NCBI GenBank assembly: GCA_965649765.1
Contig: OZ287749.1
Span: 95,976,001-96,040,000, forward strand
From: Bispira polyomma
Lineage: Eukaryota
Reading direction: 5' to 3'
DNA: 64,000 nt
Shown: positions 1 through 64,000 of the stretch, in pieces
Layout: every line of letters starts with the position of its first letter
Numbering within the stretch: the stretch's first letter is position 1
The notes under the pieces: generated by a model
What the model was told of the DNA's origin: nothing
Databases searched by the model: none
Seen by the model: only the letters and a program-made list of their open reading frames with translations
Made by a program: the position numbers and the translations under genes

Positions 1-773
1 ACACACAAGCGGATAGTTTGTCGTACAAATCATTGAATTGATTTTTTGCATTGTTTGATCCCTTTCCACCTGTCAAAGAAAGGCTGATAATAGAAGGAAA
101 ATGTTAAGGAATTTTATGGAACCAACAAGTATCAATAAATCTCCTTAACTATGGGAGAAGGATATATATTGTATTATAACTTTAATATGCTTAATATACA
201 CATTTTAAGTATTTGCTGCTAGGAGATGATTGTCTGAAGAGGTAAGACTGTATGATATTGACATGTGGTAAATTATAAATTGTAGTTTGTCTGAACTAGT
301 TTCTGTAAACTACCGGTATATGAAATACAAACACTATTCTATTCACTAATACTAAATGTATATAGTGCGTGTTATAACTCATAAAATTGGAACATGTTAA
401 TTGAATTTTAAGCCATAATTAAATTCCTCCTATTTTGGGAAGCTACATAATGCAAATGTTTGAATTTGTTAGGAAATGTCTGTAAAAGATAATGAGGTGG
501 GTGTCAGCCATAATAGATCCAGATTCTAATTTTAGAGACTATTTGGACAAATTAGAGAAAACCCCAAAAAGAAACAATGAACAAGTTGGTGATACTTACA
601 TCTTTAGACGATACAAGGGAAACCTTTCATTGCAAGTGATGGGGTTTAATTAAATTTGTTTATTATTATTTTAATTAGATGCAAATTTTATTCACCCCCT
701 TTTTACTTGTTTTTATTTTACATGTGAACTTGCATTATTCATGTGAAGTAATCCTTTTAGACACATACATCAA

Positions 774-1015
774 GGCCCGTATTCTCGAACGTATACTCAG
801 CTTAAACTCATACTCAACTCAAATATAGACCATGTGGAAATCATTGTACATGGAAATAACCTATACTTGTGACCATTCATTTTAATAAAGCTTTTAACAC
901 TGAATTCAAATATGAATTCAGATTTTAGATATGTTTACTGTATATAGACTTATAAAGAATTCAGATTTGAGTTGAGTATGAGTTTAAGCTGAGTATACGT
1001 TCGAGAATACCAGCC
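774..1015. mobile_element. PIF/Harbinger-like MITE
   Basis: Perfect 46-bp inverted repeat (779-824 vs 965-1010) with GGCC-like termini, flanked by a 3-bp direct repeat CAA (771-773, 1016-1018). No coding capacity. Confidence 0.8.
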
Positions 1016-1878
1016 CAAATGATTAAATTGGTCGTAAGAATAGAATATCAAAGCTGATGTTCTTCTTCTTGATGTTTTTGTGCACCAAAAATGAAAGTAG
1101 TTTTTGTTGTCTTTCTAGAAGGAATGTGAATGATGTGTGGAATGAATTAAAACTTTTCACCAGGATAATAGACTCGGGGTCAGGTATCAAAATGGCGGAG
1201 GGATGGTAGGGTCAGGCTTTTTAAACACAATACATTTGGCCTGTATTTCTCTTGTTTACAAGTTTAGGGACTGTAATGACTAACATCCATCAAGTTCTAG
1301 GACAATGTAATCAAAAAGCCGTACAACCCACATCTAATAGTCATATTGGCAGGCTATTCATTAAGGTTGGGGAATTCTGATAGTTATGGTCTATTCTCAT
1401 ATAGATGAACATTCAGCAGTAAATGTATTTGTTGCATTTAGCAAATCCTGGTTCGGGGGGCTTTCGTCCATTCATATACCTCCCCATCCCGCCTGCTACA
1501 AAGTTTTGGCGTGTTTGTAACAATCTGATACCTGCTACTGATGAGAAACATTTTAAAACTAATCAAGACGTTTCAAAACTAATCAAGACGTATGCCCACC
1601 ACCCCCCACCCCCTCCCCTTCTGCCATGATGCGTTTAAACATTTCAAAAAATACGTGGCAGCTCCACTAATGCTCACAGATATCAACAAAGCGCTCTAAA
1701 TGTAGTCAAATCTGAAACAAAGTTGAAACGATAAATACTCACTGATAGATGCAAAAATGTTCATAGTATCTTCCTCTCGCTGCTTTGTTTGTATGAGACC
1801 AAGGTATTATACGGCAGGACTATCCAATATGTTTGGGGAATTCTTTAATTTGTTTGTGTATCTATTGATTCAGGCTGT

Positions 1879-2751
1879 ATGGCTGCCAAGCTAAGACTCC
1901 AGAGACCAGGTACGCTGGTGAGACAGCCGAGTACCAGTCTTGTGTCCCTCAGCTTGGGTGGCAAAGGTGTCTCTCCCTGTCAGTTTGACAACTGTGCCTC
2001 AATCACTACTCTCTCCAATGGTAACCTAGCAGTGGCAGACACCAACAACAATCGAGTTCAGATCATCTCGCCTTATGGAGACCCAGTGGCCACAGTGGGA
2101 GCCAAAAAACTGAGGGGACCCTGGGGGGTCACCTCTCTACCTTTCGGGAAATTCTGCGTCAGTGAAGGCTCCAAACAGAGAATTATAGTGTATGCCGATG
2201 ACGGTACCTTTATCTCTAAATTCAAGGTGAAAAGGGTGGATGAACCCTGTGCCTTAGCGGTGTGCCCAGCGACAGGAAATGTGGTGGTGGCGGACTACCA
2301 CAGGCCAAATATTTACATCTATGACCTTGAAGGGTCGCTCGTCACTTCGTTTGAGACTGAAACAGATTTGCTCTCCGGCGATCAGCCTACTGCAGAACAC
2401 ATAGCTGTTGATAGAACTGGAAACATCTTCCTTAGCTTCGGATCTGGCCACTCGGAAATGCAAGTCTTCAATAAACACGGGAGGTTTCAGTTTAAATTTG
2501 GCAACTTCACATCAGCTTGCGGTGTCCACATTACTGCCAAGAGTAACATGTTGATTGCTGAGAGGGAGCAGCGGTCCGTGTCTCTGTACAGTACTAGTGG
2601 TCAGTTTATACAGCAGCTGGTCACAGAGAGTACGGGAATGAAGGCTTACCCACATGCTCTCACCGTGGTCAAGGGAGACACCATAGTGACCACTTCATCC
2701 GACGACATCTACGCTTGCCCTACTTGGTTACACTTCTACAAGTTAGGGTAG
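1879..2751 (+). CDS. NHL-repeat (six-bladed beta-propeller) protein, similar to the C-terminus of TRIM2/3/71; possibly the last exon of a longer gene
   Basis: 290-aa ORF with NHL repeats (GNLAVADTNNNRVQI, LRGPWGV, GNVVVADY, IAVDRTGNIF, FQFKFG, YPHALTV). A pyrimidine tract plus CAG acceptor (1871-1873) lies just upstream of the ATG, and AATAAA is at ~2813. Confidence 0.85.
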   Translation: MAAKLRLQRPGTLVRQPSTSLVSLSLGGKGVSPCQFDNCASITTLSNGNLAVADTNNNRVQIISPYGDPVATVGAKKLRGPWGVTSLPFGKFCVSEGSKQRIIVYADDGTFISKFKVKRVDEPCALAVCPATGNVVVADYHRPNIYIYDLEGSLVTSFETETDLLSGDQPTAEHIAVDRTGNIFLSFGSGHSEMQVFNKHGRFQFKFGNFTSACGVHITAKSNMLIAEREQRSVSLYSTSGQFIQQLVTESTGMKAYPHALTVVKGDTIVTTSSDDIYACPTWLHFYKLG

Positions 2752-4250
2752 TGATTATGCGGGGGGTGTGAAAGTGTATAGTAAATGTTAATAACTAAAG
2801 TAAAGTGTTTATAAATAAAGTTGGCTTTTTTTCTAGAAATTTAGAAATGCTTTAAAATATAAAATTATAATAACTCGAGTTAAGCTGGACCTTCCTTTCA
2901 GTAAAACTACTTCGCACAGTTAATTTAAACTGAACCTTTCAGTGACAAATAGGCCAAATATAAAACCCAATCAGTATGCATCACCTTTAAAGTATCACTA
3001 CATTATTTTCCAAAAATGTAGTATTAGCAAATAATGTAGCGGCAGCTTTATTACTACCATTTAATAAAGTAAATATTTAAAGTTGCATTCTTAATTTAAT
3101 TGTCTTTTTACACTTTATTCAAAAATGTTAATTTAGTTGTGTTTTATAATAGATGAACACCTTGTGCCACTTACATTATGTAAACCTAATGGCTCCTTTA
3201 GGCCCTCGTACACCATTAAGTTTACACAATGTAGTGCCACTTAGTGTTTTTCTATATAATAGTCCTGTACTTTAAACAGAACAATATATTCTGTGCAAGA
3301 CTTCTTAGAAAGAAATGCACCATACCATAGTATAGGTACTGCAAGTACGTGTACTTCTACTAAACCATGCAACCTGTTCTTTTTTTACATAAAATGTACC
3401 TCATCATAACATGTGCTTCAATTGTGAACCAACCATTCAATGAATCACTACACCAAGTAGAAAAGTGGTTTTAGTGACTTTGAACAAGAGTTTGATTCAA
3501 TTTATCATTACTGGACACAGGAATAGCTCTATAGTAATTACCATCAGTCTTCACTTATAGTTTGACGGCCATATTGGCCACACAGGAATTGGAAATGTTG
3601 AGAATTATGTTTCAATGTTTTGTTGGATTTTTACTGAGGAAAGTTCTTTGAGTCAGGTCAGTTTGAGCTAAATATCTATGGCATTGGTTGAAAGCTCTCT
3701 CAACAAAACATATAAACTTTCCATGACCTTGAATGTATTGTCTAAGACTATACAACCAATTGTCAGCTAAAGTACATATTTGAATCAACTGTACAGTACA
3801 GTACATGGTCTTGTCTTATTTTGACTTGTATAGAATTTTAAAAGAAAGATTCTATTCCAGTCATTTTTTTCTTTGCCAGCACACTATCTTACATACATTG
3901 TGGGAGGACTGACTACCCTGGTTTAATAAAGGCTTAGATGACTAGAAATGACACCTGGTGTGAAACTGAGTATCTAGGGGTGGAGGTAAACACAGATATG
4001 TTATTACAAATGATATTTAGTGTTCTATTTCTCAGTATCATGCCATTCAAGTATTTAATTTTGTTTGACTTTTTCATAAAATCTACTTATACAGAGCTAG
4101 CTGTTGTGGGTTTCAGGAGAGGGAGCTAACGTTACGTACATAAAGATATAACCACACACATAGTTTGAAATTATGTTAGTGTAAAACGCTAAATATACAT
4201 ATTTAACATACAAGATTCCTTTAAGATGTCTACAGTGTTACAATTTTGAA

Positions 4251-4482
4251 TTGGGATATTTAATGTCCACTCTAGTACCTGTTTTAGGTTATATTGGGAC
4301 GGGTAGTTGGAAACGCTGCACACAGTTGATCAAGGTTCTGCACTGAAACCAGGGGCCCACAGTAAGGAACTACCACCTTTCCCACATAGGCATGGACGGG
4401 AGTTGAACTCACACCGCCCAGAGGTGAGAGACTAGTGATTGTGAAGCGCAATGCTTGCTAACCAGTAGGCCACTGCGGCCCC
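4251..4482 (-). mobile_element. tRNA-derived SINE, family A
   Basis: Minus strand begins GGGGCCGCAGTGGCCTACTGGTTAG (A box) and has GAGTTCAACTCC (B box). Highly similar to the copy at 46945-47203. Confidence 0.85.
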
Positions 4483-5254
4483 GTCTTTAGTGTCAGAGTT
4501 TTCTGTCCTCGACGATGCTTTACCGATGGTATGCATAGAGAGGGACAGAGCAGTTACCATAAGCAAAAGTCTACAAATTTGACACAGCAGTTTATGTTCT
4601 TATCAACGGGAAATATACGTCAATATTTTGAAATAGTGATATTTAATTAATTAAGTACTTATAGGTTAGCAATAAGTTGTAATATTGTTGTGTGGCTATT
4701 GTATCGATACAAAATAAAACACAGAATAAATAGAAAGATGATATTTCTTATTATAGGTGTGGTGTCTGATTTGTTGACGTTTGCTTAACTCGGTCTAGGG
4801 AATAACATGCTGTAAATTTAAATTATATATGATATACTAAATACCCGATAAGACAAATAAAATACAAATATGAGCAACAGGGATTGAGGGACAATTACTT
4901 TAAAAAGACACCAACATCACGCTGTTTATCACGTAATTCAGGAGATCACTTGGTTGTGGACGTTATGGTGATGGGAAATTTCAAATTTAAAGATTGATGT
5001 GCAGATTGATAAAATATGTTAGGGGAAGTCTCTATTACCTAAACTATGACCTTGTCTGCGATGTTGAATTAGTTGTAGTTAGATTTGTAACTGTATAAAG
5101 TTGAACTTACAAAAATACAGTAAACTTAATTGTTTCTCGAGCCCAGGCTTTTTGTCAGTACAATAAATGCCCCAGAGCACCTGTAACTTCTTAAAGACAC
5201 TTGCCGATTAATACTTAATAATAATTATCTTTTGATATAGCACATTACTGTTAT

Positions 5255-5523
5255 CTAATGCGCTTTGACATTATTACCCCAGCCTGGGTTCTTCCACTTG
5301 TCAACCAATTGTTCAGTCTCAGCTTTCTCAGAAAGCATACCAGCTATACAATGCACAAAGACTAACACCCATTAGCAGCCAGGTTCCCATTGATACACCT
5401 GGGTAGAGAGCGACAACTTTGTGTAAAGCACCTTGTCTAAGGGTACAATCACCAGGCCAGCAGCGGAGATTGAACCGGGACCCTGAGATCTTTCAGGTAC
5501 AAAGTCGGACACTCCAACCACTC
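5255..5523 (-). mobile_element. tRNA-derived SINE, family B (CORE-like central domain)
   Basis: B box GGTTCAATCTCC and central CTCTCTACCCAGGTGTATCAATGGGAACC on the minus strand. Similar to 50511-50760(+), with fragments at ~36790-36940 and ~48210-48310. Confidence 0.75.
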
Positions 5524-6149
5524 AAAATAATATAGATATTCAATAAACTACACCAAGTGTTTGAAAGAAATACATCTTAAGAGAAAAGAAGACTTGCAAG
5601 GCTCATTAAGTATGACATACTAGTTGAAAAAAATATGGTTGGTATATTATAATTAATTTGGATAGGAGACAAATGTTTTAGACGTATACTCTTAGCAAAT
5701 ATGTCCTCTTAACATGTTTTCAGAACACTTGCAAAAGATTAACATTTGACAAAGAAGGATTAAGTTTAAGAAATAAAGGCATACATCTGTCAATTAATGT
5801 TTATTTACTGGACAAAACTAAGTTACCTTGTAAGTCTCCATAAGATTAAAGGAAGGAACATCAAAACCTTGGAGGTCTACTTTATAAAGGGATGTCGGTA
5901 AAACGCTACGTATGAGGAAGGATAACATCTCAGTAAAACCATAGAATTAAGGAGACTTTTAACTTAAGGTTTTGTGAAACCGGCCATAGTACACTACTCA
6001 TGCAAATTTTTCTGGCAGACATATGGACGAATAAGATCACACCTACCTGCTTGTTGGCCACATTCCCAAGTTGCCAAGAAATAAGATAAAGTTTATGAAT
6101 TGTTCTGTCAAATTAGAAACAGTGTAGGGTTAGTTATAGTGGAGTTGTA

Positions 6150-6360
6150 GTTGAATTTAAATTTAGTTGAATTGTACGTCACTTTTAACAGCTTAGGTCA
6201 AATTGCACCGGCCAGATTTAAGGGGGGCAAAAACTAGTGTTGAAGCCACTGTAAACAACTGAACTACGGTAAGTATCTGACAAACTTTCCTACATGAACG
6301 ATCAAACAGGATTCAAACCCAAATTGTTAAAAGGATAGTGATTGTGAAACTAACGCTTGT
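6150..6360 (-). mobile_element. Degenerate SINE related to family A (V-SINE-like)
   Basis: Shares AAAGTTTGTCAG, TTAAATCTGGCC and GACCTAAGCTGTT with 23267-23490(+) and ~15550-15730(-). Confidence 0.6.
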
Positions 6361-6419
6361 TGGCCAGGTTTTAAAGCAAGCTAGTTTTTAATAGTGGAGT
6401 TTCATTTGAAATATCTATG

Positions 6420-6690
6420 ACTGACCACATCAACACAGCATTGAGGTGAAGTAAAAAGGTAAGAAGTCTTCCTGGTAGTTTTTGTATTGAGACCAGCATT
6501 ACAGGCTTCAGGAAAAAGCTCAAAACACTTTGCTTTTTCGCCTCAACACTCGTCTGTTGGTTATGACAGAACTCTGATCACGAACCTTTTCTCCTATCGG
6601 ACTCTTCTTTTTGCATATTGACTGGGATGTGTGCTGCACAGAGGATGGCTGGTCATTGATTGTGGCGCTACAGAAGTAAAAACATTAACC
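6420..6690 (+). mobile_element. L2-type LINE 3'-end fragment
   Basis: Matches the 3' UTR/tail of the LINE at ~53150-53398 (GATCACGAACCTTTTC...GGTCATTGATTGTGGCGCTAC...AAAACATTAAC). Confidence 0.6.
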
Positions 6691-6872
6691 TCCATGTTTT
6701 GAACTTGGCCCTTTGTATTAAAACACAAGAGGTATTTCAGAGGCACAGCATTTATTTCGGAATCACGCACCAGTTGTAATAGTACCTCCACAAAATGTTA
6801 ATCACACACTCATTGGCTTATTTATGGAATCTTATACATTTCTACTGTTTTTGATTAGTTAGCCCTTCAATA

Positions 6873-7060
6873 CAGTAGAAACTTTATTATCCAAACAGGA
6901 TCGGAGAGGGAGATTTTGTTTGGATAAAAGAGGGTTCACAAAGAAAGGGAGAGCCAGTTTAGTATAAAACAACAGTAAAAGATCAATTTTGGAGAGTCTG
7001 AATAAGTTCATATAATTGAATATTTAGAAAAAAGAGGTTAGGATAATAGAGGTTCTACTG
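6873..7060. mobile_element. Tc1/mariner (pogo/Tigger-like) MITE
   Basis: TA-CAGTAGAAACTTTATTATCC...GGATAATAGAGGTTCTACTG-TA, i.e. TIRs with a TA target duplication. Confidence 0.8.
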
Positions 7061-9300
7061 TAGTTATTACACAGGAATTTTGAACTTGTTACCTAGAATG
7101 TTAACCAAATTAACTAATTAGACCAAAATATTGTAACAAATTCATTAATATATCTAGAAACTTTAATTCAAAATAGGTTATATTATAAATATTAATGACT
7201 AAAAACAAAAATCTGATCTATATTCTGCCGTTTTAAATGAGAGAAGAATAAACTGCATAAATAATAGAAATTGAACAGGAAATAAAGATTCTTTCTATTT
7301 TTCCTCAGGTGCGTGTGGAATTAGAACAAACTTCCACTATATATATACCAGTGTATGTCCAAGAGAAACAAGAGCCACATCACATTCACAACTGCAAAAT
7401 AATTCATCGATTAAGACGGCAGTTTGGACGACAACTGCAATAAATAATAGTAGCCGATCTCATGAATGTAATGATTTTATTATAAACGGGAAATAGAAAT
7501 TCTCTATTCTGCCAGTATTTTTGTTAAATAAACATGTCACTTAGTAGTTACTACAAGTTACAGAAGCTATAGTGCTTTAGGTTCCAGATATATATGTACG
7601 TATGTCTAATAGTAAATGTTGCTTTCGTTTGATTAAGATAACATACTAGCCTCAATGAACCATAATTTTGCAAACAAAAAAAAAAAAGAAATATTGTCAG
7701 ATCACACTATTCATAACAGAAAGAGCTGCAGTAATTGACAGTAAAACGAATCGACACTGCAAGACAAGCATACACATTTAAATAAAGAATTACACTTCAG
7801 TTAGCATCAAAGTTATTTTCAGAAAGGTTATTTTCCTATTTAGAGCAGGGTTCTAATCTGAATGCTACACAACATCATAGTTCTACTATCTGTAGCAATC
7901 ATTAAAATACACATTTTTGAAGAATTATAAATGTACTTTTAAACATTATTTTTAACAAATGTCTCGCACAAAAGATATTCAGTTTTAAATTAAATATAGC
8001 CTGATATTCACAAAGAATCTTTTTCTCAGAATTTTTGTCTCAACCAGTTGGATTGGGTGATGACACTTTTTCAAGGAATTTACTTAGGAACAAATGTTTG
8101 TGACTACGGGCTCTGGGCGAGTATGTAACTTCATGCATAATCTTTTTGTCCCAAACAATTTCATTGGCTGAAAATAGTTTCTCATAAAATTTGATTGGCG
8201 GAGAAATTTGTGAGCATTCCATTTCATCCAAAGAATGATTGCAAAAACGGCCCCTCATCCACATAATTGCCAAACAATTACTACAGCAAATATGAAACCA
8301 ATTTTACTCCGTAAATTCAACAATGGGTCAAATTTTAAATGGTCATACTCATATTCAGTATTTTATAAAGTTTGCGAGTTCCAGAAAGTTAAGAAAAAAA
8401 CTTTTAACAGATCAATCTTCTTTTGTGGAAAGACACACACACTGATGTAATGAATATACCATTAAAAAAAGCCTGTATACAGTATGCACCATAAGAAAAC
8501 AGCTCACTTCAAAGAAAAAACCACAAAACTGACATAAATGATTTCACAGCAAAAGACAGTGGTAGCATTGCACAGATTATAAAAACCTCTAGAAACGCTT
8601 GTTTTCAGTTACACACATAACAAAGGCTTAACAAAAGCACTTTAAAATACACTAATAAATAACAGCGAGACAGTCCTAATAGTAAAATAGTCAGCTCAGA
8701 TTGCAAGCAGAGTTTTATGTACAATTGTTGCACTACTAGAGAGTACTTTAACATATCATTATTACAAAAGAACAGAGAGAAATCAATGACGGTGTTTGTA
8801 CACCAATGTACCGAATGACCTTCATAGCTCCCCCTAGTGCTACAAGCTGGAATGAACTATTTACAGAATACTATTTACAAGTTATCCGCTCCCAAGATCA
8901 CTCATGATATCAACCTGGAAACATGGAAATCTGGAGTATGTACTGTAGGGCAAAGGTTCTCAGGGGATTCAAACCCACAACTTTTTTACTCTAGAGGCCC
9001 CACACATTACCCATTGAGTTATAAAAGAAATTCCTACTCTTTTATCAGTAAAGGTCAGTACTAGTGACATTTTGGGTATGGGGGTTTTGACAAAACTGTA
9101 AGTTGCTTATTTCAAAGGAAATAATTTTTACTAAAACTATTTGGCCGGAGAGGGACAATTTTATGTGAGAAGCACCTTGTTCAAAGGCACAATCACCAGG
9201 CCAGTAGCACTCTAACCACTTGCCCACAGAGACCACTTATTATAGAATTCTATACTAGTAACACTAGTCTGCTTTGATAAGGTATTATTTTTTTTTTTTT

Positions 9301-9331
<31 letters not shown>

Positions 9332-10408
9332 GGCCTCTTAGGTGATAAACTATAGAAGATAATACTATTAATATCCCCAGACAAGTCCCATCACAACACT
9401 GAAGTACATGTATAGGAACCACGAATCATGACAACAAACACAACATACACAAATACATTAAAAAACAAATCATTGTATAAAAAAGCTACGGTAGTTAAAA
9501 AATATGAAAGGTTCTACAGGGGTCGCTCAGGTCATTCAGTTGTGTTTTTTGTGACGGATTAAACTAAGAGTGTTTTACGTCTCGTTTAAACTGTAAGTAA
9601 GAATACAATGTCTATTGAGTTTAGATATTTCTGGTCTAAAATTTGAGACCTTTACTCAGAATTTATCCTATGTCCCATAATCAAAGTAAAATGGTTTTAT
9701 TCCCTGCCCTCCCATTGAAATTAATTAATTAATTAGTTATACAAATAAATAAATAAAATATTAAATTGTAAAGGTATTATTGGATACTACTCTGCCATAA
9801 TATTGTATATACTTTTGCTTGTTGAAAAAAAAACACCCCAATAAAATGATAAAAAAAAACTGCAATGTTAAAATCTGATTAAGGAAAACATTTCCATACA
9901 ACATGCGACACAGTTATTTGCTGCATTTGTTACGACAATTACTACCAATCAGTACAAGATGACTTCCGCTCAGATACAGTTACAACATGAAATAAATTCT
10001 CTAAACAATTCCACTAAACAAGTGTTTATCTGACCAAATAAAAACCTCTGTTGATGCATTTTACAAGAAAAACCACAACACAAACAGAGTACAAATATCC
10101 CAGATCTATTTACTAAGTAACTACCCAATGTACTAATCACAGGAGATTTAGTGGACAAATAGAGGTGAAACTCCCTTTAATAAGAACTCTGACAAGAAAA
10201 ATATCCCTGTTTGGAGAAAAAATATGTAGTCTCAGAAAGGCCTCTTTCTTTTTAAAATCTGCCCTGTTAACTTATAAAAGTGTTAAATGGAAAGAAACCC
10301 TGCTTAAACAGAGGTAACTCTCCTGATCATTGAGCTTCGAATTCATTGACAATATACTGCATACCAAATAAATACAGGTTCCCCAACACTACTTTATTTT
10401 TTGAAATA

Positions 10409-10590
10409 CAGTAGAACCTCTATTATCCGAAATATATTGGGAGACCAAGATAGTGTTCAGATAATAGAAGGCTCACAAAATAGAAGAGGCCTTTGTGTAC
10501 AAAACCATGGGGAAAAAAACAAAATGAAAAGGACTTTATTAAATCACATATTTGGATAATAAAAGTTTGGATAATAGCTGTTTGACTTTA
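10409..10590. mobile_element. Tc1/mariner MITE (same family)
   Basis: TA-CAGTAGAACCTCTATTATCCG left TIR and a degenerate right TIR TTGGATAATAG. Confidence 0.7.
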
Positions 10591-12759
10591 TACAGATTAT
10601 TTATTGTTGACAGTGTACAGATAGATAGTTTGTGTTTTCGCAACACTGCAAATTTTGATGACTTTTAAAAGTTTTCATATTTTCTATAGGTTTACTTACT
10701 AATTTTCTACAAATAGAAACAGGAAATTAAAAATAATTTTGGAATGTTACAAAACATATTCTTGAGAGTTACCATAAAAATTTGGAGACTCAACGAAAAT
10801 AGGTTATATTCAAAAACACTTTTAATGTTCGCTATGGCTTTTATATTTATTTTTGATAAAAATTGCAAGATACTTAACGGTAAACTCCTAATTCAGTGCT
10901 GTAAACTAGATGGCCTATACAAAAGTTTGTACAAAATCAGATTTACAAAAGATTTCCATAGTTACATAGTTACACTAGTAATTCCTATGGTTTTGGCACT
11001 GAGCACTTGTATACACATTTCTCTAGGTCTGCATACAAGTCTATTTCTATATCACACGCTTCAGTAAAGCTGGTACAAGTCATGAACTAAGATTACAGAC
11101 ACTACGCTGGTAACAACAGCAAACCTCTATCATCAACATACCTTGGAACAGTAACAAAAATAATCGGCTCAAATAATAGTTAATAAAATCAATGTTACAA
11201 TACAGACTGCCAAAGAAATTTTGGATAGTTTCTATTTTACCGGTACCAATTTTTGTTTACACAAGATTTCATTTTAAATTTAAACTAAATGACAGCTACA
11301 ATGTCAAGGATACATTGCAAACTGAAGTACAAACAAAACAAGGGGGGGGACATCTCCCCCTCATTACAATTAATTTACCTTTTTTAACCACACATTTGTT
11401 GTACATGAAATCTCGTTAAAATCTTGTACCAGTAAAGTAGAATTGCTCCGAAATTTTAAATTTTAGGAGAGCCAAGAAATAGGTTCCTGTCATCAAATGG
11501 TTGGATAATAGAGGTTCTACTGCATTACATAGCAGGGGGCAGAAACCTTGGGTCTGGTATTTGGATTCAACCGCGACACAAAACCAATGGTAGACTAATG
11601 AGATGTCGTCAGGAGCATTGTGGGATATGTGCAGCAGAACAGTTAAAAGGGCTGATATAATGAATCATGTTATATTTCAGCCCTGAGACATAACAGCCCA
11701 AGGGTTGATAATGGATCATGTTATATCAGCCCTGACGGTAGAAGGGCAGATCCAGATATTTTTGATACTGTGGCTCCCTTGGTGGAGATATGCGTCCTTA
11801 TATCTTGTTAATTTGTTAATTAATGCATGCTTAATCTAATGATAATAGAAGACATATGTAAATGGTTGAAATGGTCAAATCCAAGGCCCATTTCAAGCTG
11901 TTTCCACCCTCCTCTATCGATGTACACTACAAAACACTAGGTCTACTTATACTTGGAAGGACATTGATCTTAAACTGAAAGCACACAGATTTTAAGAGTA
12001 CATATCATGAGTTGCTCTACACACTGGTCAATATTTATAAAATATCTAAACTTACCCCCCACAACAAACCAAACTAGATACTTAAATGTTAACAAAAAGC
12101 CACATAGTAATAACATATTCATTAAAAACATCCATATCGAAGGTATGACAACAATAATAACTAGATGTTTAAACTCTTGATTATCTTGATTATTTTCAAA
12201 GAATGACTCTCTCAACTTATAAAGCACATCTCAAACTCTCAGAAGAATATATTCATATTTTACCGTGTTAACAAAGTTTGTATGACCCAAATGAAGCCAA
12301 TACTATTTAAGGAATGAATGTTCCTACATGTTTAAATAAATGTTGCCTTGGAGAAAAATTAGGAGTACAAGCCTAAAATTCCCCAAATAAATTTAAGTAT
12401 ACCCAGATAAACCTAAATTAACAGTTCATCCTGATAGATACGACAGAATCCCACACAAAGAATGTTACACTCATAAAATATACAAACCTTTATTATCCAA
12501 ACAGGGCGGTGGGAGAGCAAGAGGTTTTTTTGGATAACTGAAGGTTAACAAAATGAGCAGAGGCAATATGCCCTACAAAACAATAGGCTAATATAAATTT
12601 GGGTAATGGGAAGTGGTAACCAGTTTATAAAGCCCAAATAAGTTTGGATAATGGAAGTTTGTATCCTATTATATTCAAGGCAGTACACCCTTTATACATA
12701 GTATAAACAGGGACACAGTCTATAATGTTTAGAGACGCAGCAAACATGAAGAAGTTAAT

Positions 12760-12880
12760 ATGCATTATACATACACTCACAGGACTATGTATTATACTCA
12801 CACGACTATGTATTATACACACACAGGTATGCATTATACACACACGGGTATACATTATACACAGGGAGGCACTATACACA
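12760..12880. repeat. Degenerate ~21-bp minisatellite
   Basis: About 5-6 repeated TATGCATTATACACACACAGG-like units. Confidence 0.65.
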
Positions 12881-13823
12881 CTCATATATAGTCATGTATA
12901 AAGTTAAGAATGAAACTCGCATTTCTTAGAAAAGTAGCAATAGACAATATAAAATATGTTTTAAAAAAACAAAAACAACAAGATGGCTCCTTTTGGTAGT
13001 AGTGTAACTCAGGAGATGAGAATGTGAAATAAACTTCATAAATTTGAATGTTTGGATAATCGAGGCTCTATTCTACAGACTCGCATAAGTATGACTGTTT
13101 TATATGTCAGAAGGGCCTGGTTATTTGACTTGTTTCACTAAAGATAGTCAAGATATATTATATTATTAAAACAACTTTATTTTCCCCCATCAGATTCTGG
13201 TCACTTCAATAATAGCTCAAATTTATTCTATACGTATACCATTATCATTAAACTTTATATAAAAACATTTTTACAAAAACTAAGATTCAATACTTATAAA
13301 AACCTAGAAAATTTACTATCAGACATAAAAAAATGTGGTACATGTTCATGAAACCTTTTTCCCCTTGATATTTTTCTTCACATTAATTCACCCCACCAAC
13401 TAAAACTGTTTGTTTTTTTTCACTTATTGTGACCTCTGATGATTTAATGACTTGACTATCAATGCATACCTTATATATATGTATATTGTTGTATGGCACA
13501 TCAATACAACCACACAAATACATTATATATATATATGATGAAGGAAGTCTTTTGTTAAATCACTTGTAAACAATGTCTTTCCTTTTGTCATACCATACTG
13601 TTTTACATATTTCCGTTGTTTTCCTTAGGCTTGTTGCTTTAGAATTGCCTTTTCTTTTTGCATTTACAATTAGTTTTTTTCAGTTTTGTTTCCTTTTTGT
13701 CAATAACAAACATTCTAACTCACTGTAAAGATATATATTGAGATTTTTGTACATATATAAAGTGACAGAAGCTGTTTACTAGTTGATTTTCCCTCTTTAG
13801 TTTGAGTTTTAGCATGTCCCTAA

Positions 13824-13854
13824 TTACTGACACTCAGGAGGCAGACAGTTGTAC
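13824..13854 (-). CDS. SPTLC2: SPTLC2 putative terminal coding exon 13 ([10 protein letters not shown])
   Basis: Strong acceptor CTTGTTTGTTTTTCAG, phase compatible with the exon-12 donor, followed by a long U-rich (minus strand) 3'UTR-like tract. Confidence 0.6.
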
Positions 13855-16800
13855 CTGAAAAACAAACAAGAGAAATTGTCACTCAACACTTTTAATTTGT
13901 CACATTAGACACCGATTAATGCTTACAGGTTTCAATGCAGCTTTCTGCTACATTGAACACCTGGTGAATTGCAACAAGAGAGTGTCAGTGCAGAACGAAC
14001 AAAGTACACGTCGGTTGTCTTATAATATTCAAAATATTTTATTTTATACTTCTGCCATATAGCATTGGTGTATACTAAACAGTGCGAGTGTCCAATGTGT
14101 TTAGGGGCGAGTTTCAATAATTTCTTATGAGTTGGGAAGTGATTCTAATCACAGGCCTTCTTAATATACTTCTGTCATGAATGTATTTCCAAGAAGTTTC
14201 CCCCCATAAGGTGCAAAAAAGGTCCCCCGGTAGCTCCTCTATTTGGAGGCTCAATTACAGTGTTTATTCAGGTCAATAATAAGTTTTTCAGATAGGTGAC
14301 CATACGTGGGGGGTTTGTTTGTAGATAAGTATAACTGAGGAGGCATTTGAATTAGTACTTAAATATATTAGAGCAAAAGCTCGGGGTACGTACAATGTGT
14401 CCAAAGCATGGTAAACTCGGGACACGTTTCACAATGTTACATGTAGTGATAAGACACACAACTGGACTTCACAGTAAATCTGCATTTAATTAGTAAAACA
14501 CACAACATTTCTTCACTTCATCCTATATTTAAGGAATACCCATGTTTATACAACATGTAGCCTGTACAAACATTACATGTTGGCCTCAGTCAGACAATTC
14601 TGGGGCAGTTTGAGACGAAATGTTTTCAACAATTAGAAACCACTTGTTTACATCCCAAAACAATAAACAAAGCGCAGAGAGAAGGGTGGGGGTGGGGCCA
14701 GGTGGCGGTGCTGGTGGTGGTGGGGGGGGAGGGGGCTAGTGATCTTTCTGGTGGGCTTAGGGGGCTGCTGAGGCAGTTTTTTAATGTAGAGACGGGGGAG
14801 TGTGCTAGACTGTACGTGTCCGGAGTCACTTCGAATATATTAATTTTATGAATAGTGCGTCAATCGTCCCAAGGTGAAATATGTATAATTTATGACATTC
14901 ATATGTTAGTTTTACACACAGAGAGACTAAACAATAAATATGGTCGATATCGATAAACAGTTTACCCACTATTAATAGACATTGTCATTTGAGCTTGTGT
15001 TTGAGGTCACTGAGTGAAGTCTTATATATGACCAGCCCGAATTCTTCTGCTTACCTTTGTCGGAAGTCTGGGTCGTTCTCGTTGAGACTTGGCGGGGTCA
15101 AAGTAGATCTCTTTAAACGTAAGGATCCTCCCACTTCACTAATCACTACGAGTGCCTGCATTATACAACCTTTATGTATGAGTAGTGAGTACACCAACAA
15201 TTAGTAACCATCATTCCTGTAACCAATCTCTCTCCATTCTTTACCCCAAAGTCCCAGCAAAACTAAAAATTTTTATATATTACTTTACAGATAATCTGTT
15301 CACACACCCTCTTTTGTGACTTTCGCAAATTTCAGTAAACCCAAAAAAAAACATTTGCTAAAATTGTTACAAATTCACAAGGGTTATCTCAATATAACAA
15401 TACGTACTAAAACATTAAATTATTAGTGACATGAATTCTAAGGGGAAAAATATCCCCTATTACCATACCTGGTCACCCATTTTTTTGGCTTGGGGGCAAT
15501 AAGTGTCATAATTCTATTAATTACTGAATGACAATTTCAAGTGATACGGTAGTTGACCTTCAACTTAGTTGAATTTAGTTAGATTTTAGTCGCTTCACCA
15601 GCTTAGGTCATTCCTCAATGGCCAGAATTGATGGCGGAAGAAACCAAACGACCTATGGCAAGCACCAGAAAAAATTTCCCACATGAAGGAACAAACAGTA
15701 TTCAAACCCACATTGTTGAGAGGTAAAGCTGCGAGTGGGAGTTTTTTATAGATTATCGCCCACTCGAGACTTGATGCATCAGTCGATGTATCGAAAAAGC
15801 AATACCAACCAATTAAAGTACTGACACATACCTAAACTCTACCATTTTTTGTGTTTTTCCCACAATAAAACAATTTAAATTTAGGTGTAAATGAACTTAA
15901 AAGTTAAATTTTCACATATCTATTATTTATATTTGTCCTAGGCAACAATGTGCTTTTGGGGCGCATACTAAAATTCGGCCAATAAGAAATAATATGTACA
16001 TTTCCCATAAGCCCGGACTTAACAACTAATTGCCGCCGCAACTTTACTGAGAGGCCAGTAATTGTGAAGCTAATGCTTCTAACCACCAGGCCACCAATCT
16101 TACCTCACTGATGGAATAAATTATTGATTGAAAATTTCTAGTGTTACAGTGGTTCACCTTCTATGACAATAGCATGTATTACAGTAGAACCTCTATTACC
16201 CAAACTTCTGTTATCCGGATATTCGATTTTATGAACTCATTTCCACTCTCCCAAATTTATGTTTTCCTACCGTTTATCACAAAAATGCCTCTCCAATTTG
16301 ATTGAATCTTCTATTATCCAAACTAAACCTTGTGCTATTCCAGGGTGTTCAGATAATAGAGGGTCCACTGACAAGTGTGAGCAGTAGTTTACCTGATCTA
16401 TCATTTCCTTGGTGTGTGCGGCACTCAGACAGAAGCGAGCTCTGGCCTCGATGATCGGCGTGGCTGGGAAACCCACCACTACAGTGGCCACTCCACGCTT
16501 GATGCACTCGCGGTGAAACGCACTGCAAGGAGACAAGGACATTCACATTACATTACAATATCATTGACTTAAAGATTTGTGTAAAAGGGGAAATAGTACT
16601 TCTTTATAAGCAATTGTTTGTTGGTGTCAGGATTTCAAATTGTTGTTGCTCTGAACTGATTTCAGATTTGGAAAATTCTTTTATAATAACAAATAATATT
16701 AATAAAAATACTTACATTGCCTTAATAAACATTAAGAACAGTGGATGGCCAACCTCCTTTGTGTCCTCACAATATTTTGTGTTTGGGGTTTTCAACTAAA

Positions 16801-19800
16801 GTACACCACTGAATCACAGGCTTTACTAAGGTAGTGGTGACAGCTTTTTCGGCTATATGGCCGTGGTTTAGTTGACAGCCATCAACTGTAGCGTCCGTTA
16901 CTACGAGGTAAATTCTTCTTTTTTTATGTAATAAAATGACTGATTGATTGGGGTTTAACATTGCTTTTAACACATTTGTATAGCTCATATCAGGACGGGC
17001 AGTAAAGTCTTACTGATGGGGGAAAGGTGTGCATAATAGTTTGTCAAAATTCTGTACTGTAAACCACCGGGTATCAGCAAGTAACTGCCAACTTTCCCAC
17101 ATAATGTCGCAGCCCTGATTCAAACCCACAACCTTAGAGGTGGGAGGCAAAATGATTTCAAAAAAATTTACAAATTGGTTTCAATATTTTAATTGTTAAC
17201 ACTATGGGGGATCCCAAGCTTTTACGTCCAGTAGAGTTTCATGCCTTATTCTAGTTAATTATTTATTAATATATAAATTTTAACATATTAATGGGTAAAC
17301 AAATTTGTCATTCAAGTTTTCTGACTTTCTTATAGTCAATAACAATACATGCAATCAGCTTATAAGTTGTACCCATTGACACACCCACAGTAACTAGTAA
17401 TAGGTCGCATATTTATGCAGCAGATTGTATCCACTTTATTTAACCAAGGTCAAAGGCTTTATAACGCAGTAGGTGATATATACGGTCCAATATGAAGAGG
17501 ATATTTTTGACAAGATGGCTGCCAAAACTGAAACAATTTTTGAAAAAGTATATAATAGCTCGTTTACATCCTAGAGCATCAAATGTAAGGCACCAGGTGC
17601 GTTATCTCTTACAATTAAGAAGATATCGGACAGTTCTTTTTTCAGCAAATTGTGAAGCCAAAGCAGAAAATATTTTGGAAAATGTGTAGAATAGTCTTAC
17701 TCTAGTGGGTAAAAAAAGAATCAACACTTTTTTTACATTTTGTACGATTTATCAGCACCAGTCGGCCATCTTGCCATTTAGAGGATGCAATAAGTACAAT
17801 AACCCTTGAATTATGCTGGTATAGATGGACAGAAGAGCAGAAATTAGTCAAAGCCCGGACTTACGCTATTTTCGCTGGACAGTACACTAACATGGGGACG
17901 ACTGGAGAGTCCAAGTTTCCGTAGATAATAAAGCCCATCTCGTGCAGGCGGCGCCGGAAGTAACGGCAGTTCCAGGCTAGCTGACAGATTCTCTTCTTTC
18001 CTGAAAATATGGAATTACAGTACCTCTTAAATTAAAGCTCTGATAAGTGAAATGAACTGTTTAGTAGAAGTTATTGTGAGGTCCCACGTGCTATAAATTT
18101 CTAATTAAAATTTAACCGGTTAATTAGAATTTCTGTTGAATAGAACATATTTTTTATGGTCCCTTCAGATTCGACTTAACATGGTTCCAATCCACTTGTT
18201 ACAACTAGAATGGCCCTCTCCAAAACAAATATCCTCTTAATCAATACAGGGAGATCTTTCACCTTTAACAATGTATGTGATTCAGCAGCTCTTTCCTTAT
18301 AGTTTATATAAAGCAAATTCCTGTCAGGCTCCTCTACTTATTACTAAATGGACTACATTGGTATAAAAGTCAAACCTCTGTCTGCTAAAGGCCAGCCTCT
18401 CTCTCTCCTGGCCTCATAATGCCCCGGTCACATATTGGCGGTGTGGTAGGTGGTACCAGACGGGTATAGTAACTTGTATTTTCTATTAAATCGGCTATTC
18501 CATCTTGGTAGAAATATACCCCCCACATATGGTCCAGATAGGTATTACAGATGAAAACAGAAGATTACTGGCACAGAAGTATTACAGTAGTGATACGGAA
18601 AAAGTCGGAAATAAGTTTGTGCACTTGTTGTAAATAGATAAAGCCAAGAAACTGTGATTAAAGCCTTTCACTTTTCACTTTTTTGCTTTTGTACCTGATC
18701 GTACCAAAATGTTCCAGCCTCAATACAATAATACAGCAGATGGTATAAAGATGGATTAGGTGTATTCATTGGCACAAACAACCACAAGCATCAGCCAACC
18801 AGCCTTTAACCAATTAGATTCTTTGGGACATTTCAAATAGACTAATGACATGATAGAACACACAACACCAATTCATCACTTCCTCTTACCTTCATCCGAG
18901 CCGTCCTTGCCCATGATTTGATTGGTTGCGGCAATCACTTGCTGGACTATTGGGGCAGGCATAGTGAATGCATAGCAACTACTGTGTGAGTGCACACGGA
19001 TGTGGTCTATCAGTTTCTGAAGTTACAGCATAGTAAATATAGGAATAACTACCAGATTGTAAGACAGTACACCGCAAACCTATTTGTGGATCAATGGCCG
19101 TGTGTGACCCTTGTGCAAAATCATTTTGGTGGACCACAGGGCCAGTAACTGGGAAAACTTACTGGTCCCACATAAAAGTGGCAGGTCCTGATCATTAGGG
19201 ATAAAAATTGAAAAAAAATAGTAATAAACTAAATTAACCGAAAATAAGTAATATGTTCACCATTCTAGTTGATGAAGTTCATAAAATTGGAATTAAAATT
19301 ACAAAAGTTCTAAAACATCAAAAGATCCACTGGCCAGACAACCACAAAAAGATTGTGGCCCAACTCAATACTTGAGTGACTCGGCCTGATGGTCCAGTGT
19401 ATTGTTCCTACACTGATGGTATCGAAAACTAAATAAATTTATGAACAACTGCATTTTAAGGTGTATAACTATATTTATAACATTTTATAAATTATTTGAT
19501 GCATATTGTTTTGGTTCTTTTTTTTGTGTATATAAATACTGATAAACATATACACATTTTAGCATTGAATGGTTATTTGTAGAAATACAGAGAAATTAAA
19601 ATACAATCTTTCCACTATCTTTTGTTCAGGAGAGACATCGCATAAAATAAATACTAAAATGTCAATATTGATTAATGTGATAAGTCTGTATTTAACTTTA
19701 TTATCGGTATTTATTAGTGTTGTTATCGCTTACAAAAATCTAAACCACTTTCCGGGAGGTAAAAAACAAATGAAATCCGGTATATTTCATTTCATATTCC

Positions 19801-22800
19801 CCATCTTCTCTGGTGAAGCAGGTGTACATTATGCTAATAGGTATACAAAAGCTAACACATAAGCTAATACTTTCTACTTTTCAAATACCATCTCGAAAAC
19901 ACACAAAATGTCTACATTATATTGCCATTTTGTTTCATATATTGTGAAGAATACATGTAATGTCAATATTTTAAAGAAATACGATATGCATTTGAAGGTA
20001 AAATATTAATATTTTCGCCAATCAGTGCTACACACTGATTTCCATAGTTGTTTCAAAACAAAATGAAATGTTGCACACCAGTACACTGTCAACAATAGTG
20101 GGAGGATGATTAGATGTGTGCTCAATTAATCGTCTGTGATACTGCATGATTATCCACCAAATAGTGTTGTTCCAAACTTCAAATAATAAGATATTTTGAT
20201 GTTTTAATGTAATTTTCCATAACTTTTATGTCAAATACTTCCAACTTTTGTCACTATTAGGCTTGTTTTTATTTACCGACCGTGTTTACCGGAAGTCATA
20301 TAGGTTAGCGGAAGATACTAAATGTCAAACGTCTGAATCCAAACGAAATTCTTACCGGATCACAATATACTTGGCCCGGGATGGCATGAGGAAATACCTT
20401 CATATTTCAAACAACAAAATTAGGTGGATAATCGATTACAGGTCGATCATCGGTTCGACAATTGAGCAACTAATCGACCTGCAAATTACAGACTAATTCC
20501 AAACACTAGTCAACACTCAACAACATTAACATTTGTACACGACACTGGTCTATGTTACCCCCACATACCTTCCTTCCAGCTATGTATCCCCCAGCAGCCC
20601 CAAAGCTCTTGGTGAAGGTCCCCATCATGATGTCCACCTCGTTAGGGTCCACACCCCAATAGTCACACACACCCTTGCCGTTAGGACCCAGCGCCCCAAT
20701 ACTGTGAGCCTCGTCTAAGTAGACATACGCCTTGTACTTCTTCTTGAGGGCCAGCACTTCAGGGAGTTTGATGATAGAACCCTCCATACTGGAAACCATA
20801 TAGCAATGCAGACATGTTATTGTGTGAACCTCGTCTAAGTACAGGTAATGCCTTGTACTTCTTTTTGTAGTTTGCATTTTTCCAACGCACCTTATTGATG
20901 ATGCAAGGTATCTTCTAAAGCGCAACAACAGAATCAATTAACCAATCAAGAGAAGTCCAAAACACATACCCCAGGTCGGTAAGTGCAGGTGTACAGGGAG
21001 GGAACTAAAAGGGGGTACTAAGTAAGTTGAAGAGAAAGGTATTTACTTTTTTTGCTCAACCCAGAAAGTGTTTCTAGTGATCTAAGCTCAACATGGGAGA
21101 CTACTCCACAAACATAGGGGGCAGCAATTGAGATTGCTCTAGATCCAGCCCAGCTGAAACAGAAAGACACTTTCCTCTCTAACTTGAGGTTATTGAAGGA
21201 AGGAGGGCCGTTGAAAAACAATAGCTTTGAAAGTGATTACATGAATTTCAAACAGAATTTGATAATGAATGGGAAGCCATATAGAGTTTGATTGGCCAAA
21301 AATATTGTTTTTCAGATAATTTGATTAGCCGAGACTTGGAAAATTCTTTCTATTAAATTGTATTCTAAAGAGCTTCACAGACTTCCCACGACACTACATA
21401 AAAATAGAAAAAAGACAATATATATTGATTATTCAGACTAGTCCCGGCACAACACTGCACGACACTGCAATTGGCCTTGGAGAAATATCTAAAAAACGTT
21501 GTGCCGCGTTGTGTCGTGGGCGGTAAAGCCCTTAAGAAAGTTTGTGAATATGGTTTTTGACTGTACCTGTAGACGCCTTCCACTACTAGCAGTATCTTCC
21601 TGTATGGCCTGAAGGTACGAGGTTGTCCATACAGTACCGCATCACGCAGCTTCTGCTCAAGATCCTTCATATCTGACAAGACAAATGTCACTTCATGCAA
21701 GTCTTACTGTATTCATACTTAAGTGCAAGAACACATCAATATTCAGTGTTTTACTATCTCTAACAATTTTAGTGCAATGCAGTTTCCCTTTTTTTCAGTT
21801 TTTCACTTGAACGAGTAAATGTTTCTGTGTTGAAACTATATTAACAGAAAATATCGCACCTTTTATAAAGATTGGCTGAAACTGAGAAAATTCTAAGAAT
21901 CTACACAGATATGACCCTTGGTTTTTATTTGGGTGAAGTATGACAAGACTAAGTCAGACCCTAGCTTAGTAATTTACTAGATTGTTAATTTTAGCTCAGC
22001 TATAATATAGTTTTATCGTGTTTTGTTCACTTACCATTGTGTTTGTAGACTTTGATGGAAGCCCCAGACAGTCGACAGCCCAGAACCAGGGAGGCATGGT
22101 TGAGTTGATCACTGAGGACAAGGCAGCCCTGGAATAAAGAGCATTATTATGATTATTATGTCAGACTTTGTAGCGCTTGTTTCCGTTGTAACGAATTGTA
22201 AGGCAAACCCACATCCAGAAACTTGTACACTATTATAGCAGTTTTAAAAGCACACCAATACCTAACAGGGAGCCAATGTAGTAACTTCAGAATGGGTGAA
22301 GCACGTAAAATTCGAGCGGATCAACTGACCGGACATGGCAATGAATGATACAAAAGTCAGTAGAGGGTGAAATGAAGAGGTGACTGTTACTACAGGGTAA
22401 CTCTAAAATAGTCACTACAGAGTGACATTAAAATAGCGACAAGAGTTAGTACAGGGTAATTAAAATACATGTACAGAGTAACAGATACCTAGCTACTAGG
22501 TATAGAATGGACAGGGGTCGATGTTTCCCAAAATATGGGGGTAGTCTGCCAGACTGATTTTTAGTTTTAGAAGTCCAGGCCGAAATTTGGTAGTCCAGCC
22601 TAAATTTAGTCAATCTAGTCATCATTACTTTTATTACTAGGATGCCGTGTTGGTTAAAGTTTAGGTACAAATTTGCCAATATAGTTTAAATTCAATGAAG
22701 GAATCTGTCGGACTTCCTTTTGCAAACTTTTTTATTGTATTGTATTGTGCATTTTTAACGCGCCTTATTGATGCTAGGCATCTTCTAAGGCCTAACATTT

Positions 22801-25800
22801 ATTAAGCTGTGTCAACACTGAAGGATTTTCATAAAGTCATGAATGAAATTGTGACATTCTAAAACTAAATGGGTATGTCTATATATTTGGTAAAATCTGA
22901 AACAGCTCATCACGTTAAGGTTACCTTTTGTACAGCCACTTCACAATGTCATAAAGAAGATCAAAAGAACATTTAAATCTAAAGACATAAACTGTTAATG
23001 ATTTCTTCATTGCACATCAGCCCCAATCAATGTCCTGGCACCAATTTAATGACCTGTACATGTGAATGTCTCAGTAATAAATGTAACAGATTTAGATCTT
23101 CGAACAATGCACCTTCCAATTAAACTGATTTCATGTTGTTTGTTGTTTGATCTCTTACCTCTTTCTTAAGGTTACATGATTATATTTTAAAATTTTCTAA
23201 GATTAAATCATGAAGTGGCATTCAAATCTGAGATCTATCTACTGGCAATATACTTAAAACTACGGAGGGGCTGCAGTGGCCTAGTGGTTAGAAGTGCTTG
23301 CTAATAATCACTGATCTCTTAATCCCATTCATTCCTTCAAGAAGGAAAGTTTGTCAGGTACTTTCCGTAGGATGTTAGTTTACAGTGTTTAAGCACCTGT
23401 TTCTTCCACCATTAAATCTGGCCATCGTGATATGACCTAAGCTGTTCAAAGCAGTATCATCCCCAACTTAATTCAAATTCAACTAAACCCAAACTACTGT
23501 ACATATAATGGTGGACACATTTTTTTCCCAGTGAGATAACTGATGAATTGATGATATCAAGTTTTCTGAAAAGTTTTCCACCCACAACCTTGAGTCAGAG
23601 GAACTTCTGTTAGGACCTATTTCTAAACATCCTTTGTTGCTTTGTGATTTTAGTAATCACCCTCTTGGCTAAAAGACTAAACTTAGACGTCAGCTGTTTC
23701 TGAACATAAGTGCAGCTCAGCAAATGGCTGCATCAGTAAAACGGACTCTGCAGGGAGTGGAAATCTCAAGCAATCTTTTTAAATCATCTTGAATAATTAA
23801 AATTTTTAATAAAACTAGTGAAAATTTAGAATAGCAATTTAATAGTCGTAGTAAACAGGGATTATAAGTGAAAATTGTAAACTAGCCAACTTATATTCTC
23901 GGTGAAAACTTTCACACATGTTCAATGTAGTGTTTTTAATCCAGGGAGAGTCAAACTGAGCGTTTGATAATACAGTGTACAATTAGACTTATTATATCAA
24001 ACTGCAACCTTGTTTTGGGGTTAAAATAAATGAAGAGTGCTTTTTTGAATACGATTATTCATTTAATTGACACTGCATGATGATTCATAATAAGCTTTTG
24101 TTTAAATTTCACGATTTCACTGCCAAAACGTACACAATCATTCAAAAATATCAAGCCACTTATAATCACCAAATATGTATATACGACACAGTGTTTAGTA
24201 TAACTCCGAAATAATAAAAGGTACAACTTTAAAAAATTTAAATGAATGTTAATTGTTGTATCTCACAATCTACTTATGTCACCAGGCCGACACTTTCTGT
24301 AAATTTAAATGTCGGTTTTGAATTTCCTAACGAGACTTTAAAATCTACTTTGTTATGCTTTAACCGATTACACCTATACTGTTCATATGTTTAAGAGACC
24401 TTTATGCCCAATAGAGGGCCCGGTACTTCCTGTAACATGTAAATTTGTTTTTCATTATCATATTGTAAATTATACGTGTCACCTAGTCACTACAATGAAA
24501 TAAAATAAATCAAAAAATAACTAAAGGTGGAGCGAATATTTATAGGACGATTAATAAGCTAACTATGCACATGTTAATTAATATTATTATTGTTATTATT
24601 ATAGATTTTTAACGCGCTTTATTGATGCTAGGCATCTTCTAAAGCGCAACAGCAGAATCATTAGTCCAATCATTAAGTCCATGGAAATTGCAGAGTCGTA
24701 AGGAAGGAAGTGGGAGCGTGCGCGAGGAAAGCTAAGGTGGGTAGGCAAGATTAAAAAGATAGGTTTTAAGTTTTTTCCTAAAACCGATAAGTGTGTCAAC
24801 TGATCTGAGGTCAAATGGGAGACTGTTCCATAACCGTGGAGCTGCGGTGGAGAACGCTCTGAAACCCGCCTTTCTGATTGGTCTAACCGAAGTGACAGAG
24901 AGTCTGTTGCCTCTCTTGCGGTTACTAAAGGAAAGAAGGGAGGCAAGGTAGGGTGGCTGTTGAGTGATTACAGCCTTAAAAGTGGTAACGTGAATTTTAA
25001 ACAAAATTCGAAATTCAATGGGCAACCAGTGTAATTTTTTGAGGTAAGGAGTAACGTCTGTGCGACAACCCAGGCGAAAAATGACCCTACATAGGTAGTT
25101 TTGGATGGACTGGAGCTTTTTAATGTTTGACTTATTTGCTTCGTACAAGAGAGAATTGCAGTAGTCGAGGCGGCTACTTACAAGGGCATTTGCCACAATT
25201 ATCGCTGTGTCCATGGACAAGTGGTTTCTGATTCTTTTGATGTCGCGTATGTGGTAATAGCAGGAGCGACAGATGTTGGCAACATGAGTATCGAACGAAA
25301 AAGCTGAATCAAAAGTGACACCCAGGTTTTTAGCATTTTCGGAAGGTAGTATGTCTTTTCCCAGCAGGGAGATGGGAAACAAAGATTTTTGGAGTTCACT
25401 GTTTTTCTTGTTTCCTATGAGGATGAATTCTGTTTTGTCAGGATTAAGCTTTAGTTTGGAGTAGTTCATCCACGCCTGGACATCAGACAGACAGTCTGCA
25501 AGTAGGTCTATGTTAGTATCTGCGTTTTGTGCATTGAGGGAGAAATAGACTTGAGTGTCGTCTGCATACATGTGGTGTTTTATATTGTGTTTATTGATGA
25601 CAGTGCTGAGAGGATGTGTATAAAGGGTGAAAAGTAGAGGACCAAGGACGGATCCCTGGGGTACTCCATATGGAAGTTTTATGGAAGATGATAGGTGATC
25701 ATCTAGTTTAACTCTTTGTGCCCTAAGAGTAAGGTAGGATCTCATCCATTTAAGGACACTGCCATTTATACCGAACCACTGCTTGAGAGTGTCGCAGAGC

Positions 25801-28800
25801 AGGACATGATCAATAGTGTCGAATGTAGCTGAGAGATCCAGAAGGGTGAGGGCCACTGTGTCGTTGCGGTCCAGTGCAAGATTGATATCATTGCTGATGG
25901 AAAAAAGGGCACTTTCTGTAGAGTGAAATTTTCTATAAGCAGACTGGTGGCGATTTTCAATGTTTTGTCTATTAAGGTGGTCAGAAATTTGTTTAGCTAC
26001 AGCTTTCTCAATGACTTTTGAGACGAAGCTAAGGTTTGACACCGGTCTGTAGTTTTTGAGATGGTTTTTATCAAGCCCTTGTTTTTTAATCAAGGGAGTT
26101 ACATTTGCCGTCTTGAAACAGGTGGGAAAAACACCATCCCGAAGAGAAAAATTTAATATATTTGTTATGGGTGTGACAAGAATGTCAAGACATTGACTCA
26201 GAATAACTGCTGGGATGGGATCTAAGTCACAAGATTTAATAGTAGAGGATTTGATGAGTTTCAGAACTTCAAGCTCTGACAGTGTACTAAAATGAAACAG
26301 GTTACAAATCTTATATCCTGGGGCTGGAGGATTGAAGTGATGTATCGTTGGGAAGGCGTCACGAATGTTGCTGATTTTTTCTATAAAAAATTTTCCAAAT
26401 TTTTCTGATAAAAAAGTAAGACAGTGGTTTATGGGGAGAACCTTCTCTGATGTTCGATGTAGAATTTTGTTTATGGAGGCCCATAACCTTTTGGGATTAT
26501 CCTGATTTTCGGTGATGATGGAGTCGTAGTGTTGCTTTTTGGCATCAGTTATTAGCCTGTTGTAATTATTTGTGGCGATACGGTAACGGCTTCTGTCTAA
26601 GGAGGATTTTGTGCGTCGCCATTGACGCTCAAGTTGGCGTTTGCGTCTTTTGGCTTCTGTAATGGCGGCATTGGTCCATTCATGGTTGTTAGTTGGGGGA
26701 AGGGTTTTTGATACCCATGGCGCATGTTTATCAAGGACAGTAGAAAGGCAGTGATTGTATTGTAAGCTAAGGCTTTCAGCATTTTTGCATGGATGTTTGA
26801 TGAGATTTGTTTCCAGGATATCGTCTTCTGTATTTTATGACACAAGGTTTATGTGAGGCAGGTATTGGTAAATTTAAATAGGCGAAGGTTGCTAGGTGAT
26901 CTGAAATCCCATCAGTTACCCATGATTCTCTGATGAGATTTGAATTTGGTCTTGCGATTACCAGATCGAGTATGTGATTGTGGATGTGGGTTGAAGTAGA
27001 GATAAACTGTGAGAACCCAAAAGTGTCGAGGAGGGTGTTGAAATCTTTTGTCGCAGTATTTTCTATGTCGAGCTTGATGTTGAAATCACCAAGGATGATA
27101 GCTTCAAATGGGAGAAGGTTAAGGGTCTCAAGGAATTCGGAAAACTCTTGAGTAAAACTAGTTAAAGAAGGGATGGGTGGTCTGTAAAAGGAGGAAACTA
27201 GGAATGAATGATAACCGTTTGAAATTTTGCATGAAATGTGTTCGAAAGACGAGTAGGACTGGTTTTTTAGAATTTCACAGGAAAGGGTATTTTTCACAAA
27301 AATGCCAACTCCTCCCCCGCGTTTGTGCAACCTGGGGAACTGATGAAATTTGTAGCCCGGAGGAGTAATATCCGATAAAAAGGATGTTAATATGGTACAT
27401 GTATTGTACACAAGTTGAGATATCTTTCACTGGCTCTTGTAAACTACACTATAAAAGTGGCACTTTAGCATCATCTGTAATTCTTTGTCACCCATTTGGC
27501 CAAAAAGTACATGTGTGTTGTCTATTCACACGTCTTCCAATGAAGGAGAATATTTAAAGCCTCTGATTATTCATTACATGTAGCCAAGGACCAACAAACG
27601 ATGTTAATTCTATCACGGTGTTTGTTTTTGGTTTGAAAATTTTCCATATATATAGATGACAAGAATAATAGGTGGTATTTTTAAATGGGCCACAACAATT
27701 ATTATCACCCACACAAATATTCAGTTAAATAACTATCTCCCTTTGCCTATGATTTAAACTGCTAATTTATATATCTCTGAGATTAAGTCTTTAGATTTAA
27801 ACATACTGTACTATTCTTTAACTTGCAAACATTAAAAATGGATTGCACAATCAAGTACATTTGCAGGCATTTTAGTGCCTATGATATAGTTAGGAATCTA
27901 ATGCCCCTTTCACACTTGACGGTATGGTAGACAAGACCAAGCGTTGCCAAAAGGTCTTGGAACTTGTCTGTACATCATGTAACATATTGGCTGTTCCATC
28001 TGGGTGAAATATAGCCCCTTGATATTTGTCGAGAGAAGTTTTATAGATGAAAACAGACAATTCCTGGCATGGAAGACCTAGAGTAATGATACAGAAATAC
28101 TCTTGAAATGGGCGGAAACACGCGATTGCTCAGGTAGAAGACTTACAGTAGTGATACAGGAATACTCAAGAACACTTGGAAATGGAGGGACACATTTTTA
28201 CACCTTGCACGGGTAACTGTAGAAGGTTAGGAAAGAAAGCTAAACTTATGAGGAGTTATAACTTCTCTTATTGCCTCTCTCAAAACCGCCATAGTGTGAA
28301 CACACCACATAAACAGCTAGACTTGATAAATAGATTTAATCAGACCAAAAATCACATGAAATTGTTCTGATATGACTGATTCAAACCTACTTACTGGTCA
28401 TTACTTCTTTATCAATGTCACATGATTAAATAACAAACCAAGAATGAGTCACAAATGTAAACAAGACATAAAAATGTAGTGGTATGTGACTAAACTTCAG
28501 TTAATAACAGACAGCACACTGAATGTACTTCCTCTTATAAATACTACAAATACAGCAGAACCTCGATTATCCAAACATGCTGGAAGAGCATGATTTTGTC
28601 TGGAAAAAAGAAGGTTCATAAATTGAGGGGAGGCACTTTTAAAATTTAGTATTATAGAATAGGAAAATCAAAATTTACAAGAGTGAAAATGTGTATATAA
28701 TTTTTTTTTCCAAATAGAGTCCACTGTTAAATTGCTAAAATCAACATACTTAGACTTCTCTTAAAAACTGTACCTCACTGATAACCACACCTAAAACTGA

Positions 28801-31800
28801 ATTGTTTTTGTATATCATCTATACCACATGGTATAAATGTTCACAAAAACTACTTAATGTGTCAAATATGACACATTCAAGATTCATTCACATCCACATA
28901 CTTTATGACATTCCTGTAGAATTTCAGTTATTTCAAATATGTAATAAATTCTTGTGGTAATATGTGAAAACGATAACCCTTGTGTTCAGTTGTGTGTTAA
29001 ACTTATGAAAAGAGGTAGTAACTAAAATAACCCGAGTAGGAGCATAAGCTACATTGCCAATGTTTTAGATATACCTAAATGGTCTTTACCCATTTCATTT
29101 AAATCAGTTTGAAAAGTTAATACAGTCTTATGTTCAGGGTTTAAATTCAGACATAGATTTCATGACATTAGGTAATATAAAAGATTTCAATACAATGCCA
29201 CCTTTATGAATCATAGTAAAATTTCAAAGGCTGGTTGAACCTCAGAATTTGTTGGTGGATAAATAAATCACAATAAAAAAATATCTGAGATACAGAGATA
29301 TAAACAATCCCATATGTACTTCACTCAAAAGGAGTCACACTTAATTAGAAGGATTGTGACAAAGCTTACATCTGCTAAGAACCTAATTAGATTCACACTT
29401 TTTGTTTAAGGAGATATCACACAAAAACATGATACAAAATGGATTCACAAAAGACGAATATGGATTTTCTTCACCATAAACAGCAGTCCTGTTTGTCTTC
29501 AGCCTTAATTAGGACCTTGTTACATGGTAATCTCATACCACTGGAGTGTCAATATATTCAGGATTTACCACAACAAACCAGGTTATTTAATGCAAATAAC
29601 CACAGTCAAAACAGACCCTGCCACTATTTACAAACCAACACACAAGTTGCCCAGAGAGATATCCCTATATGTATATCAATGTTGGTAAACAATTGCCCTT
29701 TCTTATTCCATATGGTCAAATTATACAAGTAATCTCTATAGATCTCTTCTTTCTGTATACACTACATTTGTATAGAGATATGGTATCAAGAAATGGGACT
29801 AATTCACGGTATAAGAACTAGTAGGTCATATTTTGATCATATTACAAAATCACAGCACTAAACAATTAGTGAGCGTTTCCATTCATGCCATTTTCTGAGG
29901 TGATTAGCCAACAGCAATTTCATTAGTTTCACTGATTTAAAACCCAAGTGTTTCTATGTAAACAACGCCAACATGCGGCGGACACGGCAGCCAATTTTTT
30001 TTGCTCCCGGTGGCCTTAATTTTGGCTTTATTGTGCTTTTTGTTGCATCAAAATCGGTTGAGAAGTAGCTGAAATATATACCTTTAAATACAGGTATCAT
30101 TATTTTTAAAATAATAAGGTCACCACATTTAACTATTCTTACTTTACTGAAAATTACATGACTGTTTGCCCTTCTCAAAAAGAGATTGAAACCGTAGAAA
30201 TCCTGAGAAAAACAATATTTAATCTCTCGTCAAAAGTAGTTCAATGTTGGCACAATCTGTATATCGATGTCTGACTTTCATATTTCTATCTTGCATTTAT
30301 GATTAATCAACAGTATTAAAATACCAAACATCAATATAGTACTGATCAAGGGTTCATGGTCATTTATTAGTTTTGTCCCAAGAAAAACAAATTGCAAGTT
30401 TTAGTTTCTGACCCAAGTTGGGATATATTGAGGACTTGATCATATATAACCAATATACACTATCCAGTAACCATACACACTTGACTGGCTTCATTTATTC
30501 AGTAAACAGTAGATCTACACTTTACACAAGACATTTAATGGCCCAATATATCAGACAACTTATTAGGGATTCGGCTTTAAATATATATACTTACCATTCT
30601 TATTAATACGAAAGTTATAAAACTAAATAAAGATTTAAAAAGATTACAACAGAACATCACTTATTACTCTGCAGTGAATTTCAACATAGCAAGCACATAA
30701 TTATTATTTTATTCTCTAGAGGCACTGAAATTTGTTCTAAAACAAACTAAGTTAGTTCAGTCCAGCTTAATAAACCGTATGAGACAGTTTGACTTGTCTG
30801 AAATCCTGACCAATTCAAAGCACTTTATCTATGGTCTCCCTTAAATCTTAACATCAACTTTTAAGGTTCACTCTTAGAGTAAACTTCAGTAAAAATCTGT
30901 TTGAGTTCAATGCTAAAAGCTTTTCTTAAGTGAATGATTACAAGTTATTTTTAATAGATAAGGACTTCCTCCCATAAAGCCATGTCAGACATATGTAAGT
31001 TTGAGCTTGATTTTCTCTGGAGAATACAAGTCTATTGCTCACACTTTTGTTTTTGTTGCATCTCTCAGACTACAGATTACCAGTGTGGATGACTCTACCA
31101 GGTAACAATATCCCATTTGTATATACACATGTATCTTACAAGTATATCTCAATTCTTCTTAACTAGAGCAGTGATGGGCCCAAAACATGTGGCCCGAGTA
31201 ATAGCAAACGTCTAACCATCTCTAACCATGATACCAGTACATTTGAACCATTATGTTATTACTTTCTTCCAGAACTTATTCTCATTTTATAGTACATGTA
31301 ATATTTTAACAGCTCTATTTTACTATCTCTCAAATAATTGTAGGCTCTGGGAAAGTGTGTGTTTTGATTACCATATTAGCAGTGAAAAAACATACATACA
31401 GCTCCTCTTCAATTTCACTATGCATATTTCTTCGTTGGCACCGAAAGGGTTAAATTCCAGGGCTGTTTAAAATTGGGACTTTTTAAAAAATGTTCATATT
31501 GCCAGGACCATCTTTCTTTTCTAGGTTTTCAAGGACCTGTAACAACTTTGGTAGTAATCATAACGCATGCTGTAAACAACAGATACAACTTGGCTCTGCT
31601 GTAAACTTATAAAGAGGCTTGCTACTGCTGGGATTCTATCCTGGGTTGTCATGGATCTTAAGAATAATAGTCCAGTAAACTTACAGTTGAGCTAAAGGAG
31701 AAACCCCAGAAGCCTGAGTGTTTAATGCACTGATATACATGGCTATTACATGCCTCTCCCTCACAAAGACCCGAGGTCTTATACTACTACCACATTAACT

Positions 31801-34800
31801 CTACTAACCCACTTGGCTTATGAGGGGGGGGGGGGGGATCTTGCCACTGAACTCCACCATGTTAAAAAAACGATTTAACTAGGCTTTGCTGTAAACTTAT
31901 AAAGAGGCTTGCTACTGTTGGGATTCGAACCCGGGTTGTTATGGATCTTAAGATTAAAAAGTCCAGTACATTAACAGTTAAGCTAAAGGGGAAACCCCAG
32001 AAGCCGGAGTGTTTAATGCGTTGATATACACAGATATTACAATACATACCTTTCCTACTAGGATTGGAAGATTCATGGAGTTTGTGGCAAAGCCCATACC
32101 AAAGGTAATGCAATCTTCTACACCCAGAAAGTCGGCTACAGTAGCTTCCAGTTCTCTGTGGACAGACTGACTACCTACAGCACAAACAAAAACACATAAT
32201 ATAGTGCCCTGTAACCCCTGAATACTAAACAACAGGACTGATTACCTACACAGAACACAAAGTATAGTGATTCATCATATCTGAAATTCTGAATACTAAA
32301 CGTTTGGGATTGGGCAGTTACAAGGTCCAACGAAAACAACTCGTAAACATTGTATTCAAATTGATACTTAGCACATCGATCTTTACCTTTATCTGGTATT
32401 TGAGGAGTTGATTAACCTTTTTCGACTACCCAAGTATATGGAGGTTTCTATTATGACATGTACTACAACGATCCTGCCAAAGTCAGACATTTTGCTCGGA
32501 TTAGCTATTGAAAACGAGGTTCTGAGCTAATTCTGTCAAATTCAGATGTTTGCAAACTGACAAAAATATTCTGTTATCGCATGCATAACACACTGTTTTG
32601 GGTTGTAATCTTCTTTTACATGAAAAAAGATTTCTTTTAAAATTACTTTTAGGGTAATTTGGTTGTCCATACAAAGAAAAACAACAGCTGGCAAATAATT
32701 TTAATAGATTTAGCCTTCATGGTTGTCAATATGGCCTAAGTTCTTCACAAATAGAGCAGTTATAAATATCTGATGTTTTGGAGTATATTGTGCTTTTCTA
32801 TTAAAAGTATATGAATCATTAAGAGTTACTTATGGACACAACCTTATGATTTCCAGTAATACTTGCTATGAAATGTTACTTTTTAAGATAGTTATTATAA
32901 CTTTATAGACATTATAAAATGTTCGATATTGAACATGACTTCATTCGTTTTGGAATTGAACAAACTTCTAACTTTCACTGATGCACTAAACTTGCAGCAC
33001 TAAGTTATAGCAGAATCTCCATTATCTACACACCATAGAAAGACTGGGCAATCTGTTCAGGTAATCAAATGTCAATAACATTGTAGTATACAACACTACC
33101 AAGAGTGTATAAAGTATGGGCAAAAAAGTAAGTCTACAAGATTGAATATTCAGATAACAGAAGTGTGAATACTAGAGGTTTCTCTAGTGTAGTTATTACC
33201 AAGCTCTTGTCTCGTACTGACCACTCCACAACCAAACTTTTTGATGGCTTCTGCTGTGGCATCAGCACAAATACCCTGATTCTGTGCATAGCCCAAGTAA
33301 TTGTAGGAACCTAGGTTGAACACCTCTGTTTTGGTACCAGTGAAACTGAATGTAGAGACGACAAAGCATGATGCATCAGTGTTAACAAATCATCAGGATT
33401 TAAGGCTTAAAATCATCATCAATTCAATTAAGGTTTTGAGTTGTTATTTTTATCTTTGGATATTGGGCATTTACACACAATGGATTTATTCTGATTCTTA
33501 AGCACAAAATATCATATTTTAACTTATAACATGCAAGTTGCGTTTACTACCCACTGATGTAAGTGTAATTATAATCTGAGCGGTCTGGACAGTTACCACT
33601 CTTCTCTTGTTCTTTCTACACATAAATACATTGCCCCTGTGTGGTGTTTAATCAAATAAATACACAAAAAGAGCTTTCCATTTTTTTAAGATGAAAAGAC
33701 ATAAGAAGGTCAGAATACAAGAGCTATGAATCCTACACAACCACTGATGTTTAAGCAGAACTCACTTGAAAGTCCAGCCATTGTCAGGACTCACTCGGTC
33801 CATCAGTTTAAAATGGGCACCAGGCATGCTGCATATTGGTTTGTTCCAACAGTCCCGAATACGTCTGTAAATGTTACGGGTGTAGAAACTCTCAAAACTT
33901 TGATAGAGTGGAACCCAGCCCTGGCAAAAAGAGACAACGTGCAAGAAGTGCAAGACAAGAACATTCGACTAGTTGTTTTATATTGAACTACCTCATTAAA
34001 AATTTAAAAGATTTTTTCCATTTCTGCATGTAACACAGGACAAAACAAATGATAAATACAAAAAAAAAACAAAAAAAAACACAGTATGCTGATAATTTTA
34101 TCATATAATTACTGACCGTGTGGTATAGGTAACATTTTATAAACATATAAAAAAAATTTAATTGGTTTAATCAGCTGTATGTTAACTATTATTGATTCTA
34201 TTGCGCCAGTTTTCTATTTTCTTAATGACTTGCTTACCTTCTGTATTTTCTAACACTGGTTTAAAGTATAATATATACCTTTTCAAGTGAATGTAGAATT
34301 TATTTACATTTATTTGTTTTTCATTCAAATACCACTTGAAAATATAAAATTTTGCTTATAGAAATAAAGTGTTAACTTCTCTGTGGTGTATAATATTTTT
34401 TTTTAATTTTTTAATTGTATCCCAAAATTATATCTCTTAAACTAAAAATATGTTATATTCTTTTTAAAATTTTCCCACAGTTTCAAATAAATTTAACCAG
34501 TATGTTATAACTTGTGGACATTCATAAAATAGATGCGCAATAGTATGGGTATCTGTCCTACAAATGTAACAATTTGGTTCACTCCTTTTTTTATTTGACA
34601 TGCAAGACAAGAACATTCTACCAGTTACCAAAAGAATAAACACATGGAAAATCCTATCATTTCGAAAAAGCCATTTCCGTTAAGACTGGTACAAAAATTG
34701 AACAAATACCTTTCAGCAAGCTCAACATCATGTCTACACAGACAACATTAAAAACACGAAGGCAGAGAGCGCTGAGAAACGATCACATATCGATAATGTT

Positions 34801-37800
34801 CAAGAGAACCAACCAAAAGACAAAAATATAACCACCTAGCTTGAATTATACCTAGCTATTGTATTTCTTTGTATAAATAACCAAATTACCATAAAACCTA
34901 TTTTAATAATTTGTTTTTTACATGATTTTGCTTCAATTTCTCGAATTGCCGAATATGCAAATTTGACCGAACTGGCTCTGAACCCCCATTTTCAAAAGCT
35001 ATTCTGACTAAACTTTCAATCTTCTGCAAAGACTGCTAACAGTAAGATAAAACAGTGAATTTTATTATTCCCCACATCTTATATTTTCACTGACAAAAGC
35101 TGAAGACTTATTACCTTACCAATGCTCTGGTCTGGCATCAAAAGCATTTTTTATTTAATTCTAGGGTAGAATATCTTTGGTTTAGGGTCTTCGTTTATTG
35201 TCAGAAAAGCATGAATGTGTACATATATATCTTAAATATATCCCCAAACTCACTGTTTTACTTGTATATATGTTACACCCAATTAGTAAAATTGCCCATT
35301 ATGCAAAACACATGATGGAAAATGCGGTAATTAGTAGGCCAAAGTACTAATCGTATTTAACAAACACATGAAATAACAAATAAATATATTAAAACGGGGG
35401 ACATATCCTCAGTTCCAACCAGTCATAACTACCAAAAAAGGAGTAAAATTATACAAGGAGATCGTAGGTAGTGCTCTCTACATGTTTCTTCGCTACCCTG
35501 TACCCACCCCATGATCTCATTGTTTATAAATAAACAATTTTCGATAGAAATTAGTGTTGGTTAACTTTGTCAGCGTTATTCTAATGAAGTTACTAATCAT
35601 TTTTTTACTTACTGGTTTAGTTTCTTCAGTCAGCTGTTGAGCACGAACGATTCCCTTTCTTCGAAGAAAATCTCCGAGATGACCAAATGTTACCAAAATT
35701 GCTAGGCTCAGATAGGTAAAAATTGCCATAAAAAGAGGAATATCTTCAAAGCTTTCATAGGTCTCTCTCGGTTTCTGAGATTGTCTACCCTCTGCTGGAA
35801 CAGCCCCATTGGCATGATTCTGATTCTGAAAAAATAATAATTAAGAAAACGGGGTGAGACATGCGTGTTACAACATGTAGTGTGAAAAATGTTGCCAATT
35901 TAAAGGTCATTTCTGCAGGTATTCTTTTTGTACAGGGGTGTGAGAATTATATACAAAATGTAATCTGGTAAAATAAAGCTTGTAACAATGTTATTTTGCT
36001 GTAAAATCAAAAATTATTGACAAATTTTAAGGCTGACACTGAATAGCCATTCTATAACCGCGGAAGCGCCTGATCTCGCATTATCGCCCATCCCCAAAAA
36101 TGTGCCAAAAAGATTCTAAACACCCAATTTTACACACAAAAACACATACCAGACGTGATATATATATCAATTACCTTATAAAAGCTACTTTCCCTTGCTT
36201 TATACATCCATATTATATTATTTAATCTAGTGTTTATAACGTAAACAAACCACATAATTTTTGGTATGACGCAGTTAGTTGACCTTGTTTGCTGGCCTCC
36301 GACATCATAACGGCCAATGCTCACATAATCATCCACCCTGGTTTCTCTCTAATTTCGCCCAGTGGGCGCTCCCGCGGATGATTTCGGTAATCCCATTAGT
36401 TAAAGTAATTCGGAACGATTAAACAATTAATCTAATTGGCATAGTTTCTTGGACTGATATATTGATTTTAAGCTTAAACAATAAGTGGAAAAATTACTCA
36501 CCTAAAACAAAAAACTCACCTTAAATACAGTACATTTGCCATAAAATGCTTAATCAACTAGTAAAATAATTATTCTCTATATGTCATGTTGAAGCGAATA
36601 CTAATTAATCTACTCTTCTCTTTAAACCTTACTTTTTGAATGCATATATCAATGGAATCGTCTAAATGTGGGGAAAATGTTTCCAAAACATCTTCGTTTT
36701 TACTTATTTACATGAAAATGTGTGATAAGTAAATACAATGTATTGGTAAATAGTCTGATATTATCCCCAATACGGTTTCATTCAACTTCCCTTTATTGTT
36801 AAACCCATTGCTCACTCTGGTTCTAAAGGGAGCATACTGACCACGTTGTCATGTATGGCCCAAAGACCAATCTGCATTTACAGCCAGGTACCCATATATA
36901 CACCTGGATGAAGAGTGACAATTTGTTGAAAGTACCATTGACTGTGTGAAGCATGTTTGACTAGCGACCACAGAAACTTGCCACCGTCATTTCGCAACCG
37001 AAACTCACGACCACTAATCATTTAAAATATATAAGTTAATATTTTAATAAATTTCATCATTCGTTAATGACGTCTCATCAATTAATACATAAATTAACAG
37101 TTAAATTTGCAGACCTTGTGTTTCTATTTAGTCCGTGGCTGATGTAGAAAAAATAAACAAAAAAGAACACTGCATACCTAATTTTAGAAAGTTAGCACAA
37201 AAACATGGGTTTGATGAATTTAAGCATCACCGTCGATAACCAGTGACTCTTTTTATTTTCAGAAAGGAAATACACTAGTTAATAAAATGAGTTGAAAATG
37301 TGTTTATTATTAGAAATAGTCCACGATTTTTAAGTTAAAATAAGGAAAACAATATTTCCTTTAAACTTGTATTAGATTTAGATACTGATGGCGGATGAAT
37401 ATTAATACGAAGAGCTTTCAGTCACGGTTCCATGGATTGAAGCTACACCTTTCTTCTACGGCATCGAAAAAAAAAAATAAGTATATACATACAGTGCAGT
37501 ATAATAATAATAATAAGATATTTATTAAAGCAAATGTTAATATATTGTTTGGTTAAATACGCGGATTTATTTCATCAACTCTTGTAAGTATATACACATA
37601 TTTGCTAGAGATAAATATAGCTACTGTCAGGGACTTCAGTTAATTGCTTCCTTCCAAGTTCTATATGTGTAGATATAAGGTAATAAATGTTGGCAATTCT
37701 TGCCGAGTCAAAGGTCAGAGACAATTAAATATCCTTATATGGAAGTTGGGTGCTTTCTGGGGTGATTGTTCACATTACACATGCTTCACTTCAGATATAT

Positions 37801-38499
37801 ATCAGCCACTGACTTAATAAAAAAAAAAAAAAAAAAAAAGGTCCACAATTAATTTATCTATAAATCGATGAAATTCATTAAAGAGTGATGACATTTTTTA
37901 AAATATTAACTTATAATAAATATCTTTTGTAGCAAAATATTGTTGGCCGTGACTTAAATTTATTTTTGATGCCGTGGAAGAAAGGTAAAACTTTAATCCA
38001 CGGTACCATGACTTAAAGCTCTTCGATATTAATAATATGCAGTAAATTGCCTTACATCGTTGGAAACCGGTAACGCAAAGATACGTGTATGGTAGGATAG
38101 TTGTATTTGATAGTTGAAACTAGCAGTACTTAAAACTAGTGCTGGGCCAAACAACTTCAAAATATGCCAAATTACATACACAATCGACAGCATTTTTAAC
38201 ACTCCCAATCGCATGTACGGCTGTTAAATCACGTAAAATTCATGATCATATGACAAAACAGGTGAGTATGTTGAAACAACCGGTGATTTAGCCACACCTT
38301 TTCATAAACAATGTCGAGCATATTTACAATATCTGGATCTTGGTACATGCTATACACAAATATACAATTTCAGACGCAACGATAACCTATAGCTTACCAG
38401 CCGTGATCCTTTTGATGCTCTATGTATTTCCAAATCATTATTATTTTCATTTCTTTTTGAATTAGGAACCAAAGCAGACACTTCCTCAAAAGCAACCAT
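13824..38499 (-). CDS. SPTLC2: Serine palmitoyltransferase long-chain base subunit 2 (LCB2; SPTLC2/3 type), 13 coding exons, 561 aa
   Basis: Exons join in frame with GT-AG sites: 38398-38499, 35613-35825, 33766-33920, 33200-33345, 32050-32174, 22035-22128, 21567-21672, 20569-20788, 18890-19016, 17865-18000, 16393-16522, 15055-15155, 13824-13854 (1686 nt including stop). Motifs: [70 protein letters not shown] (PLP lysine), VVVGFPATP. Confidence 0.95.
15055..15155 (-). CDS. SPTLC2: SPTLC2 exon 12
   Basis: [17 protein letters not shown]...DPDFRQ, acceptor TGCAG. It ends at AG|GTAAGC, which reads AGG-TAA if left unspliced. Confidence 0.85.
16182..16370. mobile_element. Tc1/mariner MITE (same family)
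   Basis: TA-CAGTAGAACCTCTATTACCC...AGATAATAGAGGGTCCACTG. Confidence 0.75.
16393..16522 (-). CDS. SPTLC2: SPTLC2 exon 11
   Basis: [43 protein letters not shown]; CAG/GTAAAC. Confidence 0.95.
17865..18000 (-). CDS. SPTLC2: SPTLC2 exon 10
   Basis: [42 protein letters not shown]; CAG/GTAAGT. Confidence 0.95.
18890..19016 (-). CDS. SPTLC2: SPTLC2 exon 9
   Basis: [28 protein letters not shown]...IMGKDGSDE; CAG/GTAAG. Confidence 0.93.
20569..20788 (-). CDS. SPTLC2: SPTLC2 exon 8 (PLP-binding lysine)
   Basis: MEGSII...[12 protein letters not shown]...[20 protein letters not shown]; CAG/GTATGT. Confidence 0.97.
20870..21300 (-). mobile_element. L2-type LINE 3' fragment in SPTLC2 intron 7
   Basis: The tail TTATTGATG...TCTTCTAAAGCGCAACA is shared with 24610-24660. 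Remnant translation AISIAAPYV...SKKSKYLSL resembles the RT C-terminus. Confidence 0.7.
21567..21672 (-). CDS. SPTLC2: SPTLC2 exon 7
   Basis: [34 protein letters not shown]; CAG/GTACAG. Confidence 0.95.
22035..22128 (-). CDS. SPTLC2: SPTLC2 exon 6
   Basis: [31 protein letters not shown]; CAG/GTAAGT. Confidence 0.95.
23267..23490 (+). mobile_element. tRNA-derived SINE (V-SINE-like)
   Basis: GGGGCTGCAGTGGCCTAGTGGTTAG head; AAAGTTTGTCAG...TTTCTTCCACCATTAAATCTGGCCATCGTGATATGACCTAAGCTGTT body. Confidence 0.75.
24579..27383 (-). mobile_element. 5'-truncated L2-clade LINE (APE endonuclease + RT, frameshifted) in SPTLC2 intron 5
   Basis: APE motifs RGGGV, YRPP, GDFN, HILDL, ISDH (26776-27411). RT motifs [61 protein letters not shown] (24732-26093). 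(ATA)n tail. Possible TSD ATGTTAAT (24571-24578 / 27384-27391). Confidence 0.93.
27903..28305. mobile_element. Degenerate Harbinger-like MITE; relative at ~18421-18720
   Basis: GCCCCTTTCACACTTGACGGT...ACCGCCATAGTGTGAAC termini. Internal sequence (GGCTGTTCCATCTGGGTGAAATATA, TACAGTAGTGATAC) is shared with the 18421 copy. Confidence 0.5.
28553..28726. mobile_element. Tc1/mariner MITE (same family)
   Basis: TA-CAGCAGAACCTCGATTATCC...AATAGAGTCCACTG. Confidence 0.7.
31598..32041 (-). repeat. Two tandem ~150-bp copies of a tRNA-like/SINE head (31598-31750, 31888-32041)
   Basis: Direct repeat GCTGTAAACTTATAAAGAGGCTTGCTACTG.... The minus strand has B box GGTTCGAATCCC in the second copy. Confidence 0.7.
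32050..32174 (-). CDS. SPTLC2: SPTLC2 exon 5
   Basis: [37 protein letters not shown]; TAG/GTATGT. Confidence 0.95.
33200..33345 (-). CDS. SPTLC2: SPTLC2 exon 4
   Basis: [21 protein letters not shown]...STRQELG; CAG/GTAAT. Confidence 0.95.
33766..33920 (-). CDS. SPTLC2: SPTLC2 exon 3
   Basis: [35 protein letters not shown]; CAG/GTGAGT. Confidence 0.95.
35613..35825 (-). CDS. SPTLC2: SPTLC2 exon 2
   Basis: [32 protein letters not shown] (N-terminal hydrophobic segment), bounded by TTTTTCAG and GTAAGT. Confidence 0.9.
37401..38033. mobile_element. Foldback/MITE remnant in SPTLC2 intron 1
   Basis: ~75-bp imperfect inverted repeats at 37401-37475 and 37961-38033. The interior is shared with repeats near 54680-54820 and 57570-57720. 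Confidence 0.6.
38398..38499 (-). CDS. SPTLC2: SPTLC2 coding exon 1 (MVAFEEVS...GSRL)
   Basis: AAGATGG start context, 34 codons, donor GTAAGC, phase 0 matching exon 2. The sequence is not conserved, so the call rests on signals and phase. Confidence 0.65.
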
Positions 38500-39169
38500 C
38501 TTGTTTTGACTGATGTTTACCGAAACACTAGCTGTCGTTTAGATTTAAGCTTGGAAACGTACAAGGTAGCACGTTACTATAATTTTATGGAATTTGTTGA
38601 TGTAAATGATATAATCTCATCTAATCTAGTAGGTTTTATGCAGTTTATCCATCTTCACTTTAATAGAGAAATTGAAACACCATAGCATCCAAATTATAGG
38701 CAAAATTCATAAGAAAAGTGTCATAACCGAAGTCCTCAACAAAAATTTTAAACATTTAATCAAGAAAAACGAAATGCTATGTTGGTCAGGCCCAGTTAAA
38801 AATGTAAGAGTTAAGATGGTTTCGAAAAAAAGAATGCTTTTTGCTGTCCAAATGTGGAGTACAAAGAGCCATATATTATAATGATATATTGAAATGGCTA
38901 TAATAATAATAATTTTCTTTTGATATAGTGCAGTTATGAATACCACTGTTATCTAATGCGATATTTATTGAAAAATATGGATATGGAAATTTTTTGGTAA
39001 ATGGATTAGTATTGTGTATAAAGAATCTTCATTAGTAATCATAACAATGTGTTGTTCTCACAAAAGATAACTATGCAAAGAGGTGGAACTGTTTTTTTAT
39101 CATGTCTGTAAAATGACTAGCTGTTAAAATTCAATCATATTACATGCATTAGCATAAACTAAAATTTGT

Positions 39170-40558
39170 ATTTTACAATATGCAAATGACTCAACATTAA
39201 CTCTTTTAGACAAATTATCTATTACTCCACTCTAAATCTTATTGAAGAATATTCACAATATGCTGGTACAAAATTGAACTTTCAAAAGTGTGAAGGTTTA
39301 TAGGGTTTAGGAACTTGAAAAAATAGTGCGAAATGTTTTAAAAACAGACAAAAAAGTTTTGAAAACATTAATTAAAAAAAAGATCCCATAGAATATTTTG
39401 AAGTTTTTATAGGTTTGGATGGGGACAAATGTAATTCCATCAATTGGGATAAACAAAATCATTGAATTTCAAAATGTTCTTTCAAGATGAAAAACTAGAA
39501 AAGTTACACTTTATGGAAAAGTAGTTGTTATCAATACTTTGGATATGCCATTAATAAACATCATATATCTTATTTAGTGTACCACTACAAATTTTAAAAC
39601 ATTTTAAGAAACGAATATTTGACTTTTGGTTGGGCCAAAATCATAAAATTGAAAAAACAACTGTAATTGCAAAACAATATAATGGAGGCTTAGGATTTGT
39701 TGATATATTCTCAAAAGACAAAAGCCATGAAAGCTGCGTGAATTCAAAACACTATCAAAGATGGAATAAATATGGCCAAATTTTAAAAAAATATCTTTTT
39801 TACACTTTGAGTTTTAAAAATTGAGGAAACGGAGGTTTCATTTTAGTGAAAGACTCTTTTTGATGATAATAAAAATTGGCTTGATGAAAATGATGTTCTA
39901 ATAAGGTTGAAAAAAAAAAATTGGATGGTTGAGTATTCAATACCAACTGCTGCAAATATATAAATACAAGAAATGTTTCTATTTTTCACTTATAATGAGA
40001 ATCTCAACTTATTGTTCCTTCCGTTACAGTAAAAAACTTTAGTTATTGATAACCAAAAAATCCTTGACACCTTAAACAGAAATAATCTGGCAGAGAATCA
40101 CTAATACAAATTATACTAGAAAGAAATGGCAGATGATATCAAAATCAAAAATTCACTGACTTCAAGTCTAAGATATTTTTGATAAATCTATTGAATAAAC
40201 AACATCTAGAAATATATATTGGTGAAAAATTAATTTTACTATAATGTTAAAACATGTTTTGTTTTTTTTTGTTTGGCCTTGAAAAATGGAAGTGGTGTAA
40301 TTTTTACTAGAGTGGGTTTTGTTAAAAATAAGCAAACCTACAGATAATCGTTTCATAAAAATGGAACATATTATATTTAACAGTATGTAGAATAATGTAT
40401 AGTGCTTTTGGTGAAAATTTTAAACTGATATGAAAGGAATAAAAGGTTTGAAAGTAACAAGTATGACAGCACAAAGAGATCAATATTTTTATTATGGTTC
40501 TTCATATTGTGCATGTTTGAAGTTGACATAAACAGAAGTACATCTTTAGGAAAGTGTT
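39170..40558 (+). mobile_element. Old, highly degenerate L1/Tx1 ORF2 remnant
   Basis: Remnant translations LQYANDSTL (YADD), YAGTKLNFQKCEG, KVTLYGKVVVINTL and YNGGLGFVD, with many stops. Confidence 0.7.
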
Positions 40559-40578
40559 TGGATTAATAAACCTGGAAA

Positions 40579-41866
40579 ATGGATCAAAATACTGTTGATA
40601 TGTTGATTGGAAAGATCTCTGAAGTTATGGATAAAAAACTTAAAGAGAAACTGGGACCAATAAAACAAGACTTGCAAACATTGAAAAACTCTATGGAATT
40701 TGCATTAGATGAAATTAAGAAGATTAGTATAATTGAGGAGCGCCTAGAAGACAAAGGCAAAGCTATTAGTCACTGTGAAGCTGAAATAGTACATTTGAAA
40801 CATCAAAACAGGCTACTCGAAGAAAAAAACTGTTAAGTTGGAAATGTATATGAGAAGACAGAATGTGAAACTTTGGGGTATCCCTGAGGAAAGAAATGAA
40901 AATGTGGAAGAAAAAGTATTGAAGTTATTCTCAGAACATGGTGTAAACTTGTCAGAACGGTATATCATCAGTGCACACAGATTGGGACCATTCAAAAATA
41001 AAGGGATAAGATCAGTTATTGTGCGATTCATCCATCCAAAGGACAAGGCATTGGTGTTTCCCAAAAAGGCAAATTTGAAAGAAAAAAATATTGTTCTTTC
41101 AGAAGACTATCCACCGTTGGTAGCTCAACATCGTAAGATTATTTTACCCATCTTTTGCAAAGCCTTGGACAAGTATCGTCATTTGGGTCCTAGACTAAAT
41201 GTTGATAAAGTTTTACTACACAACCAGTGGTATGGAGTGCACAAACTTAAAGAGATCCCAGAAGAAGACCTAAGACCTGAGAATGTATTCACAGTGGAAA
41301 AAAAGGGAGTCACAACCTTCTTTACCAAGTTTTCTTGGTTTAGTAATCACAACACAGACTTTCCATTTACTTTGGAAGGTATTAAGTTTGAAAGTGTGGA
41401 ACAATACTTCATGTATAGAAGAACTGTCCTTTTTAAGGATATGGAAGCTGCAGAAGCCATTCTCGCTGAACATGACCCAGTCCAGAACAAACAGCAGGGA
41501 AGGAACATTCATAACGTCAACTCTGACCAATGGAACAGTGTTGCTGAAGAAGAACTTTTTAAGGGGGAGTATGCAAAGTATACACAAAATGATCAGCGAA
41601 AACAACGTCTGTTGAAAACTGGATCCACCCTGTTAGCCGAAGCAAGCCCAATGGATTTGATCTATGGTGTTGGTTTTTCCTTGCGAAACCCGAAGGTATT
41701 TGATCCTACAAAGTGGGAGGGCAAAAATTTGATGGGGAAAGTTTTGGAACGGGTAAGACAAATGCTAAGTAATGTTTCTCTGTGCATGAACATGAGGCTG
41801 AACAACAACTTTATGAAAATTCAATGTTTTGTTTTTATGCATTATATTTGGTATAGTGAGATATAA
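40579..41866 (+). pseudogene. L1-type ORF1 (coiled coil-RRM-CTD) fused to a C-terminal NADAR/YbiA-like domain; one frameshift in an A7 run (40823-40829)
   Basis: Coiled coil at 40579-40830. Removing one A gives EEKTVKLEMYMRRQNVKLWGIPE, the L1 ORF1 RRM entry motif, followed by AHRLG, RSVIVRF and LSEDYP. Then FSN...FESVEQYFM...FKD...AEAIL...P...K..GR...W...KYTQN...LLKTG..LLAEASPMD..YGVG...WEGKNLMGKVLERVR, matching the NADAR signature (~41310-41770). Confidence 0.88.
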
Positions 41867-42325
41867 TGGTCATATAATGTACCAGTTTCATCTCATTTAA
41901 TGTTTTCTTTTGTTACAATAGCTTTTTGTGTATTTCATCATTGATGTACTAGACATATAATGTATCAGTTATATTTAAGTCAATGTTTTCTTTTGTGTTA
42001 CGAAATCCAATGTTTTCTTTTGGTACACAAACCATGGTTTTGCTTTGATGCATTATAATTGGTATAGTGAGATATATTAGTCATATAATATTATTATATA
42101 TCAGTTTCATCTCATTTATTGTTCTCTTTTGTTACAAAAACTTTCAAAACTTTTTGTGTATTACATCATAGATGTACTAGACATATAAGGTGTCAGTTAT
42201 ATTTAAGTTAATGTTTTCTTTTGTGTATTGCATCATATATGTGCAAAACATAAGCCAACAAAATATTATACCCAGTACTAGGCTACTTAATCAAATGTTC
42301 TGTTTTTGGTATACAAACCATGGTA
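41838..42325 (+). repeat. Imperfect ~200-bp tandem duplication in the inter-ORF spacer
   Basis: TGCATTATA..TGGTATAGTGAGATATA...GATGTACTAGACATATAA...ACAAACCATGGT occurs at ~41838-42040 and again at ~42049-42325. Confidence 0.8.
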
Positions 42326-43690
42326 TATCGGCTTATATATGTGAAACTAGAAGGTGGTTTTACAAGTTACTTGCCATACATAGGGTTACCTAATAGTGAT
42401 ATAAGAGTATATAATAGGATATTAAAAGACTTTTTTAAAAAAAAAAATAAATTGTTTTTTCCAATCTAGCTAAGTGTCAGATATTCTGGAACTACATAAA
42501 TATATTAAGTGTTAAAACATGGATATAATCTCAGAGGAGCACATAGTTCCTCATAAAAGCCCAGGTCATTTTGGTAGCAAAAATTAAGCATCAAGGAATT
42601 AGGCTGATTTGGCCTTTTTCCAAAATTCAGTTGATGATAGTAACCCTTATGAACAATTCAATACATTTATATGTCACTAGGACACATATGCTGACTGATT
42701 GATGTGTGGCATTGTGAATAGAGAGTTAAAAACTGAAGCCTATACCATTCATATTGATCAGTCTTTTAGGTGCAATACCTTTTTTGCACTTGTGAAAAAC
42801 CTTGCCCTACCGGTGGACAACTTGGTCTAATATGATTCAAATATGTCAGTTCGGGTCACCTTATATTTAATTCAATATTTTTATAAATAGGTTATGATGT
42901 TTTCAAATATCTGTAACAAGTCTCCTTAGTTAAAATTTTGAGTTTAAAAGATATAGAAATTTCACAGTTAGGGTCATAATGTTTTTTTCATAGAACTCTA
43001 TAAATAATATAGACAAGTACATGTATTATGACTTACCTCAGATCTCCTCTGTTTGATATGTAATTTAAAAGATGTGACAAAAATGCCAGTTATGGTTATA
43101 GAACACTTGTTTATAGAACACAATTATATCTTGGTAGTCTTTAAATTACATCTTGGTGCTATTGTCTGCTGGCTGTTGTTACTTATGACAGGTATTTAAT
43201 TGTAATCAGATAACATATTGTTGCCGTTAAAAACATACAATTGAGTTATCCTTGTGAAACAAGACCAGGTTATAAACTATGTGATAATTATGTCTAACAT
43301 GTTGAAGATGGTAGCTATTACAAACTAATAATAATAATAATAAAAAAAAACTTAATTAGTTACGCTCGCATGTTTTTGACAAACCCACAAGACTATGTTA
43401 TGTATCTCTGGTTTACATTTGACCAGCCAGTAACTTTGATTAATCACTATTTTTTGGCCTTGTATTTTTTAATTATTTTTGTACATTATGTATAGGATAT
43501 GATTTCTTAAAAAAAATGAAAAAGAACAGTTTTACTCACATAGTTATGCAAGTTTACCGCTTAGAGGTTGTATTTGTTGTTAAAATGTTCAATATAACAG
43601 TAACCTATTCATATGAATGTAGTTCAGTAATTGTATTTAGTCTCACTTTGAATTGTGTTAAGCGGTCAGCTCAGAGTCCTATTAGAGGTC

Positions 43691-46600
43691 ATTACTTTTG
43701 ATACAGTGAAGGTGTTATCAGTAAACTGTCAAGGCTTACAAGATAAAAAAAAAGAATAGATGTTTTAAAATACTTAAAAGACTTACATCCGAGTGTAATT
43801 TTCCTTGAGGACACACATTTAGTACAAAAAGATGAAAAGACAGTTCGATCTATCTAGAATGGTGAATGTATACTTAACGGTTATAATACAAATAGCAGAG
43901 GAGTTGCAATTTTGATTAATAATAACTTTGAATGTGAAATAAAGACAGTGTTTAAGGATACAAAAGGAAATTTACTTGTCATGGACTTAAAATTAAGCAA
44001 ATTTTCAATGCGTTCAATAAGCCTATGTGCTCCAAATATGGACACTCCTGAATTATTTAGGCCGGTGGGTGGATTTATTGAATCAAATGATGAGCAATAT
44101 AAAGTTGTATGTGGAGATTTTAACTTAGTGCTTGATCCACAAAAAGATTGTATGAACCACACGAGCATCAACAACCCAAGTTCTTGTAGGGCTGTATTGG
44201 AGATGATTCAAACTTTTGGGTTAACTGACTGTTATAAGTTAAATCATCCAAACAAGAGGCGATACACTTGGAGAAAAAAGAACCCATTAAAACAGGCTAG
44301 GCTTGATTATGTTTTGCTGTAAAATGTTTTAACTGACAAAATTCATAAATCTGATATTTTACCAGGATACAGAACTGATCATTCAATTTTAGAACTGAAC
44401 TTAATTTTAAACAAATTTGAAAAAGGAAGGGGTATCTAGAAATTTAATGTAAGCCTGTTGAAAAATGAGGATTATCTGAGCCTAATTAATAAAGTAATAA
44501 AGGAAGAGAAAGCTCGGTATGCAGTTCCAGTTTATCAATATGGTAATCTTGAACAAATACCAGATCAGGACTTACACTTTTCAATAAATGATAATACATT
44601 CCTTGAATGTTTGTTGCTCAGGATCCGAGGAGAAACTATTAAGTTCTCCACAATATTGAAACATGAAACCTTAAAAATAGATAACAAACTAAAACAGGAA
44701 ATAGAATTTCTTGAGAATGAATATACTCATAACACTGATAATCAGAAACTTTTAGGGGAAAAAAAGCATGAGTTAACAGAATTGAGAGAAACTCAACTAA
44801 ATGGTCATATTGTAAGGTCAAGAATGCAATGGTTATCTGAAGGTGAAAGGCAAACTAGATACTTCTGTTCCCTGGAAAACAAAAAATTTCTGGAAAAACT
44901 ATAAGACAAGTACAAGTACAAAATAATGTGACCTTACTTGACCAAAAGGGCATATTAGAAGAGGTCAAAAACTTTTACAGAAATTTGTTTAGCAATAGAG
45001 ATTCAAACCTAGCTGACATTGACCTTGAATCACTGCTTAAAGATGCAAAACTAAATAAATTAGATGATGATCAAAATTTAGCCCTGGAGGTGGAAATCAC
45101 CTTGATGGAACTATCTGAAGCTCTTTAGCTCTTTTAAAAATAAAGAACAATAAGACACCAGGCATCGATGGCTTACCTACTGAGTTTTTAAAAGTCTTCT
45201 GGTTGAAGTTGAAATATTTTATCTGGCAAAGTCTGAATTATAGTTTTAAGACAGGAGAATTGTCAATTTCCCTTAGACAATGTATAGTAACTTGTCTTCC
45301 AAAAGGCTTTTGACTCAATCTCTTGGAAATTTATGAATAATGTTCTTAAACTTTTCAATTTTGGTCAAGATATAATAAAATGGATCAATTTATTTAATCA
45401 TAATATCAGTGCAGCAATTATACAGTGCGGGTGGCTTTCAGAATTTTTTCAAATCCAGAGAGGCTGTCGCCAAGGAGATCCAATCTCACCTTATCTTTTT
45501 ATTATTTGCGCTGAGGTTCTGTGCAAATTAATACAAAATGACATAATATTAAGGGCATATTTATTGACAAATATGAATATAAGTTGACAAAGTTTGCTGA
45601 TGACACTACATTGTTTCTTGATGGATCTAGGGGCTCTCTGTTGGCTGCTTTAAAAATAAATTAGAAGTATTTGGTTCCTTATCCGGCTTGAATATCAATA
45701 CTGAGAAAACAAAACTGATTTGGATCGGCAAAAAACGAAAATGTAAGGAAAAACTTTATATTGGCAAAACTTTGTGTTGGGATATGGATACTTTTCAATT
45801 CTTAGGACTGGAATTTTCAGTAGATTTGATGGATATTATATCTATTAATTTCACTAAATGTCTACAAGAAATAGAAGAAACCCTGATAAACTGGAAAAAA
45901 CGGAGTTTGACTCCACTGTGTAAGATATCAATTGTTAAAACGTTTGTTCTAAGCAAACTAAACCATCTATTTATGTCACTTCCAACACCAGATATTAAAT
46001 TAATAGAGAGAATAAATAAGTTAATTTTCAACTTTATATGGGACAATAAGCCTGACAAGGTAAGCAGAATTCAATGTACCCAATACTATTTGGTTGGTGG
46101 TTTAAATATGGTAAACTTACAAAATTATATCAAGGCAATAAAGGCCACCTGGGTGAACAGAGTAATTTTTGATTCAGGGGCAAACTGGGTAAAATTATTT
46201 GAAAGCTCTGTAATGCATACTGATAATATATGTCAGATGGGTTTGCAACGGCTTCAAAAAGTAGTTGCAGATGTAAAAAATCCATTTTGGACAAATGTCA
46301 TACATTCTTTGTTATCACTATGTTACCTACTGAACCCTGAAACCTTTGAGGAAGGATTATCCAGTCCTTTCTGGTACAACCATAGATTAACAAGTACTCC
46401 TCTATTCTTCCCACATTGGTTTGAAAAGAATGTAATTTACATAGGAGATATAGTGGACGTGGAGTCAAGAAAGGTACTAAATTTTGAAGACATAAAAGCT
46501 AAATTTGGCTTGATAAAAGTGAACTATCTGGAGTATTATAGAATTAAATCTTTGGTAAATAAGTATTTAAATACATTAAAAAAGAATGACAACGAAAGCC

Positions 46601-47536
46601 CTTTCTAAGGCCAGTCCATCAGTCTCATATAAGAATTTTCTCTAAAAATAATAAGGGCAATAGAGCTCTCTATAAAGTTTTTAATTCTTCAAAAAAAAGT
46701 GTTTGGTAATGACAAATGGAATACAGATTTAAATCTTAATATTGATATAGATAGTTGGAAGTTTGCATACAAAATTTGTTTTAAAACTGTGACAGATAAT
46801 GCTTTAATTTGGCTGCAATACTGTATCCTAACACGCCGTATAGGGGTTAGACGTTTTCTGAAACAGATCAACATTTTGGCAAGTGCAAATTGTAGACTAT
46901 GTAATTTAGAAGAAGAATCAACTATCCACTTGTTTGTGAGATGTTTTTTTTTTTTTTTAATTTGGATATTTAACGTCCACTCTAGTACCTGTTTAGGTTA
47001 TATTGGGACGGGTAGTTGGAAACGCTGGAGGAAACACTGAATACAGTTGATCAAGGTTCTGCACTGAAACCAGCGGCCCACAGTAAGGAACTACCACCTT
47101 TCCCACATAGGCATTGACGGAATTCAAACTCACGTCACCCAGAGGTGAGAGACCAGTGATTGTGAAGCACAATGCTTGCTAACCAGTAGGCCACCGCGGC
47201 CCCATGGTTGCGAGATGTAATGTGTCAAATGAAATATGGAACCATATAACAAGCTTGATTTTAAATGTTTTGAACATAAGAATCACTTTTACTGACTACT
47301 TTATTATAATGGGCTATCCGTATTTTGATCAAAACTTTATACCAGTTGATACAATATTATTAGTAACAAAATACTACCTGTTTCAATATGCTAAATTAAA
47401 TAAAAAAATGTATTTTAGTATTATACAAAGGGTAATTAAACGTATGTATAAAGAGCAGGAAATGCTTGCTAAGATAAAATCAAATTTTGCTCATTTCAGT
47501 AAAATATGGGATAGATGGAAAATATTAATGGAATAA
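43691..47536 (+). pseudogene. L1/Tx1 ORF2 (APE endonuclease, reverse transcriptase, CCHC zinc knuckle), disrupted
   Basis: VLSVNCQGL, FLEDTHL, SRGVAIL, CGDFN, YTW, ARLDY, RTDHS; KTPGIDGLPTEF, KAFDS, RGCRQGDPISPYLF, FADDTT, GGLNMVN; CRLC-x8-H-x4-C. Multiple stops and frameshifts, an internal deletion and a SINE insertion. Confidence 0.92.
46945..47203 (-). mobile_element. tRNA-derived SINE family A inserted in L1 ORF2
   Basis: A box TGGCCTACTGG, B box GTTTGAATTCC, poly(A) tail (T run 46944-46958). TSD TTGYGAGATGT at 46934-46944 and 47208-47218. Confidence 0.9.
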
Positions 47537-48429
47537 TAATAGTATTAAGGTGTTTTTTCTTGTTTTTTTTGATACATTGACAAGTTGTGATAAATGTGGT
47601 TACTTTTTGTTATAAATATACTGTGTAATATTAAACTATATGTTAATTGTAACAGGTCAGTGTAGCTTTTTAATCCCTTTTCCTGCACTTACCTGCAAAA
47701 TAATTGTTAAAATGGGGAACATTAAAAGAAATAAAAATAGAAAAAAAAAAGTGTTGTTTTTGGTCTGTTTATAAAACATAAACCAATTATGTCAGGATTT
47801 TAGTTATTACTATAATTTCATATTCTACCTACAATTGTTGGATTTCATGTAATTTTGAAGGCCAAAAATATAATGATTTACATTTAAATAGTGAAATAAA
47901 ATTAACACAAATCTTCTTTTTTTATAAGTATTTCAGAAAATTATGACTAAAAAGTGCTTCTCATATTTAAATGAAATTTCTCATAATATTTTTAGAATCC
48001 TGTAAATATTTAGATGTTATGAATATATGTAAATTTTCAACTATACAGTGTAAACCTCACATAAATAAATATATGTTGTATAAGTATAATAGAAATGCTG
48101 TAATTTGAATTTGTAATCTTATTATTGATACTGTATATGAACCTTATTGTAAAGATCTAAAAGGGGGTTGGCTACCCACCCCCTCAAAGATTATTAGTGT
48201 TGGGTAGATAGCGGCAAGGGTACAATCACCAAGCCAGCAGCAAGGATCGAACAAGTACCCTCCGATCTTTCACATCCAAAGGGCCAACACACTGATCGCT
48301 ATAGGCCACAGAGAATAGCTATACTCGAAATTGCTATACTCTATATGGATAGCTGGACTGTATGGAGGTATAATTTTCTTAGGTTTTGGTTGGCCGAAAT
48401 TTATTGTTTTATAGGCATGCATTTTGAAA

Positions 48430-49400
48430 TAATTCTATACCTATAACTGGTGACCATGCAATGGGTTTCTATATGTGTGGACTGATTTGAACAAAATTAA
48501 GTTTATTGACGTTTGAGATAGGGCGTTCTAAAGGACATGGAGTCTGTTTAAATCAAAACTGAAAAGGCCAATGAGCAGAGAATTGCAGTAGTCGACCCTA
48601 CTGCTTGCCAATGCAGTAACCAAAGTTTATTGTCATGTCCATATCAATCATAGGACAAATACAATAAATGTCTTGCACATATTACCATGCATGCAGTTTC
48701 CTTTACTGAGTTTGCTGGATTGGCACCATTTCAAGCATCTGAACAGGTAGATATTAAGTCAGTTACTTTTGTTTGGCTTTATCTTCAACTATAGTGAACC
48801 CAGTCTTGCTTAGATTTATTGTTGTCGAGCAACTTGGTGGTATGTGTACAGCTGTGTGTTTGTCATCAGCATAAAAGTAATATTTGATGTTTTTGTGGGT
48901 AGAAATGATGAAATGGTGAAAGTATAAAGAAAAATAATATGGCCCTAAGGACATAGCCTTATAGGGCTCTAAAACATATATATTCATATTTAAATAAAAG
49001 ATAGCCAATCTTTACACTCTGTGTGCGGTTATAAAAATATATGTTTTGAACAATCTTAAGGCCCGAGCTGTGATGCCAAACCATTATTTAACTATGGTAA
49101 ACAAGATGAAATGGTGTCATATGCTGCGTAAAACCTTTTTAGATAAAGTAGGATCAGTAACGATTATGCTCTTTGATTGTGGCTACCCCTAAATCATTTT
49201 ATAAGTATAACAAAGTTTACTTAGTTGGATCGGAAAGTTTAGAAAACCCAGAATCATCAACATGCTATTTTGGCTGCATTGCTCTGACTTTTCAACTATT
49301 TTGAAAATTAATTGAGATTTTAAACTGGTCTGTAAAATCTGGAGTTCTTTCTTATAGCTAATGTAAGCTTTTTAATAATGGGGGCTGCAAAAAGCTTTAT
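48430..49400 (-). mobile_element. Degenerate L2-type RT remnant
   Basis: Remnants YRPV, LGP, YYFYADD and ALASSRVDYCNSLL on the minus strand. Confidence 0.7.
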
Positions 49401-50224
49401 TCGAAAATGTCGGCAAAACATCGTCAGAGATGGACAAATTTACATTAGTTATACTTCATACATTAATTTTTTTCCACTGTAGTGACGGCAGACGTGTTGA
49501 CACTATCTATGAAGTCATATAGAATACATTGGTATTTATAATCTGCACATATATCTACCTTCATCTGATACTCATTAACCCTTTCCTACTGTAAAAGTAA
49601 GTCTTAGTGGTCATCTGAGCCACTAGGCAAATGCATGTTTACATTTTACCCAAGAATGTTTTCCCACCAATGAAACTAGTGACCACTACTGGAAGCTGAA
49701 CCTGGGACCATCAGATGACTGGACCAACTTCCTGACTACCAGGCCACAGGGAACGACTAATATAGAATTCATAGTGAATTCAAGTGGATCTACAAGTAGT
49801 GTCATAGATGCAGTCATACATAGAACCTAAAAGTACTTTATGGTACAGAAGTGATGCCACTTTAGAGAATCTTATCTATGAGCTGTAATAGCTAGAAATG
49901 CATAATCAGCCAAAGACACATAGGTTTCATAAGGTTCATAGAGCTATATAGGAGCTGGGGGAGCTCATACTACAACAAAACTGCAGAAAATACACTCTAG
50001 ATATGCATAATTATTATACAAACACTTATACAATATAGCTGACTAGGTTTCTAAAATTAACTAGTCTTCACTTGCAATGATGTGTACCTAAGCCAATCAT
50101 TGAATATATCATAGTCTGGTACCCTCAGTAAATCCTTTCTGGTGGGGGCGGGTTTGTATGAGGTTAGAGCCTTCAGTTCTGGGCTGAATTGGTGGTTCTG
50201 AAGAACCTAGGAGTTAATTTTTAC

Positions 50225-50440
50225 TGTGACTTCGCCTTTAAAAAACATGTCTCGAATATCTGTCATTCCTGCTACTGCAACATCTGTGACTTTCGTAGGA
50301 TCTGATGGCATTTAACACAAGAAAATGCCATTGCAGTAGCAAATGCCCTAGTATCAAGGCGACTAGGTTACTGTAACTCACTACTATATGGAATTGGACA
50401 GGGCCAAATAAACAAACTACAGAAAATTTAAAACTATGTT
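50225..50440 (+). mobile_element. Internal L2 RT fragment closely similar to ~52695-52898
   Basis: AIAVANALVSRRLGYCNSLLYGIGQGQINKLQK. Confidence 0.75.
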
Positions 50441-50510
50441 AGTAGTGAAGGTGGCTAGGTATCAGTTTAAGTTTCACAGGATATACCCTGAATTATAGTT
50501 CATGCTCTGT

Positions 50511-50760
50511 GGTCTCTGTGGCCTAACGGTTAGAGTGTCTGACTTTGGATCTGAGTAATCTCAGAGCCCTGGTTTGATCCTCGCTGCAGGTCTGGAGATT
50601 GTACCCTTGGACTAGGTGCTTTACAAACTTTTGCCTCTCTACCCATGTGTATAAATGGGTACCTGGCCACTAATGGGTGTTAGTCTTTGTGTGCCGCATG
50701 TGGCTGCACAAGTATGCTTCCTGAGGGAGCTGAAATTGAATAATTGGTTGACAAAGTCGC
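50511..50760 (+). mobile_element. tRNA-derived SINE family B (CORE-like)
   Basis: GTGGCCTAACGGTTAGAG (A box), GGTTTGATCC (B box), CCTTGGACTAGGTGCTTTAC...CTCTCTACCCATGTGTATAAATGGGTACC. Confidence 0.8.
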
Positions 50761-52044
50761 TTGCAGCTACAATAAGCTACAATAAGCATTCAACATGTTG
50801 AAGTATGATGTATTAAAAGTGTTATAGGGTTATTTTGTAGAATGTATTTTGGAGTAAAGCCAAAAGGTTGTTGTCTGAAAATCAGTGAATACACTATAAA
50901 ACCCGGTAAGTTCTATTTACTTAAAATGAAAAGTGTGAACTGGTGCATTGTTTTCATCTAAATTTTTTTTTGTGGGAATGAATAAATATATTGTGTTCAC
51001 GTTACTATGAACTTTAATGGAATTAACTCAAAACTATCAGTAGGAAAACAGCTTTGGTAATGCACTACCCCAAAATGCTTGACTAAAAATTACCATAACA
51101 TTTGAGTTAGTACAAATGAATCGATCTAATTTGTTGTTTCGGAAACCAAAAAAGCTATGGTAAAGCAACCACAACACTAAAAAATATTTTAAATGTATTA
51201 TCAACAAGCATCAAAAAAGCATATCTAGTATTAAAAGTATTTGTATTTCATTCTAAACAGTAATCAAAAAGGGATATTACCTAACTTCCATGCCAAATGA
51301 CACTTCCGGTTTATGCTTAAGGACAGGAGAATACCTCAAATTTTTTGTAATGACTATCTAATTAAAGTTACTCATAATATTAGGTTTCCATTACTTGTAT
51401 TTTTAAGTGGTTATATCATCAAAGCAAAGTGACTCAATCTGATTAAACGTCTGGTGTACCCTACATAATGTGAACTTAAATAATTTGAGTGAACATGACT
51501 TTGGTCATTTTACTTATAAGCCTTGGGGGTTGTCTTCACTTCCAGTTTGTAAGTAAGTAACCGATACTTAGCAATTTTAATTTATATGTAGCACCCGGTT
51601 TTACAGTAGTTATAATTAAATTGATTAACTGTTTTCTGGAACTTCAATGAAAGAATAAATGTTAGAATCACAGCAACTTCCAGTGTAATCCAATATTATT
51701 GTATTTTTGACAGGGTTGCAGCCTGCTTAGCAGAGCCAGTTCCGATATCAAATTTCTATGCAAAGGATAAAGCTGTGTGCTTGGTACTTGTAAACTTGGT
51801 ACATATTTCTATGTTTTTCAATAAATTGATGTTGATATATTTATGAAGTCTTTCTTTAAGGGCAACTATTAGAGACATATATAGATATATTCATGACAAC
51901 ATTAGCACGCTACAATAGAAATTAACAACAGAAATAGCTTGCAGCATTTTTTTTGGTCATTGATGTTGTATCTTTGAAAACAATAGCTGCTGTCCAAGTG
52001 ATACAATTCCAACGGTGTATTCATATAAAAGATTGCCCTTTTAA

Positions 52045-53398
52045 AACTGCACCAATAATACCCACCAGTCAGCCCACAGAAAATTCCATTCAACCGAAAC
52101 GGTACTTCTAAAAATTGCCAGTGACATTAATATGATCTTAGATAGGGGTGGCATAGTTGCCCATACACTTCTCGATTTGTCTGCTGCGTTTGACCTAATA
52201 CACTACAAGATACTTTTCTGAATGCCTTAATTCTTGGTTCAGACTCGGTTCTTCAATGAATTAAATCCTATCTTGAATGCAATGATCAAATCATTAGGGT
52301 CAATGAAGTTAAGCCGTCTCCCTTTGATCCTGTTTGGTGTCCCTCAAGGTTCTGTCCTAGGGCCGCTTCTGTTTTTACCGGGGACTTCTCCCCTTGCAAG
52401 TATAATATCCTTACACTACAATATCAGCTATCACTTCTATGCAGATGAAACACAAATTTACTGTTCCCTCACTCCCAAAACTTGTTCCCAGGTCCTGGAA
52501 CAGCTTTCTAGCTGCCTGTCTTCGATTGAATCTTGGATGAGTAATTCAAAATTGAAACTCAACCCTGACAAAATTGAATTTCTACTCATTGGTTCCAAAC
52601 ATCAGAGGGAAAAGGTTCTTGATTTTTTCCTACTACTCTACTTGGTAATAGCACTGTTCCTGCTGACAGTGCGAAGAACCTTTTTTACTTTTGACTCTGA
52701 CTTCTTCTAAAAAATGTCTTAAATATCGGTCATTTCTGCTACTGCGACTTTCATAGGATCTGACGGCATTTAACCTAAGAAATGCCATTGCAGTAGCAAA
52801 TACCCTAGTATCTAATCTACTTGGTTACTATAACTCACTACTATATAAAATTGGACAGGACCAAATAAACAAGCTACAGAAAATTAAAAATAATATGTGT
52901 AGAATAGTAAGCCATGCTGCCACTCACACAACTCCCCTGCTTAAACAATTACATTGGCTATCTATTGTGTTCTATATTAAATTTAAGGCAATTGTCCTCA
53001 TCTTTAGGACAGTCCATATACATCAACCTGCCTACTTATCATCTATGCTGTCTCTCAGCAATCTCACCAGAGGTAATCATCTCTCCACCTCTGGTTTCCT
53101 ATCGAAAAAATCAGATGGTTCAAAATCATTCTTAGTTGCAGCACCTGCTGAGTGGAATAGCTTCCTTACCAGTATTTAGACTGAGACAAGCATCACAGGG
53201 TTCAGAAGAATGCTCAAACACATCTGTAACAGCTCGCTTTCCCGCCCTAGCATTCATCTGATGTTCACGACTGAATCTCTGATCACAAACCTTTTCCTGT
53301 CTATTAAAATATCCTTTTGCACACTTACTAGGATATGTGCCAGAGAATGCCTGGTCATCGATTGTGGCGCTATAAAAGTAAAACATTAACATTAATAC
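52045..53398 (+). mobile_element. 5'-truncated degenerate L2-clade LINE
   Basis: [53 protein letters not shown]; tail of ACATTA-like repeats. Confidence 0.88.
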
Positions 53399-53475
53399 TA
53401 ACTGGGCAAAACGTTTTAAACAACTCTAATATTTGTGGCCTGTGTACTATATATTAAAATGTTAAATGCCGTGTC

Positions 53476-53545
53476 ATTGGCGAAACTGTTTTTAAGCTAG
53501 TCCAATAAAAACATGAGTAACAAGTAGTGACGTCACCGGAAATCT
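53476..53545 (+). promoter_or_regulatory. Putative proximal promoter of the reticulon-like gene
   Basis: ATTGG (53476-53480), CCAAT (53502-53506), palindromic CRE GTGACGTCAC (53527-53536) and adjoining ETS-like CCGGAAA, about 110-170 bp upstream of the ATG. Confidence 0.5.
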
Positions 53546-53645
53546 TTCCCCATTTTGACATATACTTGTGGAAGTTGTGAACGAGGTTATATTGCCTATA
53601 AATTTTGTTGTAAAGACCTGCTCTTATATATTTACAATTGACAAA

Positions 53646-53937
53646 ATGGCAGAATTTGATCCATTAGCAAACACACACGATGCCAATTTCGAAAACGATT
53701 TTGAGAAGCTGGACGCCATGAATTCACCCCAAGAAGAAACAGTTTCGTCCACCCAGAGTGAAGTGCAACCCGAACCTTCGGAAGATCTGGACACAGCTAA
53801 AGTTTCGAATGAAGCTGAGCCTACCATGGAACCATTGTTAGATTTCGGCGAGGCAACGGCCCCGTCTGTTGCTGCTGAAACTGCACCGCCAAAGCCCGCT
53901 TCGCCCATAAAGCCAACCGAAGGCCAGCAGTCAAAAG
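53646..53937 (+). CDS. Probable reticulon, first coding exon (acidic/Pro-rich disordered N-terminus); gene continues past the window
   Basis: CAAAATGG start, MAEFDPLA...NDFEKLD...EPLLDFG...PPKPASP, phase-1 donor G|GTAAAC. Splices in frame to the 62970 exon. The reticulon homology domain itself is not in the window. Confidence 0.7.
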
Positions 53938-54294
53938 GTAAACGCATTGGTAATATAAGCCTATTCAGCGTTTCAAGCGTGCATGTCCAACTCGGGATAA
54001 ATAAAAATATGTGAGCAATAATGACAGAGGATGTCCAAATCTCGCACAATGTTGGCCATTCCTTTCACTTCAGATATCAATATAAATTAAAACAATTTAT
54101 ATAACGTAATAATATACTGCCTTCCGAGGTATTATCAGCAAGAAGACATTATCGTCATCACAGAAGTTTACATACAGTGTTAAGGTCCTGTTTTGAACCG
54201 AAGACAAATGGAAATTGACGAAGAAAAGAATCGAAGTATGTCACATACACAATTGGCGATATATCAATATATTACCATAAAGACAACTTTTTAA

Positions 54295-55931
54295 GGAATG
54301 CTAACCTATTTCATAAAATATGCGAACATATCACATAATAATTAAAGTAAAAATAATGTAATTAGTAGGTCCTGTCATTTTTGTTGTTGATACAACAGTA
54401 TGTAGCACATCGTTGGCGCTTCTGCCCTGCCCGAGTCATTTGCCCAAGGCAAGTATATTTCCTTATATGGAAGTTGTTACTTCCCGGTGCTTTCTACGAT
54501 GATAGCCGACCTTATTTGCATAAAATTCTTTAATTGTCGCTCGCATACACGTGGCTGGTCATTTTCGTTGACGATAATGTCTATTGATTTACGTGTGACT
54601 CGCAACCACGGTAACTTGCGACCATCATCTCGCACCCAAAACTCGCGATCACTTATCATTTTTAATATAATTACTGTAACATCTGCGGACCTTGTTTTTT
54701 ATTAAGTCCGTGGTTAATGTATACCTCGAAAGTGAAGCATGTGTCTGTGAGCGATAATGATGTGATTGAACATTGACCCTTGACTCGCCATAGAGTCGCC
54801 AACATATATTACCTTATATCCAGCCCCTAATAAAATATTTAAATGAGGAATTCACGGAAAATGCCGAAGACGTCTTTTTTATCAATAGTTTTTAGTACTG
54901 GCCGTCATATGCTAGGTTTTATTTGCTAGGTTTTATTTTTAATATTAACACATGTACCTTATTAAAACTTAAATATTTTAACCATTTCTCAACCGATTTT
55001 GATGCAACAAAAAGCACAATAATGCCAACAAAATAGGCTTTCTGTTTTAATTAGTGTAATATAATGTATAATTACGTGTCTATATTTATGGTAACAATAA
55101 TGAATATAAAGAAATAGGGGATATTAACAATATTATTTGGGTGCGAGTTGATGGTCGCGAGTTGCCGTGGTCGCGAGTTGTTTGTATACCATGTCTATTG
55201 TTTACAAATGGGAAAAGTCAGCGAAAAATCAATATTTAAAGGTAAAAACTCATCTTTTTAAAATAAATAACTTGAAACAAATGATACCATAAAATGTATT
55301 CAACTCTCATTTATTAATAGAGCCAATTTTATAATTTTCCAATGTTTCGTTTTGAAAATAGAAGCACTTTTACAGTAAACCCATGCAATAATACCTTGCA
55401 AGGCAGTAGGCAATCTTGTTTTCTACGGGAAGGTTTTGATGAGAGCTAATTTTAGCAATTTTTGTATGTTATATATCAATTAATTTAAGAAAATGTCATT
55501 ATACGTTTTGTTGTACTGCCTCGCAAGGTATTATCGGAAGGGTTTGTTGTAAAAGTGTTTTTATTTTCAAAATGAAGCGTAAAAAAATTATAAATTTGGA
55601 TACATTGATGAATGAGAGTTAAAGATATATTATGGTATTTTTTGTTCTCGCGTTATTTCTTCTGAAAAGACAATATTTTAGGGTAAAGTATTTGTTTATT
55701 GGTCACTTTTCCCGTTTGTAAACAATGGACATTATCGTCAACAGAAATGATGTGCCATGTGTATATGAGCGATAATAGAAGCATTTTACGCAAATTAGGT
55801 GAAGTATCATTGTACATTTTGTGAGGGAAATCTTTGTAACAGTGATCTAATTGAAGGCAAGTTATATACTTATATTTGCTTCAGCAAATATGTAAAATGT
55901 ACGCATATTTTATCAAATGGGTTAGGATTCC
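54295..55931. mobile_element. Kolobok-like non-autonomous foldback element with long TIRs
   Basis: TTAA-GGAATGCTAACCTATTT...AAATGGGTTAGGATTCC-TTAA. Arms pair as 54295-54335/55890-55931, 54500-54585/55725-55810 and 55191-55410/55513-55733. Confidence 0.7.
54586..55190. mobile_element. Mutator-like MITE nested in the foldback arm
   Basis: 9-bp TSD ATGTCTATT (54577-54585, 55191-55199). TIRs are built of ACTCGC(A/G)ACC repeats (54597-54640 vs 55137-55180). Confidence 0.7.
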
Positions 55932-57489
55932 TTAAAATATGTAGAAATATGTAGTCTGTTGGGTAATGTAGCAGGCCTATGTATTTTCAAATCTTGATTA
56001 TATTGTGGTAGCTGTATACAACAATTTTAATTATATTTTATAGTTAATACCTTTTAAATGATGAATGATGACCATTTTAAGTCCATTTTTACTTGTAAAC
56101 ATATTTAGGTGTTTTCACTTCTGGTTTTATTCAGGCAGGTTTTAAATTTGGCAAATTCGTTCCGGTTTCTTCACAAATTTCTTGGTATATCCTGATATCG
56201 GCCAATATTGAAGTAATTTTTACGTTCGATATGGATGTACATCAAACCTAACGATTTACCCACTATTGATAATGTCTATTGTTTACAAACAAGAATGGTG
56301 AGCGATGAAAAGTATAACTGTAAAAACTAAAACGCCATCATTTTAGAGGAATTAATTTGAAACAAATGATACTATAATACATCTACAGCTCTTGTTCATT
56401 TACATATCTAATTTTATAAAAATTTTAATGCTTCATTTTGAAAATACAAGCAGCAAAACCTGCCGATAATGCCTCACAAGGCAGTAACCTTTTTTATTAT
56501 GCCAATCTGTTTGTCATGCTCTTGATTATTAAATATCACAATATTTCTATTTTATATCTGCAAATAATGGAAATATTTAATGTTTTGACAGAGGAATTTG
56601 TTTTGTTGTTTGTGTATACATGGCCCCAGAATTTGATGATCAAAAAAATAGTTCATATTTCCTGTTTGCTTTAAAAATCATCTGCATTTTGTTGATAAAC
56701 TTGACAGGACAGACATTAAAAGACATATACATGTTAATTTGTATTACTGAAGTCTGTAAATTGCTTTACTTTCAACTACTCCACAAGGTTTTCTAATTAC
56801 AATGTAAAACTTGGTCATTAATATGAGAGAAATTGGTTCATTAATTTGTTATATGTTACATTACTTCAGAAAGGAAGCATGTGTAGAGGAGAAATAATAA
56901 AGTGATTTCATGCAAATTAGGTAATCTGTCATGGTAAGCACCCAGAAGTACCAACTTCGATATAAGGATACCTAACTGCTTCAGACGTTTGACTTGGGAA
57001 AAGCTGCCAACATCGGGCTTCGTTTGATAAAATGATAAAAATTTAATCAAATATTAACTTATGTATGCATAATTTAGCAACCTAGTTACCATTTCTTAAA
57101 TGGTTGTAATGGTTATAATCAAGTTTTCACCTGTTTTCTTATAGTTTGTAATAGTTGGCGGTAAAGTGAGCTTCTATTTAAAAACAAAGAGTTACAATAG
57201 CAGATCAGTAAAAATCACCATTTTAAATAATCAAAACTAACATGAACTGCTGACCCTGGACTTCATGTACACAAACGATATACACAGAACCCATTTGCAG
57301 CAGTTTTGTGTATGGTTTAATTGACAGATTAAAATATACTTGATTTTGCTTTAATTTCTTCTTAATTGCTTCAAACTCAAGTAGACTAACAAAAGACAAG
57401 TCTGTTAATTGCTTATATGATGTTAATTGCTGATGTGATGTTAATTGCTTGGTCATATATCACACACAGTTTAAGGGAGTTCTGTCTAT

Positions 57490-57567
57490 GCTCTTAATAG
57501 GGGTAATAGGCTCTTAATAGGGGTAATAGGCTCTTAATAGGGGTAATAGGCTCTTAATAGGGGTAAT
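57490..57567. repeat. 20-bp tandem repeat, ~3.9 copies
   Basis: (GCTCTTAATAGGGGTAATAG)n, perfect copies with no spacers. Confidence 0.95.
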
Positions 57568-58957
57568 TTAAGTCTGTGGCTGATATATACCTTGGAAGTG
57601 AAGCATGTGTTTGTGAGCGATAATGAAGTGATGTTGTGCAAATTAGGCCATCTATCATCATAGAAAACGCCAACAAGCACCAACTTCCACATAAGGATAT
57701 TTAACCGTCTTTGACTCGGGGAAAAAACAAAAACGATGTGTTACATTTGATAAAAGTGATTTAAATTAATCAAATATGGGTTCCGGGTTTCATATATATG
57801 GTAAAATATATATACACGGAAATAAATTTAAATACCTTTGTGTAGATAACCTCACGAATTGTAAAATTTAGATACTGTGGATGCCTGTCCAATTATCTGG
57901 TTACCAATGATTATTAAAAACCAGTCCGACTGCCACATGAGAAATGCACCACCCAATGTGACTGCAAGTGCATGGTGTTCTAAGTTGGCACCACTTTGAC
58001 ACATAAACATACAATCTGGCTATTCTACTTCATTTGACATGCGTTTTAACCACAAGTTTGGAGGATGCATAGGTCATAGTCATATGACCAAAATATGGTC
58101 CAGCAAATGCACATGTTAACACAAACATAAAAATTTTCATAAAGTTAAATGTTGCTTATTTATAGTCATGGGTTTTGCTGAAAGATTTTTGCTCTACATA
58201 TTTTAACTCTTATGATATGTAAGACCTACACGATTTATTTCTAGACTTGAAAAGTTGTAAAACCATTATGTATGTTTGTATTGACATTATTGTCTAACAC
58301 AAGGTTTTACAATTAAAATCTAGATTAAAATTTTTAATTTTTGCAAGCGGAGTTAACATCCGCCTGTGACATATGTCATTTGTTTAGTCTTTAAGATATT
58401 TCTCAGCACAAGGGCAGTTAGGGCACCCATAAGAAACCGTAAAGTAAGGCATGCTACACTGGTGTAATTATTTCAGATGTTAACAACGACCTATAGATTA
58501 GTTGTAAAACCTTGTGTTAGATATATTATAAATACAAAGTTACACGTTGCCAGCTTAAAAGTAAACATACTATGTGAATTGGGTGTGATATAATTGTTTC
58601 ATATCTACATCTAGTAAATAATTCCTATGTGTAAAATCCTTTATGTAGTATCTTCATAATTGAAATAAAAATTAGGTTTTGCAATTGAGCAATGGTAAAT
58701 TTTTGTTTTTGATCATATGTTTAATATCATAGTTGTCCATTTAGCTATTTTACGCGAGGATTTGAGGTGAAAATCTTAATTTTCTCATTTACATTAGCAA
58801 CCTTAAAAATTTAGTAGGAGGTTTCTATAGGTTCTCTCTGAAACTTCAAAAAAAGTACTATTTTTTATCAATTCTCTTATGCCCTGTTCGGGTAGTTCTC
58901 TGAAAACAATGACAGAACTATATTTTCAGTATTATATAGCAATTATTTAATACTTTA

Positions 58958-59936
58958 CAGGCTTGAGTAAAACCCGGGTTTTATGAGTATTGCCCAGCCC
59001 AGCGGGAAAACCCGGGTTAACCCAGGTTTTACTGGGCAATACTGAGCAATATATAAATGCCCCAAAAATATGTGTGTTAATGAACTTTAAGACTTGAGTG
59101 TGCATTAAGTTATTGTTGTGGTCCCTACACTGACAACAAATTATTGAATTTGATTAAAAAAAAACATAAAAAAAACTTTAAAGAAAATATTTTTAGAATA
59201 AAGCTAAAGAATATATTAAGAATAAAGCAAAATTTATCCAATTTGATATGTATGCTTTAAAGCATTGTATAAGTCATACAATGAAGACTTACAAACTGAC
59301 ACACACATACACAAACAAAATAGGCATTTTCAAACAATTGCTTCAACAAAAGAATTTCCCTGTTCTAGGCTATTTGGTTATATTAATGGCAATGTACTTG
59401 TGAAACACAAACCATATTCTAAATCTATCTTACCTCAAACCTTGCACTGAATTGAGTTGAGTGGCTAATCCTTTCTGTCACAAGATACATTTTACTTGAC
59501 ACTTTATGTGGGATTACACCATGCATGTCACACAAGATACATTCCTACTTCAGTACTGTGGCTTCATAGCTTTTAACTATTTAAATATTGTGCTTGTCAC
59601 TGTACCATTTATTATGATAATTTTACACTTGTGCTCTATATAAAGGGAGAAAATTGCAATTCTTCACAAGTTTCCATAAACTGCTAAGTTACAACTTGTG
59701 GGTGAATCTACATAAAGAATGTGAATAAAAAACATTATTATTGAAGGTCTTTTTTAAATAAACAATAGCACTGCCCACATTTCTTAGTATTACCCACCTT
59801 TTGGAGTATTACCCCCCCTATTTTGGAGTATTGACACTTTCAGGAGTATTGCCCACTTAGGGGTATTGCCCAGTACGGGTTAACCCGGGTTTTCCCGGGC
59901 GGGTAATACCCGGGCGGGTTTTTCATCTCAACCCTG
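58958..59936. mobile_element. Non-autonomous hAT element
   Basis: TIRs CAGGCTTGAG / CTCAACCCTG, 8-bp TSD ATACTTTA (58950-58957, 59937-59944), and subterminal AACCCGGGTT and GTATTGCCC repeats. Confidence 0.9.
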
Positions 59937-59970
59937 ATACTTTATATAAATTTTCACATGTACTGTAAAG

Positions 59971-62041
59971 CAGGGTTGGCACTATGATTTTTTAAAGTGG
60001 GGTTTTTTGGACCCCACCTCTTATAAAAAGTGGGGTCCCGGACTAGCTTTCATGCATCCGATAGATATTTATCATTATAGTGACAAACACAGTAATTTAA
60101 ATATAAGAAATACGTAATGTTTTATTTCTACACTGATCAAACAACAGAATATAATAACATAACATATTGCATTTGATATTGCGCGTTTTTACAATTCTGT
60201 TTCAAATGCGCATTTTCATGAAAGTCTACTTGTAATACTTGTCAAAGAGATATTTCTTAATTTTTTTCCTAAACAGTTTTAGATTGTTACAGTCCTTGAT
60301 GTTGCAGGGTAACCCATTCCACAATGATGGGCCGCTCACACTGAATGATCTTGATGCAAAAGTGTGTCGGCTTGTTTTAGGTACAAGAAGATTGTTTGAG
60401 AAAGTTGAGGATCTGAGTCCTTCTCTAAACACTGGTTTTTGAGTCAGCAGGTTTTGCAAATATTCTGGAGCATTTCCTTGCAGGCAATTGTATACAAGCA
60501 CCATAATTTTGAATTTAATCCTGGCAGCAATTGGTAGCCAGTGAAGTAGCTTTCTGGATTCAGTCGAGCTTTCATATTTTGTCCTGTTAAGTACTAATTT
60601 GGCAGCTATATTTTGAACTCTTTGCAATTTCTTGATTGAGTTTTGTGGTAAACCAAACAGTACACTATTGCAAAAATCGAGATGTGACATTACTAAGCCT
60701 AGAACTAGTGTGTGTGTTGCTTCCGTTGTAAGGGTGGATCTGATGTTTCTAATTCGGTGAATGTGTAGCATAGCTACTTTGCATTTATGGGTAATGTGTT
60801 GTTTGAAGTTGAGGTGCTTATCTAAATAGACTCCTAGATACTTAATGTCAGCACTTGAATTAACCTCTTCACCATTCACTTTTAAACTATGTAAGAAACA
60901 TTTTCTGAGTTGCTTTGGATGGCCAAACAGGATGAATTCAGTTTTAGAGCTGTTCATTTTAAGATGGTTGGAATCCATCCACAATTTTATATCCTCAGCA
61001 CAATTTTCTAATGATCTAAGAGTGGTGGCTTCAGCTGAGATGTTGTTGGCTGAGAATGACAATTTGATTGCATGGTCGTCTGCATATCTGTGCAGTGACA
61101 TATCAGCTGGAACTACGTATTTCAGGGTACTTGCATAGCTAGAGTAGAGAGTTGGACCCGCACAACTGCCCTGTGGTACTGAGAAATCTAGTGGCGTTTT
61201 ATTAGAATAGCTTTTACCTATGTTCACACAGCATGATCTTGGGTTTAGATAGTTATTGAACCATTTCAGAGCACTTCCAGATACACCATATTGTTTGGAA
61301 TCCATCCACAATTCCCGGACTAGCTTTCATGCATCCGATAGATATTTATCATTATAGTGACAAACACAGTAATTTAAATATAAGAAATACATACTGTTTT
61401 ATTTCTACACTGATCAAACAACAGAATATAATAACAAACCAATGTTAGCCATGAGATTTAAAAATTTAAGTCAAACACTACAAATTAGGTATTTCTACAT
61501 CTAAATATATAATTTAACACCAAACAAACAAATGTTACCCATGAAATTTTACCAAACATCTAACAAATCAGCTATAGCTTAAAAAAGAAAAATAATTCTC
61601 CCCAAAAATAAGCTGTGGCTTTGTGGTATAATTGGATAAAACAAGTCGATTGTGAAGCCTTATTGACCATTAAGTTTCATAAATATAATTTAAAATAAAG
61701 TTTAGATACTTAAACTGTGAATTAAAATAAGTTGGGCAATTTTCGTATCACCCAGGCCCTAACAGAATTTTAAATGAATTTCTAATGAGTTTTAGAAACT
61801 ACCCATTCAAAACGCCATGACCGGAAGAACCAAATCAAAACATCGAAATCTGCCATTTTTGCTAGATCGCTTGAAACTGTGATTGAACTTCAAAATATAT
61901 AAAAATTAAAAGGGGAAAATGGCGATTTCTTACTTCTAAATAAATTCTGCGTCCTAATGGACGCATTGTATGTTTTAATTTGCGTCCGCTTACGAAAATT
62001 CCGCGTTTTTAGATACTCGGATGGCGTAAGCGCGAACCCTA
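59971..62041. mobile_element. Non-autonomous hAT element interrupted by a LINE
   Basis: TIRs CAGGGTT / AACCCTA and 8-bp TSD CTGTAAAG (59963-59970, 62042-62049). Confidence 0.8.
60160..61312 (-). mobile_element. 5'-truncated L2-clade LINE; RT C-terminal half is open (361 aa)
   Basis: SVPQGSCAGP, YADD, LKMNSSKTE, KYLGV, SHLDFCNSVL, LQRVQN, LHWLP; short 3'UTR with a (TGTTA)n tail. Confidence 0.92.
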
Positions 62042-62138
62042 CTGTAAAGGTAAGAATACCTTTAAATAATAATGCAATCAGGCCTGATCAAAGTGACCAG
62101 TTACTATGTTTATGGTAGCTTATAGCTACTAACTAGTA

Positions 62139-62309
62139 CAGTAAAACCTCTATTATCCGAATATTTGATTTTACGGACTCAATTTTATGCTCCCAAATTT
62201 ATTTTTTGCTATTGTTTTATACTAAAATGCCCCTTCTATTTTACGGACCTTCTATTATCCAAACAAAATCCCACTCTCCCAACTGAGTCGTATAACAGAG
62301 GTTCTACTG
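62139..62309. mobile_element. Tc1/mariner MITE (same family)
   Basis: TA-CAGTAAAACCTCTATTATCCG...TAACAGAGGTTCTACTG-TA. Confidence 0.8.
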
Positions 62310-62969
62310 TACTTGCCAGTATTAAATGGAAAAATGTTTGATATATAAACAAATCAAAGTTCAAGGTTCATGGACTTCAAAAAGTCGTAATACACATACC
62401 AGTAGTATTGCAGTCACTGGGAGCTGATATAAAGAGATCTGGAGATACACACAGAGAGATAAGGTCACTAGTGTTGGTGGACTTACCTTTGTTGATTTAT
62501 AGTCCTAGATATTGTCAAAATCTTATTGTCGTGTATAATCTTCTGTGTACTTGACAAGAAGTTGACAAAATATGGTTTACATTTGATATTTTTGTGTTTT
62601 TATGGTCAATGTGATAAAGTATGTGTGAATTAAGCACTCTCCCCTGTAGTGAATAGATTCGTTTGGTTTTGTCTTTTTAAGAAACTGAATGCCTTATTTT
62701 TGGCAAAATATAATTGTCAAATCAGAAATGTACACAGATCACAGGTACTTAAAAATCCTCCTTGATCTCTCCAGATAATTTTGAAGGGCTGTATTAATTT
62801 GGAATATCTGGGGTCAACTTGAGTGGAGACCAGTTATATATACATGTTACATATATCTTCAAATAAATAGAATACTGACCAGAATATTTTGGTTAGTTGT
62901 AGATATTATTCTGATCTAATGCTTGTATTTTTGGTGACTAAATTCTGATGGATTTTCTGTTTGTTTCAG

Positions 62970-62999
62970 AATGCTGGGTGAAGAGTATAGATCCAAGAG
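62970..62999 (+). CDS. 30-nt microexon of the reticulon-like gene, (E)CWVKSIDPR(x)
   Basis: Acceptor TTTTCTGTTTGTTTCAG, donor G|GTATGT, phase 1-1. W..IDPR resembles, from recall, the segment just before the reticulon homology domain (V.DL.YWRD) of invertebrate reticulons. Confidence 0.65.
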
Positions 63000-63170
63000 G
63001 TATGTATACAAAGCTGTTCTGTTTTTCTGTTTGTTGTGTTTAAATGATTGTGTAAATATCAAATAACTTAAATATCACCAGGCTGGACTTCATGATTGAT
63101 ATTTTGAAGAGATCATAGTGTTTAAACTTTAAAGTGCTTTACTTGCAACAGTTCAATTGTAATCAGAGTA

Positions 63171-63322
63171 CAGTCAAACCTCTATTATCTGAACTTCTAT
63201 TATCTGAATATTTAATTTATGACCCTTGATTTATGTCAAATGCCACTTCTATTTTATGAACTTTTTATTATCAGAACAAAATCTTGCTCTCCCAACAAGT
63301 TTGGTTCATAGAGGTTCTACTG
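63171..63322. mobile_element. Tc1/mariner MITE (same family)
   Basis: TA-CAGTCAAACCTCTATTATCTG...CATAGAGGTTCTACTG. A further degenerate copy follows at ~63340-63540. Confidence 0.75.
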
Positions 63323-64000
63323 TGTCATTAATACATACTGTGAAATCTGAATTCTATGATTGGAACAACTTTGGGCGGATGAGATATTGTTTGACTACCG
63401 GTAATAGAAGTTTCATAAAATAGAAGAGGTATTGTACTAAAATATTAGCTGAATACAATGGTGAAAGCTTAGATTTGGGACAGTGAAATTGAGTTCACAA
63501 AATGAAATATTTGGATAATCAAAGTTCAGATAATAGCTTAATAGAGTCTTTGTGGTATATGTATAGAAGTAGCATCTAGGGTTAAATAGCTTATGAATTT
63601 GTATTTATAGGTATGATTTGAAAATTAAAAGCTATGAATTAACAGTAGAGGTAGTTTACCGAATGTAATACTAATATTGTAGTATTCAATTTATCAGACT
63701 GAAGAGATAAATCTGTGTACAGTATCAGTATGTACATGCAAATTATCCTAATTAAGCGTCCCTTGAAAAGGGCGTTTATTTGGTTTCACCTCTGGTTTCC
63801 TCACTGCCTCCGCCTCTGCCGCCGTCGCATGGTCTTCCTTGAATATCTCCTTCAATATTATCTGTATCAAAATTATTTTTGGCAGTTCTCTTAACCAGGA
63901 GTGGGAATTTTTTTTCAAATTCTTGGCTTTGAACTGTGGCTTACTTAAATGTCAGGTGACCCTGGGGGTGTAAAAGTGCTTGTCACTAGGTTTTCTCAGA

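What the first reader, a model, noticed from the sequence alone, without database searches (positions are those of the whole stretch)
40579..41866. L1/Tx1 retrotransposon ORF1 fused to a NADAR (YbiA-like) domain: candidate element-encoded ADP-ribosyl eraser
Seen: a canonical L1 ORF1 (coiled coil; RRQNVKLWGIPE..AHRLG..RSVIVRF RRM; SEDYP..R into the CTD) runs in frame into a ~150-aa domain (~41310-41770). That domain has the full NADAR pattern: FSN, EQYFM, F.D...A..IL, K..GR, W, K(Y)TQN, LLKTG, LAEASPMD..(Y)GVG, WEGKNLMGKVLERVR. The acidic E and D of EASPxD (41639-41656) are retained. Established: NADAR/YbiA proteins are N-glycosidases, and bacterial NADAR antitoxins reverse DarT1 guanine ADP-ribosylation of DNA. 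Animals have guanine-DNA ADP-ribosyltransferases (pierisins, clam CARP-1) and PARPs that can modify nucleic acids. ORF1p trimerises and coats the element RNA. Inference: the RNP would deliver many NADAR copies to its own RNA/cDNA, erasing host ADP-ribose marks much as viral macrodomains do. NADAR is not among the ORF1 accessory domains I recall (PHD, esterase, zinc knuckle, macro), but I cannot confirm that it is undescribed.
Basis: partly seen in the sequence, partly recalled or inferred. Interest (0 to 1): 0.92.

Follow-up and report, generated by a model that had tools for sequence, protein, structure and literature searches.

The report
LINE retrotransposon ORF1 carrying NADAR enzyme
A jumping gene (L1/Tx1-type LINE) in this invertebrate genome makes an RNA-coating protein that ends in a well-conserved NADAR enzyme domain, known elsewhere to strip ADP-ribose off DNA and RNA bases; the fusion is real, old and very abundant, was mentioned once in passing for oyster elements, and its activity has never been tested.

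Summary
Window 40262-47750 (+) is a full-length but broken L1/Tx1-type LINE. Its ORF1 is coiled coil, RRM, CTD and a complete NADAR/YbiA domain (Pfam E 3e-37). This copy has a 1-nt insertion near 40825, which puts the coiled coil in another frame. A 1-nt deletion after 41766 removes the native stop. Sister copies encode an intact 397-aa protein.

The fusion is not unique. The genome gives about 2,100 first-look NADAR candidates, and the 150 scored are all strong. At least nine diverged subfamilies keep ORF1-NADAR upstream of an endonuclease/RT ORF2. About 140 database cluster representatives have the same architecture.

Catalytic residues are almost invariant: both glutamates in 154 of 155 domains. 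Between subfamilies synonymous sites are saturated, while NADAR changes no more than the RRM/CTD.

A model matches Phytophthora NADAR, YbiA and the human L1 ORF1p trimer. A trimer prediction passes its controls.

Erasing ADP-ribose from nucleic acids is plausible but untested. No RNA data and no host writer were found.

Novelty is limited. A 2025 paper notes NADAR in oyster Tx1 ORF1 proteins. This scan flagged the same fusion twice on other pieces of this genome.

The parts
40262..47750 (+). One full-length, inactivated LINE copy (about 7.5 kb): 5' UTR, ORF1-NADAR, long spacer, ORF2, 3' UTR and a short A tail
   Evidence: blastn against five sister copies gives 93-96% identity from about 40260 to 47750. 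Independent copies begin to align just upstream of 40271. They stop aligning after the A10 run at 47741-47750.
40271..40578 (+). 5' UTR (about 310 nt); the exact first base is uncertain within about 10 nt
   Evidence: Multiple alignment of the 5' ends of six copies.
40579..40836 (+). ORF1 N-terminal coiled coil (85 codons). In this copy it is cut off from the rest by a +1 frameshift in the A-run near 40822-40829
   Evidence: The model has one helix over residues 3-92. The trimer prediction shows heptad contacts over residues 1-91.
40856..41104 (+). ORF1 RRM domain (RRQNVKLWG, AHRLG and RSVIVRF motifs)
   Evidence: The profile of 18 family members hits human L1 ORF1p 2ykp at E 9.4e-10, 2ldy (LINE-1 ORF1p RRM-CTD) at 1.5e-5 and the RRM 2w7a at 0.005. 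Foldseek gives 2ykq at E 1.4e-6 with TM 0.63-0.68.
41105..41284 (+). ORF1 C-terminal domain (CTD) and linker into NADAR
   Evidence: The Foldseek alignment to the L1 ORF1p trimer chains covers about 200 residues, including the CTD.
41285..41767 (+). NADAR/YbiA domain. Active-site equivalents: Glu 41399-41401 (Pn E43), Arg 41420-41422 (Pn K50), Lys 41489-41491 (K75), Trp 41531-41533 (W89), Glu 41639-41641 (E125, the YbiA-defining Glu) and Asp 41654-41656 (D130)
   Evidence: Pfam E 3.2e-37. PDB 8bau at E 7.6e-13 and YbiA 2b3w at 4.5e-4. With the family profile these improve to 7e-33 and 3e-20. Fold TM is 0.76 to both. Residue roles come from PMC11543638 and coordinates.
41768..41866 (+). Read-through tail that is not part of the native protein; a 1-nt deletion after 41766 removed the family's stop codon
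   Evidence: Intact copies end ...RVRQMLK then stop. Contigs of the family carry one more A after 41766 (table 4).
41768..43699 (+). AT-rich non-coding spacer between ORF1 and ORF2 (about 1.9 kb), with an internal direct repeat of about 180 bp (41826-41998 and 42037-42226)
   Evidence: It is conserved at 93-94% among sister copies. It has no long ORF and no similarity to the equally long spacer of a 40%-identical relative. Other subfamilies have spacers of 0.8-2.6 kb.
43700..47518 (+). ORF2 remnants (APE endonuclease, reverse transcriptase, C-terminal zinc-binding region). They are broken by frameshifts, a deletion of about 230 bp at 45301-45307 and an insertion of about 260 bp at 46945-47204
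   Evidence: tblastn with an intact relative's ORF2 and blastn against sister copies. Pfam finds Exo_endo_phos, RVT_1 and zf-RVT (the last at 21.4 bits, below its 27.5 cut-off) on the intact relative. That relative aligns end to end with human L1 ORF2p at E 9e-96.
47519..47750 (+). 3' UTR ending in A10 (47741-47750)
   Evidence: Alignment of the 3' ends of four copies; the flanks diverge after the A run.

Best explanation
SHOWN. The window holds a dead copy of an L1/Tx1-type LINE. In intact sister copies its ORF1 protein is 397 aa: an N-terminal trimerising coiled coil, an RRM and CTD as in L1 ORF1p, and a C-terminal YbiA-subfamily NADAR domain that ends the protein. The fusion is the normal, ancient state of a very large LINE lineage in this genome and in other invertebrate assemblies. 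The NADAR active site is kept under strong purifying selection.

INFERRED. ORF1p binds the RNA that encoded it and coats it as trimers. Each RNP would therefore carry many NADAR active sites next to the element's RNA, its nascent cDNA and the nicked target DNA. Characterised YbiA-type and eukaryotic NADARs hydrolyse the N-glycosidic bond between ADP-ribose and guanine N2, and cytidine, in DNA and RNA. The most likely job is therefore to remove ADP-ribose from bases of the element's own nucleic acids. That would keep them usable as templates for translation and reverse transcription, against host ADP-ribosyltransferases or ADP-ribose damage. This is analogous to phage orphan NADARs and viral macrodomains.

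My odds: about 0.9 that this is an active enzyme needed by the element, and about 0.45 that the substrate is ADP-ribosylated nucleic acid.
For: - Domain identity: Pfam NADAR E 3e-37. The family profile hits 8bau at 7e-33, YbiA at 3e-20 and human L1 ORF1p at 9e-10.
- Structure: AF2 model pLDDT 89.8. Foldseek gives 8bau E 4e-11 with TM 0.76, 2b3w TM 0.76, and the L1 ORF1p trimer E 1e-6 with TM 0.63-0.68.
- Element context: 5' UTR, ORF1, spacer, APE-RT ORF2 and A tail in five sister copies. Nine other subfamilies show ORF1-NADAR, spacer and ORF2, some with ORF2 5'-truncated. An unrelated ENA contig carries an intact 1273-aa ORF2.
- Abundance: 2147 first-look NADAR candidates, of which the 150 scored all exceed 136 bits, about half of them in open frames of 400-460 aa.
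- Breadth: 464 cluster representatives at E<=1e-30. Of the 150 listed, about 140 have RRM followed by NADAR in one protein of roughly 400-480 aa.
- Active site across 155 fused domains: Pn-E43 equivalent E in 154, K50 equivalent K in 146 plus R in 2, W89 in 153, E125 in 154, D130 in 136. Roles of these residues are in PMC11543638.
- Selection: between subfamilies pS is 0.72-0.87 (saturated). NADAR pN is 0.18-0.28 in most pairs (0.36 in the most divergent). It is lower than RRM/CTD pN in four of the seven between-subfamily pairs and about equal or slightly higher in the rest.
- Trimer: ipSAE 0.75 against a best control of 0.01, runs agree in at least 95% of contacts, partner pLDDT 86. The mark was reached by 21 of 30 proteins solved as pairs of one chain and 0 of 23 solved as single chains. 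The pass may be from memory of the solved L1 trimer.
- Biochemistry of relatives: a eukaryotic YbiA-type NADAR removes guanine-ADPr (PMC11543638). YbiA-type and sponge NADARs remove cytidine-ADPr from nucleic acids (PMC12945103). Phage orphan NADARs neutralise DarT1 (PMC11825919). Clams have the guanine-N2 DNA ADP-ribosyltransferase CARP-1.
Against: - No activity, substrate or expression data. Only DNA-like contigs were found and no RNA run.
- No host writer was identified. The Scabin/pierisin-like Pfam search of this genome found nothing, and its controls also rang nowhere.
- In the window's own subfamily the phosphate-binding Lys (Pn K50) is Arg. In E. coli C7 NADAR, K95R kept in vitro hydrolysis but lost toxin rescue.
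- E. coli YbiA also has a small-molecule role, and NADAR specificity cannot be predicted from sequence.
- The window copy itself is dead.
Confidence: 0.45

Rival explanations
1. The NADAR domain acts on the ends or caps of the element's RNA rather than on ADP-ribosylated bases. Candidate substrates are NAD-derived 5' caps, ADP-ribosylated phosphate termini, or by-products of RNA 2'-phosphate metabolism. It would thereby help translation, stability or priming of the bicistronic RNA.
For: - The NADAR family was originally predicted to work in NAD/ADP-ribose-linked RNA processing, as cited in PMC12477816.
- ESM Atlas structural neighbours include mRNA cap guanine-N7 methyltransferase/NADAR fusions of giant viruses and Macro/NADAR fusions.
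- Invertebrate nidoviruses carry NADAR next to an O-methyltransferase.
- The element has an unusually long inter-ORF spacer, so ORF2 translation may need special RNA handling.
Against: No NADAR has been shown to act on caps or termini in the papers read. All demonstrated nucleic-acid activity is on base-linked ADP-ribose.
Confidence: 0.17
2. The domain is a small-molecule N-glycosidase like E. coli YbiA, acting on riboflavin-pathway intermediates or free NAD/ADP-ribose derivatives. It would benefit the element only indirectly or not at all.
For: It belongs to the YbiA subfamily, with Glu at the E125 position. YbiA-like NADARs of bacteria, plants and fungi are linked to flavin biosynthesis.
Against: - A metabolic enzyme gives no obvious advantage to a LINE.
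- It is nevertheless the best-conserved part of ORF1p over subfamilies whose synonymous sites are saturated.
- It is always fused to a nucleic-acid-binding trimer.
- YbiA-type enzymes themselves hydrolyse ADP-ribosylated bases.
Confidence: 0.1
3. The domain works mainly as a reader. It would bind ADP-ribose or poly(ADP-ribose) at DNA breaks and so steer the RNP to PARP-marked lesions as integration sites, with catalysis secondary.
For: The ADP-ribose-contacting residues are conserved. In my own knowledge, LINE integration uses nicked DNA, where PARPs are active.
Against: Both catalytic glutamates are invariant in 154 of 155 domains, which a mere binder would not need. By contrast, the non-LINE multi-NADAR arrays have lost them in many repeats. 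No NADAR is known as a reader.
Confidence: 0.08
4. The fusion is an accident of this locus: a captured host exon, a chimeric insertion or an assembly artefact.
For: A GTAAG follows the domain at 41753-41757. This copy is frameshifted.
Against: - More than 100 scored full-length matches at 35-93% identity.
- Intact 397-aa ORFs in sister copies that stop four codons after that GTAAG.
- The same order of parts in nine subfamilies and in other assemblies.
Confidence: 0.01

Closest known systems
Tx1 LINE families of Crassostrea gigas in Repbase whose ORF1 proteins carry a YbiA-family NADAR domain (noted in PMC12477816, 2025)
   Same: The same kind of element and the same fusion: LINE ORF1 plus a YbiA-type NADAR, in a lophotrochozoan. 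That paper also speculates on processing of the RNA intermediate.
   Different: - The genome here differs (1.04 Gb in about 14 large contigs).
- I could not compare sequences with the Repbase entries, so orthology and the Tx1 label are unverified here.
- That paper gives one sentence and no analysis of anatomy, copy number, selection, active site or structure.
Human and mouse LINE-1 ORF1p (PDB 2ykp/2yko/2ykq, 2ldy, 2w7a)
   Same: Coiled coil, RRM and CTD in the same order. It sits upstream of an APE-RT ORF2 that aligns end to end with human ORF2p. A trimer is predicted.
   Different: - Mammalian ORF1p has no enzymatic domain.
- Pfam's L1 ORF1 models do not detect this protein.
- The inter-ORF spacer here is 0.8-2.6 kb, against tens of bases in human L1 (the human figure is my own knowledge).
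Phytophthora nicotianae NADAR (8BAU) and E. coli YbiA (2B3W), the YbiA subfamily of NADAR
   Same: The fold matches at TM 0.76. The E43, K75, G78, W89, E125 and D130 equivalents are present, including the subfamily-defining Glu.
   Different: Those are free-standing proteins, whereas this one is the C-terminal domain of an RNA-binding trimer. Sequence identity is only about 25%. The K50 position is Arg in the window's subfamily.
Orphan NADAR antitoxin-like enzymes of T4-like phages that neutralise DarTG1 (PMC11825919), and viral macrodomains
   Same: A genetic parasite carries an ADP-ribose eraser of its own. This is the functional analogy behind the proposed mechanism.
   Different: - Phage NADARs belong to other subfamilies (His or Asp at the E125 position) and have a known writer, DarT1. 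No writer is known here.
- Macrodomains have a different fold.
Ectocarpus Gypsy LTR retrotransposons with an N-terminal NADAR in Pol (PMC12477816)
   Same: A retrotransposon-borne YbiA-type NADAR.
   Different: It is an LTR element in a brown alga. The domain sits in Pol rather than in the RNA chaperone, its nearest relatives are bacterial, and the acquisition was independent.
LINE ORF1 proteins with other accessory domains, such as the esterase in CR1/L2-type ORF1, PHD and zinc knuckles (my own knowledge, not tested here)
   Same: The principle that LINE ORF1 is modular and can carry an enzyme.
   Different: The fold and chemistry differ. NADAR points to NAD/ADP-ribose biology rather than lipid or chromatin binding.

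Membership tests
NADAR superfamily (Pfam PF08719) | Significant match to the family profile over its whole length | tested here: met
   E 3.2e-37 and 128.7 bits against a cut-off of 35.1, covering profile positions 9-162 of 163. The intact sister copy scores 137.4 bits.
NADAR superfamily (Pfam PF08719) | NADAR/YbiA fold | tested here: met
   The AF2 model has pLDDT 89.8. Foldseek gives 8bau at E 4.4e-11 with TM 0.76, and 2b3w at TM 0.76.
YbiA subfamily of NADAR | Catalytic Glu in the last beta strand (Pn E125), rather than the Asp of the DarT1-linked BC4488 type or the His of the phage type | tested here: met
   The E of AEASP aligns to E125. It is E in 154 of 155 fused domains. The definition comes from PMC11543638 and PMC11125620.
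YbiA subfamily of NADAR | Distal-ribose Glu (Pn E43) and phosphate-binding Lys (Pn K50) | tested here: met
   E is present in 154 of 155 domains. K is present in 146 of 155. The window's subfamily has Arg, a change that kept in vitro activity in E. coli C7 NADAR.
YbiA subfamily of NADAR | Hydrolysis of N-glycosidic ADP-ribose-base (or related) bonds | not testable with these tools
   This needs a biochemical assay.
DarTG1-type antitoxin NADAR | Asp at the E125-equivalent position and genetic linkage to a DarT1 toxin | tested here: not met
   Glu is present rather than Asp. The neighbours are LINE parts, not a toxin gene.
L1-type ORF1p (coiled coil, RRM, CTD) | N-terminal coiled coil able to form a trimer | tested here: met
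   There is a single helix over residues 3-92. Three copies score ipSAE 0.75 against a best control of 0.01, with heptad contacts. This is a prediction only and may reflect memory of the solved L1 trimer.
L1-type ORF1p (coiled coil, RRM, CTD) | RRM and CTD homologous to L1 ORF1p | tested here: met
   The profile hits 2ykp at E 9.4e-10, 2ldy at 1.5e-5 and 2w7a at 0.005. Foldseek gives 2ykq at E 1.4e-6 with TM up to 0.68.
L1-type ORF1p (coiled coil, RRM, CTD) | Match to Pfam's L1 ORF1 models (Transposase_22 and companions) | tested here: not met
   No hit at E <= 0.1 or 0.01 on window or intact proteins. I read this as a sensitivity limit of single-sequence search, because the family profile and the fold do match.
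L1/Tx1 group of LINEs | ORF2 with an APE endonuclease, reverse transcriptase and C-terminal zinc-binding region, collinear with L1 ORF2p; A-rich 3' end | tested here: met
   Pfam finds Exo_endo_phos, RVT_1 and zf-RVT (the last below its cut-off, 21.4 against 27.5 bits). The alignment to human ORF2p covers residues 8-1201 against 7-1181 at E 9e-96.
Tx1 clade specifically | Placement inside Tx1 in an RT phylogeny with reference elements; target-site specificity in many members | not tested
   No reference LINE set was on hand. The Tx1 label rests only on the Repbase naming reported for oyster relatives. Target-site duplications were not resolved.

The most novel reading that the evidence does not exclude
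Lophotrochozoan LINEs carry NADAR as a counter-defence. On this reading, hosts such as molluscs and annelids restrict retroelements, and perhaps viruses, by ADP-ribosylating bases of their RNA or cDNA with CARP-1/pierisin-like or other transferases. The ORF1p-borne eraser would be the element's answer. This would be the first animal example of an ADP-ribosylation arms race over nucleic acids between a genome and its transposons. The multi-NADAR host proteins and the NADARs of invertebrate nidoviruses would then be other players on the same battlefield.
Probability: 0.25. Interest if true: 0.85.

Novelty: new member of a known kind. Interest (0 to 1): 0.58.

Why it matters
The physiological role of NADARs in animals is an openly stated unknown (PMC11125620). 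Nucleic-acid ADP-ribosylation in animals has writers (pierisins, clam CARP-1) but no confirmed erasers (PMC11543638).

Here NADAR is the best-conserved part of the RNA-coating protein of a hugely successful retrotransposon lineage. That says NADAR chemistry matters for retrotransposition in these animals, and it gives a direct, testable handle. Natural intact domains exist in many diverged versions, and the catalytic residues to mutate are known.

If the substrate is ADP-ribosylated nucleic acid, this would reveal a host defence against retroelements not yet described in animals. If it is something else (cap or small molecule), it would still define a new accessory activity of LINE ORF1 proteins.

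The fusion itself has been noted once in the literature, so the value lies in the family-level evidence and the mechanism, not in first sighting.

Tried and rejected
- Pfam models for L1 ORF1 gave no hit. Membership was settled by profile-versus-PDB search and by fold instead.
- The word-indexed protein search found only 4 full-length and 2 domain-only relatives. The exhaustive search was needed.
- Expression: no RNA run holds the sequence. The four runs are short repeat-collapsed contigs that behave like genomic DNA, with depth rising towards the 3' end. Nothing can be said about transcription, and no splicing of the spacer was seen.
- Host writer: the Scabin/pierisin-like PF22596 search of the genome found nothing, and the control genomes also rang nowhere, so the result is uninformative. 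I had no CARP-1 sequence to search with.
- The GTAAG at 41753-41757 as a splice donor of a captured host exon was rejected. Intact copies stop four codons later, and the unit is contiguous in all copies.
- A hidden gene in the spacer was rejected. There is no conserved ORF and no nucleotide or translated similarity between subfamilies, and no tandem repeats.
- Origin of the domain: a FastTree of 213 NADAR domains is unrooted. The multi-NADAR group needs 5 changes, and one origin is not excluded. The direction of transfer between host arrays and LINEs is therefore unresolved.
- Organism names: two cluster look-ups gave no names except Haliotis rufescens for a multi-NADAR protein. The ESM Atlas records Annelida for a few members.
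- Target-site duplications could not be defined with confidence.
I compared natural copies only, and dN/dS is pairwise between natural intact ORFs.
Full report
**1. What is at the coordinates**

The region 40579-41866 does not hold one ORF but two.
- An 85-codon ORF (40579-40836) encodes a helical, heptad-rich peptide.
- A 342-codon ORF (40838-41866) lies in the next frame.

It also carries a complete NADAR domain: Pfam PF08719, E 3.2e-37, 128.7 bits against a cut-off of 35.1, profile positions 9-162 of 163, nt 41309-41767. A plain sequence search of the PDB finds Phytophthora nicotianae NADAR (8bau, E 7.6e-13) and E. coli YbiA (2b3w, E 4.5e-4).

**2. The copy is broken; the family is not**

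Sister copies elsewhere in the genome encode a single 395-397-aa protein. Compared with them, the window copy has two lesions in ORF1.
- One extra base in an A-run near 40822-40829 separates the coiled coil from the rest.
- One base is missing after 41766, which removes the native stop and adds a 33-codon read-through tail.

ORF2 is also damaged. It has frameshifts, a deletion of about 230 bp at 45301-45307 and an insertion of about 260 bp at 46945-47204.

**3. Anatomy of the element**

Alignment with five sister copies (93-96% identity) delimits the element at about 40262-47750. Its parts, in order, are:
- a 5' UTR of about 310 nt;
- ORF1-NADAR;
- an AT-rich, non-coding spacer of about 1.9 kb that is part of the element;
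- ORF2 with APE endonuclease, RT and a zinc-binding C-terminal region;
- a 3' UTR ending in a short A run, after which the flanks diverge.

An intact relative on an unrelated ENA contig has a 401-aa ORF1-NADAR, a 1.9-kb spacer and a 1273-aa ORF2. That ORF2 aligns end to end with human L1 ORF2p (E 9e-96, residues 8-1201 against 7-1181). This places the element in the L1/Tx1 group. I could not test Tx1 against L1 for want of reference LINEs.

**4. The N-terminal half is an L1-type ORF1p**

Pfam's L1 ORF1 models do not see it. A profile built from 18 diverged family members (alignment A1) does match.
- Human L1 ORF1p: 2ykp at E 9.4e-10 and 2yko at 1.5e-9.
- The LINE-1 ORF1p RRM-CTD entry 2ldy at 1.5e-5.
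- The human RRM 2w7a at 0.005.

An AlphaFold2 model made with that alignment is confident (mean pLDDT 89.8, pTM 0.72). Foldseek finds 8bau (E 4.4e-11, TM 0.76), YbiA (TM 0.76) and all chains of the human L1 ORF1p trimer (E about 1e-6, TM 0.63-0.68 over about 200 residues).

Three copies of residues 1-235 are predicted to form a parallel three-stranded coiled coil.
- The ipSAE is 0.75 against a best control of 0.01.
- The runs agree in at least 95% of contacts, and the partner pLDDT is 86.
- The mark was reached by 21 of 30 proteins solved as pairs of one chain and by 0 of 23 solved as single chains.
- The calibration held two copies, not three.
- Because the L1 trimer is solved, the pass may come from memory and shows likeness rather than binding.

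**5. The fusion is family-wide, old and abundant**

- *Matches in this genome.* A six-frame search with the window protein gives 120 matches out of 2100 first-look candidates. Most cover both halves (query 2-312) at identities from 93% down to 35%, and many lie in open frames of about 400 aa.
- *NADAR census.* The Pfam NADAR profile alone gives 2147 candidates. All 150 scored exceed 136 bits, and about half lie in open frames of 400-460 aa.
- *Subfamilies.* Nine further subfamilies were fetched with their downstream sequence. All nine show ORF1-NADAR, a spacer of 0.8-2.6 kb and then an ORF2 homologous to the reference, 5'-truncated in one or two loci.
- *Other assemblies.* An exhaustive search of 1.84 billion cluster representatives gives 464 proteins at E<=1e-30.
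- *Taxa.* The few taxon labels obtainable point to lophotrochozoans. ESM Atlas clusters of 415-489 aa with NADAR are labelled Annelida, and one related protein is from the abalone Haliotis rufescens. A second, coded species holds contigs 90-95% identical to ORF1 and ORF2.

**6. Is the enzyme kept?**

I mapped the domain onto the Phytophthora structure using residue roles from PMC11543638. The window copy retains these equivalents:
- E43, in EQYFM;
- K75, G78 and R79, in NKQQGR;
- W89;
- E125, in AEASP, the Glu that defines the YbiA subfamily;
- D130.

K50 is Arg in this subfamily and Lys in most others. The analogous K95R in E. coli C7 NADAR kept hydrolysis in vitro but not toxin rescue.

Over 155 ORF1-fused domains the counts are: E43 in 154, K50 as K in 146 plus R in 2, W89 in 153, E125 in 154 and D130 in 136.

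In pairwise comparisons of natural intact ORFs from different subfamilies, synonymous sites are saturated (pS 0.72-0.87).
- Non-synonymous differences in NADAR are mostly 0.18-0.28, and 0.36 in the most divergent pair.
- These are lower than the RRM/CTD values in four of the seven pairs, for example 0.228 against 0.294, 0.217 against 0.324 and 0.265 against 0.368.
- They are about equal or slightly higher in the other three.

NADAR also holds most of the invariant columns of the 18-sequence alignment.

**7. How it most likely works**

*Shown:* a LINE RNA-binding, trimer-forming ORF1p with a catalytically equipped YbiA-type NADAR at its C-terminus, maintained by selection.

*Established elsewhere:*
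- Eukaryotic and YbiA-type NADARs hydrolyse ADP-ribose from guanine N2 (PMC11543638) and from cytidine (PMC12945103) in nucleic acids.
- Phages carry orphan NADARs to defeat DarT1 (PMC11825919).
- Clams possess CARP-1, which ADP-ribosylates guanine N2 in DNA. NADAR as its eraser is explicitly 'not experimentally confirmed'.

*Inferred:* ORF1p coats its own RNA, so the RNP would bring many NADAR sites to the RNA, the cDNA and the target nick. There they would remove base-linked ADP-ribose that would otherwise block translation or reverse transcription.

*Rivals:*
- RNA-end or cap chemistry. This is supported weakly by giant-virus capping-enzyme/NADAR fusions and nidovirus OMT-NADAR linkage.
- Small-molecule N-glycosidase activity as in YbiA.
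- An ADP-ribose reader role.

None of these can be excluded without biochemistry. I found no RNA data and no host writer (uninformative).

**8. Comparison with what is known, and novelty**

Full-text searches for NADAR, YbiA or DUF1768 together with retrotransposon, ORF1 or non-LTR gave one relevant paper. PMC12477816 (Genome Biology 2025, on Ectocarpus transposons) reports NADAR at the N-terminus of Pol in one Gypsy lineage. [quoted passage not shown]

The fusion is therefore on record, in one sentence and without analysis. This scan's index also holds two first-reader notes of the same fusion on other pieces of this genome. I rate the finding a new member of a known kind.

- the anatomy of the element;
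- the scale of the family;
- the active-site census and the selection signal;
- the structural confirmation of both halves;
- the predicted trimer.

**9. Verdict**

Interest is moderate to high, because it offers a concrete entry to the unknown function of animal NADARs and to a possible ADP-ribosylation-based control of retroelements. It is lowered by the prior mention and by the complete lack of functional data.

Noticed in passing
window 41768-43699; also L057, L058, L059, L060, L061, L062, L064, L065, L036: Every subfamily has a long AT-rich non-coding spacer (0.8-2.6 kb) between the ORF1-NADAR stop and the ORF2 start. Its length class is kept but its sequence is not. The window's spacer contains an internal direct repeat of about 180 bp (41826-41998 and 42037-42226). 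How ORF2 is translated across such a gap is unexplained.
   Followed up: partly
proteins P0007 (Haliotis rufescens XP_048255699.1, 4240 aa), P0012, P0011, P0064, P0128, P0020: The nearest non-LINE relatives of the domain are proteins made of 2-8 tandem NADAR domains without an RRM. Many of their repeats have lost the catalytic Glu/Lys equivalents: E43 is kept in 38 of 56, K50 in 31 of 56 and E125 in 39 of 56. They could be the donor of the LINE domain, derived from it, or host players in the same pathway. An unrooted tree could not decide.
   Followed up: partly
L060 (G000:C9:28440000-28449600), with junction copies at C9:38579360, C12:43253702 and C1:46204711: One ORF1-NADAR subfamily (about 31-34% identical to the window's) lies upstream of a much more divergent APE+RT ORF2. 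Only its RT core matches human L1 ORF2p (E 1.7e-20, similar to its score against R2). The junction recurs in at least three loci, so it is a real family. The ORF1-NADAR module may be shared by two LINE lineages.
   Followed up: partly
window 24735-27411 (-) and 60229-61311 (-): There are other LINE remnants in the window: an RT at 24735-26093, an APE at 26779-27411 and an RT fragment at 60229-61311. None has an ORF1-NADAR nearby, and the RT at 25.4-26.2 kb is only 24% identical to the reference ORF2.
   Followed up: partly
window 1879-2748 (+): A 290-aa open frame with an NHL repeat (Pfam E 7.6e-14), possibly an exon of a TRIM-NHL-like host gene.
   Followed up: no
window 40200-46100 as laid on runs X1-X4: Contig depth rises about tenfold from ORF1 to the 3' part of ORF2. 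This is as expected if most genomic copies are 5'-truncated, so ORF1-NADAR copies are a minority of all copies of the element. A second coded species (organism B) holds contigs 90-95% identical over ORF1 and ORF2 but none over the first ~1.2 kb of the spacer (41776-42957).
   Followed up: partly
ESM Atlas neighbours of model m3cf6bb9201b9: Structural neighbours of the NADAR half include bacterial Macro/NADAR fusions and giant-virus mRNA cap guanine-N7 methyltransferase/NADAR fusions. This hints that some NADARs work at RNA 5' ends.
   Followed up: no
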